DNA of 64,000 nucleotides, from positions 372,001 through 436,000 of the IMG/VR virus record IMGVR_UViG_3300024239_000011; one strand, given 5' to 3'. The position numbers and the translations under genes were made by a program. The notes under the pieces are model-generated. The model was not told the origin of the DNA and made no database searches. It saw nothing but the letters and a program-made list of their open reading frames with translations. Position 1 is the stretch's first letter; each line of letters starts with the position of its first letter. This document shows, piece by piece, positions 1-64,000 of the stretch.

Positions 1-192
1 GGCGCTTCCACACGTCGGGCAACACGGAATGTCATCACCATGGATCACGTGCCAACATTTTCGCTGCAAACACCAATCATCGGGATACATCACCAAATAG
101 GTCGCAAGTTCTTCCCAGTGATCCCACTTAGGAAGGTTGTACCATTTCATACGATTTGACGTATTAAGGTAATCAATAAGACGCGATTTCAT
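1..192 (-). CDS. 5' part of a gene running off the window edge; zinc-ribbon N-terminus typical of phage free-standing endonuclease-like proteins
   Basis: Manual translation MKSRLIDYLNTSNRMKWYNLPKWDHWEELATYLVMYPDDWCLQRKCWHVIHGDDIPCCPTCGSA; SD GGAGA just upstream; TATAAATA at 236-243. Confidence 0.5.
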   Translation of the reverse strand, partial: MKSRLIDYLNTSNRMKWYNLPKWDHWEELATYLVMYPDDWCLQRKCWHVIHGDDIPCCPTCGSA

Positions 193-202
193 GGTGTTCT
201 CC

Positions 203-243
203 ATAGTCAGGTGGACTTTTAGTTGTCCACCTGACTATTTATA
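203..243 (-). promoter_or_regulatory. T4-like late promoter overlapping a 14-bp inverted repeat that abuts the SD
   Basis: atagtcaggtggac (203-216) / gtccacctgactat (225-238); TATAAATA on the minus strand at 236-243. Confidence 0.65.
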
Positions 244-252
244 CAACTTCCG

Positions 253-1362
253 TCAAGCTTCTAATATAAGTTCTTCGTATTTATCAGAAAACCACTCCCA
301 GTTGCGCATCAAATCCGGCATAAACGGTAGGTTCTCTGACTTCAACGCGATACGTACAGCCAGGATGATCATTTCGCGCTGGAAGTTCTTGTCCACGAAA
401 GCGAGGAAGTTGTCAGCCATTTCGAACCACGGCGTCAAATCGCTGCGGTCCTGGGCAAGCTTCAACTGCTTCTTCAACTCGTAGCACAGCGAAGTGGTCA
501 GCGAATACTTCACATCAAGACGGAGATCGGAGGGGATCGTCTTACGTTCACCAGTAAGAATGGTGATGGCGCGCGGTAGCTTGACCGTGTGACGCAGAAC
601 CGCCATGAAACGCAGGGCGGCGGCATCACCGACGCAACCAGCGATCCACTTCAGAAGGTCTTCGTCCTGCTGGGGCGACATTTCTTCCGTGAATTCTTCG
701 TCCCACAGCGCCTCGGACACGAACGACCATGTGCGAGGGGTCTGGAAACCACGGCTGGCAGAGCGAGGATTGAACTGGAAAAGATCGTCTTCTTTGGCGC
801 TCAAATAACCAACCACGTCCGGATGGATGCCGTTTTCATATGCCCACTTCTGCCAATCCGGGAACCAACGCATAAGCTCAAAATGTACCAGACGGTTGGC
901 AAGGGCGCTCGGCATGCTAACCGCAACAGCGCGGTCAGATTCGCGGTTACCAGCGGCTAGGAGGGCGCAATTCGGCGGGAGGTGGTATTCACCGATCTTG
1001 CGATCCAACACCCACTGTAGCGCCGCGCCCATGACCATCTTCGGGGCAGCGTTGATTTCGTCCAAGAAAATGATTGCGGAGCTATCGGGATCATCCGGCA
1101 ATTCGCTCGGATGTGCGTATTCCATCTTGTTGGTTTTTGGGTTGTAGAACGGAATGCCGCGAAGGTCGCTGGCTTCCTTGAGCAGCAAACGAATATCAAT
1201 GACCGGACGGTTCTGTTCTATTGCAATCTGCTTAACGATATCAGATTTGCCTAGACCCGGCGGACCCCAGATCATAGCAGGACGCTTGAGGCGAATCGAC
1301 TTGCGTAGCTGGCGCTTCAACGCGCTGGGGATAACGCGAAGAGGTTCGTGCGACGTACTCAT
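253..1362 (-). CDS. MoxR/CobS-like AAA+ ATPase
   Basis: Walker A WGPPGLGKS, Walker B IIFLDE, AGN sensor, ALANR arginine finger; start placed at MSTSHE after GGAAGG. Confidence 0.85.
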   Translation of the reverse strand: MSTSHEPLRVIPSALKRQLRKSIRLKRPAMIWGPPGLGKSDIVKQIAIEQNRPVIDIRLLLKEASDLRGIPFYNPKTNKMEYAHPSELPDDPDSSAIIFLDEINAAPKMVMGAALQWVLDRKIGEYHLPPNCALLAAGNRESDRAVAVSMPSALANRLVHFELMRWFPDWQKWAYENGIHPDVVGYLSAKEDDLFQFNPRSASRGFQTPRTWSFVSEALWDEEFTEEMSPQQDEDLLKWIAGCVGDAAALRFMAVLRHTVKLPRAITILTGERKTIPSDLRLDVKYSLTTSLCYELKKQLKLAQDRSDLTPWFEMADNFLAFVDKNFQREMIILAVRIALKSENLPFMPDLMRNWEWFSDKYEELILEA

Positions 1363-1455
1363 TAAAAATCCTTCCACCAAATGCCATGCGGTAAACCCGC
1401 GCAAACAGTTGATGGAGGATCACATAGCCGGTAATCCGGTGTCACTAAACTTTTT

Positions 1456-2871
1456 TTACTTGAATTCGCGCACAAATTCTAAGAAATCATCAGCGGGCAT
1501 CGGGCGTGCAAAGTAATATCCTTGAACAATGCGGACGTTATGCTGACGCATAAAATCAATTTGTGCTTCTGTTTCCACACCTTCTGCAACCATTTCGAGA
1601 TCAAGACTTTTGGCAATGGAAATAATCGCCTCGACTAACTTGGTATTTCCAGAAAGCACTTTATCAACAAACGATTTATCAATCTTCAAAACGTCTAGTG
1701 GAAATTCTGATAGATAGGCAAGGCTAGACCACCCAGTACCAAAATCGTCAATCGCGATGGTAACACCCAACTTACGCAGATGACGCAATACCGTAATGGC
1801 ATTGTGCTGGTTGCTCATAAAACTACTTTCGGTAATTTCCAGTTCAAGATTGGCTGGTGAAATTCCAGTTTCCAACAAGACATCACGAACATTACGTTCA
1901 AGTGAATTATGGACAAACTGTTGCGGTGCAACGTTCACTGCTAATTTAAGATCGATGCCATGTCCAGATAATACTTTGGCAAACTCACACGCTTTCCGCA
2001 ATACTAGCTGCCCAATAGCATCCACCATTCCCGAATCCTCTGCCACCGGAATAAATTTACCGGGCGGTATCATCTCACCGTTGAAATACCAGCGCACTAA
2101 GGCTTCCATCCCAACTACTCGTTTTTCGGTAATATCAATCTTTGGTTGATAATAGACGTGAAAGGTTTCCGGTTCATTTTCAAGGCAATACCGCAAATTC
2201 TGCTCAATAAAACGGCGTTCTTGGAAATTATCACTCATCTGTAAATTGAAAAATTCATAACGGTTTTTACCGTTAATTTTTGCTTCGTATAACGACATAT
2301 CTGCATACCGAACCAAATCGGTTACTGAATACGCATCATGAGGGAAAATCGCAATACCAATGCTGGCAGTGACTTCAAGATGATCACCGTCCATGGGTAT
2401 CGGTTCCAAAACTCTGTGAAGAATGTAGTTGGCCGTTTCGATAATTTCAGTAGTATCATATAATTGATCAATAATAATGGCGAACTCATCACCACCAATA
2501 CGAGCTACAGTTGCTTGCCGATTTATTACGGCACTCGAAATACGGTGCCCCAACTGTTGAATAAGGTAATCACCTTTTACATGCCCCATGGTATCATTAA
2601 GGTGCTTAAAACCATCAATATCAACGTACATTAAGCAAAAAGGGGATTCTGCATGGCGAACTAAATCATCAAGTTTGTCGAAAAATGCTGATCGATTGGG
2701 CATGTCCGTAAGGGGATCAATCCCAGATACCATCGCGATCCGATCCCGTAATTTCACATTATCAGCAACCACATCGCATGAGGTACAGTTGGGTTTGCAC
2801 TGTCTTATAATTACATGCAGACATCCAATCGAAAACGTCATAAAGGCGATGATGACTAAATGTTCCAGCAC
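1456..2871 (-). CDS. Diguanylate cyclase/phosphodiesterase (N-terminal TM + GGDEF + EAL)
   Basis: DPLTDMPNR, DIDGFKHLND, ARIGGDEF; EALVRW, LEITE, DDFGTG, LKID, AEGVE, QGY. Confidence 0.95.
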   Translation of the reverse strand: MLEHLVIIAFMTFSIGCLHVIIRQCKPNCTSCDVVADNVKLRDRIAMVSGIDPLTDMPNRSAFFDKLDDLVRHAESPFCLMYVDIDGFKHLNDTMGHVKGDYLIQQLGHRISSAVINRQATVARIGGDEFAIIIDQLYDTTEIIETANYILHRVLEPIPMDGDHLEVTASIGIAIFPHDAYSVTDLVRYADMSLYEAKINGKNRYEFFNLQMSDNFQERRFIEQNLRYCLENEPETFHVYYQPKIDITEKRVVGMEALVRWYFNGEMIPPGKFIPVAEDSGMVDAIGQLVLRKACEFAKVLSGHGIDLKLAVNVAPQQFVHNSLERNVRDVLLETGISPANLELEITESSFMSNQHNAITVLRHLRKLGVTIAIDDFGTGWSSLAYLSEFPLDVLKIDKSFVDKVLSGNTKLVEAIISIAKSLDLEMVAEGVETEAQIDFMRQHNVRIVQGYYFARPMPADDFLEFVREFK

Positions 2872-3245
2872 AACACAGCTTTCTTCATTGAAATTAATTG
2901 ATTTAGGTCGCCATCCAGCATTTTTAGCATCACCCCGTCACGTGGATGATACACGCTAATTTTGCGACTCTCGATAAAATATGGAAGATGCATATTGTGA
3001 TTAAGGTAAACAAGGTGTTTCGGCAGCACCTCAAAATCAGAAGGCATGTCAATAACATAACAATCAAAGAACCGTGACAATATTTCATGCCCTGTTTTGG
3101 TAAGAAGCAAACTAGACCCCTTCCCTCGGTTCTGAAACATCATCTTCAAAGCAATTGAGGTATCGACCCGTAAAATTTCCGTGTCGATACCTCGATTATA
3201 TGCTTGCTCTCGGATGAGTTTGATTATTCGTTCTTGTACACGCAT
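2856..3245 (-). CDS. Hypothetical phage protein
   Basis: 129-aa ORF; TAAATA ends 5 nt before the ATG. Confidence 0.65.
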   Translation of the reverse strand: MRVQERIIKLIREQAYNRGIDTEILRVDTSIALKMMFQNRGKGSSLLLTKTGHEILSRFFDCYVIDMPSDFEVLPKHLVYLNHNMHLPYFIESRKISVYHPRDGVMLKMLDGDLNQLISMKKAVLCWNI

Positions 3246-3262
3246 GACCCTATTTATGGGTT

Positions 3263-3583
3263 TTATCGGGGCTTGTCCTCATCACTTTCAACATCACTTT
3301 CAGCAATACGCTCACCCGTAACCAGCTTAAATACGGAAAATTTATCCGTCTTGAAAATCTTGTTGAGCTTTTCAGCAAGATTGAAAGCATGACCAGGGTT
3401 AGAAAAACTTACTTTTTTATACTTCGGACCCGGATAATCAAGCAACGAATGAAGGCTACGAAGATTGATTGGGCGACCATCGTAAAAAACAGCGTAAATT
3501 GCCTCTGCCTCCAATACCTGTTCGGACTTGAAGGTTTTTGGATCAGTAAAGTTGAGCAAAATTTTCGGCTTTGGTCTGCTCAT
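3263..3583 (-). CDS. Conserved jumbo-phage hypothetical protein (MSRPKP...YPGPKYKKVSFSNPGHA family)
   Basis: Recalled as common in GAP32/RAK2-like jumbo phages; SD and two upstream TAAATA motifs (3612, 3649). Confidence 0.75.
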   Translation of the reverse strand: MSRPKPKILLNFTDPKTFKSEQVLEAEAIYAVFYDGRPINLRSLHSLLDYPGPKYKKVSFSNPGHAFNLAEKLNKIFKTDKFSVFKLVTGERIAESDVESDEDKPR

Positions 3584-3717
3584 ATTCTCTTCCTCTAAAC
3601 AGTGGCAGGGGTATTTAGTACCTCCCGGCTACTGCTTAACTCCCGTTGTATTTAGTGAAGAAACCCAAAACCACATACACTTTCATTGCACCGCACCAAA
3701 TCATCATGTACATATAA

Positions 3718-3743
3718 CAAGAGCCGCTTTAAAGCGGCTCTTG
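3718..3743. terminator. Probable intrinsic terminator hairpin
   Basis: Palindrome caagagccgcttt/aaagcggctcttg just past the glutaredoxin stop. Confidence 0.6.
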
Positions 3744-3752
3744 TATTGTGTT

Positions 3753-4016
3753 TTAGGACACCCCTAATCTCGTTTCGATCCCAGACTCGACCAGCCTATC
3801 ATAACCACCAATTACCTGTTCCGACCCATCGTTCTCAACAACCACGATATGCGGCACGGTACGAACGGCGGGGTAGCGTTCCACAAACTGCTGGCGAATG
3901 GTCGGGTCGTTCAATGACTTCTCAACATACGCGATTCCTTTCTGGGACAGCCAAGTTTTGGCTTTCACACAGTAAGAGCAACTTGTGGTAGAATATACTA
4001 CAACTTCAGACATCAT
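3753..4016 (-). CDS. Glutaredoxin
   Basis: CSYC active site, RTVP cis-Pro motif, IGGYD. Confidence 0.9.
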   Translation of the reverse strand: MMSEVVVYSTTSCSYCVKAKTWLSQKGIAYVEKSLNDPTIRQQFVERYPAVRTVPHIVVVENDGSEQVIGGYDRLVESGIETRLGVS

Positions 4017-4088
4017 ATTATCCTCGTTCTTGTTTTGTTCTATCAATTAGGAGGTGGGTGGAATTTATCCACCCACCGGGAAAAGTTA

Positions 4089-4994
4089 CTATTCGATTTC
4101 CCCAAATGCACTATAACACAAGGGTTCCTCGGTATCGATCTGAACCACGCGGTATTCCTCCAACCGGTCAGACCCAATATCACCCGTCTCGGTGGCGTTA
4201 CCTCGGGGGTGGCAAACACACCGCATTCCATTGATTACGCTATCAAATCGCGTATGAGTATGTCCAAAGGTCCACAATGCGATTTTGTTATTTACATCAA
4301 GGGCGCGTACAGTTGCCATATGTGAGTTGCCATACATACCGTTGGCGGGATCGTTCTTTCGCCAGGAAAGACACCGGGGATCGGGGGCACTATGCGTTGA
4401 ACAAACGATCTTACGCACCGCCTGATCATTCTGCACCGCACGAACGATCTCACCCAACGCAAATGCCTGAGCAGCGGCAAAAAACTCCGGTCCCTGTGAT
4501 CCAAAATTCATATAATAGTCGCCGCTGCCACCCACACGCACTTTGGTGCCTGTCTCAGGACAATCCACGAACTTCCCGCGCCATGCTTCCTTTGCCAACG
4601 CAGCGGTGTAATACGTCCCAGCACCAAAGGCAAAGTCGTACCAACCATTACATCCGGTAAACAATACATCACCCACTAGAATAGGCGATGCTCCATCGTG
4701 GTAGTGAACGCCCATAGCAGCGCATTCCTCACGGAACAACATCATCGCCGCGTCTATAGAGACGTTCATAACCATATTGAGGTAATAGTGATCGTGGTTC
4801 CCATCCACAAAGATCACAATTTCGTAATGCTCACGAGCATTACGAAGAATCTTCAACGTTTCACGATAGTCGTTGGAAATATCCCCACCGATGATCAGTA
4901 CCGATGACCCCGAATTCTTCCATACCGACCAATCCACGGATGCGGTACCACCCCATTTGTCACAGTGAAGATCGGAGCAAAGATCAATGAGCAT
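4089..4994 (-). CDS. Calcineurin-like metallophosphoesterase
   Basis: SDLH, GGD, GNHD, THSAP and GHTH motifs. Confidence 0.9.
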   Translation of the reverse strand: MLIDLCSDLHCDKWGGTASVDWSVWKNSGSSVLIIGGDISNDYRETLKILRNAREHYEIVIFVDGNHDHYYLNMVMNVSIDAAMMLFREECAAMGVHYHDGASPILVGDVLFTGCNGWYDFAFGAGTYYTAALAKEAWRGKFVDCPETGTKVRVGGSGDYYMNFGSQGPEFFAAAQAFALGEIVRAVQNDQAVRKIVCSTHSAPDPRCLSWRKNDPANGMYGNSHMATVRALDVNNKIALWTFGHTHTRFDSVINGMRCVCHPRGNATETGDIGSDRLEEYRVVQIDTEEPLCYSAFGEIE

Positions 4995-5027
4995 TGGGTT
5001 TAACTCTCAGCAATACAAGCTGATATA

Positions 5028-5258
5028 TTACGACCCAATCCGTCCGCCGTCAATAACAATCGTCCCGGTTGCAATCGCATTTTGCGGCGGTACTGCCCCA
5101 GACAGCCGGTCGTTCAATTGCACGTTCTTCAGAAGCAACTCGTTAATTGCGCCAACCAATTCAGCCGCTTGCGGCATAGGAATGGTCATTTCACGGCTAC
5201 CAGCCTGAACACATTGGTTAAATCGTCTTAGAAATTTTTCAACTGCTTCAATTTTCAT
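5028..5258 (-). CDS. Hypothetical protein
   Basis: 76-aa ORF translationally coupled to the upstream gene. Confidence 0.6.
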   Translation of the reverse strand: MKIEAVEKFLRRFNQCVQAGSREMTIPMPQAAELVGAINELLLKNVQLNDRLSGAVPPQNAIATGTIVIDGGRIGS

Positions 5259-5706
5259 CTTGTGATTTTTCCACTCTTAATGACTTGGGAATATAGTATT
5301 CCCGATGATCAACCTCATGGACATCCGTCTTGTCATTCGACCATCCCGAAACAATAAATCCATCACGAGATACAACATAGGTAAAATCATGAATAGCACT
5401 GAAATGATGCACCCTCACCACCAGTTTTTGAATAATACCGGTTTGATTGCGACTAAACTTGTCAAGTAACTCATGTACTTCAACAAGAGTGGCATTTTTA
5501 CCAGTCAAATCTCGCTTCGTCGGGGTGGGAATAAAATCTCCATTCTGAATTAATCTACGATCCTCAAGAAGCTGTTCAACACCATGATAGGTTACCCCCA
5601 ATTCATCGGGAAGTTGTTGAAAAAAATTAGTAGCCATTGTGACAATGTTTTCTGGCAACCATAATCCGACGTGATAGCGCCGAACAGTCTTCTTTCGAGA
5701 TTTCAT
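5248..5706 (-). CDS. Hypothetical phage protein (possibly a small RNase-like alpha/beta fold)
   Basis: 152-aa ORF with ATGA overlap to RNase H; YH...TYH...DR...KLVVR...WxNxxxDxH pattern. Confidence 0.6.
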   Translation of the reverse strand: MKSRKKTVRRYHVGLWLPENIVTMATNFFQQLPDELGVTYHGVEQLLEDRRLIQNGDFIPTPTKRDLTGKNATLVEVHELLDKFSRNQTGIIQKLVVRVHHFSAIHDFTYVVSRDGFIVSGWSNDKTDVHEVDHREYYIPKSLRVEKSQDEN

Positions 5707-6674
5707 GCGCGATAGCCCGCAGCAAACATATCAGTAAACTCCGCTGATCCTTTTGAGATCATGTCCAAACTCCATTTACCACAGAATTTGAGAAAATGGG
5801 TACCGATTTGTGCTCGCTGATGGGGCTGTTTCGCCTCTTCGATTATTGCATCCATGAGTTGTTTTATTTCGACGGGCTGAGCATTAAGGTCAATCAACTC
5901 ACGGTTACGCTCATAATCCTTTTTAACACGATGGGTTTTCTTCTCATGATCCTCCCACTCGTGATTCATCACGTTGTTCCACGAGAACCCTTTACGGTGT
6001 CGGTCCTCGTATGCTTCCTGAAGCACCGTTGTACGCACGCCAGGATATGCCGAAAAAACATTATCCGAGGTATCTCCCCGAATGCATTTTTCAAATAAAA
6101 TCCATTCGGGGTCTGGTGGGCGAACCGGCTCCTTCGATTTTTTGTCCATTACCGGTTCGCCCTTGTCATCAAAGAACCCATCAAGGGAAATGGTTTCCTG
6201 CTTCATGCCGTCATAGATTTGAACGTTCTTCGCCAGAAGTTGGCGGAAGTCAGTATCCGAAGAAACGATGATATGCTCAGCCTCCGGGTGTTGTCGTATC
6301 CACCCGGCTACGAGGTCATCCGCTTCAAGGATATCACACTTCAGTACCGTCACATTAGTACGGTCGCGCACGAAATCCGTCAGTGCCTCAAGAGCATTGT
6401 AAAACACTTTGTCTTCTGCTCGTTCCTCAGGGGTTTTAGCAGAATCCTTTTCCGCGCGATTTGCCTTGTAGGGGGCATAAATTTCTTTACGCCAGCTACG
6501 CCCATCCAAGGCAATTACAAGATGAACAGTACCAAACATACGCCACGCTTTACGAACACTGTTCAGGATCAAATGTAATGCCATGCTCCCTTTTTCCGAT
6601 GGGTCATTCGCCTTGATGACGTGACGGCAGCGGTGGAACATGTTATTCAGGTCAACAAGCAGGTACTTAGCCAT
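5703..6674 (-). CDS. rnh: T4-like RNase H / 5'-3' flap exonuclease
   Basis: LLVD, ALDG.SWRK, YKANR, EADD, SSDTD and RGDTSDN motifs. Confidence 0.9.
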   Translation of the reverse strand: MAKYLLVDLNNMFHRCRHVIKANDPSEKGSMALHLILNSVRKAWRMFGTVHLVIALDGRSWRKEIYAPYKANRAEKDSAKTPEERAEDKVFYNALEALTDFVRDRTNVTVLKCDILEADDLVAGWIRQHPEAEHIIVSSDTDFRQLLAKNVQIYDGMKQETISLDGFFDDKGEPVMDKKSKEPVRPPDPEWILFEKCIRGDTSDNVFSAYPGVRTTVLQEAYEDRHRKGFSWNNVMNHEWEDHEKKTHRVKKDYERNRELIDLNAQPVEIKQLMDAIIEEAKQPHQRAQIGTHFLKFCGKWSLDMISKGSAEFTDMFAAGYRA

Positions 6675-7493
6675 TTAGCCAATCTCAGTTTTACCGTCTT
6701 CGCGTCGGAAAACGCGGACATGTGATGCCGAAGTTACGAAGGCGTCAGTGGCTTCGTCGGTGTCATCGCCAATCGAGCGGCAGATGTCCTCAAACCAACG
6801 ATCCACAATCATACGGTCAGTGAACCCAGTATACCCGGACGCCGTAAGGGTATCGATGAACTTATCATTCCAGTCCAATTCGAAGTACAACCCATTGACG
6901 CCAAGTTCTGGGTCATACTCACTGTCGATGACCCCAATATAAGGCTTGCCCTGAAGGGTCGCCACTTCCTTGTCATGCTGATGTTGAGTGATCTTCCCCG
7001 CAGCCAGATCAATTCCATGAAGCGCGACTTTTAAATCCACGCTGTCTTCAGCATGCGTCGCCTTGGCTACCTCGGTATCATGGGTGTATCGGTCGATTTC
7101 GCCATGGCGCAACTTAATACCCAATTCACCAATAACGCGGTCGCGGTCACTGTGTTTGTAATTGATAGCATTGGATGCCATCTCGAAATCACGTTCATTG
7201 ATACGCTGATGTTCAAACTCAACAATCAACCGCGCCAATTCGCGTGTATCACCCTCTGGATATTTTAAATCCAGAACCGCAAGATCATATTCGTATTGAC
7301 TGATCTTTTCATATTTCAGATCAAGTCCCAGATTGAGCATTTTGTATTCGAACGACCCAGTTTCATGATCAATTTCGATCATGCGGCGCTCAAGTGCTTC
7401 GCCGGTAAGATAGTATTCAGCTTCCGCACGAGCGCGGGTCTTACCCTTAAGCCCCCAACTGGCGGGCCATACAGAAAATGGTAATTTAAACAT
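6675..7493 (-). CDS. Conserved jumbo-phage hypothetical protein with about four internal ~35-aa helical repeats
   Basis: Repeats KISQYEYD / RINERDFE / EIDRYTHD / KITQHQHD; C-terminal FELDWNDKF...DRWF; TAAATA at 7532. Confidence 0.7.
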   Translation of the reverse strand: MFKLPFSVWPASWGLKGKTRARAEAEYYLTGEALERRMIEIDHETGSFEYKMLNLGLDLKYEKISQYEYDLAVLDLKYPEGDTRELARLIVEFEHQRINERDFEMASNAINYKHSDRDRVIGELGIKLRHGEIDRYTHDTEVAKATHAEDSVDLKVALHGIDLAAGKITQHQHDKEVATLQGKPYIGVIDSEYDPELGVNGLYFELDWNDKFIDTLTASGYTGFTDRMIVDRWFEDICRSIGDDTDEATDAFVTSASHVRVFRREDGKTEIG

Positions 7494-7561
7494 AACAACC
7501 TCATAGAGTGTGTGAAGTTAAGTGTGTGTTTTATTTAGCTTTCAGAAATCACCACTCTAGT

Positions 7562-7608
7562 ATTTCATGGTTTCTTGCTCGTTCGCACGGGACAAGAAAC
7601 CATGAAAT
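7562..7608. repeat. 16-bp perfect inverted repeat (terminator or processing stem)
   Basis: atttcatggtttcttg (7562-7577) / caagaaaccatgaaat (7593-7608), just past the stop of the clamp-like gene. Confidence 0.7.
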
Positions 7609-7615
7609 GTACATA

Positions 7616-8359
7616 TTATTGGTTCTTTTTGGATGGAAGGATGTAGTTGTAGACCGCCAAACCAGATTCGATGGCGATCTGAAGGGCACCTTTGTCGGTA
7701 ATGCTCATAGTGCAATCCGCACCATCACTCAGACGAAGAATCTGAAGTGTTTGAGAAATTGGGAATGCCAGCGGGGCACGCAACGTACCCAGAACACCCT
7801 TCTCAAAAACCATAGTACCCTTGTGGCTGGCAGCTTCGGGATCACCGAAGAAAATCACCAAATCACCGTCAACCGTATTGATCTGGAAATGGGTTTCCTG
7901 GCTGGAATACATACCCGCACGCTGGGCAAATTCCTTTATCATTGACTTTGTGGGTGCGATTTCCACGTTCCACGAAGCACCAAGGAACTTCGGCTGTTCC
8001 GGGATGACTTCTTTCGCCATCAGGCGATAATGATCTTTTGAACCCGCTTCGTCCTTGAAAATAATCTCTTCAGCAATGTTTTCACCACCACGATCACGAT
8101 ACTTCACCGAAACGGTAGCACCATCGGTCTTGTAATTCGGAAATTCAACCAATTGCTTGAGCAAGCCAAGATTAGTCAGACCGAAAACCCCTTTTAAATC
8201 CGCAAGCGGATCAATCAAGTGTCCCTTGATAATAACAGACTTATCAGAAGCCAAAGATTCGATTTCAGTTGCAGTATCACTACCAATGACCTTGACTATT
8301 TCGATGAAGCCAAGAGCGCCGCCAGTATGTTTCACGATGTCACGGAGTTCATTACGCAT
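7616..8359 (-). CDS. Probable DNA polymerase sliding clamp (gp45-like)
   Basis: 247 aa, beta-rich two-domain pattern, FGLTNL and terminal YNYILP; lies between the polymerase and RNase H. Confidence 0.6.
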   Translation of the reverse strand: MRNELRDIVKHTGGALGFIEIVKVIGSDTATEIESLASDKSVIIKGHLIDPLADLKGVFGLTNLGLLKQLVEFPNYKTDGATVSVKYRDRGGENIAEEIIFKDEAGSKDHYRLMAKEVIPEQPKFLGASWNVEIAPTKSMIKEFAQRAGMYSSQETHFQINTVDGDLVIFFGDPEAASHKGTMVFEKGVLGTLRAPLAFPISQTLQILRLSDGADCTMSITDKGALQIAIESGLAVYNYILPSKKNQ

Positions 8360-8485
8360 TTTCAGAGCCTTTATTATCCAGTTTGTTTGGTTCTAAGCGT
8401 TCAGCCTTTTGGCCGTCAATTTTTAAATCGTCGCTTCTTCGACATGCGCCGCCCGACGCGAGAAAATTGTGATTGATGGGTTCCA

Positions 8486-8860
8486 TCATTTCACGGCATC
8501 CCCGTATTTGATCTGAAGCTCTTCAAGAAGTTTCCGCTCCGCTTCTTCACTTGCGAGTTTCTTTTTGGCTTTACGCGCCAATGCTTTCATTTCACGATCT
8601 TTGCGTGCTTTTTCTTCTTTACGTTTCTCAGCAAGTATCCACTCTTTATACTGCTCTACGGTCTCACATATGAACTTATTCGGGTCTACGGGTGTCTCAA
8701 TAACAATAAAATCGTATTTGTGGCTCGCTTGTTTGAGTAGTTGAAAAGTTTCGTCATCAACTTCAGCAAAATCCGTGAACTTTGTTATGATCCATGGTTC
8801 ATAAGCATCATCATAACCATACCCAGCGGATTGCCCCAAAATTATTGCTACTTTATGCAT
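8486..8860 (-). CDS. Hypothetical protein with charged coiled-coil C-terminus
   Basis: ORF with SD GAGG upstream of MHKVA. Confidence 0.6.
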   Translation of the reverse strand: MHKVAIILGQSAGYGYDDAYEPWIITKFTDFAEVDDETFQLLKQASHKYDFIVIETPVDPNKFICETVEQYKEWILAEKRKEEKARKDREMKALARKAKKKLASEEAERKLLEELQIKYGDAVK

Positions 8861-8870
8861 GTGATGTGCC

Positions 8871-10565
8871 TCAAAATGAGAATAGGTCAGTATCAAGCTC
8901 GACCTTAGGTTTCTTTCTACTACCAGCAGACTTGGTTCCCGCAGCGATTACCGATTGTGCATTTTTCGCAACTACGAACATGTCTTCGAAAGTCGTATTG
9001 TTACTAATACGAGACAAATCCCACTGAAGAATGCCAATCAGATTGTCAATCTTCACGTCGATCATCGAGTTTTCCATTTTCTCGTGATCGAATGGCATCT
9101 TCTTAAACCAATCAGGTAGATTATGTTCCGGTACATCTACCGGGCGGGCAATACTTTCAATTCCGTAGGGATTACTTTTCAACTGACAAACCACCACCTT
9201 GTCACCATCCTTAATCGGCGGTGTGGCATGGTCAGTCATGATTTCAAGCATGTTGTTGAAGTTGATCGCGGCGCGAACGTGACCGGGCATGTTGACCTTA
9301 CCGGTCTTGATGTCGATTTCACAATCTTCGTCGTCTTCGAAATTGATATCATCAACCTCAAGTTCTTCCAGCTTGTTGCCGTACTTGGTTAACCCCTTGA
9401 TGGCGGTGGGACGACCTTTCTGCCAACCGGGACGCGCTTGGAACTTTTCACGGAAATCGCGGACGTAATCGATCACTTCGTCTTCCGGGATACCCTTCAG
9501 AACCTTGATCAGCACCTCTTCAAGGAAGTCCTGCACAAACGCCGGGGTGTCCGAACGCTTGGTTTCAAGACCCATCGCCTTCAGCTTGCCGGGCTTGCCG
9601 TCCACGTCATACCGCTTGCCTTCGTTGTCGATGACCAGCGCGGCATACCGCTTCTTCTTGATGTACATGGCGTTTTCCGCCACGATTTCACGACCAGCCG
9701 CAATGATCGCGCCGCGCTCAAGACCAGTATTGAACGTCCGATCCATGAACTCAGGGAAGGACTCGTTGGTCACATCTGCGATGTCGTCGTACAGCTTGAT
9801 GATGGCGTCCTTGTCGGTCCAATCGAAGGTCGGCGCCATGCCACCGAACTTACCACCGAACACCCCGGTACCGCCGTCCCCAAGCGTGGTGACGGTTTCC
9901 ACGATGGGCGGGAATGCCTTCTCAAGCTTCGCGGTGAATTCGTTTTCCCATGCTTCGATATCGGCATCTTCGCCGCATTCACGGATTTCATCTTCACTGA
10001 GCGCCATTTGAAGTACATCTGTCTGCTCAGCGGTCAACTCCTTGAGAACCGCAATGATCGCATTGTCATCGCCGGATTCAGTCGCCTTGTGGAACTTCCC
10101 AAAGATTTCACCAAGCTGTTCTTCGGACGAAATCACGTTGGTTTTCGGGGTCGCTTTAGTCCAAGCGTTGTAAACGCTGAAATACGCGGAGTCGGTATCA
10201 CCATAAATCATCGCCGGTCCCAAGTGATTGTAGTCACCCGTGACCAATTCGTTGATCTTGCCCATCATGTGACGCACGATACAGCGACCCGTCAGGGTAA
10301 CAGACTGCCCGATCCGAGGATCGAACCAACGCGACCCTTCGTTCAAGATGCAACCATACAACGAGTTAAGCTTAATCTTTGCAATCAATTGTTGCATATC
10401 CCAGTATTCGTACTGGTCCATGTAATACTGCTTATTTGCAGGGAGAATATGTCCATCTTTGAAGATCAGATCATACTCGATCATATAAGCCTTGAGGGCT
10501 TCAACATCACGCGCCGATACCAAACCCTTTAGATGGTCCAAGCTATATTCTTTTACTTCGGACAA
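8871..10565 (-). CDS. Family B DNA polymerase, C-terminal subunit (second fingers helix, palm, thumb)
   Basis: Motif B KIKLNSLYG, motif C YGDTDS, KKKRYA, KAMGLETKRSDTP; TTG start. Confidence 0.95.
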   Translation of the reverse strand: MSEVKEYSLDHLKGLVSARDVEALKAYMIEYDLIFKDGHILPANKQYYMDQYEYWDMQQLIAKIKLNSLYGCILNEGSRWFDPRIGQSVTLTGRCIVRHMMGKINELVTGDYNHLGPAMIYGDTDSAYFSVYNAWTKATPKTNVISSEEQLGEIFGKFHKATESGDDNAIIAVLKELTAEQTDVLQMALSEDEIRECGEDADIEAWENEFTAKLEKAFPPIVETVTTLGDGGTGVFGGKFGGMAPTFDWTDKDAIIKLYDDIADVTNESFPEFMDRTFNTGLERGAIIAAGREIVAENAMYIKKKRYAALVIDNEGKRYDVDGKPGKLKAMGLETKRSDTPAFVQDFLEEVLIKVLKGIPEDEVIDYVRDFREKFQARPGWQKGRPTAIKGLTKYGNKLEELEVDDINFEDDEDCEIDIKTGKVNMPGHVRAAINFNNMLEIMTDHATPPIKDGDKVVVCQLKSNPYGIESIARPVDVPEHNLPDWFKKMPFDHEKMENSMIDVKIDNLIGILQWDLSRISNNTTFEDMFVVAKNAQSVIAAGTKSAGSRKKPKVELDTDLFSF

Positions 10566-10620
10566 CTCTTTTTCCCTCAGACTAAATAACTACAGGATCA
10601 TTCCAAATGAGAGGTGTCAC

Positions 10621-11607
10621 GTGGAAACCACGGTAGCTTGTATGATTTGCGGAGAGAGGCATAAGCGAATCACTCGTACTCATCTCAAAAAGCATGATAT
10701 GACGACCGATCAGTACAAAGCAATTTTCCCGGATGCCCCTATTGTGAGCGAAGAACTCTCGTATAAACTTGGCGAATATGGTCGTAGTGACGACTGCCAT
10801 AATAGAAAAGAAGAATACCGCAAGATGGTCGGAGATAATCAGCGCGGACGAAAGCGTTCGGATATTACGCGCCAACGAATCTCTGAAGCACGAACTGGTG
10901 TATCTTGGGGATCGCATACCGAAGAACACAAAGAATACATGCGCGAAGTGATGCGCGAAGATGCGAAACGGCGCCTAGCAGAAGGCATTTGGCCGCCTGT
11001 CCAAACCCCAGAAGGGAGAAAACGGAACTCCGAACGCATGAAGCAAAAATGGGCAAACGGGGATTTCAACCATTTACAACAAGTAACTCGTACAAATTGG
11101 GAAAACGGAGTGTTTGCGAATGTTTGGACAGAAGAACTACGTGCCAAACAATCTGCGAACCGCGTCCGGTACCTTAAAGAGAACCCAACCAAGAAAACCG
11201 ATACCGGGCTTGAATTAAACTTCAAAGCGTTTCTCGAACAGCACGGGATCGCGTATGAGCATCAATACATCGTTGATGACACTCGGTCGGGGCAATGGCT
11301 GTTCGATTTCTACATCCCGTCCCTCAATCTACTGGTCGAAGTCGATGGGGAATACTACCACACAATCAGCCTGCGGCAGATCAACCGGGATAAGCGCAAG
11401 CAGAACTGTGCATGGAAACGTGGATACCATTTCTTGCGTATTTCCGACAAAGACTGGCGCCCCGAATTGGTATTCGAGACGCCAGATGCCTGGAAGGAAC
11501 ATAGCATTGCTTTAGTGGATCACCGCCGGAACGACCAGTTGATCGAAGTGCGCGTGGCTGCTGTACCATCCGATGCCGAGTTGGCAAGCGACTTATTCAG
11601 TTGGTGA
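10621..11607 (+). CDS. Free-standing homing-endonuclease-like protein: Ros/MucR-like zinc finger + NUMOD3 + DUF559/Vsr-like PD-(D/E)XK nuclease
   Basis: CMIC...HLKKH, HTEEHKE and RQRISEA NUMOD3 motifs, FDFYIP...VEVDGEYYH; GTG start after GAGGT; CTAAATA at 10582. Confidence 0.8.
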   Translation: METTVACMICGERHKRITRTHLKKHDMTTDQYKAIFPDAPIVSEELSYKLGEYGRSDDCHNRKEEYRKMVGDNQRGRKRSDITRQRISEARTGVSWGSHTEEHKEYMREVMREDAKRRLAEGIWPPVQTPEGRKRNSERMKQKWANGDFNHLQQVTRTNWENGVFANVWTEELRAKQSANRVRYLKENPTKKTDTGLELNFKAFLEQHGIAYEHQYIVDDTRSGQWLFDFYIPSLNLLVEVDGEYYHTISLRQINRDKRKQNCAWKRGYHFLRISDKDWRPELVFETPDAWKEHSIALVDHRRNDQLIEVRVAAVPSDAELASDLFSW

Positions 11608-11631
11608 CCAACCACAGTTTCTCGTCAACAT

Positions 11632-11787
11632 TTACTCGATCATGTCCAGTAAAGCCTCTGCGATTTCTGTGGCTTTACTAGCCGATACTTGATAGCAAAC
11701 ACCCTCAATCACGAGCATGGCACCTTCATCGGAGCCAACAACGACCGGGACCACTGTTTCAAAGAGTTCATCATCCCATGTGTTCAT
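11632..11787 (-). CDS. Small hypothetical protein (51 aa, below ORF-track cutoff)
   Basis: Manual translation MNTWDDELFETVVPVVVGSDEGAMLVIEGVCYQVSASKATEIAEALLDMIE. Confidence 0.5.
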   Translation of the reverse strand: MNTWDDELFETVVPVVVGSDEGAMLVIEGVCYQVSASKATEIAEALLDMIE

Positions 11788-11806
11788 AATTCGACCCGGA
11801 GCAACG

Positions 11807-11835
11807 ATGGCGTCATGATCAAATCATGACGCCAT
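11807..11835. repeat. 13-bp inverted repeat
   Basis: atggcgtcatgat-caa-atcatgacgccat, just past the pentapeptide gene stop. Confidence 0.65.
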
Positions 11836-11840
11836 TGCGT

Positions 11841-12122
11841 TTAGTAACGATCAGTACCAGTAGTTCCGGCACTATTTACGGTGTTCTGCGTCGGCTCCAT
11901 AAGCTTTGCAATGTTAACACCGTTTATCACCAGACCAGTTATATCGACATTTTCAAATACCGCATGGCTCAGATCAACATCGTTGAAATTTGCCCCGGCG
12001 AGTGAAACATCGATAAACTCTGCGTCTCGCATGTTAGCGTCTTGGAAGCGGGCACTAACAAAATTTGCCCCGCAAATAATTGCCCGGTTTGGTTGATCGC
12101 TATCAGTTGTACGCTTTGGCAT
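11841..12122 (-). CDS. Pentapeptide repeat protein
   Basis: ANFVS ARFQD ANMRD AEFID VSLAG ANFND VDLSH AVFEN VDITG. Confidence 0.85.
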   Translation of the reverse strand: MPKRTTDSDQPNRAIICGANFVSARFQDANMRDAEFIDVSLAGANFNDVDLSHAVFENVDITGLVINGVNIAKLMEPTQNTVNSAGTTGTDRY

Positions 12123-12640
12123 TACGCCCTCCATTCACTGTTGTGATTAACAAAAGAATAATTTCTGTACAAATAAAGTGCAAATATGTTGCAAGACGCG
12201 CCAAGGACATCACCACACATCCCGGCATATGAATTTTCTGAGAAATTGTAGTAGAACCAAAAAGGTGCTGATAGCAAATTGAACAGTCTCAGTGTTTGTG
12301 GGTTTGTACTAAAACTGGCGTAAGTATTGAGTATAGATGCAATCCCGACCATCACGTTAGGCACCGTTACCGCAGTGGCACCGATCATGATGACAGGCAA
12401 AATGTAGAATATCGATTTGACATATGCATTATTGGTATTCAACGCAACTATACCTCTTACCCCAGCAATCCCATCTATGATAGCTCCGGAATATGCGTCC
12501 AACAGAAAGTAATGGACTACGTAACATCCAATACCGATAGTCCCCGCCATAATGATATGGCGTGTTGTCTTCCAAAAGGTCGATGTGACGCCAACAATTA
12601 AACCAACAAAACCAATGAGTTGAGCTACCGTTTCGAACAT
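12122..12640 (-). CDS. YgjV-like multi-pass inner membrane protein
   Basis: AQLIG...HYFLLDAYSGA...R...LR...WFYYN pattern, hydrophobic. Confidence 0.7.
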   Translation of the reverse strand: MFETVAQLIGFVGLIVGVTSTFWKTTRHIIMAGTIGIGCYVVHYFLLDAYSGAIIDGIAGVRGIVALNTNNAYVKSIFYILPVIMIGATAVTVPNVMVGIASILNTYASFSTNPQTLRLFNLLSAPFWFYYNFSENSYAGMCGDVLGASCNIFALYLYRNYSFVNHNSEWRA

Positions 12641-13071
12641 GGCACACGTTCCCAATGGTTCCACGGGTCATCCCAACTTGCGATATTGAACCCGTACACG
12701 GTCGCCAAGTGTTCGGATTGTGCATGTCCAGGGCGGATCGAAACCGTAAGAATCTTATCTGCATACAGGGTTAGGCGATGTTGCCACAGCAAATGTGCAA
12801 GCCTTTTTCCACGATGTGAGGGAAGAATGATCCCACCAAGCAAATGGGTCGAAGGCATGTCATACGGATAACATCCATTGACAATAACGCTACACCAGCC
12901 GACAACGGTTTCTTCTTCTTTCAACCACCATGATTTGATTGGTCCATACTGACAGTTCGTAATTTCTGCTGTCGTATACCAATCACCATCATGCATATTC
13001 TCGGACGCCAGTTGCTCATAGTAAGGCAAATCACGTTCCGTAAGTTCATGAAAACTATACTTCATTGGCAT
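12625..13071 (-). CDS. GNAT-family acetyltransferase
   Basis: ILPSHRGKRLA acetyl-CoA motif A; terminal ATVYGF. Confidence 0.75.
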   Translation of the reverse strand: MPMKYSFHELTERDLPYYEQLASENMHDGDWYTTAEITNCQYGPIKSWWLKEEETVVGWCSVIVNGCYPYDMPSTHLLGGIILPSHRGKRLAHLLWQHRLTLYADKILTVSIRPGHAQSEHLATVYGFNIASWDDPWNHWERVPCSKR

Positions 13072-13597
13072 TTTCTATTGATGAATAGTGGTCAGAGACG
13101 ACCGTGAATTCTATAGTGGGTGTCATGCCATCTTTCGGACAAGCAGCCTGATACTCTTTGATCCAGCACCCGACGAAATTAGCCCAATCCATCGACCGAT
13201 CTTCCTCGGCAGACCCAATGATCATGTCAAATTTGCATGCGGAAAAAGAGGTGGTGCGCATGGCGTCGCGCATTCGGTCAACCTGTTCCATCGCCCACCG
13301 GCACCCATCCGACCCATACGAAAAACCAACCGTGATCGTGGTGGTGCGACGAACAGGTACGTCACAACTCAAGGTGTTGTATAACAGGGGGACCGTCTTG
13401 CTCTTAGGCGTTGGTTTAAAACTCAACCACGCCTTCAGTTTTTCCCAGATGGTGGGTTTGACTTCTCGTGAGGTCGGTAAGACAATGCTTTGTTGACGGG
13501 TTTCGCACTGAATGGACGGTCCCCCCGTACACCAGAACTGCTGATCGCCAATCTTGACGTAATTTTTGACCATGATTGGGTTGGGCAAATCCATCAT
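13055..13597 (-). CDS. Hypothetical protein with possible divergent tail-tube (gp19-like) C-terminus
   Basis: KFDMII...FVGCW...PTIEFTVVSD resembles recalled tail-tube C-termini. Confidence 0.4.
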   Translation of the reverse strand: MMDLPNPIMVKNYVKIGDQQFWCTGGPSIQCETRQQSIVLPTSREVKPTIWEKLKAWLSFKPTPKSKTVPLLYNTLSCDVPVRRTTTITVGFSYGSDGCRWAMEQVDRMRDAMRTTSFSACKFDMIIGSAEEDRSMDWANFVGCWIKEYQAACPKDGMTPTIEFTVVSDHYSSIENANEV

Positions 13598-13863
13598 CAG
13601 TCCTCACGCGGGTCCACGGGCGGACGTGGCATCGGCATCCAAACAGTCGGATTGTACTGGGTTCCACCCAGGTAATCGTTCAACGCATCATCAGATTCGA
13701 AAACGCCTTCCGGATCGAACGATACCCATTGATCACGGAACCATTGTCCGCAGCACGGCTCGTAGGCGACGTAGCTGCCGTCAGGGAGATACCCAGCAAC
13801 ACACAGAATGATACGAGTGCCGTCTTTTGGTGCTGTTGATATGTCTTGCCACATGAACATCAA
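13597..13863 (-). CDS. DUF551-like phage protein
   Basis: WQDISTAPKDGT...PTVWMPMP. Confidence 0.8.
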   Translation of the reverse strand: MMFMWQDISTAPKDGTRIILCVAGYLPDGSYVAYEPCCGQWFRDQWVSFDPEGVFESDDALNDYLGGTQYNPTVWMPMPRPPVDPRED

Positions 13864-14090
13864 TACTTTCCTACGATGGCTCGGATCGCCCCAAGATAAT
13901 CTGATGATCGAAGATTGCGCAACGCTTCACGCAATTTCTGATCGGCAGCCGCCCAACGTGCCGCAGATTCACGGCACAATTGTTCAAATGCCCGTTGCGA
14001 GTGAACTATTTCGTCAAACGACGGAACGAAAGGGTCTTTGGGTAGCAGCTTCATTTCATCACCTATCTGATGGGTCGTAAGCCCGTACAT
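13860..14090 (-). CDS. Hypothetical protein
   Basis: Coupled ORF in the small-gene run; start uncertain. Confidence 0.5.
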   Translation of the reverse strand: MYGLTTHQIGDEMKLLPKDPFVPSFDEIVHSQRAFEQLCRESAARWAAADQKLREALRNLRSSDYLGAIRAIVGKY

Positions 14091-14166
14091 CAGCAGTTTT
14101 CGCCCCAGGTATCTTCCCGAGGTTCGGCTTGATGCGCCAGTTCGCGCAGCGTTTCGAGCGGGATGG

Positions 14167-14514
14167 TCATGGGTTTCCTTTCTGTCTGGTTAATCGACGC
14201 TCATCACAATCTTTACGCCATTTCTGCAACCGTGCAGTCACAACCGGATCGAGACTTGCCAATAATTCCTCACCTTCGTTGCAATAATGGTAATAAAGCG
14301 GCTGCCATTCGTCATCGTCAGTTAATCCGTAATGTCGATTGAGCTTAATTTCGGCATCGCGACATTCAAGGTGATGGCGTAAAACATAAACGTCCCCGTC
14401 ATAAACGCCTCTGTATTCACTGTATGCTTGACCGAGTGTAATCATGGTTTGGCATCCCTGACACCGATGCTCTTTCCGAGCGGTGCGGGTTTGTTCCGTC
14501 AGACAAACCATCAC
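14167..14514 (-). CDS. Hypothetical phage protein with zinc-binding motif
   Basis: ARKEHRCQGC...HLEC; GTGA overlap with the upstream gene. Confidence 0.65.
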   Translation of the reverse strand: MMVCLTEQTRTARKEHRCQGCQTMITLGQAYSEYRGVYDGDVYVLRHHLECRDAEIKLNRHYGLTDDDEWQPLYYHYCNEGEELLASLDPVVTARLQKWRKDCDERRLTRQKGNP

Positions 14515-14732
14515 GTTTCCTCGCTCGCATACATGCGGTGGCTTTCTGCATGCCCTTTGATCCAATTTCGAAGTCGTTGGAGACGAACCACCGCCCGCAA
14601 ATATTCGTTTTTGTCAATCATGATGTGGTCTAGTCCTGGCTCAGATGGTTCATACGTCCCACCAACCAATGCCTGCATGACTTCATCAATCGACACTGCG
14701 AACCGGTCAAAATCATTTTCGTTTGAATACAT
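14511..14732 (-). CDS. Hypothetical protein
   Basis: ORF in a coupled run; start at MYSNE after GGGGG. Confidence 0.55.
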   Translation of the reverse strand: MYSNENDFDRFAVSIDEVMQALVGGTYEPSEPGLDHIMIDKNEYLRAVVRLQRLRNWIKGHAESHRMYASEET

Positions 14733-14736
14733 GACA

Positions 14737-15009
14737 TCATCCCCCATTCTCGGTAACACCACGTCGGGTGCCCGTACCTTGTTTGAATTCCTGCGACATA
14801 GCGAAGATCAAATCCGCCTTCCTCTTTTCTAGGAAGTCCATCACCTCGGCATGGGTCAGGCTTACGATAGGTGTGGAGAATTGGTCACCATCGCTATCGC
14901 GCCCGCTTGCCATCACAGTAAACCCGCTACGGGAATGCGATTTGGCCTTTCCAAGCGCGGCTTCCACATCGCTGAGTTTCTTCGCCAATTCCACTATAAT
15001 TTGGCTCAC
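14737..15009 (-). CDS. Hypothetical protein
   Basis: GTGA-coupled 90-aa ORF. Confidence 0.55.
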   Translation of the reverse strand: MSQIIVELAKKLSDVEAALGKAKSHSRSGFTVMASGRDSDGDQFSTPIVSLTHAEVMDFLEKRKADLIFAMSQEFKQGTGTRRGVTENGG

Positions 15010-15269
15010 CGTTTCGACTCCTTCTTGATCTTGAACCCTTTGAACACGGGCGGGATCACGGTGGGCGTGCTGCTGATACGGCCACCAGAGTAATGGTCGC
15101 CGCTGTTGTCCAGGCGACCACCTTCAATGATTACTTCAAGGTCATCTGCCACAACGTGGATGTTGTGTTCTTCCATGAGATAATCCGCAACGATCTCGCG
15201 GATGTCCTTCTCGTTGATAGTCACCGTGAGGACTTCGGTGATACTGATACCGGATACTTTCTTGTCCAT
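15006..15269 (-). CDS. Hypothetical protein
   Basis: 87-aa ORF with GC3-rich codons. Confidence 0.6.
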   Translation of the reverse strand: MDKKVSGISITEVLTVTINEKDIREIVADYLMEEHNIHVVADDLEVIIEGGRLDNSGDHYSGGRISSTPTVIPPVFKGFKIKKESKR

Positions 15270-15322
15270 TGACGCTCACCATCTTGAGTAGTATGGTATG
15301 ACTGTTACAGGGAGTACCGACG

Positions 15323-15490
15323 ATGCATACGATCCAACGCATTACCGATATGCTTCAACAAGAGCATGACGGCTACACAATCAACTATTCGGTTCTGCAT
15401 GATCTGGCATCACACGCATTGCCCGAGAACCCCGATCTCAAACACACCCTGGTCAGCGTGATCAATCGCTGTAGGCGTATTTTGAAGTAG
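15323..15490 (+). CDS. Small hypothetical protein (55 aa) with its own sigma70-like promoter
   Basis: MHTIQRITDMLQQEHDGYTINYSVLHDLASHALPENPDLKHTLVSVINRCRRILK; SD GGGAG; TTGACG-N17-TATGGT at 15269-15297. Confidence 0.6.
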   Translation: MHTIQRITDMLQQEHDGYTINYSVLHDLASHALPENPDLKHTLVSVINRCRRILK

Positions 15491-15625
15491 CCGGGCTTCC
15501 ACCGGTCCCCGACACTTAATCACTGGCATACTTCATCAGCCAGCCCCGCTGTCGTCACGTCCGTACCCGGTCCCCGTCTACGTGGTCGGCGTTGGTACGG
15601 AACAGTCTGTCCACCTCGGTGTGCG

Positions 15626-16309
15626 TTAGTAGTCGTAGCGGTTGGGGTGCGTTTCTTCGAGATATTCGGTATCCACAATGACACGGGTTTTTGCAGCGTG
15701 CATGAAGAACATGTCACGCTCGAACCCATAGAGGTTGCCCATGAACAGGTCTTTCTTCACGTCAGTACCACGAAGCGTCACCGAGAACAATTTACCATCC
15801 TCACCAATACCAAGCTGAATAGCGCAGCTATACTTGGTAGTGTTGGAATCCTTGTCTAAGTAGAGCCAATACGATCTGTATTGGCTTTTTTCAAGTATGG
15901 CAGTGACGGCATCGTCGCAAGCTTCGTTGTCGCTGCGAACCCATTCCTTGAACTTCTCGACCAACTCGGACAACTTAATCACCTCCGGGGCGCTAGTCCC
16001 CAATAGGTTCTCAAGGTCTTTCTCAAGTTGCTGGGCACCCATCGTTTCGATCAAGGCACCCAGTTTTCGTTGGACAATACCGAGAACGATATTATTGTAA
16101 CCGGGCAACCCAAGCTGACTTAAATCGACCTTAAGCGTTTCCTGAATCGCTTTTTCAAGATTTCGACCGAACTCAGAGTATGAGCGCAAAGCGTTTTCAA
16201 CAATGTCCTCGACCGTTTTTTCGATCTTGGTTTGTATCATTGTTTCAAGTTTACCGCTTTCTGATAGATGGCGTATTGATTGCAACACCACGTCTTCGAA
16301 CTGTTTCAT
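15626..16309 (-). CDS. Conserved phage hypothetical protein
   Basis: ALRSYSEFG...LGLPGYN...IKLSELV pattern; ATGA-coupled start MKQFE. Confidence 0.7.
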   Translation of the reverse strand: MKQFEDVVLQSIRHLSESGKLETMIQTKIEKTVEDIVENALRSYSEFGRNLEKAIQETLKVDLSQLGLPGYNNIVLGIVQRKLGALIETMGAQQLEKDLENLLGTSAPEVIKLSELVEKFKEWVRSDNEACDDAVTAILEKSQYRSYWLYLDKDSNTTKYSCAIQLGIGEDGKLFSVTLRGTDVKKDLFMGNLYGFERDMFFMHAAKTRVIVDTEYLEETHPNRYDY

Positions 16310-16608
16310 TTGTTTTTCTCGTAGTAATGGTCGTGAAGCTGACAATTGTTGATGACCATGCCTTCTTCGAACCAGTTGTTTCCGTTTTCTTGATTGTAAG
16401 CCTTATCTTCCGGGTGTGGTGATAGGCAGATATCCAAGGCAGGCAAAGGAAGAGTATTGCCATCAACGATGTTCAGAATAGAAAACGCTACGCCATCGCA
16501 CCGCTCCTTGGGCGATTTGTCGGGCAAATTTGCCCAGAAATCAGCAATCCCCCGGATGTGGCGAAGGAATATGTCCCGGACTTCTTCAGCCGTATATGCA
16601 CGCGACAT
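16306..16608 (-). CDS. Conserved phage hypothetical protein
   Basis: RAYTAEEVR...ERCDGVAFSILNIVDG...LP...PHPEDK. Confidence 0.7.
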   Translation of the reverse strand: MSRAYTAEEVRDIFLRHIRGIADFWANLPDKSPKERCDGVAFSILNIVDGNTLPLPALDICLSPHPEDKAYNQENGNNWFEEGMVINNCQLHDHYYEKNK

Positions 16609-16609
16609 A

Positions 16610-16996
16610 TCAGTGATCCTTTATGTGCGTGTCATACGCGCTTTGATCCATAAGACGGTCCAACTCTTCCGGTGCCGTGATCCGCAGCTTGACGAACCAT
16701 CCTGCATCCATTGGCGAGATGTTGATCAATGAGGTGTCTGTGATCAGCGCATTATTGACCTCAACTACCTCACCGGAAAGCGGTGCAAACACATCACTGG
16801 CAGCTTTAACCGACTCGACTACGGCTAAATCCATCCCTCTAGAAACAGTTTTCCCGACCTCTGGGAGGTCAACAAACACAATGTCACCGAGTGCATGTTG
16901 CGCATAATTAGTGATGCCCACGGTGGCAATGTCGCCCTCCACGGAAACCCATTCATGTTCGGAGGTGAACTTGATCATTTCGTTTGAAAATCCCAC
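16610..16996 (-). CDS. gcvH: Glycine cleavage system H protein (lipoyl carrier)
   Basis: HEW, VGITNYAQ..LGDIVFV, VESVKAASD with the lipoyl-Lys, N.SP...GW. Confidence 0.95.
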   Translation of the reverse strand: MGFSNEMIKFTSEHEWVSVEGDIATVGITNYAQHALGDIVFVDLPEVGKTVSRGMDLAVVESVKAASDVFAPLSGEVVEVNNALITDTSLINISPMDAGWFVKLRITAPEELDRLMDQSAYDTHIKDH

Positions 16997-17080
16997 ATGA
17001 TTCGATTACTAGGTATTCTATTGGTCATGCAGAGACATCCGCAATTTTTATATGCTGCTGATAAAAAGGACAGTATTCTA

Positions 17081-17428
17081 ATGGCTTTTGAGTACCGGAT
17101 CGTATCGGAGCAAGAATTCCGAACCAAACTGATAGAAGCACTGAAGAATTGCCCGGCTAAATCGGTCACTGGACCGGGCAGAAGCGGTGCAATTGCTGCT
17201 GCCTATACCAGCCACCTTTTGGACATACCGTTTGTCCCTTATGGTCGAAAAGTTGGACCCGACCTCCAACCGCTCTTAATTGTGGATACCGCGCTGTATT
17301 CTGGTTCCACCATGCGGAAAGCCGAGAAGCAATATCAGGGCGCCCATTTAATCAAGCGGTGGCTGTATGCAGAACCGCCGATGGTGCGGTTCTGGTACGA
17401 ATTCCCATTCGATACGGCATCCGCATAA
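17081..17428 (+). CDS. Minimal type I phosphoribosyltransferase-like protein
   Basis: GPGRSG pyrophosphate loop; LLIVDTALYSGSTM PRPP-binding loop. Confidence 0.65.
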   Translation: MAFEYRIVSEQEFRTKLIEALKNCPAKSVTGPGRSGAIAAAYTSHLLDIPFVPYGRKVGPDLQPLLIVDTALYSGSTMRKAEKQYQGAHLIKRWLYAEPPMVRFWYEFPFDTASA

Positions 17429-17481
17429 GGAAAGGGCGCCCTTCTCATCGGTAGTCACTAGGACACATTGCATCGATCAAT

Positions 17482-19113
17482 TCATGCCGCCAACATCTTA
17501 CCCAGGTCTTGGTCAATTTCGACACCCACTGCCATCTTGAAGTAGGTACCGGACTTCTTCTTCATCGACTTACGGTCGGCATACCACCGAGCCAACAAAC
17601 CCGGAATAACGCCTTCAATATCGGTACGAAAGATGGTGCCGTTGGCAGACAAGCAGAGGTTGCTCCCCTCGGCAAAAATCCACTCGTAGATTTCCTTTGC
17701 GGTCATTTCGTCCGAACGGGACATGGGTACCCCATTCTTGTCGAAATCAACGGTTAAGGTCACATCGCTCTGCTTCATAACCTCTTGGAATTCGACCGAG
17801 CCGAACATTTCATGCCATGCGTCCGTTGGACTCATACCGTCCGCGATACGTTGGTCAATGAGACGGCGCGTCATGGTCTGGCGAATTTGCCCAACCACGG
17901 TTTCCGGGGACATGTTCAATGCGCGAATGCACGACGGGTACAGCGAGTTAATGTCGCAGGCACCTACCCAGCGGTGTAGACCGGTAATAGGGTCACGAAC
18001 GTAAGCGCCCGCCGCCTTGCCTTCCTGCCGAAACCCACGCTTATCAAAGACAATGAAACCGCGCTCATGCGCCTCGTTCACAATGGCTTGGTCGATGATC
18101 GCCACCGAACCCATTGTCGCCTTGAAATCCACACAGATCGAGTGCGCAAGCTGATTGTGAAGCTCGATGAACTTCTTCTTGCGGTCAATCTTCACCAGCA
18201 GCATGGTATCCTGCCGGTTATAGGCGATGAACTTGTTGAAGTCCTTGTTATACAAATCGTGCAGCGACCCTTCGTAAGGGGTCTTGTTCTCATTCACCTC
18301 AAGCTCGCCCACGAAGTCCAGCTTGTAGCTATGAAGCTCCTGATAGGTGTTCTTCTTGTACAGTTCGAGATAGTCAAGGTGTGCCTTACCAACAGTGTCG
18401 AAGGTAAAGACTGTCTTGTTGAACTGCTCGTACTCGCGGCGTACCGGTTCTTTGTCCCACAAACACATACCCTTGGTGTATTCATCACCAAGCGCCTTCT
18501 TGATGCGCAGAACCATGTAGGGAATATCGAAGCCCGTCGAGTTCCAGCCGGTAAATACGTCAACGTCCTCAACGACTTTGAGAAACATTTCCAACATGTC
18601 CCGTTCATTCTTGAACAGGTAGGTGTTGTCAAATTCCGCAACCGCTTCCTTGGCCTCGTCCCATGTCATGGTCTTGGGCGGGACCGCAAGCGTGATCATC
18701 GTGTCAGCCCAACTCAGGTAGACCGAGATCGCATTTACCGGTGCGTAGGGGTTCTCTGGGTTTGAAAAACCGATATCCGGGGAATAATCAACTTCGATAT
18801 CCAGGCATCCTAAATTCAATACCGGTGTCGGTTTTCCGTGATAATGTTCGTATAAAGTATTGAACAATACATTGGTATCGCTTTCAAAAAGGGACTGACC
18901 ATCAAGTTCCTGTTTTTTTGCATAAAACTTGCTTCGATTATTTGTCTCAAATTTTGATAGACGTTCTCCAAAAATGGAGTTGTAGTCACCATTTTTATCA
19001 CGGTAGTAAAGCCTATATGACGGCTCTATCTTGCGTTCTACTCGTTTTCCTGCAACACGTTCAGAAACAAGAATCTTGTCCTCATCTCGATCAAGTATGG
19101 CATCAACATACAT
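17482..19113 (-). CDS. Family B DNA polymerase, N-terminal subunit (N-domain, 3'-5' exonuclease, motif A, first fingers helix)
   Basis: ExoI LDIE, ExoII WNSTGFDIPY, ExoIII YNRQD, motif A DINSLYPS, G.IPGLL..WY..RK. Confidence 0.95.
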   Translation of the reverse strand: MYVDAILDRDEDKILVSERVAGKRVERKIEPSYRLYYRDKNGDYNSIFGERLSKFETNNRSKFYAKKQELDGQSLFESDTNVLFNTLYEHYHGKPTPVLNLGCLDIEVDYSPDIGFSNPENPYAPVNAISVYLSWADTMITLAVPPKTMTWDEAKEAVAEFDNTYLFKNERDMLEMFLKVVEDVDVFTGWNSTGFDIPYMVLRIKKALGDEYTKGMCLWDKEPVRREYEQFNKTVFTFDTVGKAHLDYLELYKKNTYQELHSYKLDFVGELEVNENKTPYEGSLHDLYNKDFNKFIAYNRQDTMLLVKIDRKKKFIELHNQLAHSICVDFKATMGSVAIIDQAIVNEAHERGFIVFDKRGFRQEGKAAGAYVRDPITGLHRWVGACDINSLYPSCIRALNMSPETVVGQIRQTMTRRLIDQRIADGMSPTDAWHEMFGSVEFQEVMKQSDVTLTVDFDKNGVPMSRSDEMTAKEIYEWIFAEGSNLCLSANGTIFRTDIEGVIPGLLARWYADRKSMKKKSGTYFKMAVGVEIDQDLGKMLAA

Positions 19114-19126
19114 ATAAACACCTCGG

Positions 19127-19408
19127 TTAAACTAGCGAGCGGAACAAACCAAGAACATTGATCGCAGCAAAAACCACGTTCAATGCCATAATAAAAGCAT
19201 TATTTCTCATGATTGCCGACGTAATCAAACATACGTTACTCACGAGAAAAATGGTGTATAAAAGCTGGAAGGGAGTCGCCTGCTGATAGATTGCCATCAA
19301 GACTGCACCCGCCATTCCGGCGATGGTACCGACAACTTCAATCAGCAATGCGACTCGCTTATTAGCCCAGTCGTCCATGATCTGTGAAAAGAGGTTCGGA
19401 CGATCCAC
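19127..19408 (-). CDS. Small 3-TM membrane protein
   Basis: Three hydrophobic segments; terminal INVLGL. Confidence 0.65.
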   Translation of the reverse strand: MDRPNLFSQIMDDWANKRVALLIEVVGTIAGMAGAVLMAIYQQATPFQLLYTIFLVSNVCLITSAIMRNNAFIMALNVVFAAINVLGLFRSLV

Positions 19409-19413
19409 TGGAT

Positions 19414-19704
19414 TTACTCAGCGGAACCGGCCATGGCTTCATCAAGATAGCCAGCACGATGTAGAAGCTGCTCGACCACACCGATCTTGTCCTGCTCATC
19501 ACCAAGCGAACGCTTATGGGCAACGGCAAGCGCCTTCGACAGATCGGCAGGCTTCACGTCCAGCTTCTCAGCCAGGGACTTGGTAGCCTCCTTCAGACCT
19601 TCCTTCATATAAGCAATGTCGTTAAGGGTCTGAATACCTTCCTTGATGAAGGACTCCAGTTCAGGATCGTGGTTGCCGGGGGTAACGGTGGCGTCATCAG
19701 CCAT
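19414..19704 (-). CDS. T4 DsbA / GapR-like double-stranded DNA-binding protein
   Basis: Helical L..FIKEG...I...KE.LKE....AEKLDVKP..L.KA..VAHK pattern; next to the polymerase; TTGACC-N18-TAAGAT at 19763-19792. Confidence 0.6.
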   Translation of the reverse strand: MADDATVTPGNHDPELESFIKEGIQTLNDIAYMKEGLKEATKSLAEKLDVKPADLSKALAVAHKRSLGDEQDKIGVVEQLLHRAGYLDEAMAGSAE

Positions 19705-19822
19705 TTAAATCTCCATTAGGAATCTTGCCAGTGAAAAAGCCCGATCTCTCGGTTACTGGGCGATCTTATGGAGTCTGATCAGTGGGGGTCAATTTAAAAC
19801 CGGGCAGGCGGCCAACCGGTGA

Positions 19823-20176
19823 TTACTTCTTCGTTTTCTTGGAGTTCCGGTGTTGTTTCCAAGCAGTGGCATAGAGAACGTCTTGCCATTTCTTACCATA
19901 CCGCTCCTTAAACTCTGGTTTGCGGTCGTTGATCCACCCTTCCATTCCGGGCGGTGCCACTTCCATTACTTGCCCCTCGGATATTGTCCGAACGACAATG
20001 GCGGATTCGCCTAGGAACGACTCAAATGCCTTTTTGGTGTCAAAGTCGTTCCGGCGAAGGTTTCCAAGCTGATCCAAGAACATCACCGAGAATTTCTTCA
20101 TCAGCGGAACAAGAGCTTCTGGGGTTTGTTCAAACCCATCAATGATCTCGGATAATAACATGGCGGCAATCCCCAT
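19823..20176 (-). CDS. Hypothetical late protein
   Basis: APPGME.WI...K..FK.RYG...VLYATAWK motif; TAAATA at 20193; alternative start MLLSEII. Confidence 0.65.
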   Translation of the reverse strand: MGIAAMLLSEIIDGFEQTPEALVPLMKKFSVMFLDQLGNLRRNDFDTKKAFESFLGESAIVVRTISEGQVMEVAPPGMEGWINDRKPEFKERYGKKWQDVLYATAWKQHRNSKKTKK

Positions 20177-20179
20177 TTA

Positions 20180-20689
20180 CTAGTTCTCATCGTATTTAGC
20201 CATATCCTCCATATCCTTTGTAATACGGCGCTTAGCGTCCCACCGCTTACCACTCTTCTCAGCCTTGCGCTGACCGCGCCGGGTTTCACTGTGACGAGCC
20301 GTCAGAAACACCTTGTACCGATGAGGGGAATTATCAGGAAAACCCTTATAGAGTTCCTTCACCCGATACACCCACTCGACCGCCGCATCCAAACTTACAA
20401 ACGGTCCAATGGGATCGGGAACCGGAACCCAATATGGTCCCACATATTCAGTATCACCCGTGAGGATACATGAATAGCTATTCCGCCAATGATTACCACC
20501 AATATAATACCGCCCGAATTCAAAATACCGAAACCCCTTGTACGGTTGTGTGTATTCTTCCTCGGTGTACCAACCCGCCCCCCTTGGCGAATCTTCAACA
20601 TAGGCGAACTTCCAGCCCTTTCGTTCACAGATTTGCCGCTTGGTTCCAGCCGACCAACGACCATCATTCCTTGCACGTGCGCGTGACAT
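20180..20689 (-). CDS. Hypothetical basic protein
   Basis: 169-aa ORF with SD GGAGG. Confidence 0.65.
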   Translation of the reverse strand: MSRARARNDGRWSAGTKRQICERKGWKFAYVEDSPRGAGWYTEEEYTQPYKGFRYFEFGRYYIGGNHWRNSYSCILTGDTEYVGPYWVPVPDPIGPFVSLDAAVEWVYRVKELYKGFPDNSPHRYKVFLTARHSETRRGQRKAEKSGKRWDAKRRITKDMEDMAKYDEN

Positions 20690-20788
20690 GCGTCGCCTCC
20701 CTGATCTTCTTGTTATGCCCTAAGAGGTATTTCACAACTCCGTCATACCAATCGTGTTCTTCACGATCATATTCGGTCATTTCGATGG

Positions 20789-21027
20789 GCGTTCCATGGG
20801 TTGGCGAACGCAGCAGCCATTACCGGCACGCGGACGCAATTCGGATGTTTGGTGGAATCAGCCTAATCCGGAAACAATCGTTCCAGCATTAGGCGCGTAT
20901 ACCGCATAGTCAGATAGTGCGGTCATACCTTGATGAAAACCTCGGCATATAGAGGTTTTCAAAGAGATATCATTGCCACGCAAGTATCTCTGAGCGTTAC
21001 TATACAACTCAAACAAATATCTGTCAA
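20789..21027 (-). ncRNA. Candidate structured non-coding RNA or leader behind a consensus sigma70 promoter
   Basis: TTGACA-N17-TATAGT (20999-21027) followed by five hairpins; no minus-strand ORF of 60 aa or more. Confidence 0.45.
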
Positions 21028-21031
21028 TAGG

Positions 21032-21676
21032 CTATATCGCCAACCGCTTGTATTCACTCAACATCGCACCCGACCGCTTCCAATTGTCACTTTCCGGGAT
21101 GTCACGATTGTATTCAGACCACCGTGGACCGCGCTGAATTACAGTATGAAGAGGATACTGGTTATATTCAACCACCTCGACAATACCGAGATTGATCATA
21201 GAAACGATAATTCGTTCAGTATTGGGCGTGCTGTGCCAGATCGCACCCCACATACGCGGTTGATGTGGAAACGGCGCTACGTACCCCATCATTTGCATGG
21301 TGGATTTACCAAGCTTGCGCACCTTACCCTTCATGATCTTGGCTTTCGCCGCATCATCTAGAATGGGGGTGGTGATGCTCTTGATGTATGCCGCATGCTG
21401 TTTCTGCCTTTTGGTAGTGTAAGCGTCAATGCGCTCCTGAATTTCGTCTTCTTCCTCAAGAGCAAATTCACGCCCTTGCTGCTGGACCAGCATAGCTGCC
21501 CGACGAATAACCATCAGAGGTTCTTCGGGGCGCGTGATCTGGTTCGCCACCAAATACATGCACACTTCCCCGACAACATCTACCACACGGGTATAGGTGC
21601 GATGGCGAAAAACCAACCGTTGTGCCAGTTCCGGCTTGAACGCGGCAATCGCATCGATCAATTCTTGGCGGCGCAT
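21032..21676 (-). CDS. Hypothetical protein
   Basis: 214 aa; SD GGAG; TTGACA-N18-TATGAT at 21703-21732. Confidence 0.7.
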   Translation of the reverse strand: MRRQELIDAIAAFKPELAQRLVFRHRTYTRVVDVVGEVCMYLVANQITRPEEPLMVIRRAAMLVQQQGREFALEEEDEIQERIDAYTTKRQKQHAAYIKSITTPILDDAAKAKIMKGKVRKLGKSTMQMMGYVAPFPHQPRMWGAIWHSTPNTERIIVSMINLGIVEVVEYNQYPLHTVIQRGPRWSEYNRDIPESDNWKRSGAMLSEYKRLAI

Positions 21677-21744
21677 GGCACGTTGTCTCCGAATACTTGA
21701 CCATCATAATATTCGTGACTCGTATTTGTCAAGTGATGCACAAG

Positions 21745-21776
21745 AAAAAGGGCTGATCTTGCGACCAGCCCTTTTT
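21745..21776. terminator. Intrinsic terminator (bidirectional type)
   Basis: aaaaagggctg-N10-cagcccttttt. Confidence 0.8.
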
Positions 21777-21811
21777 ACGCTTCCTGAATGTTCGAGAGAC
21801 AGGGGCGCAGA

Positions 21812-22297
21812 TTACGTCGGGAAGTTGAACTTACCGAAGCCACTGGCGGCGCGCTTGACGCCGGTCGGGTCGGTGTTGTCGTCATTGACCACCGGAGCGG
21901 GGGTCGAAGTGGGAACGGAAACCGCCGGGACACTGGACATGGGCTGGGTGGTCGAAGTCGATCCGGTCGTCACGGCGGTGCCATGCAGCGCATCGAACTC
22001 GTCAGGGGTCATGGCGTGCTGATTGGTGGCGTCGTAGTTGGACGCCGACTCGTTCGGCGGCAGATACAGGGTGGCGACGACGTGCTGACCGTCCTCGCTG
22101 CGGACGACGGTGATCTGCTCTTCACGATAGCTGTAGTTGGACAGCGCCAGGACGTTGGTGTGCAGGTAATCGCGCACCTGACGGGTGCGGACCCACGTAC
22201 CACGCTTCTTGACTTCGTTGGCGATATCCACGCTGGTGAACATCTTGCCCTGCCCGATGTATTCCTGAACAACGGCTTCGATCTTATCCTGGCTCAT
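21812..22297 (-). CDS. Hypothetical protein, probable winged-helix N-domain and Thr/Ser/Pro-rich tail
   Basis: FTSVDIANEVK...RQVRDYL helices followed by a beta wing; TTGACT-N17-TATTAT at 22327-22355. Confidence 0.65.
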   Translation of the reverse strand: MSQDKIEAVVQEYIGQGKMFTSVDIANEVKKRGTWVRTRQVRDYLHTNVLALSNYSYREEQITVVRSEDGQHVVATLYLPPNESASNYDATNQHAMTPDEFDALHGTAVTTGSTSTTQPMSSVPAVSVPTSTPAPVVNDDNTDPTGVKRAASGFGKFNFPT

Positions 22298-22370
22298 GGC
22301 AAATACCCCGAGAAATGGTTTAAAAAATAATAGATGTTTTCTTTTAAAAAGTCAACCCACCACACAAATT

Positions 22371-22404
22371 TCGCGAGGTATCTGCCCCTGTAGATACCTC
22401 GCGA
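22371..22404. terminator. 13-bp stem just past the PARP stop
   Basis: tcgcgaggtatct-N8-agatacctcgcga. Confidence 0.6.
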
Positions 22405-22411
22405 CTTGTTT

Positions 22412-23932
22412 CTAGCGTTGTTCCAGTTCGATCAGGTGAGTAATCGTGGACTGGGCGGGATCAGCGACGATGAATTCATCGTTCGCCAGATCAGCACCAC
22501 CAGGGGCGTAGATCGAGTTGAAACCACGCGGAGTACCCGACGATAGGGCACGCGGGGCACAGTGAATCTTGCCCATGGTGAACTTGGTGATGAACAGGAA
22601 GGCGTTGCCGCGATGACCGCTGTTGGACAGACCCGACCGCGACCAGTTATTGAGGGCGTAATTCAGAGCCTTCGTGGACACGTTGGCGGCATAGACGCCA
22701 TTACCGTACATACGACCGGTCACGCCCGGCGCGTTCACCGGGGGAACGTAGAAACCATTCATCATGATCGACAGGACGTTGCGGTTCGGGGAACCATGGA
22801 ACAGGTCCACCACGTCATAGTCGCTGACGATGGTCTTGCCACCGCCGGGACGCTTGTGACCGATGATGGTACCAGCAGCACCCTGCTTGGCAGCTTCCAT
22901 GCGCTCCATCATCTTCATGAAACGGGCACGTTCCGCAATGCCTTCCACGTCGTAGCAACGAACCGGCTTCCAGCTATCCAACTGACGATGGTTACGGGTG
23001 CTGTTGAGGTAGTGAAACAGCGTTTCGGTGGTGTCGCGATCCGACATGAACATCTTGATCGGCAGATCGGGCGCCTTACCGTCGTCGGCGTCGTTGGTGA
23101 TCTGCACAGTGGACTTCATCTGGTCCAGCAGATCGTATTCCGCCAGCAACTTCGCCATGTCGAAAATCAGGTCGCTGTCCTGAATAGTATAACCGCGAGC
23201 AAATGGGCGCGGAATCAGCGAGAAAGTCTGGGTATTCAAATCACGGAAATCGCGATTGGACATGTCGGCGCTCGAACCATCGGTCGGGATGAAATTCTTC
23301 AGATCATCCAGCACCGCCAACGCCCGGTTGATGTGATCCAAGGTCAGCGGACCCAGCGGGGTTTCCAGACCATGGGCGGTCATCTTGAATGTAGTCGCCG
23401 TGGTAATGTTGTGAATGTTCTCTTGGAACAGTTGACTGAGAACCTTCTGAACCTGCGGCTCGGAGAACTGACTGAACATGGCAGCCAGACCGCTGTTGCC
23501 ATTCGTTTTCGAGACAGAGGCAGTCGCGGCAGCACCACTCACCTTGCGGATATTGGGCGAACCCACGGTCGGCTGAACCACGTCCACCTTGACGTAGTTT
23601 TCGCGATACTTAGTGCCGTCAGCGGCAGTCTTGGACTTGCCCTTTTCCTTGTCCTTGACGATGGTGGCGAACTCGGCTTCCAGCGACGACAGGTCGGTGT
23701 CGGGACCGCGAACGTCGTACACACCGCCGTCAGCGGTACCGCCCGCCAGACGACCGTAGTGCGAGAACAAGCGATATTGCCCGGTGGACTCGTTGTGCAT
23801 TAGTTCCAAACAGTAGAATTTGTTATTATTCCCGTCCACGTTGCTACACATGAGCAAAGCCCACTTAATAGTTTTATCAAAACCATCCGTGTCGTCAGTG
23901 GGGACTTTAACTGCGCGATAGGACTTGGACAT
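22412..23932 (-). CDS. Poly(ADP-ribose) polymerase (WGR + regulatory helical + catalytic domain)
   Basis: NNNKFY...HYGR (WGR); TPLGPLT..HI..A (regulatory); LFHGS, GRMYGNGVYAA..STKALNY, NDEFIV (H-Y-E triad); TTGACA-N16-TAAGAT at 23962-23989. Confidence 0.92.
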   Translation of the reverse strand: MSKSYRAVKVPTDDTDGFDKTIKWALLMCSNVDGNNNKFYCLELMHNESTGQYRLFSHYGRLAGGTADGGVYDVRGPDTDLSSLEAEFATIVKDKEKGKSKTAADGTKYRENYVKVDVVQPTVGSPNIRKVSGAAATASVSKTNGNSGLAAMFSQFSEPQVQKVLSQLFQENIHNITTATTFKMTAHGLETPLGPLTLDHINRALAVLDDLKNFIPTDGSSADMSNRDFRDLNTQTFSLIPRPFARGYTIQDSDLIFDMAKLLAEYDLLDQMKSTVQITNDADDGKAPDLPIKMFMSDRDTTETLFHYLNSTRNHRQLDSWKPVRCYDVEGIAERARFMKMMERMEAAKQGAAGTIIGHKRPGGGKTIVSDYDVVDLFHGSPNRNVLSIMMNGFYVPPVNAPGVTGRMYGNGVYAANVSTKALNYALNNWSRSGLSNSGHRGNAFLFITKFTMGKIHCAPRALSSGTPRGFNSIYAPGGADLANDEFIVADPAQSTITHLIELEQR

Positions 23933-24021
23933 ATTGATGCTCCAACGAATCATTTGACCGCATCTTAACGTCAAAAATTAAATTGTCAATGGGAAGAACA
24001 ATAAATATAATATAAGAAACT

Positions 24022-25182
24022 ATGGAGAAAATTATGCCAATCTGTAAACATTGTGGCACAGAAACCACACATATCCCAACTCATTATCGACTGCACTGCC
24101 AAGAGTATAAAGAATTCATCACCCAAATTGAAGAGAAACTTACCAAAGAATTTATGATCGCCGAATACATTATTGCTGAAAAATCAGTGGTTGATTTAAC
24201 ACGAGAACTTGGTTTGGAAAAAGGGCGATTGATTGAACAGAAACTCGATGAATATGGTATCGTGCGCCGTCGTAATTACTCATCCACTAAAACCGTCCGT
24301 GATAAGAAGAAACAAACCTATCGTGAACGGTATGGCGTCGATCATCAATCTCAGATCGATACAGTCAAAGAAAAGAAGAAACAAACCTATCGTGAACGGT
24401 ATGGCGTAGAGCATGCGTTGCAATATGCAGAATTTTTTGAAAAAGCTCGACAGACTACCCGCGAACGTTTTGGGGTTGACTACGCCCTTCAAACCGAGGA
24501 GTCCCGCGCAAAACAACGCCAAACTAATTTAGAACGTTATGGTGTTGAGTATTTGCAATCGCGCAATATGCAGGAACAATCAAAACAAACATGTTTAGAA
24601 AAATATGGGGTTGAATATGTGATGCAATCAAACGACATCAAAGCACGCATGGTTGCCACCCACACCGATTTATATGGCGGGATGCTCCGTGGATCACCGT
24701 CCATACGGGGACAAATAGAAAGGACAACTCTCAAACGGTATGGCGTGAAGAATATTTCTACTATAACCCGCGATAAAGCAAAAGCAACCTGTGTACGTCG
24801 TTATGGTGTTGAATTTGCTATGCAAAACCCAACGATTTATGAACAGCAACGCAAATCTGCGTTCCGACGCAAACTATTTGTTTTCCCATCAGGTCACAAA
24901 GAATATCTTCACGGCTATGAGCCGATGGTTATTCTCGACCTACTCAAAGCCGGAATACCCGAAGAGGAAATCATCACTTCTGCCCGCAAAATGCCAAAAA
25001 TCACCTACCAAACCTCCGATGGTAAAACCCACCGCTACTACCCAGACATCTACCTGCCACGATACAATATGTTCATTGAAGTGAAATCCATCTATACGTA
25101 TCGCGCCAACAAAGATATCAACCTACTAAAACGAGAAGCCTGCATTGATGCAGGCTTCCGTTTTAATTTTGCAATACGCTGA
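24022..25182 (+). CDS. Free-standing endonuclease-like protein with ~23-aa (R/K)YGV repeats and C-terminal PD-(D/E)XK domain
   Basis: CKHC...HC finger; about 8 YGV/FGV repeats; RYYPDIY...IEVKS; ATAAATA at 24001. Confidence 0.8.
   Translation: MEKIMPICKHCGTETTHIPTHYRLHCQEYKEFITQIEEKLTKEFMIAEYIIAEKSVVDLTRELGLEKGRLIEQKLDEYGIVRRRNYSSTKTVRDKKKQTYRERYGVDHQSQIDTVKEKKKQTYRERYGVEHALQYAEFFEKARQTTRERFGVDYALQTEESRAKQRQTNLERYGVEYLQSRNMQEQSKQTCLEKYGVEYVMQSNDIKARMVATHTDLYGGMLRGSPSIRGQIERTTLKRYGVKNISTITRDKAKATCVRRYGVEFAMQNPTIYEQQRKSAFRRKLFVFPSGHKEYLHGYEPMVILDLLKAGIPEEEIITSARKMPKITYQTSDGKTHRYYPDIYLPRYNMFIEVKSIYTYRANKDINLLKREACIDAGFRFNFAIR
24304..24407 (+). repeat. 35-bp exact direct repeat with 69-bp period inside the endonuclease gene
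   Basis: aagaagaaacaaacctatcgtgaacggtatggcgt at 24304 and 24373. Confidence 0.85.
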
Positions 25183-25187
25183 TCCGG

Positions 25188-25412
25188 TCACTTATCTACT
25201 TTTACCGGGAGATCAGGAATCTCCCGCGAAGAATAAGCGCAGATAATTTTGGTTTCCGGATGGGTCAGCCACCCACCACCAGCACCACTGCGCCACTCAA
25301 CATAAGTAACGACTTGCGGATTACAGTTTTGTGAAGGGCGAGTAGTGGGTTCGGTACCTTCAACACACCCAAATAGTGCTAAACAAGCACCAACAACTAA
25401 CATCTTACGCAT
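25188..25412 (-). CDS. Small putative lipoprotein
   Basis: MRKMLVVGACLALFGC lipobox; overlaps the metG stop. Confidence 0.55.
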   Translation of the reverse strand: MRKMLVVGACLALFGCVEGTEPTTRPSQNCNPQVVTYVEWRSGAGGGWLTHPETKIICAYSSREIPDLPVKVDK

Positions 25413-26928
25413 TCTTCGGTACCTCAATACGCGGGAAGACAATTGACGGTTCGGGAAGCTTCGCCTCGTAGGGGATGAGAACGTCCTGATGCCGAATTTC
25501 CGCACTGCACAGTTTTAGAATTTTTTCCGCCGATGCGGGAATGACCGGCTGAAGCAGGAACGCCACCTTGACGACGTTCTGAAGAGTGTCGCTCAACACC
25601 TCGTTCAGCTTGTCCGGATCATCTTTCAGCTTCCACGGCTCAGCCGCCGAGAACACACGATTGATATCCGTGGTTGCCGCATGAAGGTGTTCCAGGGCGC
25701 CACGGAAATCCAACGCAGCAAATGCCGCTTGGGCAAAGCTGGCGTAGGTTTCCACCCGGCTGGTCAAGGAAGACCCCACCGCCGAAAACCGCACGATGCC
25801 ATCACAATGGCGATGCAACAGGGTTAGTGCCCTGTTCAACAGGTTACCCAGATCATTGGCGAGTTCGCTATTGTACCGCTTCGTGATGGCATCTTCCGAG
25901 AATTCTCCATCATCACCGAAATTGACTTCACGAAGCAGGAAATACCGCAGCGCGTCCAACCCGTATTTTTCGATTAACGCGGGGACACTGACCGCATTCC
26001 CTTCAGACTTGCCAATCTTCTGCTGTTTGACCAGTTTGTTGCTCGGACGCGTCCACCAACCATGGGCGAATACGCGATTGGGAACCGGCAGACCCGCAGC
26101 CAAAAGAAAAGCAGGCCAAAACACAGCATGGAAACGAACGATATCCTTGCCAACGACATGGGTTACGTCATAACCAGTCCAATCGGTTGCGGGATACCCG
26201 GCAACGGAAAGGTAATTGGTCAGCGCATCCAACCACACATAAATGACGTGTTTTTCGTCCCCAGGCACCGGGATGCCCCAGGAAATGGACGACCGCGACA
26301 CACAAAGGTCATCAAGCCCGCCCTTGACAAATTGCCGCACCTCATTCCGGCGCGGCACCGGCTGAACAAAATCCGTTTCGTACAACTTCAGGAGTTCGTC
26401 GCCCCATTGCGAGAGCCGGAAGAAATAGGCTTCCTCTTCCACCCACTCACACGTGGCGCCGGTTGGATTTGCAGTGACAATCTTACCACCATCAGTATTT
26501 TCGGTAATCGTCACCTCGGACTCTGTGTAATAGGCTTCGTCCTTGAGAGCATACCACCCACCATAGGTGCCCTTGTAAATTTGGTTACGCTCGACCAGGG
26601 TGTTCCATAAATGAATTACCGCTTCGCGGTGCCTGTCATCGGTGGTGCGGATAAAATCGTCGGGAACAACCCCGATCAACGGAAGCAAATTGCGAAAATG
26701 TTGGGAAACATCGTCCACGAAGTCCTTCGGTGCAATTCCTGCCAGTGCAGCCGATTTCTGGACCTTCTGACCATGTTCATCGGTTCCAGTGGTGAACAAC
26801 ACCTCATCGCCATGAAGGCGGTGGAAACGCGCCAAAACGTCGCAAACCACAGTGGTGTACGCATGACCGATATGGGGACGGTCATTCACGTAATAGATGG
26901 GGGTCGTGATTAGCCGCTGTTTGTTCAT
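25405..26928 (-). CDS. metG: Methionyl-tRNA synthetase (short monomeric MetRS1 type)
   Basis: ITTPIYYVN..PHIGHAY, GTDEHGQK, YVWLDALTNY, GKDI.RFH..FWPA, KIGKS (KMSKS-like). Confidence 0.96.
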   Translation of the reverse strand: MNKQRLITTPIYYVNDRPHIGHAYTTVVCDVLARFHRLHGDEVLFTTGTDEHGQKVQKSAALAGIAPKDFVDDVSQHFRNLLPLIGVVPDDFIRTTDDRHREAVIHLWNTLVERNQIYKGTYGGWYALKDEAYYTESEVTITENTDGGKIVTANPTGATCEWVEEEAYFFRLSQWGDELLKLYETDFVQPVPRRNEVRQFVKGGLDDLCVSRSSISWGIPVPGDEKHVIYVWLDALTNYLSVAGYPATDWTGYDVTHVVGKDIVRFHAVFWPAFLLAAGLPVPNRVFAHGWWTRPSNKLVKQQKIGKSEGNAVSVPALIEKYGLDALRYFLLREVNFGDDGEFSEDAITKRYNSELANDLGNLLNRALTLLHRHCDGIVRFSAVGSSLTSRVETYASFAQAAFAALDFRGALEHLHAATTDINRVFSAAEPWKLKDDPDKLNEVLSDTLQNVVKVAFLLQPVIPASAEKILKLCSAEIRHQDVLIPYEAKLPEPSIVFPRIEVPKNA

Positions 26929-26993
26929 GGGTCATTCCTGTCTACTCGAACCCAGACCGTTTAGCACGTCAGATGTATAGAATCAAGGCAGAC

Positions 26994-27022
26994 AAAAAGA
27001 AAAGGGCGGTTTCCCGCCCCTT
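26994..27022 (-). terminator. Intrinsic terminator
   Basis: GC stem gggcgg/ccgccc with a U-tract on the minus strand. Confidence 0.7.
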
Positions 27023-27275
27023 ACCAAGGGTCCACCATTTGGCGTTTGAGCCGACGACCTTCCTCGGCGGAAACAATTCGTCCTTCACCCATGTCCTTGA
27101 TGAAGTTCTCGCATTCCGCCTTGGTCATCACGTCCGATACGAAATGCGTACCGACAACACAATGTGTACCGACAACTTCAGGAACCGAAACGGGAACCGG
27201 CTGGGGTCGATACCCACGCACTGCCTGCTCGGATTGCTGCAAATACTGATACGGTTTCATTTCGAACCTACGCAT
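27021..27275 (-). CDS. Hypothetical protein
   Basis: Start overlapping the HNH stop, SD GAGG. Confidence 0.5.
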   Translation of the reverse strand: MRRFEMKPYQYLQQSEQAVRGYRPQPVPVSVPEVVGTHCVVGTHFVSDVMTKAECENFIKDMGEGRIVSAEEGRRLKRQMVDPW

Positions 27276-27621
27276 AATCAGCCTCGTGTTTCTTTCGAAG
27301 ATGTTCTGGGTAGCGCCCAGAACGTGCCCATAAATCTTCTTTCGGGCGTTCAGCAACTCGTTGCCGACCGCGTTCCTCATTGCACTTTTTACAAGCTGCA
27401 ACGTGCCGTTTATCTTCGGTCATCACTTGGCGTTGTGGGTGAAATCGATCAAACAAATGATCAAGGGTACAAAGATTATCGGGGAAATGCCGTGTCTTCG
27501 TACACGTATCATGATCGAAATCCAACAACATCGGATTACCGCACCAATAACATTTTCCACCTTGCTCGTGGTAGCATTTGATGCGGGAACGACGCCTTTT
27601 TTCAGAAGACGAAATAGTCAT
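27268..27621 (-). CDS. Small HNH endonuclease
   Basis: QGGKCYWCG...TLDHL...VAACKKCN. Confidence 0.85.
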   Translation of the reverse strand: MTISSSEKRRRSRIKCYHEQGGKCYWCGNPMLLDFDHDTCTKTRHFPDNLCTLDHLFDRFHPQRQVMTEDKRHVAACKKCNEERGRQRVAERPKEDLWARSGRYPEHLRKKHEADYA

Positions 27622-27627
27622 ATTGGA

Positions 27628-27942
27628 TTATTTACGAATCACCTTAACGTGGATGCGGTGGAAGAACGTCGAGAAGTCCCACTTGGACATGGGAACCCCC
27701 TCGATCTTGATCTTCACATTAGGGTTGTAGTCCGCAGTAAACCACTTCAGAAGTTCTTTAAACGCTTTACACGCGGCTTTTTCTTCCTCGTCAGATGGGC
27801 GATGCCCTGGACCTTGCCCGTGAAACCGATACCCATAGAGTTCGGCTTCGTCGCCCGCGTACCTGTTATTACCATGGTAGCATTCCACCAACTCGGCATA
27901 CAACCGGGCAATATCTTTTACTGGGAGGTTGATCAAGGACAT
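27628..27942 (-). CDS. Hypothetical protein
   Basis: 104-aa ORF. Confidence 0.6.
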   Translation of the reverse strand: MSLINLPVKDIARLYAELVECYHGNNRYAGDEAELYGYRFHGQGPGHRPSDEEEKAACKAFKELLKWFTADYNPNVKIKIEGVPMSKWDFSTFFHRIHVKVIRK

Positions 27943-28044
27943 TACTTATACCTATCAAGTACAATCACAAGAATGGCGAACCCCATAAGTAGGACTTGGG
28001 TGGGCGTCAAACATTCCGCCCACCCAACCCCTTATACCAGCATA

Positions 28045-30498
28045 TTAGGCAGCTTTCTTGCCCAAAATCGCAGCTTCCTTAGCGGCTTCTTTCTGATCCT
28101 TCACACGCTGAAGGCTATCCGCCACGGTCTTGTCAAGTCGCAGTTCCACGAATCTCGGGAGGAAAAGTGAGTACCGACCGTTGCTTCCCGTGGGCGGCAT
28201 GATGTCGTTGGCTTTGACGGTCATGATCTTACCGATCACATTATCACGATCCTTCCAAAGCTGCTGACGCATGGCATCGGTATAGCCCGACACGTCAACC
28301 GAAAGCAAACCATCCGACGTGCGGCAGGTAATCGATCCGAATGTGCTTTCGTTCTTACCGTTACCGGCGACGAAGCCGACGATTTCCAGATCAACCTCAA
28401 ACTCCATCTTGAGCTTGACCTGTTCCTTTGAAGTGCCATCCTTCCAGATAGCGCCCGGCATCTTGATGACGGTGCCTTCCTTGCCGCGACCCAGCATGTC
28501 GATATAGTGTTCGTAGGCTTCGCGCAGCGAATGAACCACGCGGGTCGGGATCAGGCGAACCAGACCAGTTTCGGTCAGCTTCGTCATCAGGGCGCCCAGT
28601 TCGTCTTCCGGCAGCGTCTTGATCGCAGCCAGGGTCATACCCGCCAACTGCGCCACCAGAGACAGCAGACGTTCGCGGTACGCGACGTTGTACTTGCCCT
28701 TTGGCTTCACTTCTGACAGCGGGATTTGGTCCCAGATCATGTAGATCGGCTGCTCGTTGGCAGCGAAGGTACCGCCCTTGAGAACGCTATTGAGGATACC
28801 GTTACCGATCTCGCGCGGCAGAACCTTGCCGTCACGCAACACCAGCAATTCGCCGTGTTGCTGCGTGCCCGTGGACAGGCGAGAACGGATTTCGTCCACC
28901 AGGGCGGGGAACTGCTCGATGGGGAACGGCGAACCCTGACGGCTGGCGATACCAACCACACCCGCAGCTTCGTTGTCCACGTTGGCGAACATACCGTCCG
29001 CCTTCTCCTGGGATAGCACACCAAGCTTCCAGTCCCACGTGTCCAGCTTCACATCTTTAGGAAGCGAACAGCGCATGTACGGGAACTCGGGGATCAACCC
29101 CTTCACCGCCTTGTTGATGGTGCTTTCAGAGAAATTAGCGCGCAAATCCTTGCGCACGATGCGCCACAATAGATCAGCCGAAGCCTGGGTCAGGCGTTCA
29201 GTTTCCGCCCGGAACGCTTCACGGGCATCGCCGCCGGTCAGCTTGCGGGCGATCAGTTCATCGAGAATCTGCCACGTCTTGGCGTCGAAGGTGGCGGCAC
29301 CAAACGGACCCGTGGGACGCGCCGGAATGATGCCGTAGGTCTTGAAGGGGTTGTAGGTGTATTCCAGCACCCGGCAGAAAGCGGCGTCGCCCGCCGCGCC
29401 CTTAACCATCGACTCCTTGGCGTTCTTGCTCGATTCACCCGCGATCTTGTCGATCAACGCGAGGATGGCATCGGACCCGCCATTAGACGAAGCGGCAACC
29501 ACGGGCGCCGACTTGCCCATATCAAAATCGATCCAAGCAGCCGACGTACCGGCGGTGTAAAGGGCATTGGAATTCTTGATCAGGACGCCACCAACCTGGG
29601 CACAATAATCCGCGAATTCCTTGGCGGCATCCGGGGCGTCGAAATCGATCAGCTTCTTCGGAGCAACATAGACGTTGCCATCGGTGAAATGCTGGAACAT
29701 CCCGGTAAGGGCAGCCAGCACCTCGACGCGATCCTTCTGGGTGATCGAGCAGGTACCCGCCTTGAAATCCGCAAACGGGATCACATCGACCACCGCGAAC
29801 TTGGTCGGAGTGGCAGCCGTGAACCCGCCATCCAAAACGATGCTGCCCGGCACTCCGGGCAGCATCTTTTCCAGACCCTTTACGATATCCGGATAGCTGT
29901 GGTTCTCGCGCCCGAAGCTGGCATGCAGGGTTACGGTACCCGCATCCTTATTGATCACCGCGAACAACCGGGACGCCAGTTTGACATCCAAATACTGGGG
30001 ACCGGTCGGCAGGGTCGTGGAAACCGTCGCCACTTGGGCGCCGAAAATGGGGATCAGATACTTAGTGGCATCACCACCGATCTGGCTCAGAACCGCATTA
30101 ATCTCGTAGGGACGGATATTGCAGCGAAGGTCGCGCAGCAGAATGCGGCGGTACCAAAGATTCCATTCCTTAGCATCGGAAAGATTCGCCGCCTTCATCG
30201 CAGCAGCGCGGGCGTTATCGCCCGACAATTCACGGGACGCCAGCTTGCTGGTCAAGTTGGTGAAATCCGCCCACGACAGGGTATCGACCGCAAACAGGTC
30301 ACCCAGATCATTGCCGTCTTCCTGAATTTCAGGAGCCTTGGTCAGACCAAAGGTCTGATAGTTGTCGTAACAGAGCCGGGCGCCTTCGAAGAACTCGATG
30401 CATCCCGCATCCCAGGCAGCGCGAATGATGGTTTCCTTCGCAGCCGTATCGCTGGCAGCGGTAGCGGCAAGTTTCTCGACAACGTGAATGGGCTTCAT
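28045..30498 (-). CDS. ATP-dependent DNA ligase with an extra degenerate ligase module at the N-terminus
   Basis: C-terminal module: EKADG, SRQG, HGEL, WDQIP, EGTVIK, VKLK, LPRF; the N-terminal module repeats DBD+NTase with degraded motifs; TTGATT-N17-TAGGAT at 30526-30554. Confidence 0.9.
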   Translation of the reverse strand: MKPIHVVEKLAATAASDTAAKETIIRAAWDAGCIEFFEGARLCYDNYQTFGLTKAPEIQEDGNDLGDLFAVDTLSWADFTNLTSKLASRELSGDNARAAAMKAANLSDAKEWNLWYRRILLRDLRCNIRPYEINAVLSQIGGDATKYLIPIFGAQVATVSTTLPTGPQYLDVKLASRLFAVINKDAGTVTLHASFGRENHSYPDIVKGLEKMLPGVPGSIVLDGGFTAATPTKFAVVDVIPFADFKAGTCSITQKDRVEVLAALTGMFQHFTDGNVYVAPKKLIDFDAPDAAKEFADYCAQVGGVLIKNSNALYTAGTSAAWIDFDMGKSAPVVAASSNGGSDAILALIDKIAGESSKNAKESMVKGAAGDAAFCRVLEYTYNPFKTYGIIPARPTGPFGAATFDAKTWQILDELIARKLTGGDAREAFRAETERLTQASADLLWRIVRKDLRANFSESTINKAVKGLIPEFPYMRCSLPKDVKLDTWDWKLGVLSQEKADGMFANVDNEAAGVVGIASRQGSPFPIEQFPALVDEIRSRLSTGTQQHGELLVLRDGKVLPREIGNGILNSVLKGGTFAANEQPIYMIWDQIPLSEVKPKGKYNVAYRERLLSLVAQLAGMTLAAIKTLPEDELGALMTKLTETGLVRLIPTRVVHSLREAYEHYIDMLGRGKEGTVIKMPGAIWKDGTSKEQVKLKMEFEVDLEIVGFVAGNGKNESTFGSITCRTSDGLLSVDVSGYTDAMRQQLWKDRDNVIGKIMTVKANDIMPPTGSNGRYSLFLPRFVELRLDKTVADSLQRVKDQKEAAKEAAILGKKAA

Positions 30499-30553
30499 AT
30501 GAGACGACTCCGTGAACGATAAATAATCCTAGCAGGCTTTCCGGAGAAAATCA

Positions 30554-30943
30554 ATGCCACGTGGACATGTTATCGCTGGTGTAATAATTATGGCATTAGC
30601 TGCGTGTGCGCCACGCTTTGACCAGAATGAATTTTTGTTGGTAGCGTCAGTGAAACAACAATCACTCAACGGATTCAAAGCATGCGACACCGACCCTTAT
30701 AGTGCAATTGATCAGTATGGGTCAAAAACTTTTGAAGCAACTCAATTATACGCCATTTACAGTGAATACTTGTTAGATAATCGGTTGTCTTATCAGATGT
30801 CTAACCAGCTTTATGCCATGGCCAACGAATTAACTGCCAAAAAAGGTAAAGTAGTTAGCAAATTTTACTGTCGTGAAAAATTCAACAACCTAACAATCGC
30901 CGCCGACAGAATTTTAGAAGCATTAGCCAAAAAGGACAGGTAA
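30554..30943 (+). CDS. Late lipoprotein
   Basis: Lipobox ALAAC; SD GGAG; ATAAATA at 30519. Confidence 0.7.
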   Translation: MPRGHVIAGVIIMALAACAPRFDQNEFLLVASVKQQSLNGFKACDTDPYSAIDQYGSKTFEATQLYAIYSEYLLDNRLSYQMSNQLYAMANELTAKKGKVVSKFYCREKFNNLTIAADRILEALAKKDR

Positions 30944-30944
30944 A

Positions 30945-31193
30945 ATGACAACTAATATTTTAGAAGACCTTATCGGATCGGACGATAAAATCGTAAAAAC
31001 AACAGCCGTCAAATTAAAGGCATATCAAGGTGCTTTGGAAATGGGTGAAATGTCCAAAGCGGAATACGACGAACTGATAGCAGACTTACTTGATCTTTCA
31101 GGAATTGATCATCTGGCGTCCGATCTTGAACGAAAGACTGCTATAAGAAAAGCATTTGAAACTATGTTAAGTATAGCATCAGTAGTGGCTTAA
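30945..31193 (+). CDS. Hypothetical protein paired with the lipoprotein
   Basis: 82-aa helical ORF 1 nt downstream. Confidence 0.65.
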   Translation: MTTNILEDLIGSDDKIVKTTAVKLKAYQGALEMGEMSKAEYDELIADLLDLSGIDHLASDLERKTAIRKAFETMLSIASVVA

Positions 31194-31840
31194 CGGGAAA
31201 ATACCTGTTCCATAAGGTCTTCAAGTTCTTCAGTCTTGACCACCGTGAACCCCATCCGATTAAGCTCTTCAATGAACATTTGCGGAGTTTTTTCATCAAC
31301 TTTACGATAGTCGTTCGGGAGTTCTTGCCACGGACGAAGCATCGGATGGGTTTTTGCACGAGGATTCACTTTTTCACCATAGCGCCAACCTTTCTGTACC
31401 CGTTCGTTCATCCACATAGTATGCTGTGATTTAGCAATCGCTTCGCATAGTTTTTCATAAGAATCGTCTTTGACCACAATGGCGTCAGCGAGCATTTCGC
31501 GCTGCTGTGATATTTCAACCTGGGTTGTTTCTAATAAAAAGTCTTTGTCGTAGTAGGTATTCCACTGCTCTAAAACGGTCTTGATTTCTTTGTTGGTCAA
31601 ATCACGCTTCAAAGGAATGTCGTAGATATGTTTTCCATCAGCCATTTTACGGTGAATCAACATAACTTCAGCGGGACCACCTTTCGGGCGCACTAATGAT
31701 ACTGATGAAATGATGTTCTGCGGTCCATAAGTCTCTACGATCTTAAACCACCGACGAACGTCGGTCTTACTAAGCTCTTCATCGACTTGGATTCGGATAT
31801 AGCGTGGTAGTTTGACGGCCACTGGTTGGGACGCATCCAT
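31190..31840 (-). CDS. RyR-domain protein
   Basis: H..WM.ER...GWRYG.....KTHPMLRPW.ELP. Confidence 0.85.
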   Translation of the reverse strand: MDASQPVAVKLPRYIRIQVDEELSKTDVRRWFKIVETYGPQNIISSVSLVRPKGGPAEVMLIHRKMADGKHIYDIPLKRDLTNKEIKTVLEQWNTYYDKDFLLETTQVEISQQREMLADAIVVKDDSYEKLCEAIAKSQHTMWMNERVQKGWRYGEKVNPRAKTHPMLRPWQELPNDYRKVDEKTPQMFIEELNRMGFTVVKTEELEDLMEQVFSR

Positions 31841-31852
31841 TAGATCACCTCT

Positions 31853-32164
31853 TTATGAATTTTTCTTTGTATCTTCGTACACCGCACCAAATATATACGA
31901 CCCTAAAATTGCACCCGCCAATGAAAATGCCGATGTAACAATGGTTTCATATAGACGACTATCAGTACCTTTATACATGATATAGCCTATACAAATTGCA
32001 CAAAATACTAACGTGCAAATAATCAGTTTACGTCTTATTTTCCACGAACCATTATTATTACGATTTATCGCAGCCAGAGCATGACCCATCGGAGCAAGCT
32101 CTGGTATAACCGCAATTGCTGGATTTACCGCCATCGATGTATTAATACTCTCGTCCTCACTCAT
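31853..32164 (-). CDS. Small 2-TM protein (holin-like candidate)
   Basis: WKIRRK + TM1, TM2 ending GSYIFGAVYED. Confidence 0.55.
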   Translation of the reverse strand: MSEDESINTSMAVNPAIAVIPELAPMGHALAAINRNNNGSWKIRRKLIICTLVFCAICIGYIMYKGTDSRLYETIVTSAFSLAGAILGSYIFGAVYEDTKKNS

Positions 32165-32677
32165 ATTCTTTCTCCTTTCGTCGTTGGAGAGCTTCACTTA
32201 TCTTTTTCTTATGCTCTTCTGAAAGTTTTCTACCTCTATTACCAGAACCGAGTTTCATGCGCGTTTCATCAGAAATAATGCGTTTATGATTTGCCTCTCC
32301 AATTTTTCGTCTATGTTCTTCTGAAAGTTTTCTTCCAGATAACGCCTTGCTCAAGTTTTGACAATGTTCTTCTGAAAAATTTCTTCCATAATTAGGATGA
32401 TTTTCACCAGTATTTAGTTCTCGAAGTTTTTCTCGTGTTTCATCTGACAATTTCATTCCTGTGTGACTATCGGACATTTTCTTACATATTTCTTCGCTCA
32501 TCTTTTTTCCAAACCAATGTCCCAATAGTTGAATTGACTGCCAGGGAACATTTCATTGCTCTCATCAGTTCCGCCAAAAGCGCGCGGTATGACATGATGC
32601 GTCTCAGTATAACAAGTTGGAACATCACGATTTCTGGCGCGTTCAATAAGTTGCGCATAAACAAATTCATGTTTCAT
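32157..32677 (-). pseudogene. Disrupted HNH-NUMOD3 homing endonuclease
   Basis: 5' part Y..LI.RA..R....YTETHHVIPRAFGGTD; 3' NUMOD3 repeats in another frame; the IVELTAREHFIA codons lie on the opposite strand (32525-32561). Confidence 0.8.
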
Positions 32678-32781
32678 AATGAGAAAACTCCTGATATAAA
32701 TAGCGTTGGTGGGACAGCCCGGCATACTCCTGACTGGGTTTTCTGTCGTTACGAGCGACAGAATTACCATCAGTATTTAGC

Positions 32782-32809
32782 AAAAAGGGCGGGATTTCTC
32801 CCGCCCTTT
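32782..32809. terminator. Intrinsic terminator
   Basis: aaaaagggcggga-tttc-tcccgcccttt. Confidence 0.8.
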
Positions 32810-32841
32810 CTTATAAGAACAACTGATGTAATTGTGTTAAA

Positions 32842-35028
32842 TTACACAATATTCCATTCGTTGCCATTCCACACCAAGGTTACAGCTTCGTAACCGTACT
32901 CAATAACCTTGGTAGCAGCGCCATCAATGGTTTCCGAGCCATTCGGTGTAATGGTGATGTTGTTGGTACCAGCATCGCCCTTACCGTCCTTGATCACGTA
33001 CACCTTACCAGCACCAGCATCGGCGCCAACCGGGAGATTGACGGCGGTTGCTTCACCGGCAGTCTTGTTGACAATGATGGTGTGGTCGGTGTTCGCAACG
33101 GTGACAGCACCAGCGGCGGTTACGATGCGAATCTTGTACTTGTCGGCGGACACGAAATTGTCGGACACCCACTTCTTGGAGACAAGGGCGTTGTTCGACA
33201 CAACATTTGCTTCGTAACCGGTCGGTGCCAGGATTTCGCCCATACCCTTCGGCTCAAGCGAAACGTCGATGTTGCTGTCAGCACCAGCAGCAGCAATCTT
33301 CACAGCGCCACCAGCAGCGGCGTTAGTGAATTCAATGCTGTTCACGCCCGAAGCGACACCAGCAAACTTAGCGATGTTTTCAGAGCCAGCGGTCTGGACG
33401 TAGATCACACCGTCAACACCGGATGCACTGTCGCCGCCACGCAGAACGATGTCACCACCAGCAGCAGCGCCGGTACCGTCACCACCTTCGAGGATCAGAT
33501 CACCCTTTTTGGTGCCGGTATTGGTACCACCACGCAGGGTAAGGGTCTGATCATCGTCAGCCTGGATTACACCATCGGTATTTGCGGCACCAATGAACAC
33601 CTGACCATTGTCCTGTGGAACAAGGCGGATGTTGACATTACCAGACCCGGCTTGGTTCTTTGCAATAAGTTGCACTTCTCCACCGGTAGAACGCTGGGTG
33701 ATTTGCATATAATCACCATCGGCATTACCAGCATTACCGAATACTTCCAGAACTTCCTTGTTGGATGCGTGACCCGAAGAACCACTGTAGAAAATGATCT
33801 TATCATTATCAGCAGAAGCTTCCACATCTACCTTGGTATCACCATCGGTATCGGTCAAGCTGTTGGTAGAAATGTCTGCCCAAGACAGCGCACCGCTAAC
33901 CACACGCAGGATTTGACCTTCGGTTCCCAGACTATCAAGACCAGTACCACCGTTTTCAACCGCCAGCACACCCGTGATCGTGGAAAGATCGTTGGTGGCA
34001 TATTCCAGTGCAGTACCTTCGGCATTTACACGAAGAACCTGATTTGCAGTACCAATTGTGGTAAGACCAGTACCACCCTTTGTGGTGGACAGAGTACCAC
34101 CAATATTATCCAGGGTCAGGTCGGCTTCATTCACGTCAATGGTCAACGCAGAAATGACCGAGCCAGTACCACCAGTCAAGGTAATCTTGGTCGAAGCAGC
34201 GGTTACATCTGCAAGAGCAGTGACGCCGGTACCACCATTTGCAACGTCGAGAGTGCCAGTGACGCCATTGTCAGCCGAGAGATCGATAGCACCCCAGGCA
34301 GCAGTACCGGAACCGTTAGAAACAAGAACCTGCCCAGAAGTAGCGGACGACTTAATAGCAAGCTTATCGCTACCATCGATGTAAACGGTTACGTCATCAA
34401 CATTTACGTCAAGAACGTTTCCAGCCTTGGAAAGACCGGCACCCGGAGTGGCAACACCAGCAGCCGAGAACTGGGTGAAGCCCAGATCGTCAGTACCAAG
34501 GACTACATTACCATCAATATTAGACAGAACCCAGCCGGTATCTGCGTTTACAGTACCTTCTTCAACGAAGACGAACATACCACCAGAAACTTCGTTGCTT
34601 GGGGTATTATCAGCATCGGTGGAACGGGTCCATGATTCGGATGCAACAACATAGATACCATTGGTCTTTGCATCGTTCTGTGCCTTAACCAGAATACGAT
34701 CACCAACCTGAAGGGTCACACCGTCAACGGTCTGAACACCAGACAAAGTGATGTCGGTAATGGTGGCAGCACGAACCGATGCCTTAATATCAAGACCCTG
34801 AACAACGGCATCAACATAATTCTTAGATGCCATCTGTTCAGCAGACAGTTCAAGGGCAGAACCATCTTCAGCGACAACGATGGCTTTACCACCATTGCCG
34901 GTCAACGAAAAGGTTTTAATAGTTTCAAGTTTAGTATCATAACTCTGAACTACATTAGTAGACAGAGCATTAGAAATGCGTGCATCAGCAAGGGTCTGAA
35001 TTACGCCAGTATTAGTGCGAAACGACAT
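32842..35028 (-). CDS. Virion fibre/structural protein (paralogue of 35787-38072)
   Basis: ASKNYVD..VQGLDIK.SVR, DGVTL.VGDR, GGTG repeats; TAAATA at 35075. Confidence 0.8.
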   Translation of the reverse strand: MSFRTNTGVIQTLADARISNALSTNVVQSYDTKLETIKTFSLTGNGGKAIVVAEDGSALELSAEQMASKNYVDAVVQGLDIKASVRAATITDITLSGVQTVDGVTLQVGDRILVKAQNDAKTNGIYVVASESWTRSTDADNTPSNEVSGGMFVFVEEGTVNADTGWVLSNIDGNVVLGTDDLGFTQFSAAGVATPGAGLSKAGNVLDVNVDDVTVYIDGSDKLAIKSSATSGQVLVSNGSGTAAWGAIDLSADNGVTGTLDVANGGTGVTALADVTAASTKITLTGGTGSVISALTIDVNEADLTLDNIGGTLSTTKGGTGLTTIGTANQVLRVNAEGTALEYATNDLSTITGVLAVENGGTGLDSLGTEGQILRVVSGALSWADISTNSLTDTDGDTKVDVEASADNDKIIFYSGSSGHASNKEVLEVFGNAGNADGDYMQITQRSTGGEVQLIAKNQAGSGNVNIRLVPQDNGQVFIGAANTDGVIQADDDQTLTLRGGTNTGTKKGDLILEGGDGTGAAAGGDIVLRGGDSASGVDGVIYVQTAGSENIAKFAGVASGVNSIEFTNAAAGGAVKIAAAGADSNIDVSLEPKGMGEILAPTGYEANVVSNNALVSKKWVSDNFVSADKYKIRIVTAAGAVTVANTDHTIIVNKTAGEATAVNLPVGADAGAGKVYVIKDGKGDAGTNNITITPNGSETIDGAATKVIEYGYEAVTLVWNGNEWNIV

Positions 35029-35132
35029 CAGTCAGCCTCCTTAAAACTCCATAGGCGTTAACTCGCCATAGTAGTATTTACCCTGTCGGAGACTTTTTTA
35101 TAACCAAACACTAGAAAAACCAAAAACGCTAC

Positions 35133-35612
35133 TTACACTACATACCAGTTAGAACCATCACACATTAACGTCACAGATTCTCTATCTTGATTTATAATTA
35201 GGGAATTTTGACCATCAATAGTTTGCCCACCCTGTCCCATGATTGTTATGGGATTAGTTGATGCTGCCCCACCCGCGTCTTTCACAATAACTTCTTTACC
35301 CGCAAGTACACTTGTATTACCCAAGGTTACAGTACGAGGACCATTTATCGAATTCATCAGAACGACTTGATCTGGCTGAGCAGTTTGGTAATCAGTATTC
35401 TTGACTTGAACAACTTTTAAGGTGCTGTCAAGCTGAACCCAAAAACCACTAATTTTCTGGTAAAAACGCGGTAGCGTCCCAGTACGGATATAGAGATCAC
35501 CGTCCGTCCCAACACCGTTCGGCGCGGTATTACCCTGATAAATCGTGGGTCCGCCCTTACCGATGCGAAACGACGAAAAGGATGTCCCTTTAAGATTATT
35601 CGTCGTTGCCAT
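35133..35612 (-). CDS. Small virion structural protein
   Basis: G.DGDLYIR motif; C-terminal VKD..G.A..N.ITI...TIDG domain shared with 32842-35028; TAAATA at 35679. Confidence 0.7.
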   Translation of the reverse strand: MATTNNLKGTSFSSFRIGKGGPTIYQGNTAPNGVGTDGDLYIRTGTLPRFYQKISGFWVQLDSTLKVVQVKNTDYQTAQPDQVVLMNSINGPRTVTLGNTSVLAGKEVIVKDAGGAASTNPITIMGQGGQTIDGQNSLIINQDRESVTLMCDGSNWYVV

Positions 35613-35741
35613 ATATCTTCCAATTCGCAAGTCAGACTTACATCTGTCGGGCATTAACCCGTCTAAACGAACCAAACTTATTTAGTCAAAGGGGACTATA
35701 CCAGGGGTCGGTGAAGTACAACAAATTAAAAGGTCAAAAGA

Positions 35742-35769
35742 AAAGCCCTGGTGTTTCCACCAGGGCTTT
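35742..35769. terminator. Intrinsic terminator
   Basis: aaagccctggtg-tttc-caccagggcttt. Confidence 0.8.
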
Positions 35770-35786
35770 CTTTGTTTAGCTGTTTA

Positions 35787-38072
35787 TTAGCTAACAGCCT
35801 TGTACTCAACGGTAACAATGGCAGAACCGCCAGCAGTCGGAGCGGTTGCAAAACCACCCAGGCTAACAGCAGCACCGGCAATATCGCTTTCAAAGTCGCC
35901 ATCGATCACATAGGTACCCGTGGAGGTAAGATCGATTTCGCTGTTGGCAGCAATAGTAACGGCACCAGCAGTGATTGCAGCATCCGTGTCGGTGCTGAAT
36001 GCAGAGGTAACCTTTACGATTACACGAGCCGCATAATACTTCTTGGTACCAACCTGCGGGACATTACCAATGGCGAAGGACTGAGCAGTACCATCAGCAG
36101 TGACCACGGTACGAATGGTGAGTTCGTCAGTAGTGGTTGCAATGGCATTGTCAACATACGACTTCGTGGCAACCGAATTGGCGTCGGTAACGACGTAACC
36201 CGATGGGACGAGAATCTGACCAGCGCCCTTCGGTGCCAGTACGATATCAACAGAGCTATCAGTGCCTTCCGCAAGCAGCTTAAGTTCACCACCAGCAGCC
36301 GAGTTCAACATCTTGAAGTAATTGACGGCGCTCGCTACACCATCGATCACCAGAACGTCTTTCTCTGCCGAATCCTGTAACTTCACTACGCCGCCGCCAG
36401 TGCCACCGGCACCACCGCGAACAATAACGTTACCGCTAGTGAAGGAGTTAACACCGTCACCGCCTTCAAGAACGAGCGAACCTGCATCCGCCGCCGAGCT
36501 ATTACCGCCCTTCAGAGTCAGATTGCTGTCATTGTCAGCCTGGATCACACCGTCGCCAGTGTCACCGATGAACACGTTACCGTTGCCCTGCGGTACCAGA
36601 CGAATATCCACGTCACCAGTGGTTGTGGAATTCTTAGCTTCAATACGGAATTCCGACTTAGCACCGGAAGTCGCATGGGTAAACTTAGCGTAAGTATCAA
36701 CGCCATCCACAGTTTCAAAATCTGCGATATGGTTGGCAGCAGTACCGTTACCACGAGCGTAGATTTCAACCTTACCAGATTCGGTAGTGTCGTTGGACAT
36801 AGTACGAACGAAAGTATACGCATCGTCCGACTTGATCTGATATGCACCATCAGTCAAAGCAGTGGTCAACGCAGTGACCTCGGAACGGGTCATCAAAGCG
36901 TTGTCAGAGGTGGAGACATAGCCAGACGGCAGCAATACTTCACCAGTACCCGGATCAAGAATAATGTCGCCAGCAACTTCCGACTTGCTGATACGCAAAT
37001 CGCCAGTAGTGGCGTCAACGTCCAAGGTAGCCTTGTTGGTCGCGGAACCACCAGTGGCTTCCACAACCACATCACCAGTAGCATTGCGCAACGAACCGAG
37101 ATAACCCCAGGCGGCATCGGCGCCCGCACCAGCGGAAACGAGAGTCTGATTTACCAGACCTTCACCCACGGCAACACTTCCGGCAGCGTTGATACGTGCA
37201 GTTACACCATCAACAACAACCTGAAGACCATTGGTAGCGTCAATGGTCAGACCCTTGGTGCTGTCAGCAACAACCTGAAGACCATTAGTGGCGTCAATCG
37301 TCAAAGCCTTGGCCGCATCAGCAACAACGGCAACGCCTGTTGCACCAACCGACAAAGCCTTGGTAGTGTCCACTACTACTTGAAGACCGCCAGTAGTGGT
37401 CAGCCCTTTATCAGCAGCGATATCAAGTTCGAGATCACCACTGGTGAATTTCAAACCGGAGTCGGTAGTAACCAGAGCAACCGCAACCTGCCCACCGGTC
37501 AGTTCGATACCATTACCAGCCGAAAGCTGACCGGCACCAGTGAACTGAGTGAAAGTGAGTTCAGTTGTTCCGATAACGATAGGATCGTTGGTAGCAAGCA
37601 CCCAACCTTCCTGGGCATGCGAACCTTCCTCGATGAAGGTGAACATACCAGCGGTAACTTCACCAGACGGGTTACCGTCCGCATCATCAGCACGACCCCA
37701 TGCATCAGAACCGACAACATAGATACCATTTTCAGTAGCATCAAGCTGCCCAATGACCAAAACTCGGTCACCCACGGTCAAGGTCACACCATCAACAGTC
37801 TGCGTACCAGACAGGGTGATGTCGGACGACGCAAGGACACGAACCGACTTCTTAACATCCAGTCCTGTTGCGACGGAATCGACATACCACTTAGAAGCGG
37901 CAGAATTCGGATCGGCAGGGTTCTGTGCAACCTGAATCTCGGCAAGATCAGTGCCATTCTTGGTAAGCTTAAAACGGTTATTCGCCGCATCCCACTCTAC
38001 GGAACCACCCTTCTTTCCGTATTGGACTGCGGACGCCACTCCGTTCAAGCCAAAATTCTTATGTGTAGCCAT
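35787..38072 (-). CDS. Virion fibre/structural protein
   Basis: Same modules as 32842-35028; 18-aa tandem repeats (VVAD..K.LTIDATNGLQ) near 37200-37420; TAAATA at 38138. Confidence 0.8.
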   Translation of the reverse strand: MATHKNFGLNGVASAVQYGKKGGSVEWDAANNRFKLTKNGTDLAEIQVAQNPADPNSAASKWYVDSVATGLDVKKSVRVLASSDITLSGTQTVDGVTLTVGDRVLVIGQLDATENGIYVVGSDAWGRADDADGNPSGEVTAGMFTFIEEGSHAQEGWVLATNDPIVIGTTELTFTQFTGAGQLSAGNGIELTGGQVAVALVTTDSGLKFTSGDLELDIAADKGLTTTGGLQVVVDTTKALSVGATGVAVVADAAKALTIDATNGLQVVADSTKGLTIDATNGLQVVVDGVTARINAAGSVAVGEGLVNQTLVSAGAGADAAWGYLGSLRNATGDVVVEATGGSATNKATLDVDATTGDLRISKSEVAGDIILDPGTGEVLLPSGYVSTSDNALMTRSEVTALTTALTDGAYQIKSDDAYTFVRTMSNDTTESGKVEIYARGNGTAANHIADFETVDGVDTYAKFTHATSGAKSEFRIEAKNSTTTGDVDIRLVPQGNGNVFIGDTGDGVIQADNDSNLTLKGGNSSAADAGSLVLEGGDGVNSFTSGNVIVRGGAGGTGGGVVKLQDSAEKDVLVIDGVASAVNYFKMLNSAAGGELKLLAEGTDSSVDIVLAPKGAGQILVPSGYVVTDANSVATKSYVDNAIATTTDELTIRTVVTADGTAQSFAIGNVPQVGTKKYYAARVIVKVTSAFSTDTDAAITAGAVTIAANSEIDLTSTGTYVIDGDFESDIAGAAVSLGGFATAPTAGGSAIVTVEYKAVS

Positions 38073-38183
38073 TGAAATTAATCTCCCTTGTTAAGCAGAA
38101 CGAACTAACGTCTAAGTGAACCTATGGAGTTCGAGATTATTTAGCATCGAACAAAAAAGACTGGGTATAATCGATATAAAACG

Positions 38184-39557
38184 TTAGACATAAGTAACGG
38201 TTACTGTGGCAGAACCGACAGTGGATGCGTTAGGATCGCAGAAAACCTTAATATCGGTGTCGCCACCAGTAGAATAGCTGTGTGCCGGGTTGGTTTCGTA
38301 TACACCAACCTCGCTTAAATCACAGTCAGCATCTCCAAGAAGACGATCATGTATTACATCATCGCCCACCAAAATTGATGGCAAAGTGCCATCAAACGCA
38401 GTCATTACTTCAACAACGACTGATGTAATACGCGACCCACTACTAACCGTAGTTGCATATATTTCGCCCGATGAAGCAGCAGTGATCGAAACAGTGATAC
38501 TTTGTGCATCAGTAACCGACGAATCTTTCGATGAAATCAGTGTCCACGATCCAGATTTCCATAGGTAAATCGCCCATTCATTATTTCCATTATTTTCCAC
38601 GAAAACTTGGCTGCCATCCGACAGACCTGTCAATGCATTTCGTGCAGTCAAATCCACAACCACAATCATACCGGATGCAGCACCGGAACCCCCAGTGGAA
38701 GCAATACCACGTTCGACCAAAATACCAGACGAAGCAGTTTCAAGTCGGATATAGATCGGACGGGCATTGTTACTTGGTTTAATATTGGTATATCCACCAG
38801 CAACCGTATCACTTAGATATATCAAATCTCCCGGTTGTCCAGGGAGATTCAATCCGGTTTCTAGTTTTCCAATAGGCTCAAACGCGAACCAGTCGAGATT
38901 CGCATTATCTACATAACTGAAACTATCTTTAACAATACCTACAACTCGCTCAGACGCATTAACATCATTTGCCTGTGCTTTCTGGTACGTGCCACTATTG
39001 GTCAACCAAATAACATCTTCCTTATTAAACCCATGGGATACCTGTCGTACTCGGACGAAACGCTTCTTCAGATTGCGCATCATGAAACGGCTCATCAAAT
39101 CTGTTTGAAATTCTTTAGGCAGAAATCCTGGGGCAACCGGCGTTAATACCGGCAAACCTTCATCATTCAATTCAAAAACAAATCCAAACCCAGTTGACCC
39201 AATACCAACACCAGAAACAGAGGGATCATTGAAAATGTTATAACGATCTACATCCTCTACCTCACAAGTCACGCTATTCATGGTCTTGCTAATTATGGAG
39301 GAAATTTGTACGGCAATGCCGCCCTCGGTGGTGGCAACCCAATCACCTACCTGAACATCCAAACCATTGTACTCAAACGGTGTTTGACTGAGATGATAGC
39401 TATGCACCTGTGGATCAACTATCATAGTTATATTCCACTTATAGTCATAGAACAGCCACGGATCGCCGGAACCATCATCATGATCCCAGGTGGCTATTGG
39501 GGTAATGTTTGTTACCTTGACGCGTAGAAGTTTTGGTGGTGTTACCGTCATGCCCAT
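38184..39557 (-). CDS. Virion structural protein
   Basis: 457 aa, beta-rich, in the late block; TAAATA at 39575. Confidence 0.7.
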   Translation of the reverse strand: MGMTVTPPKLLRVKVTNITPIATWDHDDGSGDPWLFYDYKWNITMIVDPQVHSYHLSQTPFEYNGLDVQVGDWVATTEGGIAVQISSIISKTMNSVTCEVEDVDRYNIFNDPSVSGVGIGSTGFGFVFELNDEGLPVLTPVAPGFLPKEFQTDLMSRFMMRNLKKRFVRVRQVSHGFNKEDVIWLTNSGTYQKAQANDVNASERVVGIVKDSFSYVDNANLDWFAFEPIGKLETGLNLPGQPGDLIYLSDTVAGGYTNIKPSNNARPIYIRLETASSGILVERGIASTGGSGAASGMIVVVDLTARNALTGLSDGSQVFVENNGNNEWAIYLWKSGSWTLISSKDSSVTDAQSITVSITAASSGEIYATTVSSGSRITSVVVEVMTAFDGTLPSILVGDDVIHDRLLGDADCDLSEVGVYETNPAHSYSTGGDTDIKVFCDPNASTVGSATVTVTYV

Positions 39558-39593
39558 CCCTCAACCGTTTCTCTTATTTATTCGGTAAGGGAT

Positions 39594-40865
39594 TTATTCA
39601 AATGCGTATATTGCTCCCGCATCACCATTACCATTACTGTCGCGCCGAGACGCGCCGACAATAATTTTCCCACTATCAACAATTACCGGCAGACCGAAAT
39701 AATCGTTCATAGTGCCATCTGATGCTTTTATTTTACTGACAGGTTGAATGGCACTCGGCTTCCAACGACCATAAACATTTTCATATAGATAGGCACACCC
39801 GGTACCATTGTCATTTCTCTGGGCACCCACAATCGCGATATCAACCGAAGGATCAATTGATACAGAAATGCCTTGGCTATCTACCGATGACACCGAACTA
39901 TCCGTTATCAACCCCCCGGTATTACGTGCATTTAGTATGGCACGCTGGTTCCATTGGTTTGAATTCTCGAATATATATGCACAACCACCCTCACCAACAG
40001 GGGCGCCAACAATTAGCGATGTCCCTTTTAATTCTAATGAAGTACCAAATCGTGAATTTTCAATTTCTTGGTCAGGCACCACCCGAACGGAAGACCATTG
40101 CCCAGGTGCATTTCGTGTATAGATATACACTGCACCAGAACGAACGTTCTCTTTCCATGCACCCACTGCAATACTGTTAGAATTGGATGATAATGAAATT
40201 CCAAATTCAGCACCGCTCTCAGGTACGGTCGCCGTTAATACAGTTTCAAGCGCCCATGATGCATTACTACCAGTAAACACATGAACGCGCCCGGCATTCA
40301 AACCAGACCCATCAACATCATCCCCCGGTGCGCCAATTGCGATAATGGACCCATGAAGTGAAACGGACATTCCAAACTGGGCGCCAGCTTGTTGGTCTGT
40401 ACTTACCAACCGCGCAACAGGATCAGTACCCCATATCCCATCTGTCCGTTTGAATACATATGCGGCACCACGCGAACCATTTTCCAGATATGCGCCCGCA
40501 ACAATATAATCACCATAAACGGCAACCGAATAACCAAGCTGGGCACTAGCTTCTATATACGCCCCACCCGTCAGGGTGGTGACATAATCCCAACCACCAT
40601 TAGAATATACGTATACGTAAATTGCACCCGCACCAGTATTCCCCCCAACTTCATGATTTGGGGCGCCGACCACAAGGGTCGCTTCATGTAAGGCAATAGA
40701 ACGCCCAAACTGATCCGATGCGGCGACATCCGATGCGACTATAGCTGACCCAAGCTGAGAGCAAATAAACCGAGCAATCGGTGGCGGCGGCGGATAAACA
40801 TTCGTATGAATGCCTATCTGCCCCGTCATCGTAACACTACGTAGTTGATATATTGCTTGAGACAT
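39594..40865 (-). CDS. FG-GAP repeat beta-propeller protein
   Basis: About seven FG.S..L....VGA.....GA.YVF repeats. Confidence 0.9.
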   Translation of the reverse strand: MSQAIYQLRSVTMTGQIGIHTNVYPPPPPIARFICSQLGSAIVASDVAASDQFGRSIALHEATLVVGAPNHEVGGNTGAGAIYVYVYSNGGWDYVTTLTGGAYIEASAQLGYSVAVYGDYIVAGAYLENGSRGAAYVFKRTDGIWGTDPVARLVSTDQQAGAQFGMSVSLHGSIIAIGAPGDDVDGSGLNAGRVHVFTGSNASWALETVLTATVPESGAEFGISLSSNSNSIAVGAWKENVRSGAVYIYTRNAPGQWSSVRVVPDQEIENSRFGTSLELKGTSLIVGAPVGEGGCAYIFENSNQWNQRAILNARNTGGLITDSSVSSVDSQGISVSIDPSVDIAIVGAQRNDNGTGCAYLYENVYGRWKPSAIQPVSKIKASDGTMNDYFGLPVIVDSGKIIVGASRRDSNGNGDAGAIYAFE

Positions 40866-40881
40866 CTAGTGCCCCTAAAGA

Positions 40882-41901
40882 TTAGGAAATCGGGGGTTCA
40901 ACCAGATTATCGCCACTATTCTTGGTAAGAATTGCAATACGTGATCCGCCCAGAATTTGTTTCGTCTCGTTGAAATTGTAATTTACGGGTCCAAAACAAC
41001 CAGTATAGGTTCGAGTTTGGGCAGGGGTATACATGGTAATGTCAGCTTTTTGTTCAGCAATGAACGACGTAGCCTGAACCAACGAAATCAAGTCCATTTC
41101 TTCCATGTAAATATGGCGGTCAGTACAAAGACCGAACGGGAACTTAATCACGTGAGTAATGTTTGACAAAATGTTCGGATGGTTCCAATTCATAGACATA
41201 CCGTACAGATTGTGGAAGCTCGGAGTACCAATACGGCGCTTCGGAGAAGCAAAATTTACGTCTTTTTCACGCACCACGGTCATTTCGATTTCTTGACCCG
41301 ATGAGCGCCCGGAGGTCACGTCCAACGAGAACACCGGCAGTGTACCGGTGGTCTTCATTGCACCGGTCTTCGGGTTCACTGGACGCTGAATGCAAAGCAT
41401 CGTATTACCGTCGTTCAAGGTATTGACCTTCTGGTTGGTCCACATCGCAATCACAAATCCGCGCGGAACAATGGTGTGACGATATGCATAAACATTAGTC
41501 CAACGCTTAGGTGCGTTTGCTTCAGTCCAACATGTGATGAAAGGGGTATCTGGATCAATATTATCAAATCCCGGAATCTGGCGTTCAGTACCCCAGAAAA
41601 TCTTTAACTGTTTGACATGATTTTTTGTGACGCCAGCCACAGTAATCGGTGTTACGACACCTTCAATAAGGATACGCCACTTCTGTGTTGGATCAGTTCC
41701 AATGATTGGGTCCACTGCACTAGTTGCTTCAAGAAGCACTTTGCGAGCGGTACCAGAATTTACTTCCGGAACCACGTCAGTAAACCATGTTGGTTGGGTG
41801 CCGTCTGGATGAGACGCCCCACCACGGAAATTCTGGATTATGCTATTTACCATATCCAGAGAATCGTTATTCTTGTAACTGTATTTCGTGAAACCGGGCA
41901 T
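40882..41901 (-). CDS. Virion structural protein (paralogue of 44670-46496)
   Basis: CIQRPV, VVREKD, FPFGL.T.R..Y.EEMDLI; TATAAATA at 41935-41942. Confidence 0.75.
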   Translation of the reverse strand: MPGFTKYSYKNNDSLDMVNSIIQNFRGGASHPDGTQPTWFTDVVPEVNSGTARKVLLEATSAVDPIIGTDPTQKWRILIEGVVTPITVAGVTKNHVKQLKIFWGTERQIPGFDNIDPDTPFITCWTEANAPKRWTNVYAYRHTIVPRGFVIAMWTNQKVNTLNDGNTMLCIQRPVNPKTGAMKTTGTLPVFSLDVTSGRSSGQEIEMTVVREKDVNFASPKRRIGTPSFHNLYGMSMNWNHPNILSNITHVIKFPFGLCTDRHIYMEEMDLISLVQATSFIAEQKADITMYTPAQTRTYTGCFGPVNYNFNETKQILGGSRIAILTKNSGDNLVEPPIS

Positions 41902-41945
41902 CGAAATAACTCCTACATCAGCAGACGTTTACTCTATTTATATGT

Positions 41946-44657
41946 TTACTCCCAAGTAATGACCACACGACCATCACCACCGCTAGTGCGAATATCAAGA
42001 CCATCACCGCTACCATCTTGCCAGCGATCCCCACCAACCCCAATACCATCACTCCAACCAACCTCAATACTAGGATTGCCCGGCATTACCCCGGTACCGT
42101 CTACAAAAGTCGGATTGATAATAAGTTTGGGATGGGAATAACTTGAACCACCACCAGCGCCGCCACGAGAAGTGCCACCACCACCGTAGTAACCATCGCC
42201 ACCACCAGCACCACGTTGAACTCCTAAACCACCCTCGAAACGCTGCCCATTCTTTGGTGGAGTTGGTGCATTCGTCGGATTAGATGCAAGACCGCCATCG
42301 TACTGCGTTCCGGGTTTACCGCCTATATCGGTTCCGTCCCCATCACGCCCATCCTGACCATCAAAACCACCGGCACCGCCCATACCTTGCGAACCACCAC
42401 CACCGGCACCGGCAACAAGAACAGGGCTGTCAAAAACATCAACAGTATAACTTTCGAGTATATCAGCAAGATTAGGATCATTTGCAATTACAGACTGGAT
42501 AGAAATCTCAGTACGACCACCGCCACCACCGCCATATTCCAACCCATTACGCGAACCACTGCCTCCGTTTGGCCAACCGCCAAATTTTGTTTGACCGCCA
42601 ACACCAACTTTAACAGTAACCTGCCGTCCCGGTGGGACATACATCTGACCGGATGCATACGCACCAGCACCGCCCATAGACGGTCCATGCTCGTATTTTA
42701 TAACATCCCACACAGACCATGTATGTGTAATCCAACGCCCGCCCGCACCACCCGCACCCCATAGGTGAAGTGTAAGGGTCGCGGGCATGCGTGACACAGT
42801 AAGTATTTGGTCGGCACCGCTTGCATCAAATATTGCGTATTGTTCGTCGTTGTTGACGTATACATTATCCCCAGTCACTTCAATCAATGGACCCGGAGCG
42901 AATTCGCAATAGAAAGTACGATAGCTTCGGCTGCCATTTTCATCTACTGCTGATACGGTAAATTCGGCATGTCCTTCAACTAACGTAGTCCCGGACAGAA
43001 CCCCGTCCTCCGACAAAAGAATACCTTGGGGTAGTGCGCCATTATCAATAAAGTATTTGATTGGTTTGTCATCATGACCATGACGCGGGTTGACCGCAGT
43101 AAGCTTGAAATTGATTGGTTTACTGGTACGGAGCCATCCAAGATTATTAGGCGTTTCCCAAATTGGGAATGGTTCCGCCCCAGTCCGCCCTTGCGCTTTA
43201 ATTCCAAAGGCAAATGTCACGCCATGCTGGCGCCCATAAGTTGGTGGTTGGTGATCACTCGATACCAACCGCACTTGACGGCACCAATCTGGCACAAACG
43301 ACAGCGGAACAGTCAATTGCTTGCAATTATTTGAAACCCCTGCATAGTATTTGAGTGTTTCAAATACCAGCTTACTATTACAGAATTTCTCAACCGGAAC
43401 AGCAGACAAACTCAAAATCATTGGGGTTAATGCCGTTACCGTATCTACACGCAGATCAGTGATGTTGATTGTATTAACTGTCCGCTCAAAAACAGAATAC
43501 TCAGGCATGTCAAAATCATACTGCGACAACCATTTACCAGTATAAAACACCGTGGTAAACAACAATGACACTACATCATGTGTAAACTTATACTCATGCC
43601 ATATTGAACTCATATATACATACGAACGATTGTCAAATGTATAGGTATGCAATGTAAGATCACTCTTGATATCATTGCAATATTTCATAGAATACAAGGT
43701 TGATAATGTATTAAATTTAGAACAGTAATTTTTTGGCGAGTAACCATACACGAATGCACCAGTTCTGGTAAAATCATCCCGAAGTTTCACAAATGTATCG
43801 GCGTGATAACCAGTTGTTCTGGCACAAAAAATATCCAGAATTTTTAAAAACCAATCCATGTTGGTAAGTTGGCAACGATAGCCTTTGGTAAAACCAGTAG
43901 GCTCCCACCCATTATAATGACAAACTGGCTTCAGATGCTCAGTTCCAACATCAGATACTTCATATTGCTGTACAACTTTTTCCACATCTAAACTAGTGGT
44001 CGCGCCCAGAAAACAAACCCCTTGTGGACGGTAGGTTGCGCTATGCACCCACGTCATTGTCAATGGAGTATAACGATTGGCAATATTAGCAGTGAAATCC
44101 ACTTCCCGCGAATACCCCACGTTCTCGGCAAGAGTGGGGGCTGGCATCACAACGGGTGTATTTCGCAAAGACGCAACCGAACGCACGGTCGAACCCGGAT
44201 ATCCAGGGCATTTACGTGTCGCTTCATCAAGAAACCGGTCAAATATCGCGCCAGCATACGGATATGTACGAATAAATTTACTGGTGTTAGAAAGATCAGT
44301 TTCCGTCACAATCTTGGTGGTCGGCGGTACATATGCCGATTTATCCAATATGAAATTAGTTTCTTGTATTGTTAAAGGTTCGGCAATCCACACCGCATTA
44401 TTCACATCCACCAAGTAAGCACGATATGAAGTTAACCCATGTGTCCAAAATGATCCAATCGAATACCCAAGTGTCTGATCATCACCACTTGTTGGCGCTC
44501 GATCCGCATTAAGTTTATATTTGACTAACCATGTTGGTGATGCGGGCGCATCTGCACGTTCAATATAAATTGATGTGCCAGAAACCATAACGACTTTCCA
44601 CGGTTCGGGCGTACCGGTATTCGTCGTCAAATACCGGTAGCCCACAAATACCGCCAT
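41946..44657 (-). CDS. Large virion protein with putative Ig domain and C-terminal glycine-rich domain (adhesin / receptor-binding candidate)
   Basis: GALPQGILLSEDGVLSGT Ig motif; LWGAGGAGG...GGGGGG...VAGAGGGG...GYYGGG. Confidence 0.75.
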   Translation of the reverse strand: MAVFVGYRYLTTNTGTPEPWKVVMVSGTSIYIERADAPASPTWLVKYKLNADRAPTSGDDQTLGYSIGSFWTHGLTSYRAYLVDVNNAVWIAEPLTIQETNFILDKSAYVPPTTKIVTETDLSNTSKFIRTYPYAGAIFDRFLDEATRKCPGYPGSTVRSVASLRNTPVVMPAPTLAENVGYSREVDFTANIANRYTPLTMTWVHSATYRPQGVCFLGATTSLDVEKVVQQYEVSDVGTEHLKPVCHYNGWEPTGFTKGYRCQLTNMDWFLKILDIFCARTTGYHADTFVKLRDDFTRTGAFVYGYSPKNYCSKFNTLSTLYSMKYCNDIKSDLTLHTYTFDNRSYVYMSSIWHEYKFTHDVVSLLFTTVFYTGKWLSQYDFDMPEYSVFERTVNTINITDLRVDTVTALTPMILSLSAVPVEKFCNSKLVFETLKYYAGVSNNCKQLTVPLSFVPDWCRQVRLVSSDHQPPTYGRQHGVTFAFGIKAQGRTGAEPFPIWETPNNLGWLRTSKPINFKLTAVNPRHGHDDKPIKYFIDNGALPQGILLSEDGVLSGTTLVEGHAEFTVSAVDENGSRSYRTFYCEFAPGPLIEVTGDNVYVNNDEQYAIFDASGADQILTVSRMPATLTLHLWGAGGAGGRWITHTWSVWDVIKYEHGPSMGGAGAYASGQMYVPPGRQVTVKVGVGGQTKFGGWPNGGSGSRNGLEYGGGGGGRTEISIQSVIANDPNLADILESYTVDVFDSPVLVAGAGGGGSQGMGGAGGFDGQDGRDGDGTDIGGKPGTQYDGGLASNPTNAPTPPKNGQRFEGGLGVQRGAGGGDGYYGGGGTSRGGAGGGSSYSHPKLIINPTFVDGTGVMPGNPSIEVGWSDGIGVGGDRWQDGSGDGLDIRTSGGDGRVVITWE

Positions 44658-44669
44658 TACAAAAGCCTC

Positions 44670-46496
44670 TTAATTAGAACCACCACCACTCGTCAATACA
44701 AACACACGAATAAATTCATCCGGTCGTGTGCCATAATTAGACGAATACGCAGTGTATTCACGTGCTTCACCATAGACGTTGATATTAACCGCTTGACCGC
44801 CCTGATACGCCGGTCCTTTTGAAATCGCAATCAAATCCATTTCTTCGGTGTAAGCCATGCGGGTGGTCGTCAACCCAAATGGGAATACCAGAACATATTC
44901 ACCATCATCTGTCGTCACAGGGCTACGCCATGCATTCGGGAAATGATGAATGGAATTTCCTAAATTACCCGACTGATTACTGAGTTCATTTGAATAGACA
45001 ACCCCAGTTACATTCGGATCATATCCAGTACCACCAGACAAAGTTGGCGGTGCTGTTATCTTGTCTGTAGGCGAGGTAACACTAATACTGTATCGGTTAC
45101 CATCAACCCCCTTACTATTGTAGGTAATGGTCAAATAACCATTACCAGAAGTCGGGTCATAGTTGCCATTATACGAAGCCACCTTAATCGCACCCAACGA
45201 GGATGCACGAAGTACGTTGACTACATTATTAAGAGTCTGTTCGACATTTCCCGGCACCACTTTGATCTGGCGATCACCGGGATTACCATCGGTAAAGGTA
45301 TAAGTGACGTTGTTGAGAACGATTGAATCACTAAGAGCCGATGGGTCGGAAGTCGTTGAATATGCCGGTACGCCCTTGAAAGTCACCGTCCCCGTGGCAG
45401 CAACCGCCGAATCTACACCTCCCGCCCAGGGAGTAACCATGATAGTAGCTGCATTAGATGAAGACATCGACAATCCCAAATCAGCAACACGCCCAGGCTT
45501 TGCGGAATACATAAACACACGGGACAAGTTATCCGTGGTTACAGACGCAATCACCCGACCATTGATACGATTGTCCCAGGTATCAGCATTAATAGCATCA
45601 ACCAAATTTTTTGCTAAAGCCACTGGCGTCCCAGTGGTCAATTTATGTTCCCCAGCAAGCAAACCACTGGTCGGGTTAATTACAAACTTTGCGCCATTAA
45701 TTGTTAAATTCCCCGCGTCAATCGATGCAACTCCTGCCGGTGCTTTAAATTCAACATATGCGGTAGCACGAGTGCCAGCAGCGGCCATTTCCGAACCGGT
45801 GGTCGGCACATCGGTGTCTTTTTCACGAACAACAGTATAATACCATTTATCAGAAAGTTCACTTGCACCTACGCGAGGAACAGTATTATGAATGGCAAAT
45901 ACCGGTTGTGTACCAGTAATGAAGGTAGTACCATCACACTTAACCGGACGCTGACAGCACACCAGACCCATATAACGCATATCTTCAATACGCAATTGAT
46001 CCCAAACGATGAGAGCAAAACCACGCGAGGTCTGTGTGTAACGATATGAATACTGATACGATTCAGACATACGAGTTGACGTGATGCTTTCACCACCCTG
46101 AATCAAAACACAACGATGTGAATATGTTGTGTTAATTCCTTCAGCTTCGTTCATAGTCTCGACAGTACCGAGATACATAATCAATTGATTGTTCTGATAC
46201 CCATCAACTATAAACCCAACCCGATACTTTTTCTTATCTTCAACCGGATTTGCCGCATGAGTGGTATTAAGAGGTGATAGCGGATCAACAGTATTACTTG
46301 ATTGAAAAATCACGGTAGTCGCTTCATTAAGGCTAACCGCAGTGGGATCGGAACTACCGGGTTTGGCCTTATAGATCAATTCCCATCCATGATCTTGGAA
46401 ATCCTTGAAAATATTGGATGCGATTGCCTTGGGGTCGAGTGTTGCACCCGACGATACCATCTTGGAAAAATTGTTCCGTTCTACTGTGAAACCCAT
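44670..46496 (-). CDS. Virion structural protein with inserted beta-rich domains
   Basis: CCQRPV, VVREKD, FPFGLTTTRMAYTEEMDLI; TATAAATA at 46531-46538. Confidence 0.75.
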   Translation of the reverse strand: MGFTVERNNFSKMVSSGATLDPKAIASNIFKDFQDHGWELIYKAKPGSSDPTAVSLNEATTVIFQSSNTVDPLSPLNTTHAANPVEDKKKYRVGFIVDGYQNNQLIMYLGTVETMNEAEGINTTYSHRCVLIQGGESITSTRMSESYQYSYRYTQTSRGFALIVWDQLRIEDMRYMGLVCCQRPVKCDGTTFITGTQPVFAIHNTVPRVGASELSDKWYYTVVREKDTDVPTTGSEMAAAGTRATAYVEFKAPAGVASIDAGNLTINGAKFVINPTSGLLAGEHKLTTGTPVALAKNLVDAINADTWDNRINGRVIASVTTDNLSRVFMYSAKPGRVADLGLSMSSSNAATIMVTPWAGGVDSAVAATGTVTFKGVPAYSTTSDPSALSDSIVLNNVTYTFTDGNPGDRQIKVVPGNVEQTLNNVVNVLRASSLGAIKVASYNGNYDPTSGNGYLTITYNSKGVDGNRYSISVTSPTDKITAPPTLSGGTGYDPNVTGVVYSNELSNQSGNLGNSIHHFPNAWRSPVTTDDGEYVLVFPFGLTTTRMAYTEEMDLIAISKGPAYQGGQAVNINVYGEAREYTAYSSNYGTRPDEFIRVFVLTSGGGSN

Positions 46497-46533
46497 CGCT
46501 AATCTCTCCTACACTCGCTGGTCAGCCTACTAT

Positions 46534-47445
46534 TTATAAAATCTTGAGGAACGTAGCATCCATCGTTATAGAGCTACTTGATGTCCCTGTATTTCTAATA
46601 CGCCAATAGGTGCGGCGCGACATATTGTCTTCAAGATTATGAATATAGACAAAACGGGGTCCATAAAACCGTCGCGCCTCACTAATATAGCTTCCGTCAT
46701 CCGTCAGAAAACCATTAACCGCAATGAAACGATACGGATTAATGTCTTCGCGCGGTGAATACGAATGACATTCAACTACTGATGGGCGATTTACACTCAG
46801 ATTTAAAATCATTGCCGAGTATCCGGTTTCAAGCTCAAAATCATATTTTTCATCTGGGGCTAAAACCGGCGTTGAATACGTGATTTTTCGTTCTTCAATA
46901 CCCGATATACTTCCCGCCCCATCCGGACCAACATATCGATACCCTTCAACAACAAGCGTATCCGCTACAATAGCCGGAAGCTCATTGGGGAAATGAATTA
47001 CCCCCGCCTTAAAATCGAACACCCATTCTTCATTCTCAGTAAGGGGATTTAGTCGATTATCAGCCGCAATCACATTCGCATATATACGCGGCTGATAAGC
47101 ATTGCCAAACGACGGCGGTATCCAATTTTTTACTCGATTGGATTCTACCATTGGTGATGTTAGACGGTCATAAACCGTGATCCATGTTTTCTTTCCGGGC
47201 ACGGATGGATCAGGGACGCAATACACCGAACGCGAACCAACTCGCACTTGCACATCATCGGTATCCGCTGCGGGTGGGGCTTCTGTAATACCCTTGGATC
47301 GCATCCATACGTTTTCACCGGGAATAATGACGCCAGCACGAATTGCTTCGTTTGGTCCTTCTTTATTGATGGTATCGGTGGTAGCCGCACCATAGATGAT
47401 TTTCTTCCACAAGAAGTCCAGTTTTTTCGAGTCTGAAATCGCCAT
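46534..47445 (-). CDS. Virion structural protein, KK.DFLWK family member 1
   Basis: MAISDSKKLDFLWKKIIYG...WIPPS...EEWVFD..AGV. Confidence 0.75.
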   Translation of the reverse strand: MAISDSKKLDFLWKKIIYGAATTDTINKEGPNEAIRAGVIIPGENVWMRSKGITEAPPAADTDDVQVRVGSRSVYCVPDPSVPGKKTWITVYDRLTSPMVESNRVKNWIPPSFGNAYQPRIYANVIAADNRLNPLTENEEWVFDFKAGVIHFPNELPAIVADTLVVEGYRYVGPDGAGSISGIEERKITYSTPVLAPDEKYDFELETGYSAMILNLSVNRPSVVECHSYSPREDINPYRFIAVNGFLTDDGSYISEARRFYGPRFVYIHNLEDNMSRRTYWRIRNTGTSSSSITMDATFLKIL

Positions 47446-47446
47446 T

Positions 47447-49645
47447 TTAATTGATCTCCAAACCAGTAATTGCTTGGTTTTTTGCAAGACGGAAACGAAC
47501 CAATATTGCGCTATTGACTGAATTTGACGAGGTTTCCTCACCAAAGAAAGCAATAAAACGTCCAGAAGTTCCGTTAGCTGGGGTACCGAATGCACAACCC
47601 GGAGAATTAACCCCTCGATCAGGAACACCAATACCGTCATAACGCCGATACAAGTCCCACCATCCATTGAGGGTATTATTTAACCCCTGAATACCCGGCA
47701 ACATGACCCACATTCCTGCATAAGTTCCCTCAACATGTATCTTGATGGATGAACATGCACGACGCCGCAACATAAAGGTGGCATATTGAGGTGCATGTGG
47801 TGGGCGCGTAGAAAAATCTGGACCTTCTGGGAGATACTGGGTGTAGTCAGTAAGGTCGTGCTTCAATACACCACCAACAACCGATGCGGCGGCAGAAGAG
47901 ATTTCCCGAGCCGGTTCCCATGGTGCCGACAGTAGCAACCCGATTTCACCGGTACTAACCACTGGTGTGTCTTCATCATGACTTATATTAACACGCATTG
48001 CATGAGCAACGGCATCTGCGGGGATTTCGCCTAATGCTGGGTCAACCTTAACATTCGTTTCTGTAATCACACCACCAAGCCCAACGGCGGGTTCACCCGA
48101 CATAATCAGAAGTTTCTTTGGTGCCACTGCCCATGGACTATTACCAAGCGGCAGCCGAACTCTGGTACGAATTTCCGCCTCCGTATGCACATCACCAGAA
48201 ACCACAAACTCAAGCCCACTTTGGCTGTAAGTAGGCATATGGCTCGGTAGCACAGCGGGGAGATTGTATTGTCCAGGGTCAATAAATACCGGATCACCAA
48301 CTACCGGCTCCGTGCTAATTTCCATAACACCCTTGTCGTAAAACACATTTGTCGAAAGATTGAAACCAGTGACACTTGCCGTTAGCGTTGAATTCTCGGT
48401 GTAATGCGGAATACCACTTGAATGAACAATGTTCGGTAATGAGGGGGCGATGGTATTAAAAGTCGCGGATGGAACCTCGATGACTTCATCCACAACGAAC
48501 AGTACCTCGTTCGTCTCACCCGAGGCAGTATGAAGCATTTTCATGGAGTTCAATCCAGCTTGAACCGTGGTCGCGATTCCCGCAGTCAGCGACTTATGGA
48601 AACCGGGTTTGTCAGCGGGGAAGTCAGGATTATCAATGATAGTAAGTGCGCCATCGGTCGTTACATTATCACCAGACCCAAGTGTAACAACACCCGCAAT
48701 ATTACCATTGATAATTGCTTGAACATCACCTGAATTACCCGGTCCAAAATTAGTAACTGGAAGCGAAGTAACCTCGCCGGATGCAACGGCGGTAACAGGG
48801 GTACCACCAGCAAGTGGGACACTACCAGAATTATTGATAACACCATCACAAATTACAACATTCGCACCATCCAACCCACTGATACTATCCTCAATTACTA
48901 AGGTTTTGGATGATAACGGTGCTGGCGGCGCGGGCACAAGCAGCCCCAGGATTTCGTTTAAGTCATCAAGTGCATCTACAATACGAGTTGCAGCAGTCCA
49001 TGATTGTATAGCCGGTTGACTTCCTTCTACACGACCATTACTCCAAAGCCCATCGGTAGGAATACCAATCATGTCACCGACGCTTGATGGATCACCACTA
49101 TTAGTGCCACCAGAGCCAACTCCCTTGGTGCCAATGTAACGGCACCCCTCAATGTAGATATCCACCACCCCATTTGGTAAATTGTTCGGGAAGTGTAGGA
49201 CACCAGCTTGGTAGTCAAATACCCACTCTTCATTATTAGTCAATGCGTTTAAGACAACCCCGCCAGCAGAAGGAATGCCCTTATAAACCTTTAGCATATA
49301 ACTAGGGTCTACCGATGGCGGAATCCAGTCAGTGATACGGTTGGCCTTTTCCATTGGGTTGCCAGTTGAACTGACCACGGCAATCCATGTCTTATTCCCA
49401 CTGACAGTTGGATCGGCAACACATTTAATCGCCTTCGCCCCTTTCTGAACGACAACAACTGTGGTATCAGTAGCAGGGGCAGCGGTTGGAATTTGATCCG
49501 CTTGTGCCCATACCTGATTACCGAAAACCGGTAACGGCGACCCAATAGATTCGTTAGAACCATCCTTACTCGCGGTCGTCTCGGTGACGCCGTACATGAT
49601 CTTCTTCCAGAGGAAGTCCAGTTTCTTTTGATCAGCAATGGACAT
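47447..49645 (-). CDS. Virion structural protein, KK.DFLWK family member 2
   Basis: MSIADQKKLDFLWKKIMYG; shares C-terminal modules with the next two genes. Confidence 0.8.
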   Translation of the reverse strand: MSIADQKKLDFLWKKIMYGVTETTASKDGSNESIGSPLPVFGNQVWAQADQIPTAAPATDTTVVVVQKGAKAIKCVADPTVSGNKTWIAVVSSTGNPMEKANRITDWIPPSVDPSYMLKVYKGIPSAGGVVLNALTNNEEWVFDYQAGVLHFPNNLPNGVVDIYIEGCRYIGTKGVGSGGTNSGDPSSVGDMIGIPTDGLWSNGRVEGSQPAIQSWTAATRIVDALDDLNEILGLLVPAPPAPLSSKTLVIEDSISGLDGANVVICDGVINNSGSVPLAGGTPVTAVASGEVTSLPVTNFGPGNSGDVQAIINGNIAGVVTLGSGDNVTTDGALTIIDNPDFPADKPGFHKSLTAGIATTVQAGLNSMKMLHTASGETNEVLFVVDEVIEVPSATFNTIAPSLPNIVHSSGIPHYTENSTLTASVTGFNLSTNVFYDKGVMEISTEPVVGDPVFIDPGQYNLPAVLPSHMPTYSQSGLEFVVSGDVHTEAEIRTRVRLPLGNSPWAVAPKKLLIMSGEPAVGLGGVITETNVKVDPALGEIPADAVAHAMRVNISHDEDTPVVSTGEIGLLLSAPWEPAREISSAAASVVGGVLKHDLTDYTQYLPEGPDFSTRPPHAPQYATFMLRRRACSSIKIHVEGTYAGMWVMLPGIQGLNNTLNGWWDLYRRYDGIGVPDRGVNSPGCAFGTPANGTSGRFIAFFGEETSSNSVNSAILVRFRLAKNQAITGLEIN

Positions 49646-49649
49646 TTAC

Positions 49650-51800
49650 TTACACCCCAATGAAGCTCAAACCAGTAATCGCCTTGCCCGCAGTGAGCGA
49701 AAAACGAACCAGAATAATGTTGTTTGTTGAATTTGTACTGGATTGGGTACCGAACGTCACCCGCACCTGTCCGGTGGACCCGGTGGCAACTGCCCCCATG
49801 GCACACCCAGCACCATTAGACCCAACGTCAGGCACGCCAGCACCATCATAAAGCTGTTTAGCTGACCACCAGCCATTCAGCGTATTCTTGGTCGTTATGC
49901 CAGGAAGTTTCACCCATAGCCCATCATAAGTACCAGTTACGTCAATGACAAAACCTGATTGGGCACGACGGCGGAACATGAAAGTTATGTATTGGGTCGC
50001 TGCTCGTCCACTCAGATTCGGTCCAGGGGGCAAATACCCAGTGCTATAATCGGTCGCATCATGTTTTAATATCCCGCCGACAACAACCGCATCCCATGCC
50101 TGTAATGCCGCTGATGAAACCCAATCAGGTGTTATCAAATTAACATCACCAGCCGGGGTATCCGTATTGCCTAAAATAATACGACCCGCATTACCACCAG
50201 TTGGGTTCGTACCCATATTCGTCACCGCAATCGATGTTTCACGGATGCCTGTAGTTGGAGTACCGGTCATTACGTTAACCTTGAGCGACGATGTATTCCA
50301 TTGCCCATCGCCCGCCGGATTACGCCCACGAACGCGCACATTAGCGGTAGTATGTACCGATCCCCCGATAGTGAATACTTGATCGAAGATGTTTTGATTG
50401 GGCAAATCCTTAGTGAATACCGCAGGCATTCCCGCATTACCCGGTCCAATATCCACCTGGGTACCAATGGTCGGGACACTTCCAATTTGGATGTTGCTTT
50501 TTGAAAGATACGTTAACCCAGCCAATTTCGATACAGTAGCTCCAACCTTCAGTGTTGCCCCCGCACCGTAATGCGGAATACTGCTGCTGTATGACAAAGT
50601 ACCAGCGGTTCCCTCTGCCACGGTTAACGCTGTAGTGGACGGAATATCAATACGATCATCATACACAAAGAATACTTCATTCGTGGCGCCACCATCGGTA
50701 TGACTCATGCGGAACTTGTTTAGCCCCGCCGGTATAGATGATGTTATTTTAGCACTCAACGCACGCCAGAACCCAGGTTTATCGGTCGGGTAGTCTATAT
50801 CCGCAGTGACAATAAGGGAGCCATAGGTACCACTTTTGTCCGTATTATCTATAACGACCTTACCACTCTCCGTGCCATTCACCAGGGCAGCTAATGTTCC
50901 GCTAATCCCACTACCAAAACCGGTTAGCGCAGTTGTACTCGCAGTTGCCGCCGCAATACGGTAAATCTTGGTTCCACTTGCAGGACTTCCACCACCAGTA
51001 TTGTCCACCGTGCCTTCTGCAAGCAGGATATTTTCCGAGCCAACTGCATCGGCACCCCCGGTCATCACCAAGGTCAATGTGCTGAGATTTGGTGGTGGGG
51101 AAGGAAGCAACTTTCCAAGTAATTCATTAAGATCATCAAGTGCATCAACAACTTTTGTAGATGAATTCCAGTTTTTAATTGCAGCATTTTGATCCAACGA
51201 CCCATCAGTAGGTGTACCTAGGGTAATACCATCAGCCGTACCAGACCCCCCAGTACCTCCCGCTGAAATACCACGTCGTCCAACGTACTTATAACCAATG
51301 ACATATACATCAGATGTTGCCAATGCTGATGGGATATTGTTTGGAAAATGCAAAACGCCTGCTGCATAGTCAAACACCCACTCTTCGTTATTAGTCAATT
51401 GATTTAGCTGTTTTCCACCGGCATTTGGATCACCCGCATACACCTTGATCTGGTAGCTGGGATGAATAATAGGGGGAACCCAATCCATATGACGATTGGT
51501 TGCAAGAAAAGGACTTGTTGTGGCATCAATAACGGTAATCCATGTTCGGCGCTCGGTTACGGTGGAATCGACTGCACACTTAACTGCCACCGACTGCCCG
51601 AAGAATTGCACTACCCCCTGGGTAGCACCGGGCGCGGGTGATGGAATTTGATCACTTTCAGACCATAACTGACTTTGCAAGACGACCGGTGCCGATGATA
51701 TGAACTCGTTCGGCGCCGCTTTATTCACGTCCGTCTCAGTACGGGAGAAAATAGTTCGCTTCCAAAGGAAATCTACTTTCTTATCGGTATTGATTGCCAT
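49650..51800 (-). CDS. Virion structural protein, KK.DFLWK family member 3
   Basis: MAINTDKKVDFLWKRTIFS; DALDDLNE, SSIPHY, NGWW, ILVRF. Confidence 0.8.
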   Translation of the reverse strand: MAINTDKKVDFLWKRTIFSRTETDVNKAAPNEFISSAPVVLQSQLWSESDQIPSPAPGATQGVVQFFGQSVAVKCAVDSTVTERRTWITVIDATTSPFLATNRHMDWVPPIIHPSYQIKVYAGDPNAGGKQLNQLTNNEEWVFDYAAGVLHFPNNIPSALATSDVYVIGYKYVGRRGISAGGTGGSGTADGITLGTPTDGSLDQNAAIKNWNSSTKVVDALDDLNELLGKLLPSPPPNLSTLTLVMTGGADAVGSENILLAEGTVDNTGGGSPASGTKIYRIAAATASTTALTGFGSGISGTLAALVNGTESGKVVIDNTDKSGTYGSLIVTADIDYPTDKPGFWRALSAKITSSIPAGLNKFRMSHTDGGATNEVFFVYDDRIDIPSTTALTVAEGTAGTLSYSSSIPHYGAGATLKVGATVSKLAGLTYLSKSNIQIGSVPTIGTQVDIGPGNAGMPAVFTKDLPNQNIFDQVFTIGGSVHTTANVRVRGRNPAGDGQWNTSSLKVNVMTGTPTTGIRETSIAVTNMGTNPTGGNAGRIILGNTDTPAGDVNLITPDWVSSAALQAWDAVVVGGILKHDATDYSTGYLPPGPNLSGRAATQYITFMFRRRAQSGFVIDVTGTYDGLWVKLPGITTKNTLNGWWSAKQLYDGAGVPDVGSNGAGCAMGAVATGSTGQVRVTFGTQSSTNSTNNIILVRFSLTAGKAITGLSFIGV

Positions 51801-51802
51801 CC

Positions 51803-54568
51803 TTAATTCCCCCTGAACACAAGACCGCTAATTGCATCGTTTCCGGTCAACTTAAATCGTACCAACAGAATATTGTTCGTAGAAAAATGAGTATTTGCCT
51901 GACCAAACGTTACTCCAAATGTGCCGCTATGACCATTCATTTTTCCAATACTAGGATCGCCACACCCAGGAGAAGTTCCTGGCATACCCGGAACCCCACC
52001 AACTGCATCGAAATCCATCATCGCATCCCACCATCCGTTGGGAGCATCAGACAAATCAAGCAAGTCGCCGGTAAACGGATCGGTCAAACCATACATTTTC
52101 AACCAGCACCCAGAGTAGGTACCAGTAATATCTACCAACATTGAGGTGACAGCCGAACGGCGAACCATAAACGTTGTATATTGTGTCGCATTCTGCCCAC
52201 TCAAATCCGGACCAACCGGGAGATACCCATCGGAATAGTTGGTATGGTCACAGCGCAACACACCACCAACTATTGCCGCATCCCAGGTGTTGAGTGCTGC
52301 CGATGCATTCCAATCACCGGTCAGCAACCCGCTTTTATCGTCTGCTGGCGTATCCCCATTACCCATGGTGACACGGACCCCGAAATCTGGCGCATTAGTG
52401 GGTTTTACCCCAAGATTCACCAACGAAATCCCATTTTCAATCATAGGACCATTCACCCCTGACGGTGGCGATCCCGCCATTACATTAAACCCAATAGTAT
52501 CTTCCGACCAATCACCATACCCATTAGTGTTTTTTCCACGTGTACGCAGCTTAGATGTCGTATGGATACTTCCACCAATAATAAATGGCACATCAGATGC
52601 GGTAATGACAGTGCCGCTCGGGGATGCCGGAATACCATATTCGCCCGCATTAATAACAACTGGTATACCAATCTGTGGATTGGTTCCTGCTTCAATCATT
52701 GGCGTGGCATAGGCGCCACCATGGGTGACCATGTTGCTATAGCTCGCAGTCACCTTCAAGGTCGAGGTGGACGCATAGTGCGGTACCGAGCTTGAATAAA
52801 CAATGACTTGATTACCTTCAGTAATCTGCCGATTCTCAAACACCGGTAACCCCGAAATAGAATCTTGATCATTGTCCACAATGGTACCAGACCCTTGTGA
52901 AGTCGCCAGGGTAGCATTGACGGGATCACTCAAGATAATCTTGAACGCCTCATTGCCTTCGACCAGCAAATCGTCTGTAGTGTTGATCTGAATTTTTTTG
53001 ACCGTCTCACCGGGCTGAAATTGAAGGATACCACTCTTAGCAGTGTAATCCTGCCCACCCACCGCAGTTCCGTCCTGGGTTTGATAGGACACTGACACAA
53101 TTACGGTAGTCGGAACCGACAGATTAACGGTAAATTCAATCACACCACCTTCGGTTGCGCTTGCATTTCCAATACTGATCGCGGGTACTACCACGGAAGC
53201 ATCTTCCAAAAGGAAGAACACGCGGTTGGTTGATCCGGTTTGCGTATGAACCAATTGCACACTGTTGATACCCGTATTCAACGTAGGCATCGTGATACGA
53301 GCGTCTATAGAGCGCCACAGACAGGCAGGACCGCCCACTGGGTAAATGCTATCAGCCAACACTTCCAGGGCATCGTAGGTGCCTGTATTGTCCGCTGCGT
53401 TAAGGGCAACCGACCCGGCTGCCTGTCCGTTTACCATCGCTACCAGAGAACCGGTATTCCCCGACCCAAACGCGGTGACAATATTGGTTTTCACGGGAGT
53501 CTGGTTGACTACATAGATCGGCTGACCCGCAGTTGGACCAGAACCCGTATGATCAATCGTTCCCGGAGGGACGATCCCCATTTGCCCGTCAATTACTTGA
53601 AGAGTCTTTGATGACAAAGCCGGTGGTTGATCCGGAAGAATGACGCCGAGTAATTTATTCAGTTGATCCAATGCATCAGCAATAGTAGTGTTTTCATTCC
53701 AACCAGTGATTGCGGGTGGCTTACACCCCTCCGCGCGTGGATCATCAAAATGACCGGTGGTTGGTGTTCCAATAGTATTACCCGGTGCAGCTACTTTAGC
53801 ATCAATAGTCACCGTATCGCCCGTAGTTGTAATAATGGCGTTCGGACCCGGTTTCAAAGTCTTAAAACGGAATGTGTTGTCTACTCGATGCGAATAAACA
53901 CTAGTACCATTCCCAATATTGATAATATCAATATGATCTATAGGAGCGGATGGTGCAGAAATACCAATCTCATCACCCAAATCCATAACTAATGTGCCAT
54001 TCAAACCCTTTATGGTCTTGAACATTAACTCGTTGCCAACCTGCCCACCAAATACACCAGCACCGGTCCCGATATTGATTGCGGAAACCGGTGGGGCGCT
54101 CTGAGTAGTCGTCGGACCAGCCGAGATCACCAGTGAACAACCGTTGTCAATGATGGTTACGTTGTTCCCCGCATACAGGCGCTTAAAGCGAAGGATGCCG
54201 TTTTTTTCTCCATGATAGATGGGTTTGCCTTCTTCGTCGTCACCCAGGTTGATGGCGCCGACAATCGATGGACTATCATTCAACGCTGCAATTACAAGTG
54301 CGTCAGCTTCTTCCGTGATGCCGATCCCGGTACCCGCCTTTAGACGACGAAACTGAAATTCTGGACCGACCCGCTGTTTAAACACAGTAGAGCCTTCCAT
54401 ACCCAAATTCACACCAATGGACGCATCGACGGTTTCAATAATGATTTTATCTGCACATTGACGTAGCGAGACATTATTCCCGCCCTTAAGAGTACGAAAC
54501 CGAAGGGTTTCTCCCTCTAATCCGGCATAAATTTCAATAGCATTGCCAATATTCTGCCCATCGGTCAT
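51803..54568 (-). CDS. Virion structural protein with about five N-terminal repeats and an inserted Calx-beta domain
   Basis: N.G....VF......F.F(R/K).L..G repeats; EG...FTVNLS...VSY.T.DGTA..G.DY...SG.L.F.PGET.K Calx-beta. Confidence 0.8.
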   Translation of the reverse strand: MTDGQNIGNAIEIYAGLEGETLRFRTLKGGNNVSLRQCADKIIIETVDASIGVNLGMEGSTVFKQRVGPEFQFRRLKAGTGIGITEEADALVIAALNDSPSIVGAINLGDDEEGKPIYHGEKNGILRFKRLYAGNNVTIIDNGCSLVISAGPTTTQSAPPVSAINIGTGAGVFGGQVGNELMFKTIKGLNGTLVMDLGDEIGISAPSAPIDHIDIINIGNGTSVYSHRVDNTFRFKTLKPGPNAIITTTGDTVTIDAKVAAPGNTIGTPTTGHFDDPRAEGCKPPAITGWNENTTIADALDQLNKLLGVILPDQPPALSSKTLQVIDGQMGIVPPGTIDHTGSGPTAGQPIYVVNQTPVKTNIVTAFGSGNTGSLVAMVNGQAAGSVALNAADNTGTYDALEVLADSIYPVGGPACLWRSIDARITMPTLNTGINSVQLVHTQTGSTNRVFFLLEDASVVVPAISIGNASATEGGVIEFTVNLSVPTTVIVSVSYQTQDGTAVGGQDYTAKSGILQFQPGETVKKIQINTTDDLLVEGNEAFKIILSDPVNATLATSQGSGTIVDNDQDSISGLPVFENRQITEGNQVIVYSSSVPHYASTSTLKVTASYSNMVTHGGAYATPMIEAGTNPQIGIPVVINAGEYGIPASPSGTVITASDVPFIIGGSIHTTSKLRTRGKNTNGYGDWSEDTIGFNVMAGSPPSGVNGPMIENGISLVNLGVKPTNAPDFGVRVTMGNGDTPADDKSGLLTGDWNASAALNTWDAAIVGGVLRCDHTNYSDGYLPVGPDLSGQNATQYTTFMVRRSAVTSMLVDITGTYSGCWLKMYGLTDPFTGDLLDLSDAPNGWWDAMMDFDAVGGVPGMPGTSPGCGDPSIGKMNGHSGTFGVTFGQANTHFSTNNILLVRFKLTGNDAISGLVFRGN

Positions 54569-54571
54569 TGA

Positions 54572-54892
54572 TTAAACCCCTTCTGCAAACCCATAGGCTA
54601 TGACGGACACCCCAGCAACATCAGACATCACAACGATGTTGTATCCCTCTTCCAGGGCTATACCTCGAATTTCATAATAGTCATTTGCATTAATAGTACG
54701 AACCGGGCGAATAAGTTCGTCAGTTTGTGGATAGCATTGGTTCTCGGAATATCCGATCCTCACGTTTGCCTCGGTGGCGGTGTGATTGCACACCGTGACC
54801 ACGACAGTGCTATCCGAGTTGGGCGCACCAGCCGCAACAACGAAAGGTGTGTTAGCTTCAAGAACTGCTTTTCCGAAAAGTTTTGCGGACAT
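54572..54892 (-). CDS. Small virion structural protein
   Basis: 106 aa, beta-rich; TAAATA at 54920. Confidence 0.65.
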   Translation of the reverse strand: MSAKLFGKAVLEANTPFVVAAGAPNSDSTVVVTVCNHTATEANVRIGYSENQCYPQTDELIRPVRTINANDYYEIRGIALEEGYNIVVMSDVAGVSVIAYGFAEGV

Positions 54893-54940
54893 GCTGAACC
54901 CCTTTAATACCGTTCCCAGTATTTAGCAGGATGCAAGACC

Positions 54941-55339
54941 TCAGTAATCCAGTCCCATAATAGACCATCGTTCGCTTGCCACAATACGTCTCATTGCCGG
55001 ATGATTAATAATGAAATCATGAATTTCCCAGTTTTCATGGTCCGCCCATTTTGTTTCACTCAGATCATATACATCTATTGTGTCATCATTAAAATATAAT
55101 GGTAACGTATCGTGATATTCAACACCAATCGATTTGCATGTCATTGAATGGTCACTCTGGTACGAATCCCAAACAATCAAATCTTTTCCAGAAATTACAC
55201 CACGTAATTCATTTGATCGGCTTCTCTCAATCCATGCAGTTAATTCCCGTACTGATGGGTTTCGAATCGTTGTTACTTCTTTTCCATTAGGTAGCGTAAC
55301 AATCGGATATCGTTCTTCTTTTAAATCGGCGTATCTCAT
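54941..55339 (-). CDS. Hypothetical protein (possible internal head protein)
   Basis: N-terminus MRYADLKE; NPS..EL...RG...VWD...H. Confidence 0.6.
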   Translation of the reverse strand: MRYADLKEERYPIVTLPNGKEVTTIRNPSVRELTAWIERSRSNELRGVISGKDLIVWDSYQSDHSMTCKSIGVEYHDTLPLYFNDDTIDVYDLSETKWADHENWEIHDFIINHPAMRRIVASERWSIMGLDY

Positions 55340-55343
55340 TGTT

Positions 55344-56510
55344 TCACCCCAATGAAGAAAAGAAAAATAACTTTGCTCGGTTGACCCGTGATGCCACTAC
55401 ATCAAGATTATCTTTTCGCACTACATCATCTGGACGTTGTGGGGTGTAACTTCCAGTAGTAACATCACCCACCCGCATAGTCGTGGCCGCAATAGATCGT
55501 GCATCCACATTGCCGCACTTATCCACCGCAAACCCAGTTGGGACATCCGTTGCTCTAATGGTAATGCTTATCGGAGTTGATATCGGACCTAATAGCTGGA
55601 ACGGTTCCGCAACTTCTAAAACACTGTAGGTATACCCATATTCGGTCATACCGGGCGCCATAGTCCCCATAACAGTGTAAACTCCGTCATTAACGCCACT
55701 TCCTGTAATTTCAATAACAGTTCCCGAAAATAAACCATGGCTACCAAAGTCTATAGTACGTGACAATAAGGTATGGGAATCCGACACAAACACATCACTG
55801 TGACTAAACGTAACCGAGGGTTTTGGCCCCCCTAGATTAAAGGCAGCGGCTCCGGTAAATGTTTCTTGCAGAACCAGCTTATGAATTGTTTCACCATCGA
55901 TGTTTGACAACACCACGTCATCAATCATCCACCATCCGGTTTGGTCACCCGCGTTCGCCGCATATATCCACATCCCTGGTTCAAATCCCGATGACGTAAA
56001 ATTTACCGTGGTACTGCTAAAATACCCATGACCATTTTCATTTCCGGCAAAAATATCATTCCCAACAATCGGCGCCAGAACAGATGGCTGTAGAATCAAG
56101 GGCGTGGATAAAGTTGAAATAGATGTCCAAATCTCAAAGGCACCATCCCCGGTATTATCATTGTCAATAGTGACACGATAGCTTCCCGGTACGCTCATCT
56201 TATCGGCTGATACATCTGCGCTAATAATCAGGCTATTGCCATCATAACCAATGCTTACGCCCGAACCCGCCTGAATATCACGAAATTCAAGAATACCCGC
56301 ATCATTGCCCGCATAAACACCAAGCGAATTATTCCCACCAAGATTACGCGCACCCGCAACCGGAATCGAACCAGACGGCTGGCGATCAACAAAAGCTCGT
56401 GCATCGGCATCAAAAACCAGTATTGAACCATCCCGAATAGAATCATTAAGCTTGAGGCTCAATCCACTGGACGCTTTGTTCGAGCCGGTACGTGTAGCGA
56501 AAATAGCCAT
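55344..56510 (-). CDS. Virion structural protein
   Basis: One copy of the N.G...VY....LEFR.I.AG repeat also found in 51803-54568. Confidence 0.7.
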   Translation of the reverse strand: MAIFATRTGSNKASSGLSLKLNDSIRDGSILVFDADARAFVDRQPSGSIPVAGARNLGGNNSLGVYAGNDAGILEFRDIQAGSGVSIGYDGNSLIISADVSADKMSVPGSYRVTIDNDNTGDGAFEIWTSISTLSTPLILQPSVLAPIVGNDIFAGNENGHGYFSSTTVNFTSSGFEPGMWIYAANAGDQTGWWMIDDVVLSNIDGETIHKLVLQETFTGAAAFNLGGPKPSVTFSHSDVFVSDSHTLLSRTIDFGSHGLFSGTVIEITGSGVNDGVYTVMGTMAPGMTEYGYTYSVLEVAEPFQLLGPISTPISITIRATDVPTGFAVDKCGNVDARSIAATTMRVGDVTTGSYTPQRPDDVVRKDNLDVVASRVNRAKLFFFSSLG

Positions 56511-56514
56511 CCAA

Positions 56515-56931
56515 TCACCTGTTCAGTAGTATTTTCTTAATCACCCCGAACGCAGCGACCCCTTCATGGGTTGCGGGAACCGGGAGAATATGCGAGCGAT
56601 CCAACCGGGCACGGAGCCATGTGAAATTACCTTCAAACACAAATGCCTCGGTGCCGGTATCCCCCACACAACCCGGTGAACCGGTAGGATGTGCCCGATC
56701 TCGTGGGTATTCAGCAAATGGCTGACAACCATTCAGCCAAATAGGGAACCAGTCTGTTTCGGCGGGTTCTGAAGCAAGTGCCGCCTCTATCCATACACGA
56801 CCTTGGAAATTATGGTAATGAACGGCAACCGTATACGATCCACCACCAACACCATACCATTCATCGATCCTGATGATATCACCAGTTTTTTCAAAGACAC
56901 CGCTGGTGTCATCCAAGAGAAAAATTGACAT
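56515..56931 (-). CDS. Conserved jumbo-phage structural/hypothetical protein
   Basis: NFQGRV.IEA.LA..P...DWF...F.GNFTWLRA; TAAATA at 56953. Confidence 0.7.
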   Translation of the reverse strand: MSIFLLDDTSGVFEKTGDIIRIDEWYGVGGGSYTVAVHYHNFQGRVWIEAALASEPAETDWFPIWLNGCQPFAEYPRDRAHPTGSPGCVGDTGTEAFVFEGNFTWLRARLDRSHILPVPATHEGVAAFGVIKKILLNR

Positions 56932-57007
56932 ATGACCCCCAGTGATTTGCATTATTTATCCAAGGTATCGTTATTTTTCATAGACGCATTTGTCCGCGCG
57001 AATTACT

Positions 57008-57484
57008 TTACCTCGTGATCAAACCCTTGAAAGTCCCACTTCTATTTATGGTAAGAACTTCCTTGCGGTTCTTCTTTGGGTTTGCATATGAACAATGAAC
57101 CCACCCACTATTGGGATCGTTCTTCGAGGGATCAAAAAATTCGAGAATCAGTTGGTCAAAATCCAAATTGTCCTTGATCCATTGAGCAATTTCAGGGTTG
57201 CCCTTACCAATCACCTCAAAATCCGCAGCCTGACCGACCATGTGTTGGGAATTCTTTGCGGCACCTATGGCTTCATTCAACGCCGGGCAGCGATAGCCGC
57301 TATTGATAGTAATGGGTAGCCCAAAATGGCTACGAACCGGCTGAAGAATATGAATTGCCAAGTTACGAAGGTTTGTAATCACTTCCGGGGTCGGAAGATT
57401 GTCGATACCTAAACGCTCACCTTCCTGGGATTTCAGGAACTCATTGAGGGTAAAATTGGCCGACAGTTTTATGCTGGTGTCCAT
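57008..57484 (-). CDS. Peptidase M15A (endolysin candidate)
   Basis: LSANFTLNEF, NSGYRC..LN, SQH..GQAAD, DQLILE, WVH; TAAATA at 57511. Confidence 0.9.
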   Translation of the reverse strand: MDTSIKLSANFTLNEFLKSQEGERLGIDNLPTPEVITNLRNLAIHILQPVRSHFGLPITINSGYRCPALNEAIGAAKNSQHMVGQAADFEVIGKGNPEIAQWIKDNLDFDQLILEFFDPSKNDPNSGWVHCSYANPKKNRKEVLTINRSGTFKGLITR

Positions 57485-57560
57485 ACGTGTCCTCCTAATC
57501 TCGGATTGTATATTTAGGATGGAATAAAACTCCTAAATAAGTCGAGAAAAAGAGGCGTCC

Positions 57561-58598
57561 ATGAAACTACTAGAATTAGACAAAAAAGGCGATCTTACAT
57601 ATGAGACGCAGTACAAATACTTGTACCATCTGACGGATCATCACGGGTTTGCCTATTCCATAGATCAAAATGCTCTTCGGACACTCCGATACAACTATAT
57701 CAGTACAACCTACGACCCGAAGATGAATAGCGTCTACGGGCAATGGCATCATCATTTCAAATTCGTACTGAAAGCCCAACCATTGGTCAAAAAATACGGC
57801 GCGTTTCCGTTCGACGCCCATATTCAAGTTGGGAATGAAGGGTATAAATCCCTGAATGAACAGGAACTAGGTTTGAACACCCGTGAGGTATCACCACTGA
57901 AAGATTATGTTGTTGGGGCAATATTACTCTTCCCATTGTTCAGCCAAACCGGGGTACAATGGTTGCTTTATAACAACCATGCGTCAAAAAGTTTTATGGA
58001 TACTGCCAAAGCCGAGGCACCCCGTGCAATTGAAACTCTGTATACGTTTTTAATCGAGTGGAAGAAACCGGTGTGGATCGGAAACATGCATCGGAAACCC
58101 AGTGAACAGGATTTGGCGTTTTTGAAGGATGCCCTACATATCCACCAGCGCGGCGGCGATTTTGATGAGGGCATGCGCGAACTCGCGGACAAGTATAACA
58201 TAGTTGATCATTCTGGAAGAATACTCGATAAACAAACAGTTTGGCGCACACAGCAATCCGAGCAGGCATACAATATGTTAAATGCCTATTATGGCGAGCG
58301 TAAATTCAAGGATGTAAATGTCAACGTCGTTCGCCGTATCATTAAGGGCATCTTTGACATTTTGAAGCTCAACAACAATATACAATCCATCGTGATGAAT
58401 GCTATCGAAAAAGCTGGGTTATTTCATCCGGCGACGGCTGCGGTCGATTGGGCCATCATCATCAAAGAACTGATGTACGGCGACATTGATGGTACGCTAG
58501 AAGCAATTCAATGGGTGTCGGAAGATCGCAAACGGAATCGTGATTGGTATGACAAAGACCCAACTTCGTATGCCACGCACTCCAAAACTATGTTCTAA
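57561..58598 (+). CDS. Late protein with possible ADP-ribosyltransferase-fold N-domain
   Basis: LYHLT...YISTT...NEQE; N-terminus MKLLEL; CTAAATA at 57533. Confidence 0.5.
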   Translation: MKLLELDKKGDLTYETQYKYLYHLTDHHGFAYSIDQNALRTLRYNYISTTYDPKMNSVYGQWHHHFKFVLKAQPLVKKYGAFPFDAHIQVGNEGYKSLNEQELGLNTREVSPLKDYVVGAILLFPLFSQTGVQWLLYNNHASKSFMDTAKAEAPRAIETLYTFLIEWKKPVWIGNMHRKPSEQDLAFLKDALHIHQRGGDFDEGMRELADKYNIVDHSGRILDKQTVWRTQQSEQAYNMLNAYYGERKFKDVNVNVVRRIIKGIFDILKLNNNIQSIVMNAIEKAGLFHPATAAVDWAIIIKELMYGDIDGTLEAIQWVSEDRKRNRDWYDKDPTSYATHSKTMF

Positions 58599-58659
58599 TG
58601 GTTTGACTTTACAACCTTAGTAATATATTATTCAAGCTACAACATAGGAGACCCGCGCC

Positions 58660-58947
58660 ATGTCTAATCGATGGCAAGATCAAGTTGCCAAGTTGCGTCG
58701 CGAACTTGAATGGGGACGAGGGCGTACATTGTCGCAACAGACCTGTAACATTATGGAAAGCTCGGCGTTAGAAATCGAGCAGTTAGGACATGAAATTCAG
58801 CAATGTCAGCGTGCCACTATGCAAATGTGCATAGACGAGTTAATCGATGCAGCAGCAATGTTTATCGATGACGACAACCCGGAACGACGCGGCATTCTGT
58901 TAGCCGTCAGCCACATTCGCCAAATGATGGCTGATCAACCCGCCTAA
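58660..58947 (+). CDS. Hypothetical early protein
   Basis: SD GGAG; TTGACT-N17-TATTAT at 58603-58631. Confidence 0.7.
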   Translation: MSNRWQDQVAKLRRELEWGRGRTLSQQTCNIMESSALEIEQLGHEIQQCQRATMQMCIDELIDAAAMFIDDDNPERRGILLAVSHIRQMMADQPA

Positions 58948-58951
58948 AAAT

Positions 58952-58982
58952 AGAAACCCCGTGCTGTTGGCACGGGGTTTCT
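58952..58982. terminator. Bidirectional terminator between convergent genes
   Basis: agaaaccccgtgc-N5-gcacggggtttct. Confidence 0.8.
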
Positions 58983-59002
58983 GGATTTTAGGGAGAGGAG
59001 TC

Positions 59003-59179
59003 TTACGCGCCGGGGCGCTCAATCTCCACAACTACCGAACCGTCAATTTGAGCAACCGACTGTTCAATAAGCTGTTCAATTGCAGCAATAGCTTCATCTG
59101 GAAGGACGTTGGTGGCACTGTCGCTCTTCACAAGCTTGCTTAATTTTACAACGAGGTATTGTTCTTTTACACTAGCCAT
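59003..59179 (-). CDS. Small conserved hypothetical protein
   Basis: MA.V.E..LV+KLSKLVK...VVEIE; TATAAATA at 59217-59224. Confidence 0.65.
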   Translation of the reverse strand: MASVKEQYLVVKLSKLVKSDSATNVLPDEAIAAIEQLIEQSVAQIDGSVVVEIERPGA

Positions 59180-59254
59180 AGGTTCTCTCGCCAAACAGGT
59201 GAGGTTATCTATGGTTTATTTATACTTTGTTCGCATTTACCCGTGAAAATCGAG

Positions 59255-59560
59255 TTATTCGTCGTGATCTCGGTCTTGAGTACGCACCCCATTCACGCGG
59301 CTATTGATATCAGGCAATTTCCCGCGCAACGTTACCAAATTGGTAATCATACCGGTGAGTTGATCCCGATAAAGTCGAAGAGTATTTTCAAGATCAAGAA
59401 GTGCCATTTTCAACATTTCGTTGACGCTGACCATTCCGGCAATTTTACTCTTAACCGATGTTAACTGACGCACTAACTCCGCATTTTCCTCTTCCTTGCG
59501 TTGAAGATCAGCCTTGAGCTTCGCCATTGGTGTATTGGAAAGATCAATAAGATCACCCAT
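59255..59560 (-). CDS. Coiled-coil hypothetical protein
   Basis: Heptad-rich ORF coupled to the upstream stop. Confidence 0.55.
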   Translation of the reverse strand: MGDLIDLSNTPMAKLKADLQRKEEENAELVRQLTSVKSKIAGMVSVNEMLKMALLDLENTLRLYRDQLTGMITNLVTLRGKLPDINSRVNGVRTQDRDHDE

Positions 59561-60149
59561 CTTGGTCATCCCATGCCCAAAAGTTATCAGGTGCATCATC
59601 CGCGCCTGAAGTAATTTCTTGTTCGGTCAATTCGACCACGGGAATATTCCATGACCCAAACGTTTCAAGAATATCTTCCACAGCGGGAATGCTTGACGGA
59701 TCATCATTGGCGCTTTCAGGAAGGATTTCCCACAACACCACGTCTTTAACCTGTTGATCCCATACGAATGATGGGTCAACCTTGTACCCACCCTGGCGAA
59801 GCCCGATCATCATTCGCTCAAACTTGGTTTTGCGACCACGTTTCTTGCCTTTTTTCTTAATCGTGCCATCCGCTCCGATGTTGAATACACGAGCAAACCT
59901 CTCCGGGTGCATGCCATCTAATGCCTTAATAGCTGCGGCACTTACACGAATACGCTTGGTATCATTGACGCCCGAAAGGTTAAAAAGAAGTTTACCTTCG
60001 TCATTACGTTCAATACTCTGCACCACAAAGACACCCTGTACGACCCCATTTGTGGGACCAAGACCTTTGGTCTTATAACACGCTTCCACCTCAAGGTTTG
60101 GATGAATAATTCCTTTTTGGACAAGAGATTCAGCTAGAACCGTCTCCAT
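59553..60149 (-). CDS. Hypothetical protein
   Basis: LDGM.PER.A..FN...DG...GKKRGRK; SD GGAGG. Confidence 0.7.
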   Translation of the reverse strand: METVLAESLVQKGIIHPNLEVEACYKTKGLGPTNGVVQGVFVVQSIERNDEGKLLFNLSGVNDTKRIRVSAAAIKALDGMHPERFARVFNIGADGTIKKKGKKRGRKTKFERMMIGLRQGGYKVDPSFVWDQQVKDVVLWEILPESANDDPSSIPAVEDILETFGSWNIPVVELTEQEITSGADDAPDNFWAWDDQDG

Positions 60150-60450
60150 TCATTTCCTCCAACAGTTCTTCGAACGGACGCATCCTGGGATGCCCCCGAG
60201 GGTTCGATCTGGATTTATCGAAGCCCCGCTGTGAGGAACAAAATGAAACCTATTGCATTCTTGTCCGCTTGGTCAAGGATTTTTATTTACGGCTACAGTT
60301 GAAAACTTGAAATTGTATTTCGTATATACTCCCGCTTGCAATCCACCAAAGAAATCAGAGGAAGACCGGAATGATACTACCTAGCGTATGCTATATAGAA
60401 TCATGGCGAGCAGAGATTCGTTAATCTCTGCTCGCCATGACGATAAAGCG

Positions 60451-60735
60451 TTAATGGATGAGGTCAGGATTACCGGGATGGAAGTTGGCAATTTCATAGT
60501 CCGCAGGGGAAATCCAGCCGACATACCCCCACGGGGTCGAAATCACGATGTCACTCCCTCGGCATCCAACAACCCGCCCGATAAGCGGCTTGATCACTGG
60601 ACACGCCGTCCCGCCCACCAGAACCGTCGTCAACGTGACCCGCACGAACACACCGTCCAGCGCGATACCCAGATAATTCGACTCGTTGTTACCAGCGCCA
60701 AATACGGTGACATCTGATGAAATAGTTGGTTGCAT
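60451..60735 (-). CDS. Hypothetical protein with hairpin-occluded SD
   Basis: 94-aa ORF; TTGATT-N17-TATACT at 60762-60790. Confidence 0.55.
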   Translation of the reverse strand: MQPTISSDVTVFGAGNNESNYLGIALDGVFVRVTLTTVLVGGTACPVIKPLIGRVVGCRGSDIVISTPWGYVGWISPADYEIANFHPGNPDLIH

Positions 60736-60740
60736 GGCTT

Positions 60741-60790
60741 GTGCCCCTGCTTATTTTGAATAGTATAGCAGGGGCACGAAGTAAAATCAA
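60741..60790 (-). promoter_or_regulatory. Sigma70-like promoter overlapping an 11-bp inverted repeat that covers the SD
   Basis: gtgcccctgct (60741-60751) / agcaggggcac (60767-60777). Confidence 0.65.
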
Positions 60791-60999
60791 GTCAGTGCCA
60801 GTTCGTCCCGGATTTCCAAAGCACGTTTTTCTATCCATGGATGCAGTATATCTTTGGCTTTACGGGCATCATTCACCCATAGTGCGTTCATAACCTGTTC
60901 CAGCGGTTCCTTGGTGTCATCCGGAAACGGCGCAGGCAGATCGCCGGAAGTCCACCACATCCAGCTTTTCTTGAATCGTGCCTTGATTTGCTCAAACAT
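60787..60999 (-). CDS. Hypothetical protein
   Basis: Start MFEQIK overlaps the clpA stop. Confidence 0.55.
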   Translation of the reverse strand: MFEQIKARFKKSWMWWTSGDLPAPFPDDTKEPLEQVMNALWVNDARKAKDILHPWIEKRALEIRDELALT

Positions 61000-63274
61000 C
61001 GTACTTGAACTCCAACTCATTATTGCTTACGCCGATGACGACTGTTCCGCCCTTAACCAGCTTACCGAACAACATTTCACGGGAGAGCGGCTTTTTCACA
61101 TACTGCTGGATTACGCGCGCCAACGGTCGCGCACCCATCTTCGGATCATAGCCTTCCCGCGCCAACCACCGCTTGGCAGGCATGTTCACCACGACCTTAA
61201 CCCGGTTCTCCTGGCTCAAATCGTTTAGTTCGTTGATGAACTTGGTAACGACCTTCAACATGTCAGGTTCGGTCAGCGCCCGGTACTTAACAATGGCATC
61301 CAAGCGATTACGGAATTCCGGCTTGAACCGTTCGTTGATCACTTTGTCTTCTGCGCCGCTCCGGTCATCGCTGGCAGTGAAACCAATAGAGTTCTTTTGT
61401 AGCTCCGTGGCGCCCGCATTCGAGGTCATGATCAGATAGACGTTTCGGAAATCGACTTCCTTCCCGCTACCGCTGGTCAGCTTACCGGTGTCCATGACCT
61501 GTAGGAAAAGATCATAGATATCCGGATGCGCCTTCTCGATTTCATCAAGCAACAGCACGCAATGCGGCGTCTTTTCAATCATGTTGATCAGTACACCGGA
61601 CCCCGCATTCCCATCCTCGTACCCAACGTAGCCAGGGCGCCCACCGATCAACGTGGCAGCCGCATGTTTTTCCTGATACTCGGACATGTTCAAGCGCACC
61701 AATTCGATCCCGAGGGTCGCGGCAAGCTGAACTGCTGTCTCGGTCTTGCCAACGCCCGTTGGACCGGCGAAAAGGTAGCATCCAAGCGGCTTGCGCTTGT
61801 CCCGAAGCCCGGCGCGGCTCTGGTACACAGCATCAATCAAGGTGTCAATAGCACGGTCCTGCCCGAACACCACCCCTTTCAAATCCTTTTCAAGACGTGA
61901 AAGACGCTTAATGTCGTCGTCCTTAACCGATTTTGGCGGAATTTTGGCAATGCGAGCAACCTGCTGCTCGATTTCAAAAACTCCAATAATCTTCTTCCGC
62001 TTGGTAGGAGGTTTGACCCGTTCCGCCGCCCCCGCTGCATCCATCACATCAATTGCCTTGTCAGGTAAGAAGCGCCCATGGACATACCGAACCGTCAAAT
62101 CTACCGCAGCCTGTAAAGCTTCATTCTGATATACAACCCCGTGATAACCCTCATAATGATCTTTTAGACCCTGAAGAATTTGTACCGCATCGGTCGAGCT
62201 TGGTTCAAACACATCCACCCGATGGAAACAACGATTGAATGTTCGATCTTTCTGAAAATACTTACGATCATCCTGATAAGTCGTGCTACCGATGGTCTGA
62301 ATTTCACCCCGATTCAAATACGGCGCTAGAATATTGGCAATGGATGGTCCACCCTCACCACCCGACACACTGGTCATGTGAATATTGTCGATCACAAGAA
62401 CCGCATGCGGCTTAGTCAGGAGAGCATTGATCACCAACTTCAGGCGTTCTTCAAATTCACCTCGGAATTTAGCGCCTGCGATCAACGACGGAAGGTCAAG
62501 CTGGTATAGCACCGCATCTTTTATGGTATCCGGAACATCCCCATTCACAATCTTCTTGGCAATACCCTCAAGGATCGCAGTCTTCCCAACACCAGCTTCC
62601 CCCAACAATAATGCGCTGTTCTTGCGGCGACGCGCCAGGATGCTAATTACCGTTGCTATTTCGTTCTCACGACCAACCAACGGGTCAATTTTTCCCGCCT
62701 TGGCAAGATCATTGAGATTGATACACAGCGCCTTGAGAATTTGATCAGTCTTGCTTTCTGCGGCTGGTTTTTGAGTAGGAGACGGAAGACGACCATATTC
62801 CGAATTTACGGTATCAGTTGGTACCGCACTCAGCGAACTATCAGCAAGATATTGTATTAAACGAAAATGATCCAAACCGAATGCAGCACATATAGTTGTC
62901 GAATGACAATCGTCTTCGGTAAGAATAGCAACCAAAATATCTTTACATCGAAGGGTATCCCGCCCAGATGACAGACATTGCACCACGGTACGATGCTTCA
63001 CCCGTTCTAGTGCGGGAGTTTGACCCGGTATATTTTTAATTACTCTTGTGGGAATAACACCAGAATTCAAATATTCATCAAGTACATCCCGCATACCATC
63101 AATATCAATTCCTAGATCATCTAAAATATCGATAATGTCGTCCTCTTCTAAAAGAGAACGGAGTACATGTTCAGTAGTAACGATTTCATGACGCAACCGC
63201 TGTGCAATATTATAAGCTCTCTGAATTGGAGCAACAACCAGTTGATGGTTTACTTCTATACTAGAAACAGACAT
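60992..63274 (-). CDS. clpA: ClpA-like AAA+ unfoldase
   Basis: Clp N-domain, IDPLVGRE, GEAGVGKT, GPTGVGKT, GYVG, LLLDEIEK, IGF loop, GAR; no ClpB middle domain. Confidence 0.93.
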   Translation of the reverse strand: MSVSSIEVNHQLVVAPIQRAYNIAQRLRHEIVTTEHVLRSLLEEDDIIDILDDLGIDIDGMRDVLDEYLNSGVIPTRVIKNIPGQTPALERVKHRTVVQCLSSGRDTLRCKDILVAILTEDDCHSTTICAAFGLDHFRLIQYLADSSLSAVPTDTVNSEYGRLPSPTQKPAAESKTDQILKALCINLNDLAKAGKIDPLVGRENEIATVISILARRRKNSALLLGEAGVGKTAILEGIAKKIVNGDVPDTIKDAVLYQLDLPSLIAGAKFRGEFEERLKLVINALLTKPHAVLVIDNIHMTSVSGGEGGPSIANILAPYLNRGEIQTIGSTTYQDDRKYFQKDRTFNRCFHRVDVFEPSSTDAVQILQGLKDHYEGYHGVVYQNEALQAAVDLTVRYVHGRFLPDKAIDVMDAAGAAERVKPPTKRKKIIGVFEIEQQVARIAKIPPKSVKDDDIKRLSRLEKDLKGVVFGQDRAIDTLIDAVYQSRAGLRDKRKPLGCYLFAGPTGVGKTETAVQLAATLGIELVRLNMSEYQEKHAAATLIGGRPGYVGYEDGNAGSGVLINMIEKTPHCVLLLDEIEKAHPDIYDLFLQVMDTGKLTSGSGKEVDFRNVYLIMTSNAGATELQKNSIGFTASDDRSGAEDKVINERFKPEFRNRLDAIVKYRALTEPDMLKVVTKFINELNDLSQENRVKVVVNMPAKRWLAREGYDPKMGARPLARVIQQYVKKPLSREMLFGKLVKGGTVVIGVSNNELEFKYDV

Positions 63275-63337
63275 ACCTTAACCTTTAAAGCCTAGGACTC
63301 TTAGGTTAAGGTATGTCTGATCTATTTGTACTGTCAA
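63268..63337 (-). promoter_or_regulatory. Sigma70-like promoter overlapping a 17-bp perfect inverted repeat that covers the clpA SD and ATG
   Basis: cagacataccttaacct (63268-63284) / aggttaaggtatgtctg (63303-63319); TTGACA-N18-TACCTT (63308-63337). Confidence 0.75.
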
Positions 63338-63341
63338 TTTA

Positions 63342-63848
63342 TTAGGGCAGCGAATTCTTGATGCTATTGACATCCCGGATTGCCTGCTCCGTGATGGAGC
63401 GGCAGTCGCCCACGTTAGCGCCGTCGTAGCGCACCATTCGCACATCGCGAATGGCAACGTTGACGATCATAACGATCTCGCGCTCGATCTCATGGACAGA
63501 AGCGTGGTCGATGTAGCCGACGCCACCCGTGGGATTGTCGTAGTCCACCCCACGACCGGTCGGGGAGAAGGTTTGATGCCGGGCGTAAAGGTGCGCCAAC
63601 GCATCCTGGCTGGTGTTGTGCAAGTCCATCAACATGTCTTGACACGACCGATTATTCTCATAAAGCGCGGGTTGTCCATTCCCGCCCATGACCCCGGTGC
63701 GCTTGGCTTCCCAGCAGGCGCGGTCGTAGATATCGCAGGCAGCATGTGCCGGGCTGGTAGACAGGATCAGAGCAGATGCGGCAACCAGAGCCGTCGCCGC
63801 AGCGAGGATCACCAGACGATAGTTGGTCATGGCAGAAACGCGGGTCAT
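63342..63848 (-). CDS. Exported hypothetical protein
   Basis: Signal peptide ending AHA; four Cys; SD AGGAGG; TTGACA-N17-TAGAAT at 63876-63904. Confidence 0.7.
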   Translation of the reverse strand: MTRVSAMTNYRLVILAAATALVAASALILSTSPAHAACDIYDRACWEAKRTGVMGGNGQPALYENNRSCQDMLMDLHNTSQDALAHLYARHQTFSPTGRGVDYDNPTGGVGYIDHASVHEIEREIVMIVNVAIRDVRMVRYDGANVGDCRSITEQAIRDVNSIKNSLP

Positions 63849-64000
63849 GGTGTCCTCCTTCAAACCTATAATTGCATTCTACCCGTTTGAAGTGGTCATG
63901 TCAACCATGTCTACGAATGATTGGGACGTATAAGTTCTCGGTACTTCCTAAGAACTAACTTTTGTTCATCAGTTAGGTTGGTTGGCACTGTAATTTCAAT

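What the first reader, a model, noticed from the sequence alone, without database searches (positions are those of the whole stretch)
63268..63337. 17-bp perfect hairpin hides the clpA SD and ATG unless transcription starts at the overlapping promoter
Seen: the minus strand reads TTGACA-N13-[CAGACATACCTTAACCT]-N18-[AGGTTAAGGT ATG TCTG]. The candidate -10 (TACCTT) lies inside arm 1, so RNA from this promoter would lack the inhibitory arm, while read-through RNA would be blocked. Established: T4 uses this logic with late promoters (gene e, soc, I-TevI). Inference: here it is paired with a sigma70-type promoter and insulates a dangerous protease subunit from read-through.
Basis: partly seen in the sequence, partly recalled or inferred. 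Interest (0 to 1): 0.6.

Follow-up and report, generated by a model that had tools for sequence, protein, structure and literature searches.

The report
Promoter-split hairpin masking phage clpA start
In a 543-kb T4-like jumbo phage, a perfect 17-bp hairpin buries the ribosome-binding site and start codon of a ClpA-like gene on read-through RNA. A sigma70-type promoter inside the hairpin's first arm should make an unblocked RNA, which is the known T4 trick, and this phage uses it at about two dozen genes.

Summary
On the minus strand, arm 1 (63319-63303) and arm 2 (63284-63268) are perfectly complementary over 17 bp. About 0.001 such repeats are expected by chance in this genome. Arm 2 holds the Shine-Dalgarno AGG and the only possible ATG of a 760-aa ClpA-like ORF.

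TTGACA-N18-TACCTT puts the -10 inside arm 1 and the predicted start about 2 nt past it.

The genome clearly uses such promoters: 63 TTGACA-N16-18-TAnnnT sites against about 9 for permuted hexamers. Opening the ribosome site costs about 30 kcal/mol on a long leader and about 7 on the short one, which ranks 3rd of 213 genes.

The design recurs. 24 promoter-proximal genes have strong split hairpins, at both sigma70-type and TAAATA (gp55-type late) promoters. 22 of the 24 lie behind a co-directional neighbour (p = 6e-6), and two are homing endonuclease genes, as in T4. The same pipeline recovers T4 genes 49, I-TevII, e and segB.

No start site or expression data exist, and no relative is close enough for covariation. 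The "dangerous protease" rationale is unsupported.

Verdict: a new member of the known T4-type mechanism.

The parts
63332..63337 (-). -35 hexamer TTGACA of the clpA promoter, beginning 5 nt after the upstream ORF's stop codon (63344-63342; a second in-frame TAA follows at 63341-63339)
   Evidence: A perfect TTGACA 16-18 nt upstream of a TAnnnT occurs 63 times in the genome, against a mean of 8.7 for permuted hexamers.
63308..63313 (-). -10 hexamer TACCTT (18-nt spacer), lying wholly inside arm 1. It is the reverse complement of the AAGGTA that runs from 63279 into the start codon.
   Evidence: It matches TATAAT at only 3 of 6 positions, so the generic scan does not list it. TACCCT, TATCCT and TATCTT occur among this genome's TTGACA promoters.
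63300..63302 (-). Predicted transcription start (7 +/- 1 nt after the -10), just 3' of arm 1. This is inferred, not mapped.
   Evidence: Leaders starting at 63302-63298 fold at about -11 kcal/mol with the start region largely open.
63303..63319 (-). Arm 1 (17 nt), the anti-RBS/anti-AUG strand. It is present only on RNA that starts upstream.
   Evidence: The sequence is unique in the genome at up to 2 mismatches.
63285..63302 (-). 18-nt loop containing an inner 6-bp helix (63301-63296 with 63292-63287, two G.U pairs) and a CUA triloop
   Evidence: The inner helix forms only in the sense RNA: the 116-nt sense fold is -40.5 kcal/mol and the antisense fold is -34.2.
63268..63284 (-). Arm 2 (17 nt), containing the AGG of the Shine-Dalgarno AAAGG (63286-63282), the ATG (63274-63272) and 4 nt of coding sequence
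63258..63331 (-). Full extended hairpin, including the outer pairs 63324-63321 with 63265-63262 and 63331-63328 with 63261-63258
   Evidence: A natural variant in run X3 (A>T at 63267 on the plus strand; Val3Asp) adds a U63320-A63267 pair, extending the main stem to 18 bp and reducing the gap to the outer helix to a 1-nt bulge. The fold goes from -40.5 to -42.4 kcal/mol.
60992..63274 (-). ClpA-like AAA+ unfoldase gene (760 aa)
   Evidence: Pfam Clp_N, AAA_lid_9, AAA_2 and ClpB_D2-small. phrog_4871 'ATP-dependent protease', E = 7.5e-239. Two GxxGxGKT motifs and an IGF tripeptide.
63342..63848 (-). Upstream co-directional GC-rich ORF (168 aa, no family hit), the likely source of read-through RNA
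   Evidence: No terminator-like site lies between it and clpA.
63876..63904 (-). Strong sigma70-type promoter TTGACA-N17-TAGAAT driving the upstream ORF
   Evidence: 11 of 12 matches.
60741..60790 (-). Second example of the same design in the window, in front of the 94-aa ORF 60451-60735. It comprises TTGATT-N17-TATACT (60790-60762, with TG before the -10), arm 1 60777-60767, and arm 2 60751-60741 covering the Shine-Dalgarno AGGGG.

Best explanation
The element is a cis-acting translational insulator of the T4 type.

Transcripts that enter clpA from upstream carry both arms. One source is the strong promoter at 63904, reading through the GC-rich ORF. These RNAs fold into a helix of about 30 bp that buries the Shine-Dalgarno sequence and the AUG, so ClpA is not made from them.

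The gene's own sigma70-type promoter (TTGACA-N18-TACCTT) has its -10 inside arm 1 and should start RNA about 2 nt past that arm. This RNA has a leader of about 27 nt without the inhibitory strand and is translatable. ClpA synthesis is therefore tied to the activity of its own, probably early and host-sigma70-dependent, promoter.

What is shown: the repeat, its position over the start site, the promoter-like site, the energetics and the genome-wide pattern. What is inferred: the start site, the existence of read-through RNA, the translational block, and the early timing.

The device is not specific to clpA. This phage uses it at about two dozen genes, at both sigma70-type and gp55-type (TAAATA) promoters.
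For: - Repeat: 17/17 perfect inverted repeat over the Shine-Dalgarno and ATG. The fold is -40.5 kcal/mol, z = -6.75.
- Promoter class: real in this genome, 63 sites against 8.7 for permuted hexamers. The -10 end typically lies 20-45 nt from the ATG, and 33 nt here. Given a TAnnnT, a perfect TTGACA at 16-18 nt is expected in about 1 in 1000 cases.
- Accessibility: opening positions -15 to +4 costs 29.7 kcal/mol on a 100-nt leader and 7.1 from the predicted start, rank 3 of 213.
- Own upstream region versus RBS: across 702 called genes, duplexes of -24 kcal/mol or stronger number 15 against 1.7 expected from permuted pairs.
- Promoter-aligned test: the untranscribed 45 nt upstream of the start pairs with the gene's own RBS at -18 kcal/mol or stronger in 12 of 97 sigma70-type genes (2.3 expected) and 16 of 116 TAAATA genes (2.6 expected).
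- Context: strong split hairpins occur at 22 of 106 genes with a co-directional upstream neighbour and 2 of 107 with a divergent one, p = 6e-6. With gaps matched at 40-150 nt the counts are 17/67 and 1/65, p = 5e-5.
- Geometry: only 1 of 24 has a U-rich tail, and the median loop is 14.5 nt.
- Sequence diversity: the arm sequences are unrelated between genes, and the clpA arm is unique. This points to RNA complementarity, not a shared protein site.
- Strand asymmetry: the inner helix uses G.U pairs that exist only in the sense RNA.
- Natural variant: a variant in run X3 lengthens the stem.
- T4 control: the same pipeline ranks 49, I-TevII, e and segB at 6th, 8th, 11th and 13th of 157 genes.
- T4-like biology: the phage encodes a gp55-family late sigma, and two GIY-YIG homing endonuclease genes carry late-promoter hairpins, as in T4 (PMC2988022).
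Against: - No start-site, RNA or protein data exist. Only DNA runs hold the sequence.
- The -10 is weak (3 of 6 matches), and the 18-nt spacer is the minority class, 8 of 63.
- TACCTT is forced by complementarity to AAGGTA, so it is not independent evidence for a promoter.
- Both clpA and the upstream ORF have sigma70-type promoters, so the temporal logic of T4 (early RNA blocked, late RNA open) does not obviously apply.
- None of 39 distant clpA homologues has such a hairpin, and no close relative was found, so there is no covariation.
- Gene calls and start-site offsets come from my own simple rules.
- 17 perfect pairs without a mismatch would also fit a young repeat or a DNA-level repeat.
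Confidence: 0.65

Rival explanations
1. The hairpin mainly acts on the upstream message, as a weak terminator, a 3'-end stabiliser or an RNase III processing site for the RNA of the GC-rich ORF. Overlap with the clpA start would then be a consequence of tight packing. If RNase III cuts the helix of about 23 bp, it would also cut through the clpA start region, making the silencing of read-through RNA irreversible.
For: The helix is long and nearly continuous (17 + 6 bp, plus outer pairs) with a triloop. This is about the length RNase III needs, by general knowledge. It sits 22 nt after the upstream stop, and UUUCU follows it. Split hairpins occur in co-directional gaps, where 3'-end elements also belong.
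Against: The scan finds no terminator-like site in 60300-64000. This genome's evident terminators are GC-rich, have short loops and are flanked by A/T runs, unlike this stem, which is 38-41% GC. The X3 variant removes the first U of the tail while lengthening the stem. Only 1 of the 24 strong split hairpins has a U-rich tail. This reading also does not explain why the 3' arms are aligned on the Shine-Dalgarno and AUG.
Confidence: 0.15
2. All clpA transcripts start upstream of arm 1, because the TTGACA/TACCTT site is not used. The hairpin would then be a constitutive translational lock that needs a trans-acting opener, such as a helicase, a small RNA, a nuclease cut or translational coupling.
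For: The -10 is weak, and its sequence is dictated by the stem.
Against: A perfect TTGACA sits at correct spacing in a genome where that arrangement is about 7-fold over-represented. The same geometry, with the predicted start between the arms, holds in all 24 strong cases. A lock of -30 kcal/mol is too stable for a thermometer-type switch.
Confidence: 0.1
3. The repeat is a DNA operator. A phage or host repressor would bind the two 17-bp half-sites, which cover the -10 and positions +18 to +34, and shut the promoter off.
For: The complementarity is perfect with no wobble in the 17-bp arms, and the repeat overlaps the promoter.
Against: The half-sites are 35 bp apart centre to centre, which is unusual for dimeric repressors by general knowledge. 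The arm occurs nowhere else in 543 kb at up to 2 mismatches. Other promoter-split repeats in the genome share no sequence except anti-Shine-Dalgarno pyrimidines. The flanking helices rely on G.U pairs and are strand-specific.
Confidence: 0.05
4. The repeat is a functionless by-product, such as a recent local inverted duplication or a recombination scar left by insertion of the GC-rich ORF.
For: The GC-rich ORF looks foreign: 58-61% GC against 37-46% in the flanks. It has near-identical copies in other metagenomes. The repeat is perfect.
Against: The repeat is placed exactly on the Shine-Dalgarno and ATG and exactly around a promoter. The genome-wide excess and the context dependence argue for selection. 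The repeat is maintained in four runs of the source study, and the only change nearby strengthens it.
Confidence: 0.05

Closest known systems
T4 gene e (lysozyme), soc, 49 and I-TevI: inhibitory hairpins with a late promoter inside (PMC3014915, section 29)
   Same: The Shine-Dalgarno and/or AUG sit in the 3' strand of a helix. The 5' strand is encoded in or just upstream of the gene's own promoter, so promoter-proximal RNA lacks it and is translated, while longer RNA is blocked (100-fold for e). My pipeline finds 49 and e in T4 with the same score that finds clpA here.
   Different: Those promoters are gp55-type late promoters (TATAAATA), and the blocked RNAs are early or middle. Here the promoter is TTGACA-N18-TAnnnT, and the likely read-through source is another sigma70-type promoter. 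The stem is also much stronger: 17 perfect bp at about -30 kcal/mol, against -15 to -18 kcal/mol duplex energy in the AT-rich T4 cases.
T4 I-TevII/I-TevIII, segB and Aeh1 mobE: homing endonuclease hairpins with middle or late promoters (PMC2988022, section 12)
   Same: The architecture is the same. These cases show that the promoter class inside the hairpin is not restricted to late promoters. This phage also has two GIY-YIG endonuclease genes with such hairpins.
   Different: clpA is not a mobile-element gene. MotA-type middle promoters lack a -35 TTGACA (general knowledge).
T4 early-promoter leaders of nrdC.8, regB, modB and denV (my own control)
   Same: In each, GTTTAC-N16/17-TAnnnT has a spacer or -10 complementary to the downstream Shine-Dalgarno. 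This is the closest structural match to the clpA case, with a sigma70-type promoter split by an anti-RBS hairpin.
   Different: This was seen only computationally here. I did not find it described in the reviews I could read. The review says only that regB has a typical early promoter and is autoregulated by RegB cleavage.
Intrinsic terminators and RNase III sites between phage genes (for example T7 and lambda; general knowledge)
   Same: A long intercistronic hairpin directly after a stop codon.
   Different: There is no U-tract or GC-rich stem. The 3' strand is the next gene's ribosome site, and a promoter sits in the 5' strand.

Membership tests
T4-type promoter-in-hairpin translational control | The Shine-Dalgarno and/or start codon lie in the 3' strand of a stable helix on long transcripts | tested here: met
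   17-bp perfect stem over the AGG of the Shine-Dalgarno and the ATG. Fold -40.5 kcal/mol, z = -6.75. Opening energy 29.7 kcal/mol.
T4-type promoter-in-hairpin translational control | A promoter is positioned so that its transcripts lack the 5' strand (sequence prediction) | tested here: met
   TTGACA-N18-TACCTT has its -10 inside arm 1, and the predicted start at 63300-63302 is 1-3 nt past arm 1. The promoter class is validated genome-wide.
T4-type promoter-in-hairpin translational control | Mapped 5' ends between the arms | not testable with these tools
   No RNA run holds the phage. All holders are DNA contigs.
T4-type promoter-in-hairpin translational control | Longer transcripts from upstream promoters read into the gene | tested here: inconclusive
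   A co-directional ORF with an 11/12-match promoter ends 5 nt before the -35, and no terminator-like site lies between them. Genome-wide, the hairpins are tied to co-directional neighbours. Transcripts were not observed.
T4-type promoter-in-hairpin translational control | The internal promoter is of the late (gp55, TATAAATA) class | tested here: not met
   There is no TAAATA between 63345 and 63274. The promoter is sigma70-type. This is not strictly defining, since I-TevII/III use middle promoters (PMC2988022). 16 of the 24 strong cases elsewhere in this genome do use TAAATA.
T4-type promoter-in-hairpin translational control | Translation is reduced on long RNA and relieved by disrupting the 5' strand | not testable with these tools
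   This needs reporter or toeprint assays.
Rho-independent terminator | GC-rich stem, loop of 3-8 nt, U-tract | tested here: not met
   The scan found 0 terminator-like sites in 60300-64000. The arm is 38-41% GC, and the tail has 4 U in 8 nt.
Palindromic repressor operator | Closely spaced half-sites, usually recurring at other regulated promoters | tested here: not met
   The half-site centres are 35 bp apart. There is no second copy in 543 kb at up to 2 mismatches.
Known RNA families (Rfam 15) | A match to a curated covariance model | tested here: not met
   No match at E <= 1 in 60300-64000.
ClpA-type class I AAA+ unfoldase | Clp_N domain, two AAA+ modules, a D2-small domain and a ClpP-docking IG[FL] loop | tested here: met
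   Pfam hits, an IGF tripeptide and two Walker A motifs. A phage ClpP gene is present at genome 368671-369258.

The most novel reading that the evidence does not exclude
Promoter-embedded anti-RBS hairpins may be a general grammar of T4-superfamily phages, not a curiosity of a few late genes. A tenth or more of promoter-proximal cistrons, at early sigma70-type promoters as well as late ones, would be translatable only from their own promoter. Polycistronic read-through RNA would be systematically silent for them. This would apply to T4 itself (nrdC.8, regB, modB, denV) and to this distant 543-kb phage.
Probability: 0.4. Interest if true: 0.6.

Novelty: new member of a known kind. Interest (0 to 1): 0.4.

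Why it matters
If confirmed, the T4 read-through-silencing hairpin is conserved as a design principle in an uncultivated subsurface jumbo phage that is very distant from T4. It would also be used widely there, at about 24 strong cases, and at sigma70-type promoters, not only at late ones.

For annotation, it means that the presence of a gene on a phage polycistronic RNA does not imply that the gene is translated.

For engineering, promoter/anti-RBS pairs of this kind are compact natural insulators. For clpA itself, it predicts that the phage's unfoldase is made only while its own promoter is active.

Tried and rejected
- **Covariation in relatives.** The best ClpA homologues are only 49% identical or less in IMG/VR, 50% or less in named phages and 49% or less in metagenome contigs. 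None of the 39 homologues with a usable start has a comparable hairpin, and the counts equal expectation. So there is no comparative support and no contradiction. One fetched locus (L140) comes from a human-gut metagenome assembly. It is a microbial contig and was not used further.
- **Expression data.** Only DNA contigs hold the phage. The wastewater 'RNA-Seq' runs hold only unrelated conserved Clp pieces and a fragment of the GC-rich ORF.
- **Rfam.** Nothing was found.
- **Plasmid and phage DNA similarity.** No near relatives were found.
- **T4 gp55 as a single-sequence query.** It found nothing. The PHROG profiles did find a late sigma.
- **Origin of the GC-rich ORF.** It has no Pfam or PHROG family and no relative in species-representative genomes.
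- **RNA thermometer.** Rejected, because the stem is far too stable.
- **MITE or mobile-element ends.** Rejected, because the arm is unique.
- **Alternative start codon for clpA.** Rejected, because there is none in frame.
- **soc control.** soc is not recovered by my duplex score in T4 (rank 60 of 157), so the score misses some true cases.
Full report
**What the window is.** The window is bases 372001-436000 of a single 543,035-bp IMG/VR virus record with 48.7% GC, rated complete. It comes from subsurface metagenomes. It carries a tail sheath, an M15 peptidase and many unknown genes. The nearest named phages by ClpA are Agrobacterium phage Atu_ph07, Sinorhizobium phage Phosso and Pseudomonas phage PA5oct, at 42-50% identity.

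**The observation.** All coordinates here are on the minus strand.
- TTGACA lies at 63337-63332 and is followed by 12 nt.
- Arm 1 is 63319-63303, the 18-nt loop is 63302-63285, and arm 2 is 63284-63268. The two arms are perfect complements.
- Arm 2 contains the AGG of the Shine-Dalgarno AAAGG (63286-63282) and the ATG at 63274-63272.
- That ATG is the only possible start of a 760-aa ORF. A TAA lies two codons upstream, and no other start codon precedes the conserved Clp_N helix.
- The ORF is a ClpA-type unfoldase with an IGF docking tripeptide. The phage also encodes ClpP, 66 kb away.

**Not chance.** A genome-wide scan found only nine perfect inverted repeats of 17 bp or more with loops of 3-40 nt. 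About 0.001 are expected by chance. As RNA the region folds at -40.5 kcal/mol with z = -6.75. The helix continues inside the loop as 6 bp with two G.U pairs and a CUA triloop, and it also continues outside the arms. Because of the G.U pairs, the sense RNA folds better than the antisense RNA, -40.5 against -34.2 kcal/mol.

**Is the promoter credible?**
- TTGACA-N16-18-TAnnnT occurs 63 times in the genome, against a mean of 8.7 (maximum 37) for permutations of the -35 hexamer. The spacing is 17 nt in 46 cases and 18 nt in 8.
- Most sites end 20-45 nt before a start codon that has a Shine-Dalgarno. The clpA site ends 33 nt before its ATG.
- The upstream GC-rich ORF has its own TTGACA-N17-TAGAAT.
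- The clpA -10, TACCTT, is weak, and the generic scan misses it. Similar hexamers do occur among the 63 sites.
- TACCTT is the reverse complement of AAGGTA, so the -10 and the segment from the AAGG at 63279-63276 to the start codon are literally each other's complement. The independent evidence for the promoter is therefore the perfect -35 at the right distance.
- A second upstream motif, TAAATA, is about 10-fold enriched in front of genes. The phage encodes a gp55-family late sigma. It therefore has T4-like early and late promoter classes.

**Energetics.** With a 100-nt leader, keeping positions -15 to +4 unpaired costs 29.7 kcal/mol. From the predicted start at -27 it costs 7.1 kcal/mol. The difference of 22.5 kcal/mol ranks third of 213 promoter-proximal genes. 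Leaders starting at 63302-63298 no longer contain the stem.

**The element is not unique.**
- The perfect-repeat list already shows other genes whose start site lies in the 3' arm and whose promoter lies in or next to the 5' arm.
- Across 702 called genes, the ribosome site pairs with its own upstream region far more often than with other genes' upstream regions. At -24 kcal/mol or stronger there are 15 cases against 1.7 expected. clpA ranks third.
- I then aligned on the predicted start and used only the 45 nt that the promoter itself does not transcribe. At -18 kcal/mol or stronger, the excess is 12 against 2.3 at sigma70-type promoters and 16 against 2.6 at TAAATA promoters.
- 24 genes lose 10 kcal/mol or more of opening energy on the short leader. 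In all 24, the predicted start lies between the arms.
- One further case lies in the window, at 60741-60790, in front of the 94-aa ORF two genes downstream of clpA (a 70-aa ORF lies between).

**A discriminating test.** If the purpose is to silence read-through, the hairpins should occur where read-through is possible.
- They do: 22 of 106 genes behind a co-directional neighbour have one, against 2 of 107 behind a divergent neighbour, p = 6e-6.
- The result holds when intergenic lengths are matched: 17 of 67 against 1 of 65, p = 5e-5.
- Terminators would show the same bias, which is a confound. However, only one of the 24 has a U-rich tail, loops are about 14 nt, and the scan finds no terminator in 60300-64000.
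- The arms share no motif beyond anti-Shine-Dalgarno pyrimidines, and the clpA arm is unique in the genome. This argues against a protein operator.

**Natural variation.** Run X3, from the same study, carries one change here, A>T at 63267 on the plus strand. It turns Val3 into Asp, pairs with U63320, and extends the main stem to 18 bp, joining it to the outer helix across a 1-nt bulge. The fold goes from -40.5 to -42.4 kcal/mol. This is a single event. It is compatible with selection for pairing and against a U-tract function.

**Positive control and literature.**
- In the first 100 kb of T4, the same pipeline ranks 49, I-TevII, e and segB at 6th, 8th, 11th and 13th of 157 genes. soc is missed at rank 60.
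- The mechanism is established for e, soc, 49 and I-TevI, and extended to I-TevII/III, segB and mobE (PMC3014915, section 29; PMC2988022, section 12).
- As in T4, two GIY-YIG homing endonuclease genes of this phage carry late-promoter hairpins.
- Unexpectedly, the top T4 hits also include the early-promoter genes nrdC.8, regB, modB and denV. In these, the GTTTAC-N16/17-TAnnnT spacer or -10 pairs with the Shine-Dalgarno. I found no description of this in the papers I could search.

**What remains open.**
- There is no RNA evidence.
- There is no close relative for covariation.
- There is no Rfam family.
- Both clpA and its upstream neighbour have sigma70-type promoters, so the benefit cannot be the simple early/late separation seen in T4. 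It may instead keep early genes silent on later read-through RNA, or set ClpA dosage independently of the strongly expressed foreign-looking ORF.
- The helix is long enough for RNase III, which could make the silencing irreversible. That is untested.

**Verdict.** The mechanism is well supported in silico. It is a new member of a known kind, and the wider pattern is moderately interesting.

Noticed in passing
window 60741-60790 (-), ORF 60451-60735 (-): The second ORF downstream of clpA (a 70-aa ORF at about 60787-60999 lies between) has the same design. It has TTGATT-N17-TATACT with TG before the -10, an 11-bp perfect repeat whose 5' arm ends in the -10, and a 3' arm that covers the Shine-Dalgarno AGGGG.
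   Followed up: partly
genome (G000:C1) starts 156655-, 533372+, 128661-, 56553+, 320942+, 62858-, 454624-, 534400+, 238937+ and others (list): 24 promoter-proximal genes have strong promoter-split anti-RBS hairpins: 8 at sigma70-type promoters and 16 at TAAATA promoters. 22 of them lie behind co-directional neighbours. The strongest is a 20-bp perfect repeat at 156654-156707.
   Followed up: yes
L162/L163 (T4 NC_000866): starts 53885 (nrdC.8), 62740 (regB), 13130 (modB), 65355 (denV), all minus strand: T4 early promoters (GTTTAC-N16/17-TAnnnT) whose spacer or -10 is complementary to the downstream Shine-Dalgarno. This is the same split-hairpin design at early promoters. It is not mentioned in the T4 reviews I could read.
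   Followed up: partly
window 63342-63848 (-): A 168-aa ORF at 58-61% GC sits between flanks of 37-46% GC. It has an N-terminal hydrophobic, signal-like segment and no family hit. A 39-kb, high-depth groundwater contig matches it at about 87% identity, and a wastewater contig matches 213 nt exactly. It is probably a recently acquired cellular or mobile gene with its own strong promoter.
   Followed up: partly
window 60401-60440: An 18-bp perfect inverted repeat with a 4-nt loop lies just after the 94-aa ORF. The run X3 contig lacks 60407-60440 (34 nt), a hairpin-collapsing deletion or an assembly artefact.
   Followed up: no
genome 258632-259477 (-); motif TAAATA genome-wide: A gp55-family late sigma factor is present (phrog_12791, E = 4e-83). 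A [C/A]TAAATA[C/T] motif is about 10-fold enriched within 80 nt upstream of genes. The phage has T4-type late promoters despite its great distance from T4.
   Followed up: partly
genome 453920-454624 (-) and 352966-353646 (+): Two GIY-YIG-type homing endonuclease genes each have a TAAATA promoter inside an RBS-sequestering hairpin, mirroring T4 I-TevI and segB.
   Followed up: partly
genome 368671-369258 (-) and 369364-370656 (-): A phage-encoded ClpP lies next to a DUF2201 putative metallopeptidase/VWA gene, 66 kb from clpA. No promoter of either class was predicted directly upstream.
   Followed up: no
window 47447-49645 (-) and 49650-51800 (-): Two adjacent paralogous genes of about 720 aa, both matching phrog_9417 and phrog_8578 (unknown function), lie next to a tail-sheath-like gene.
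   Followed up: no
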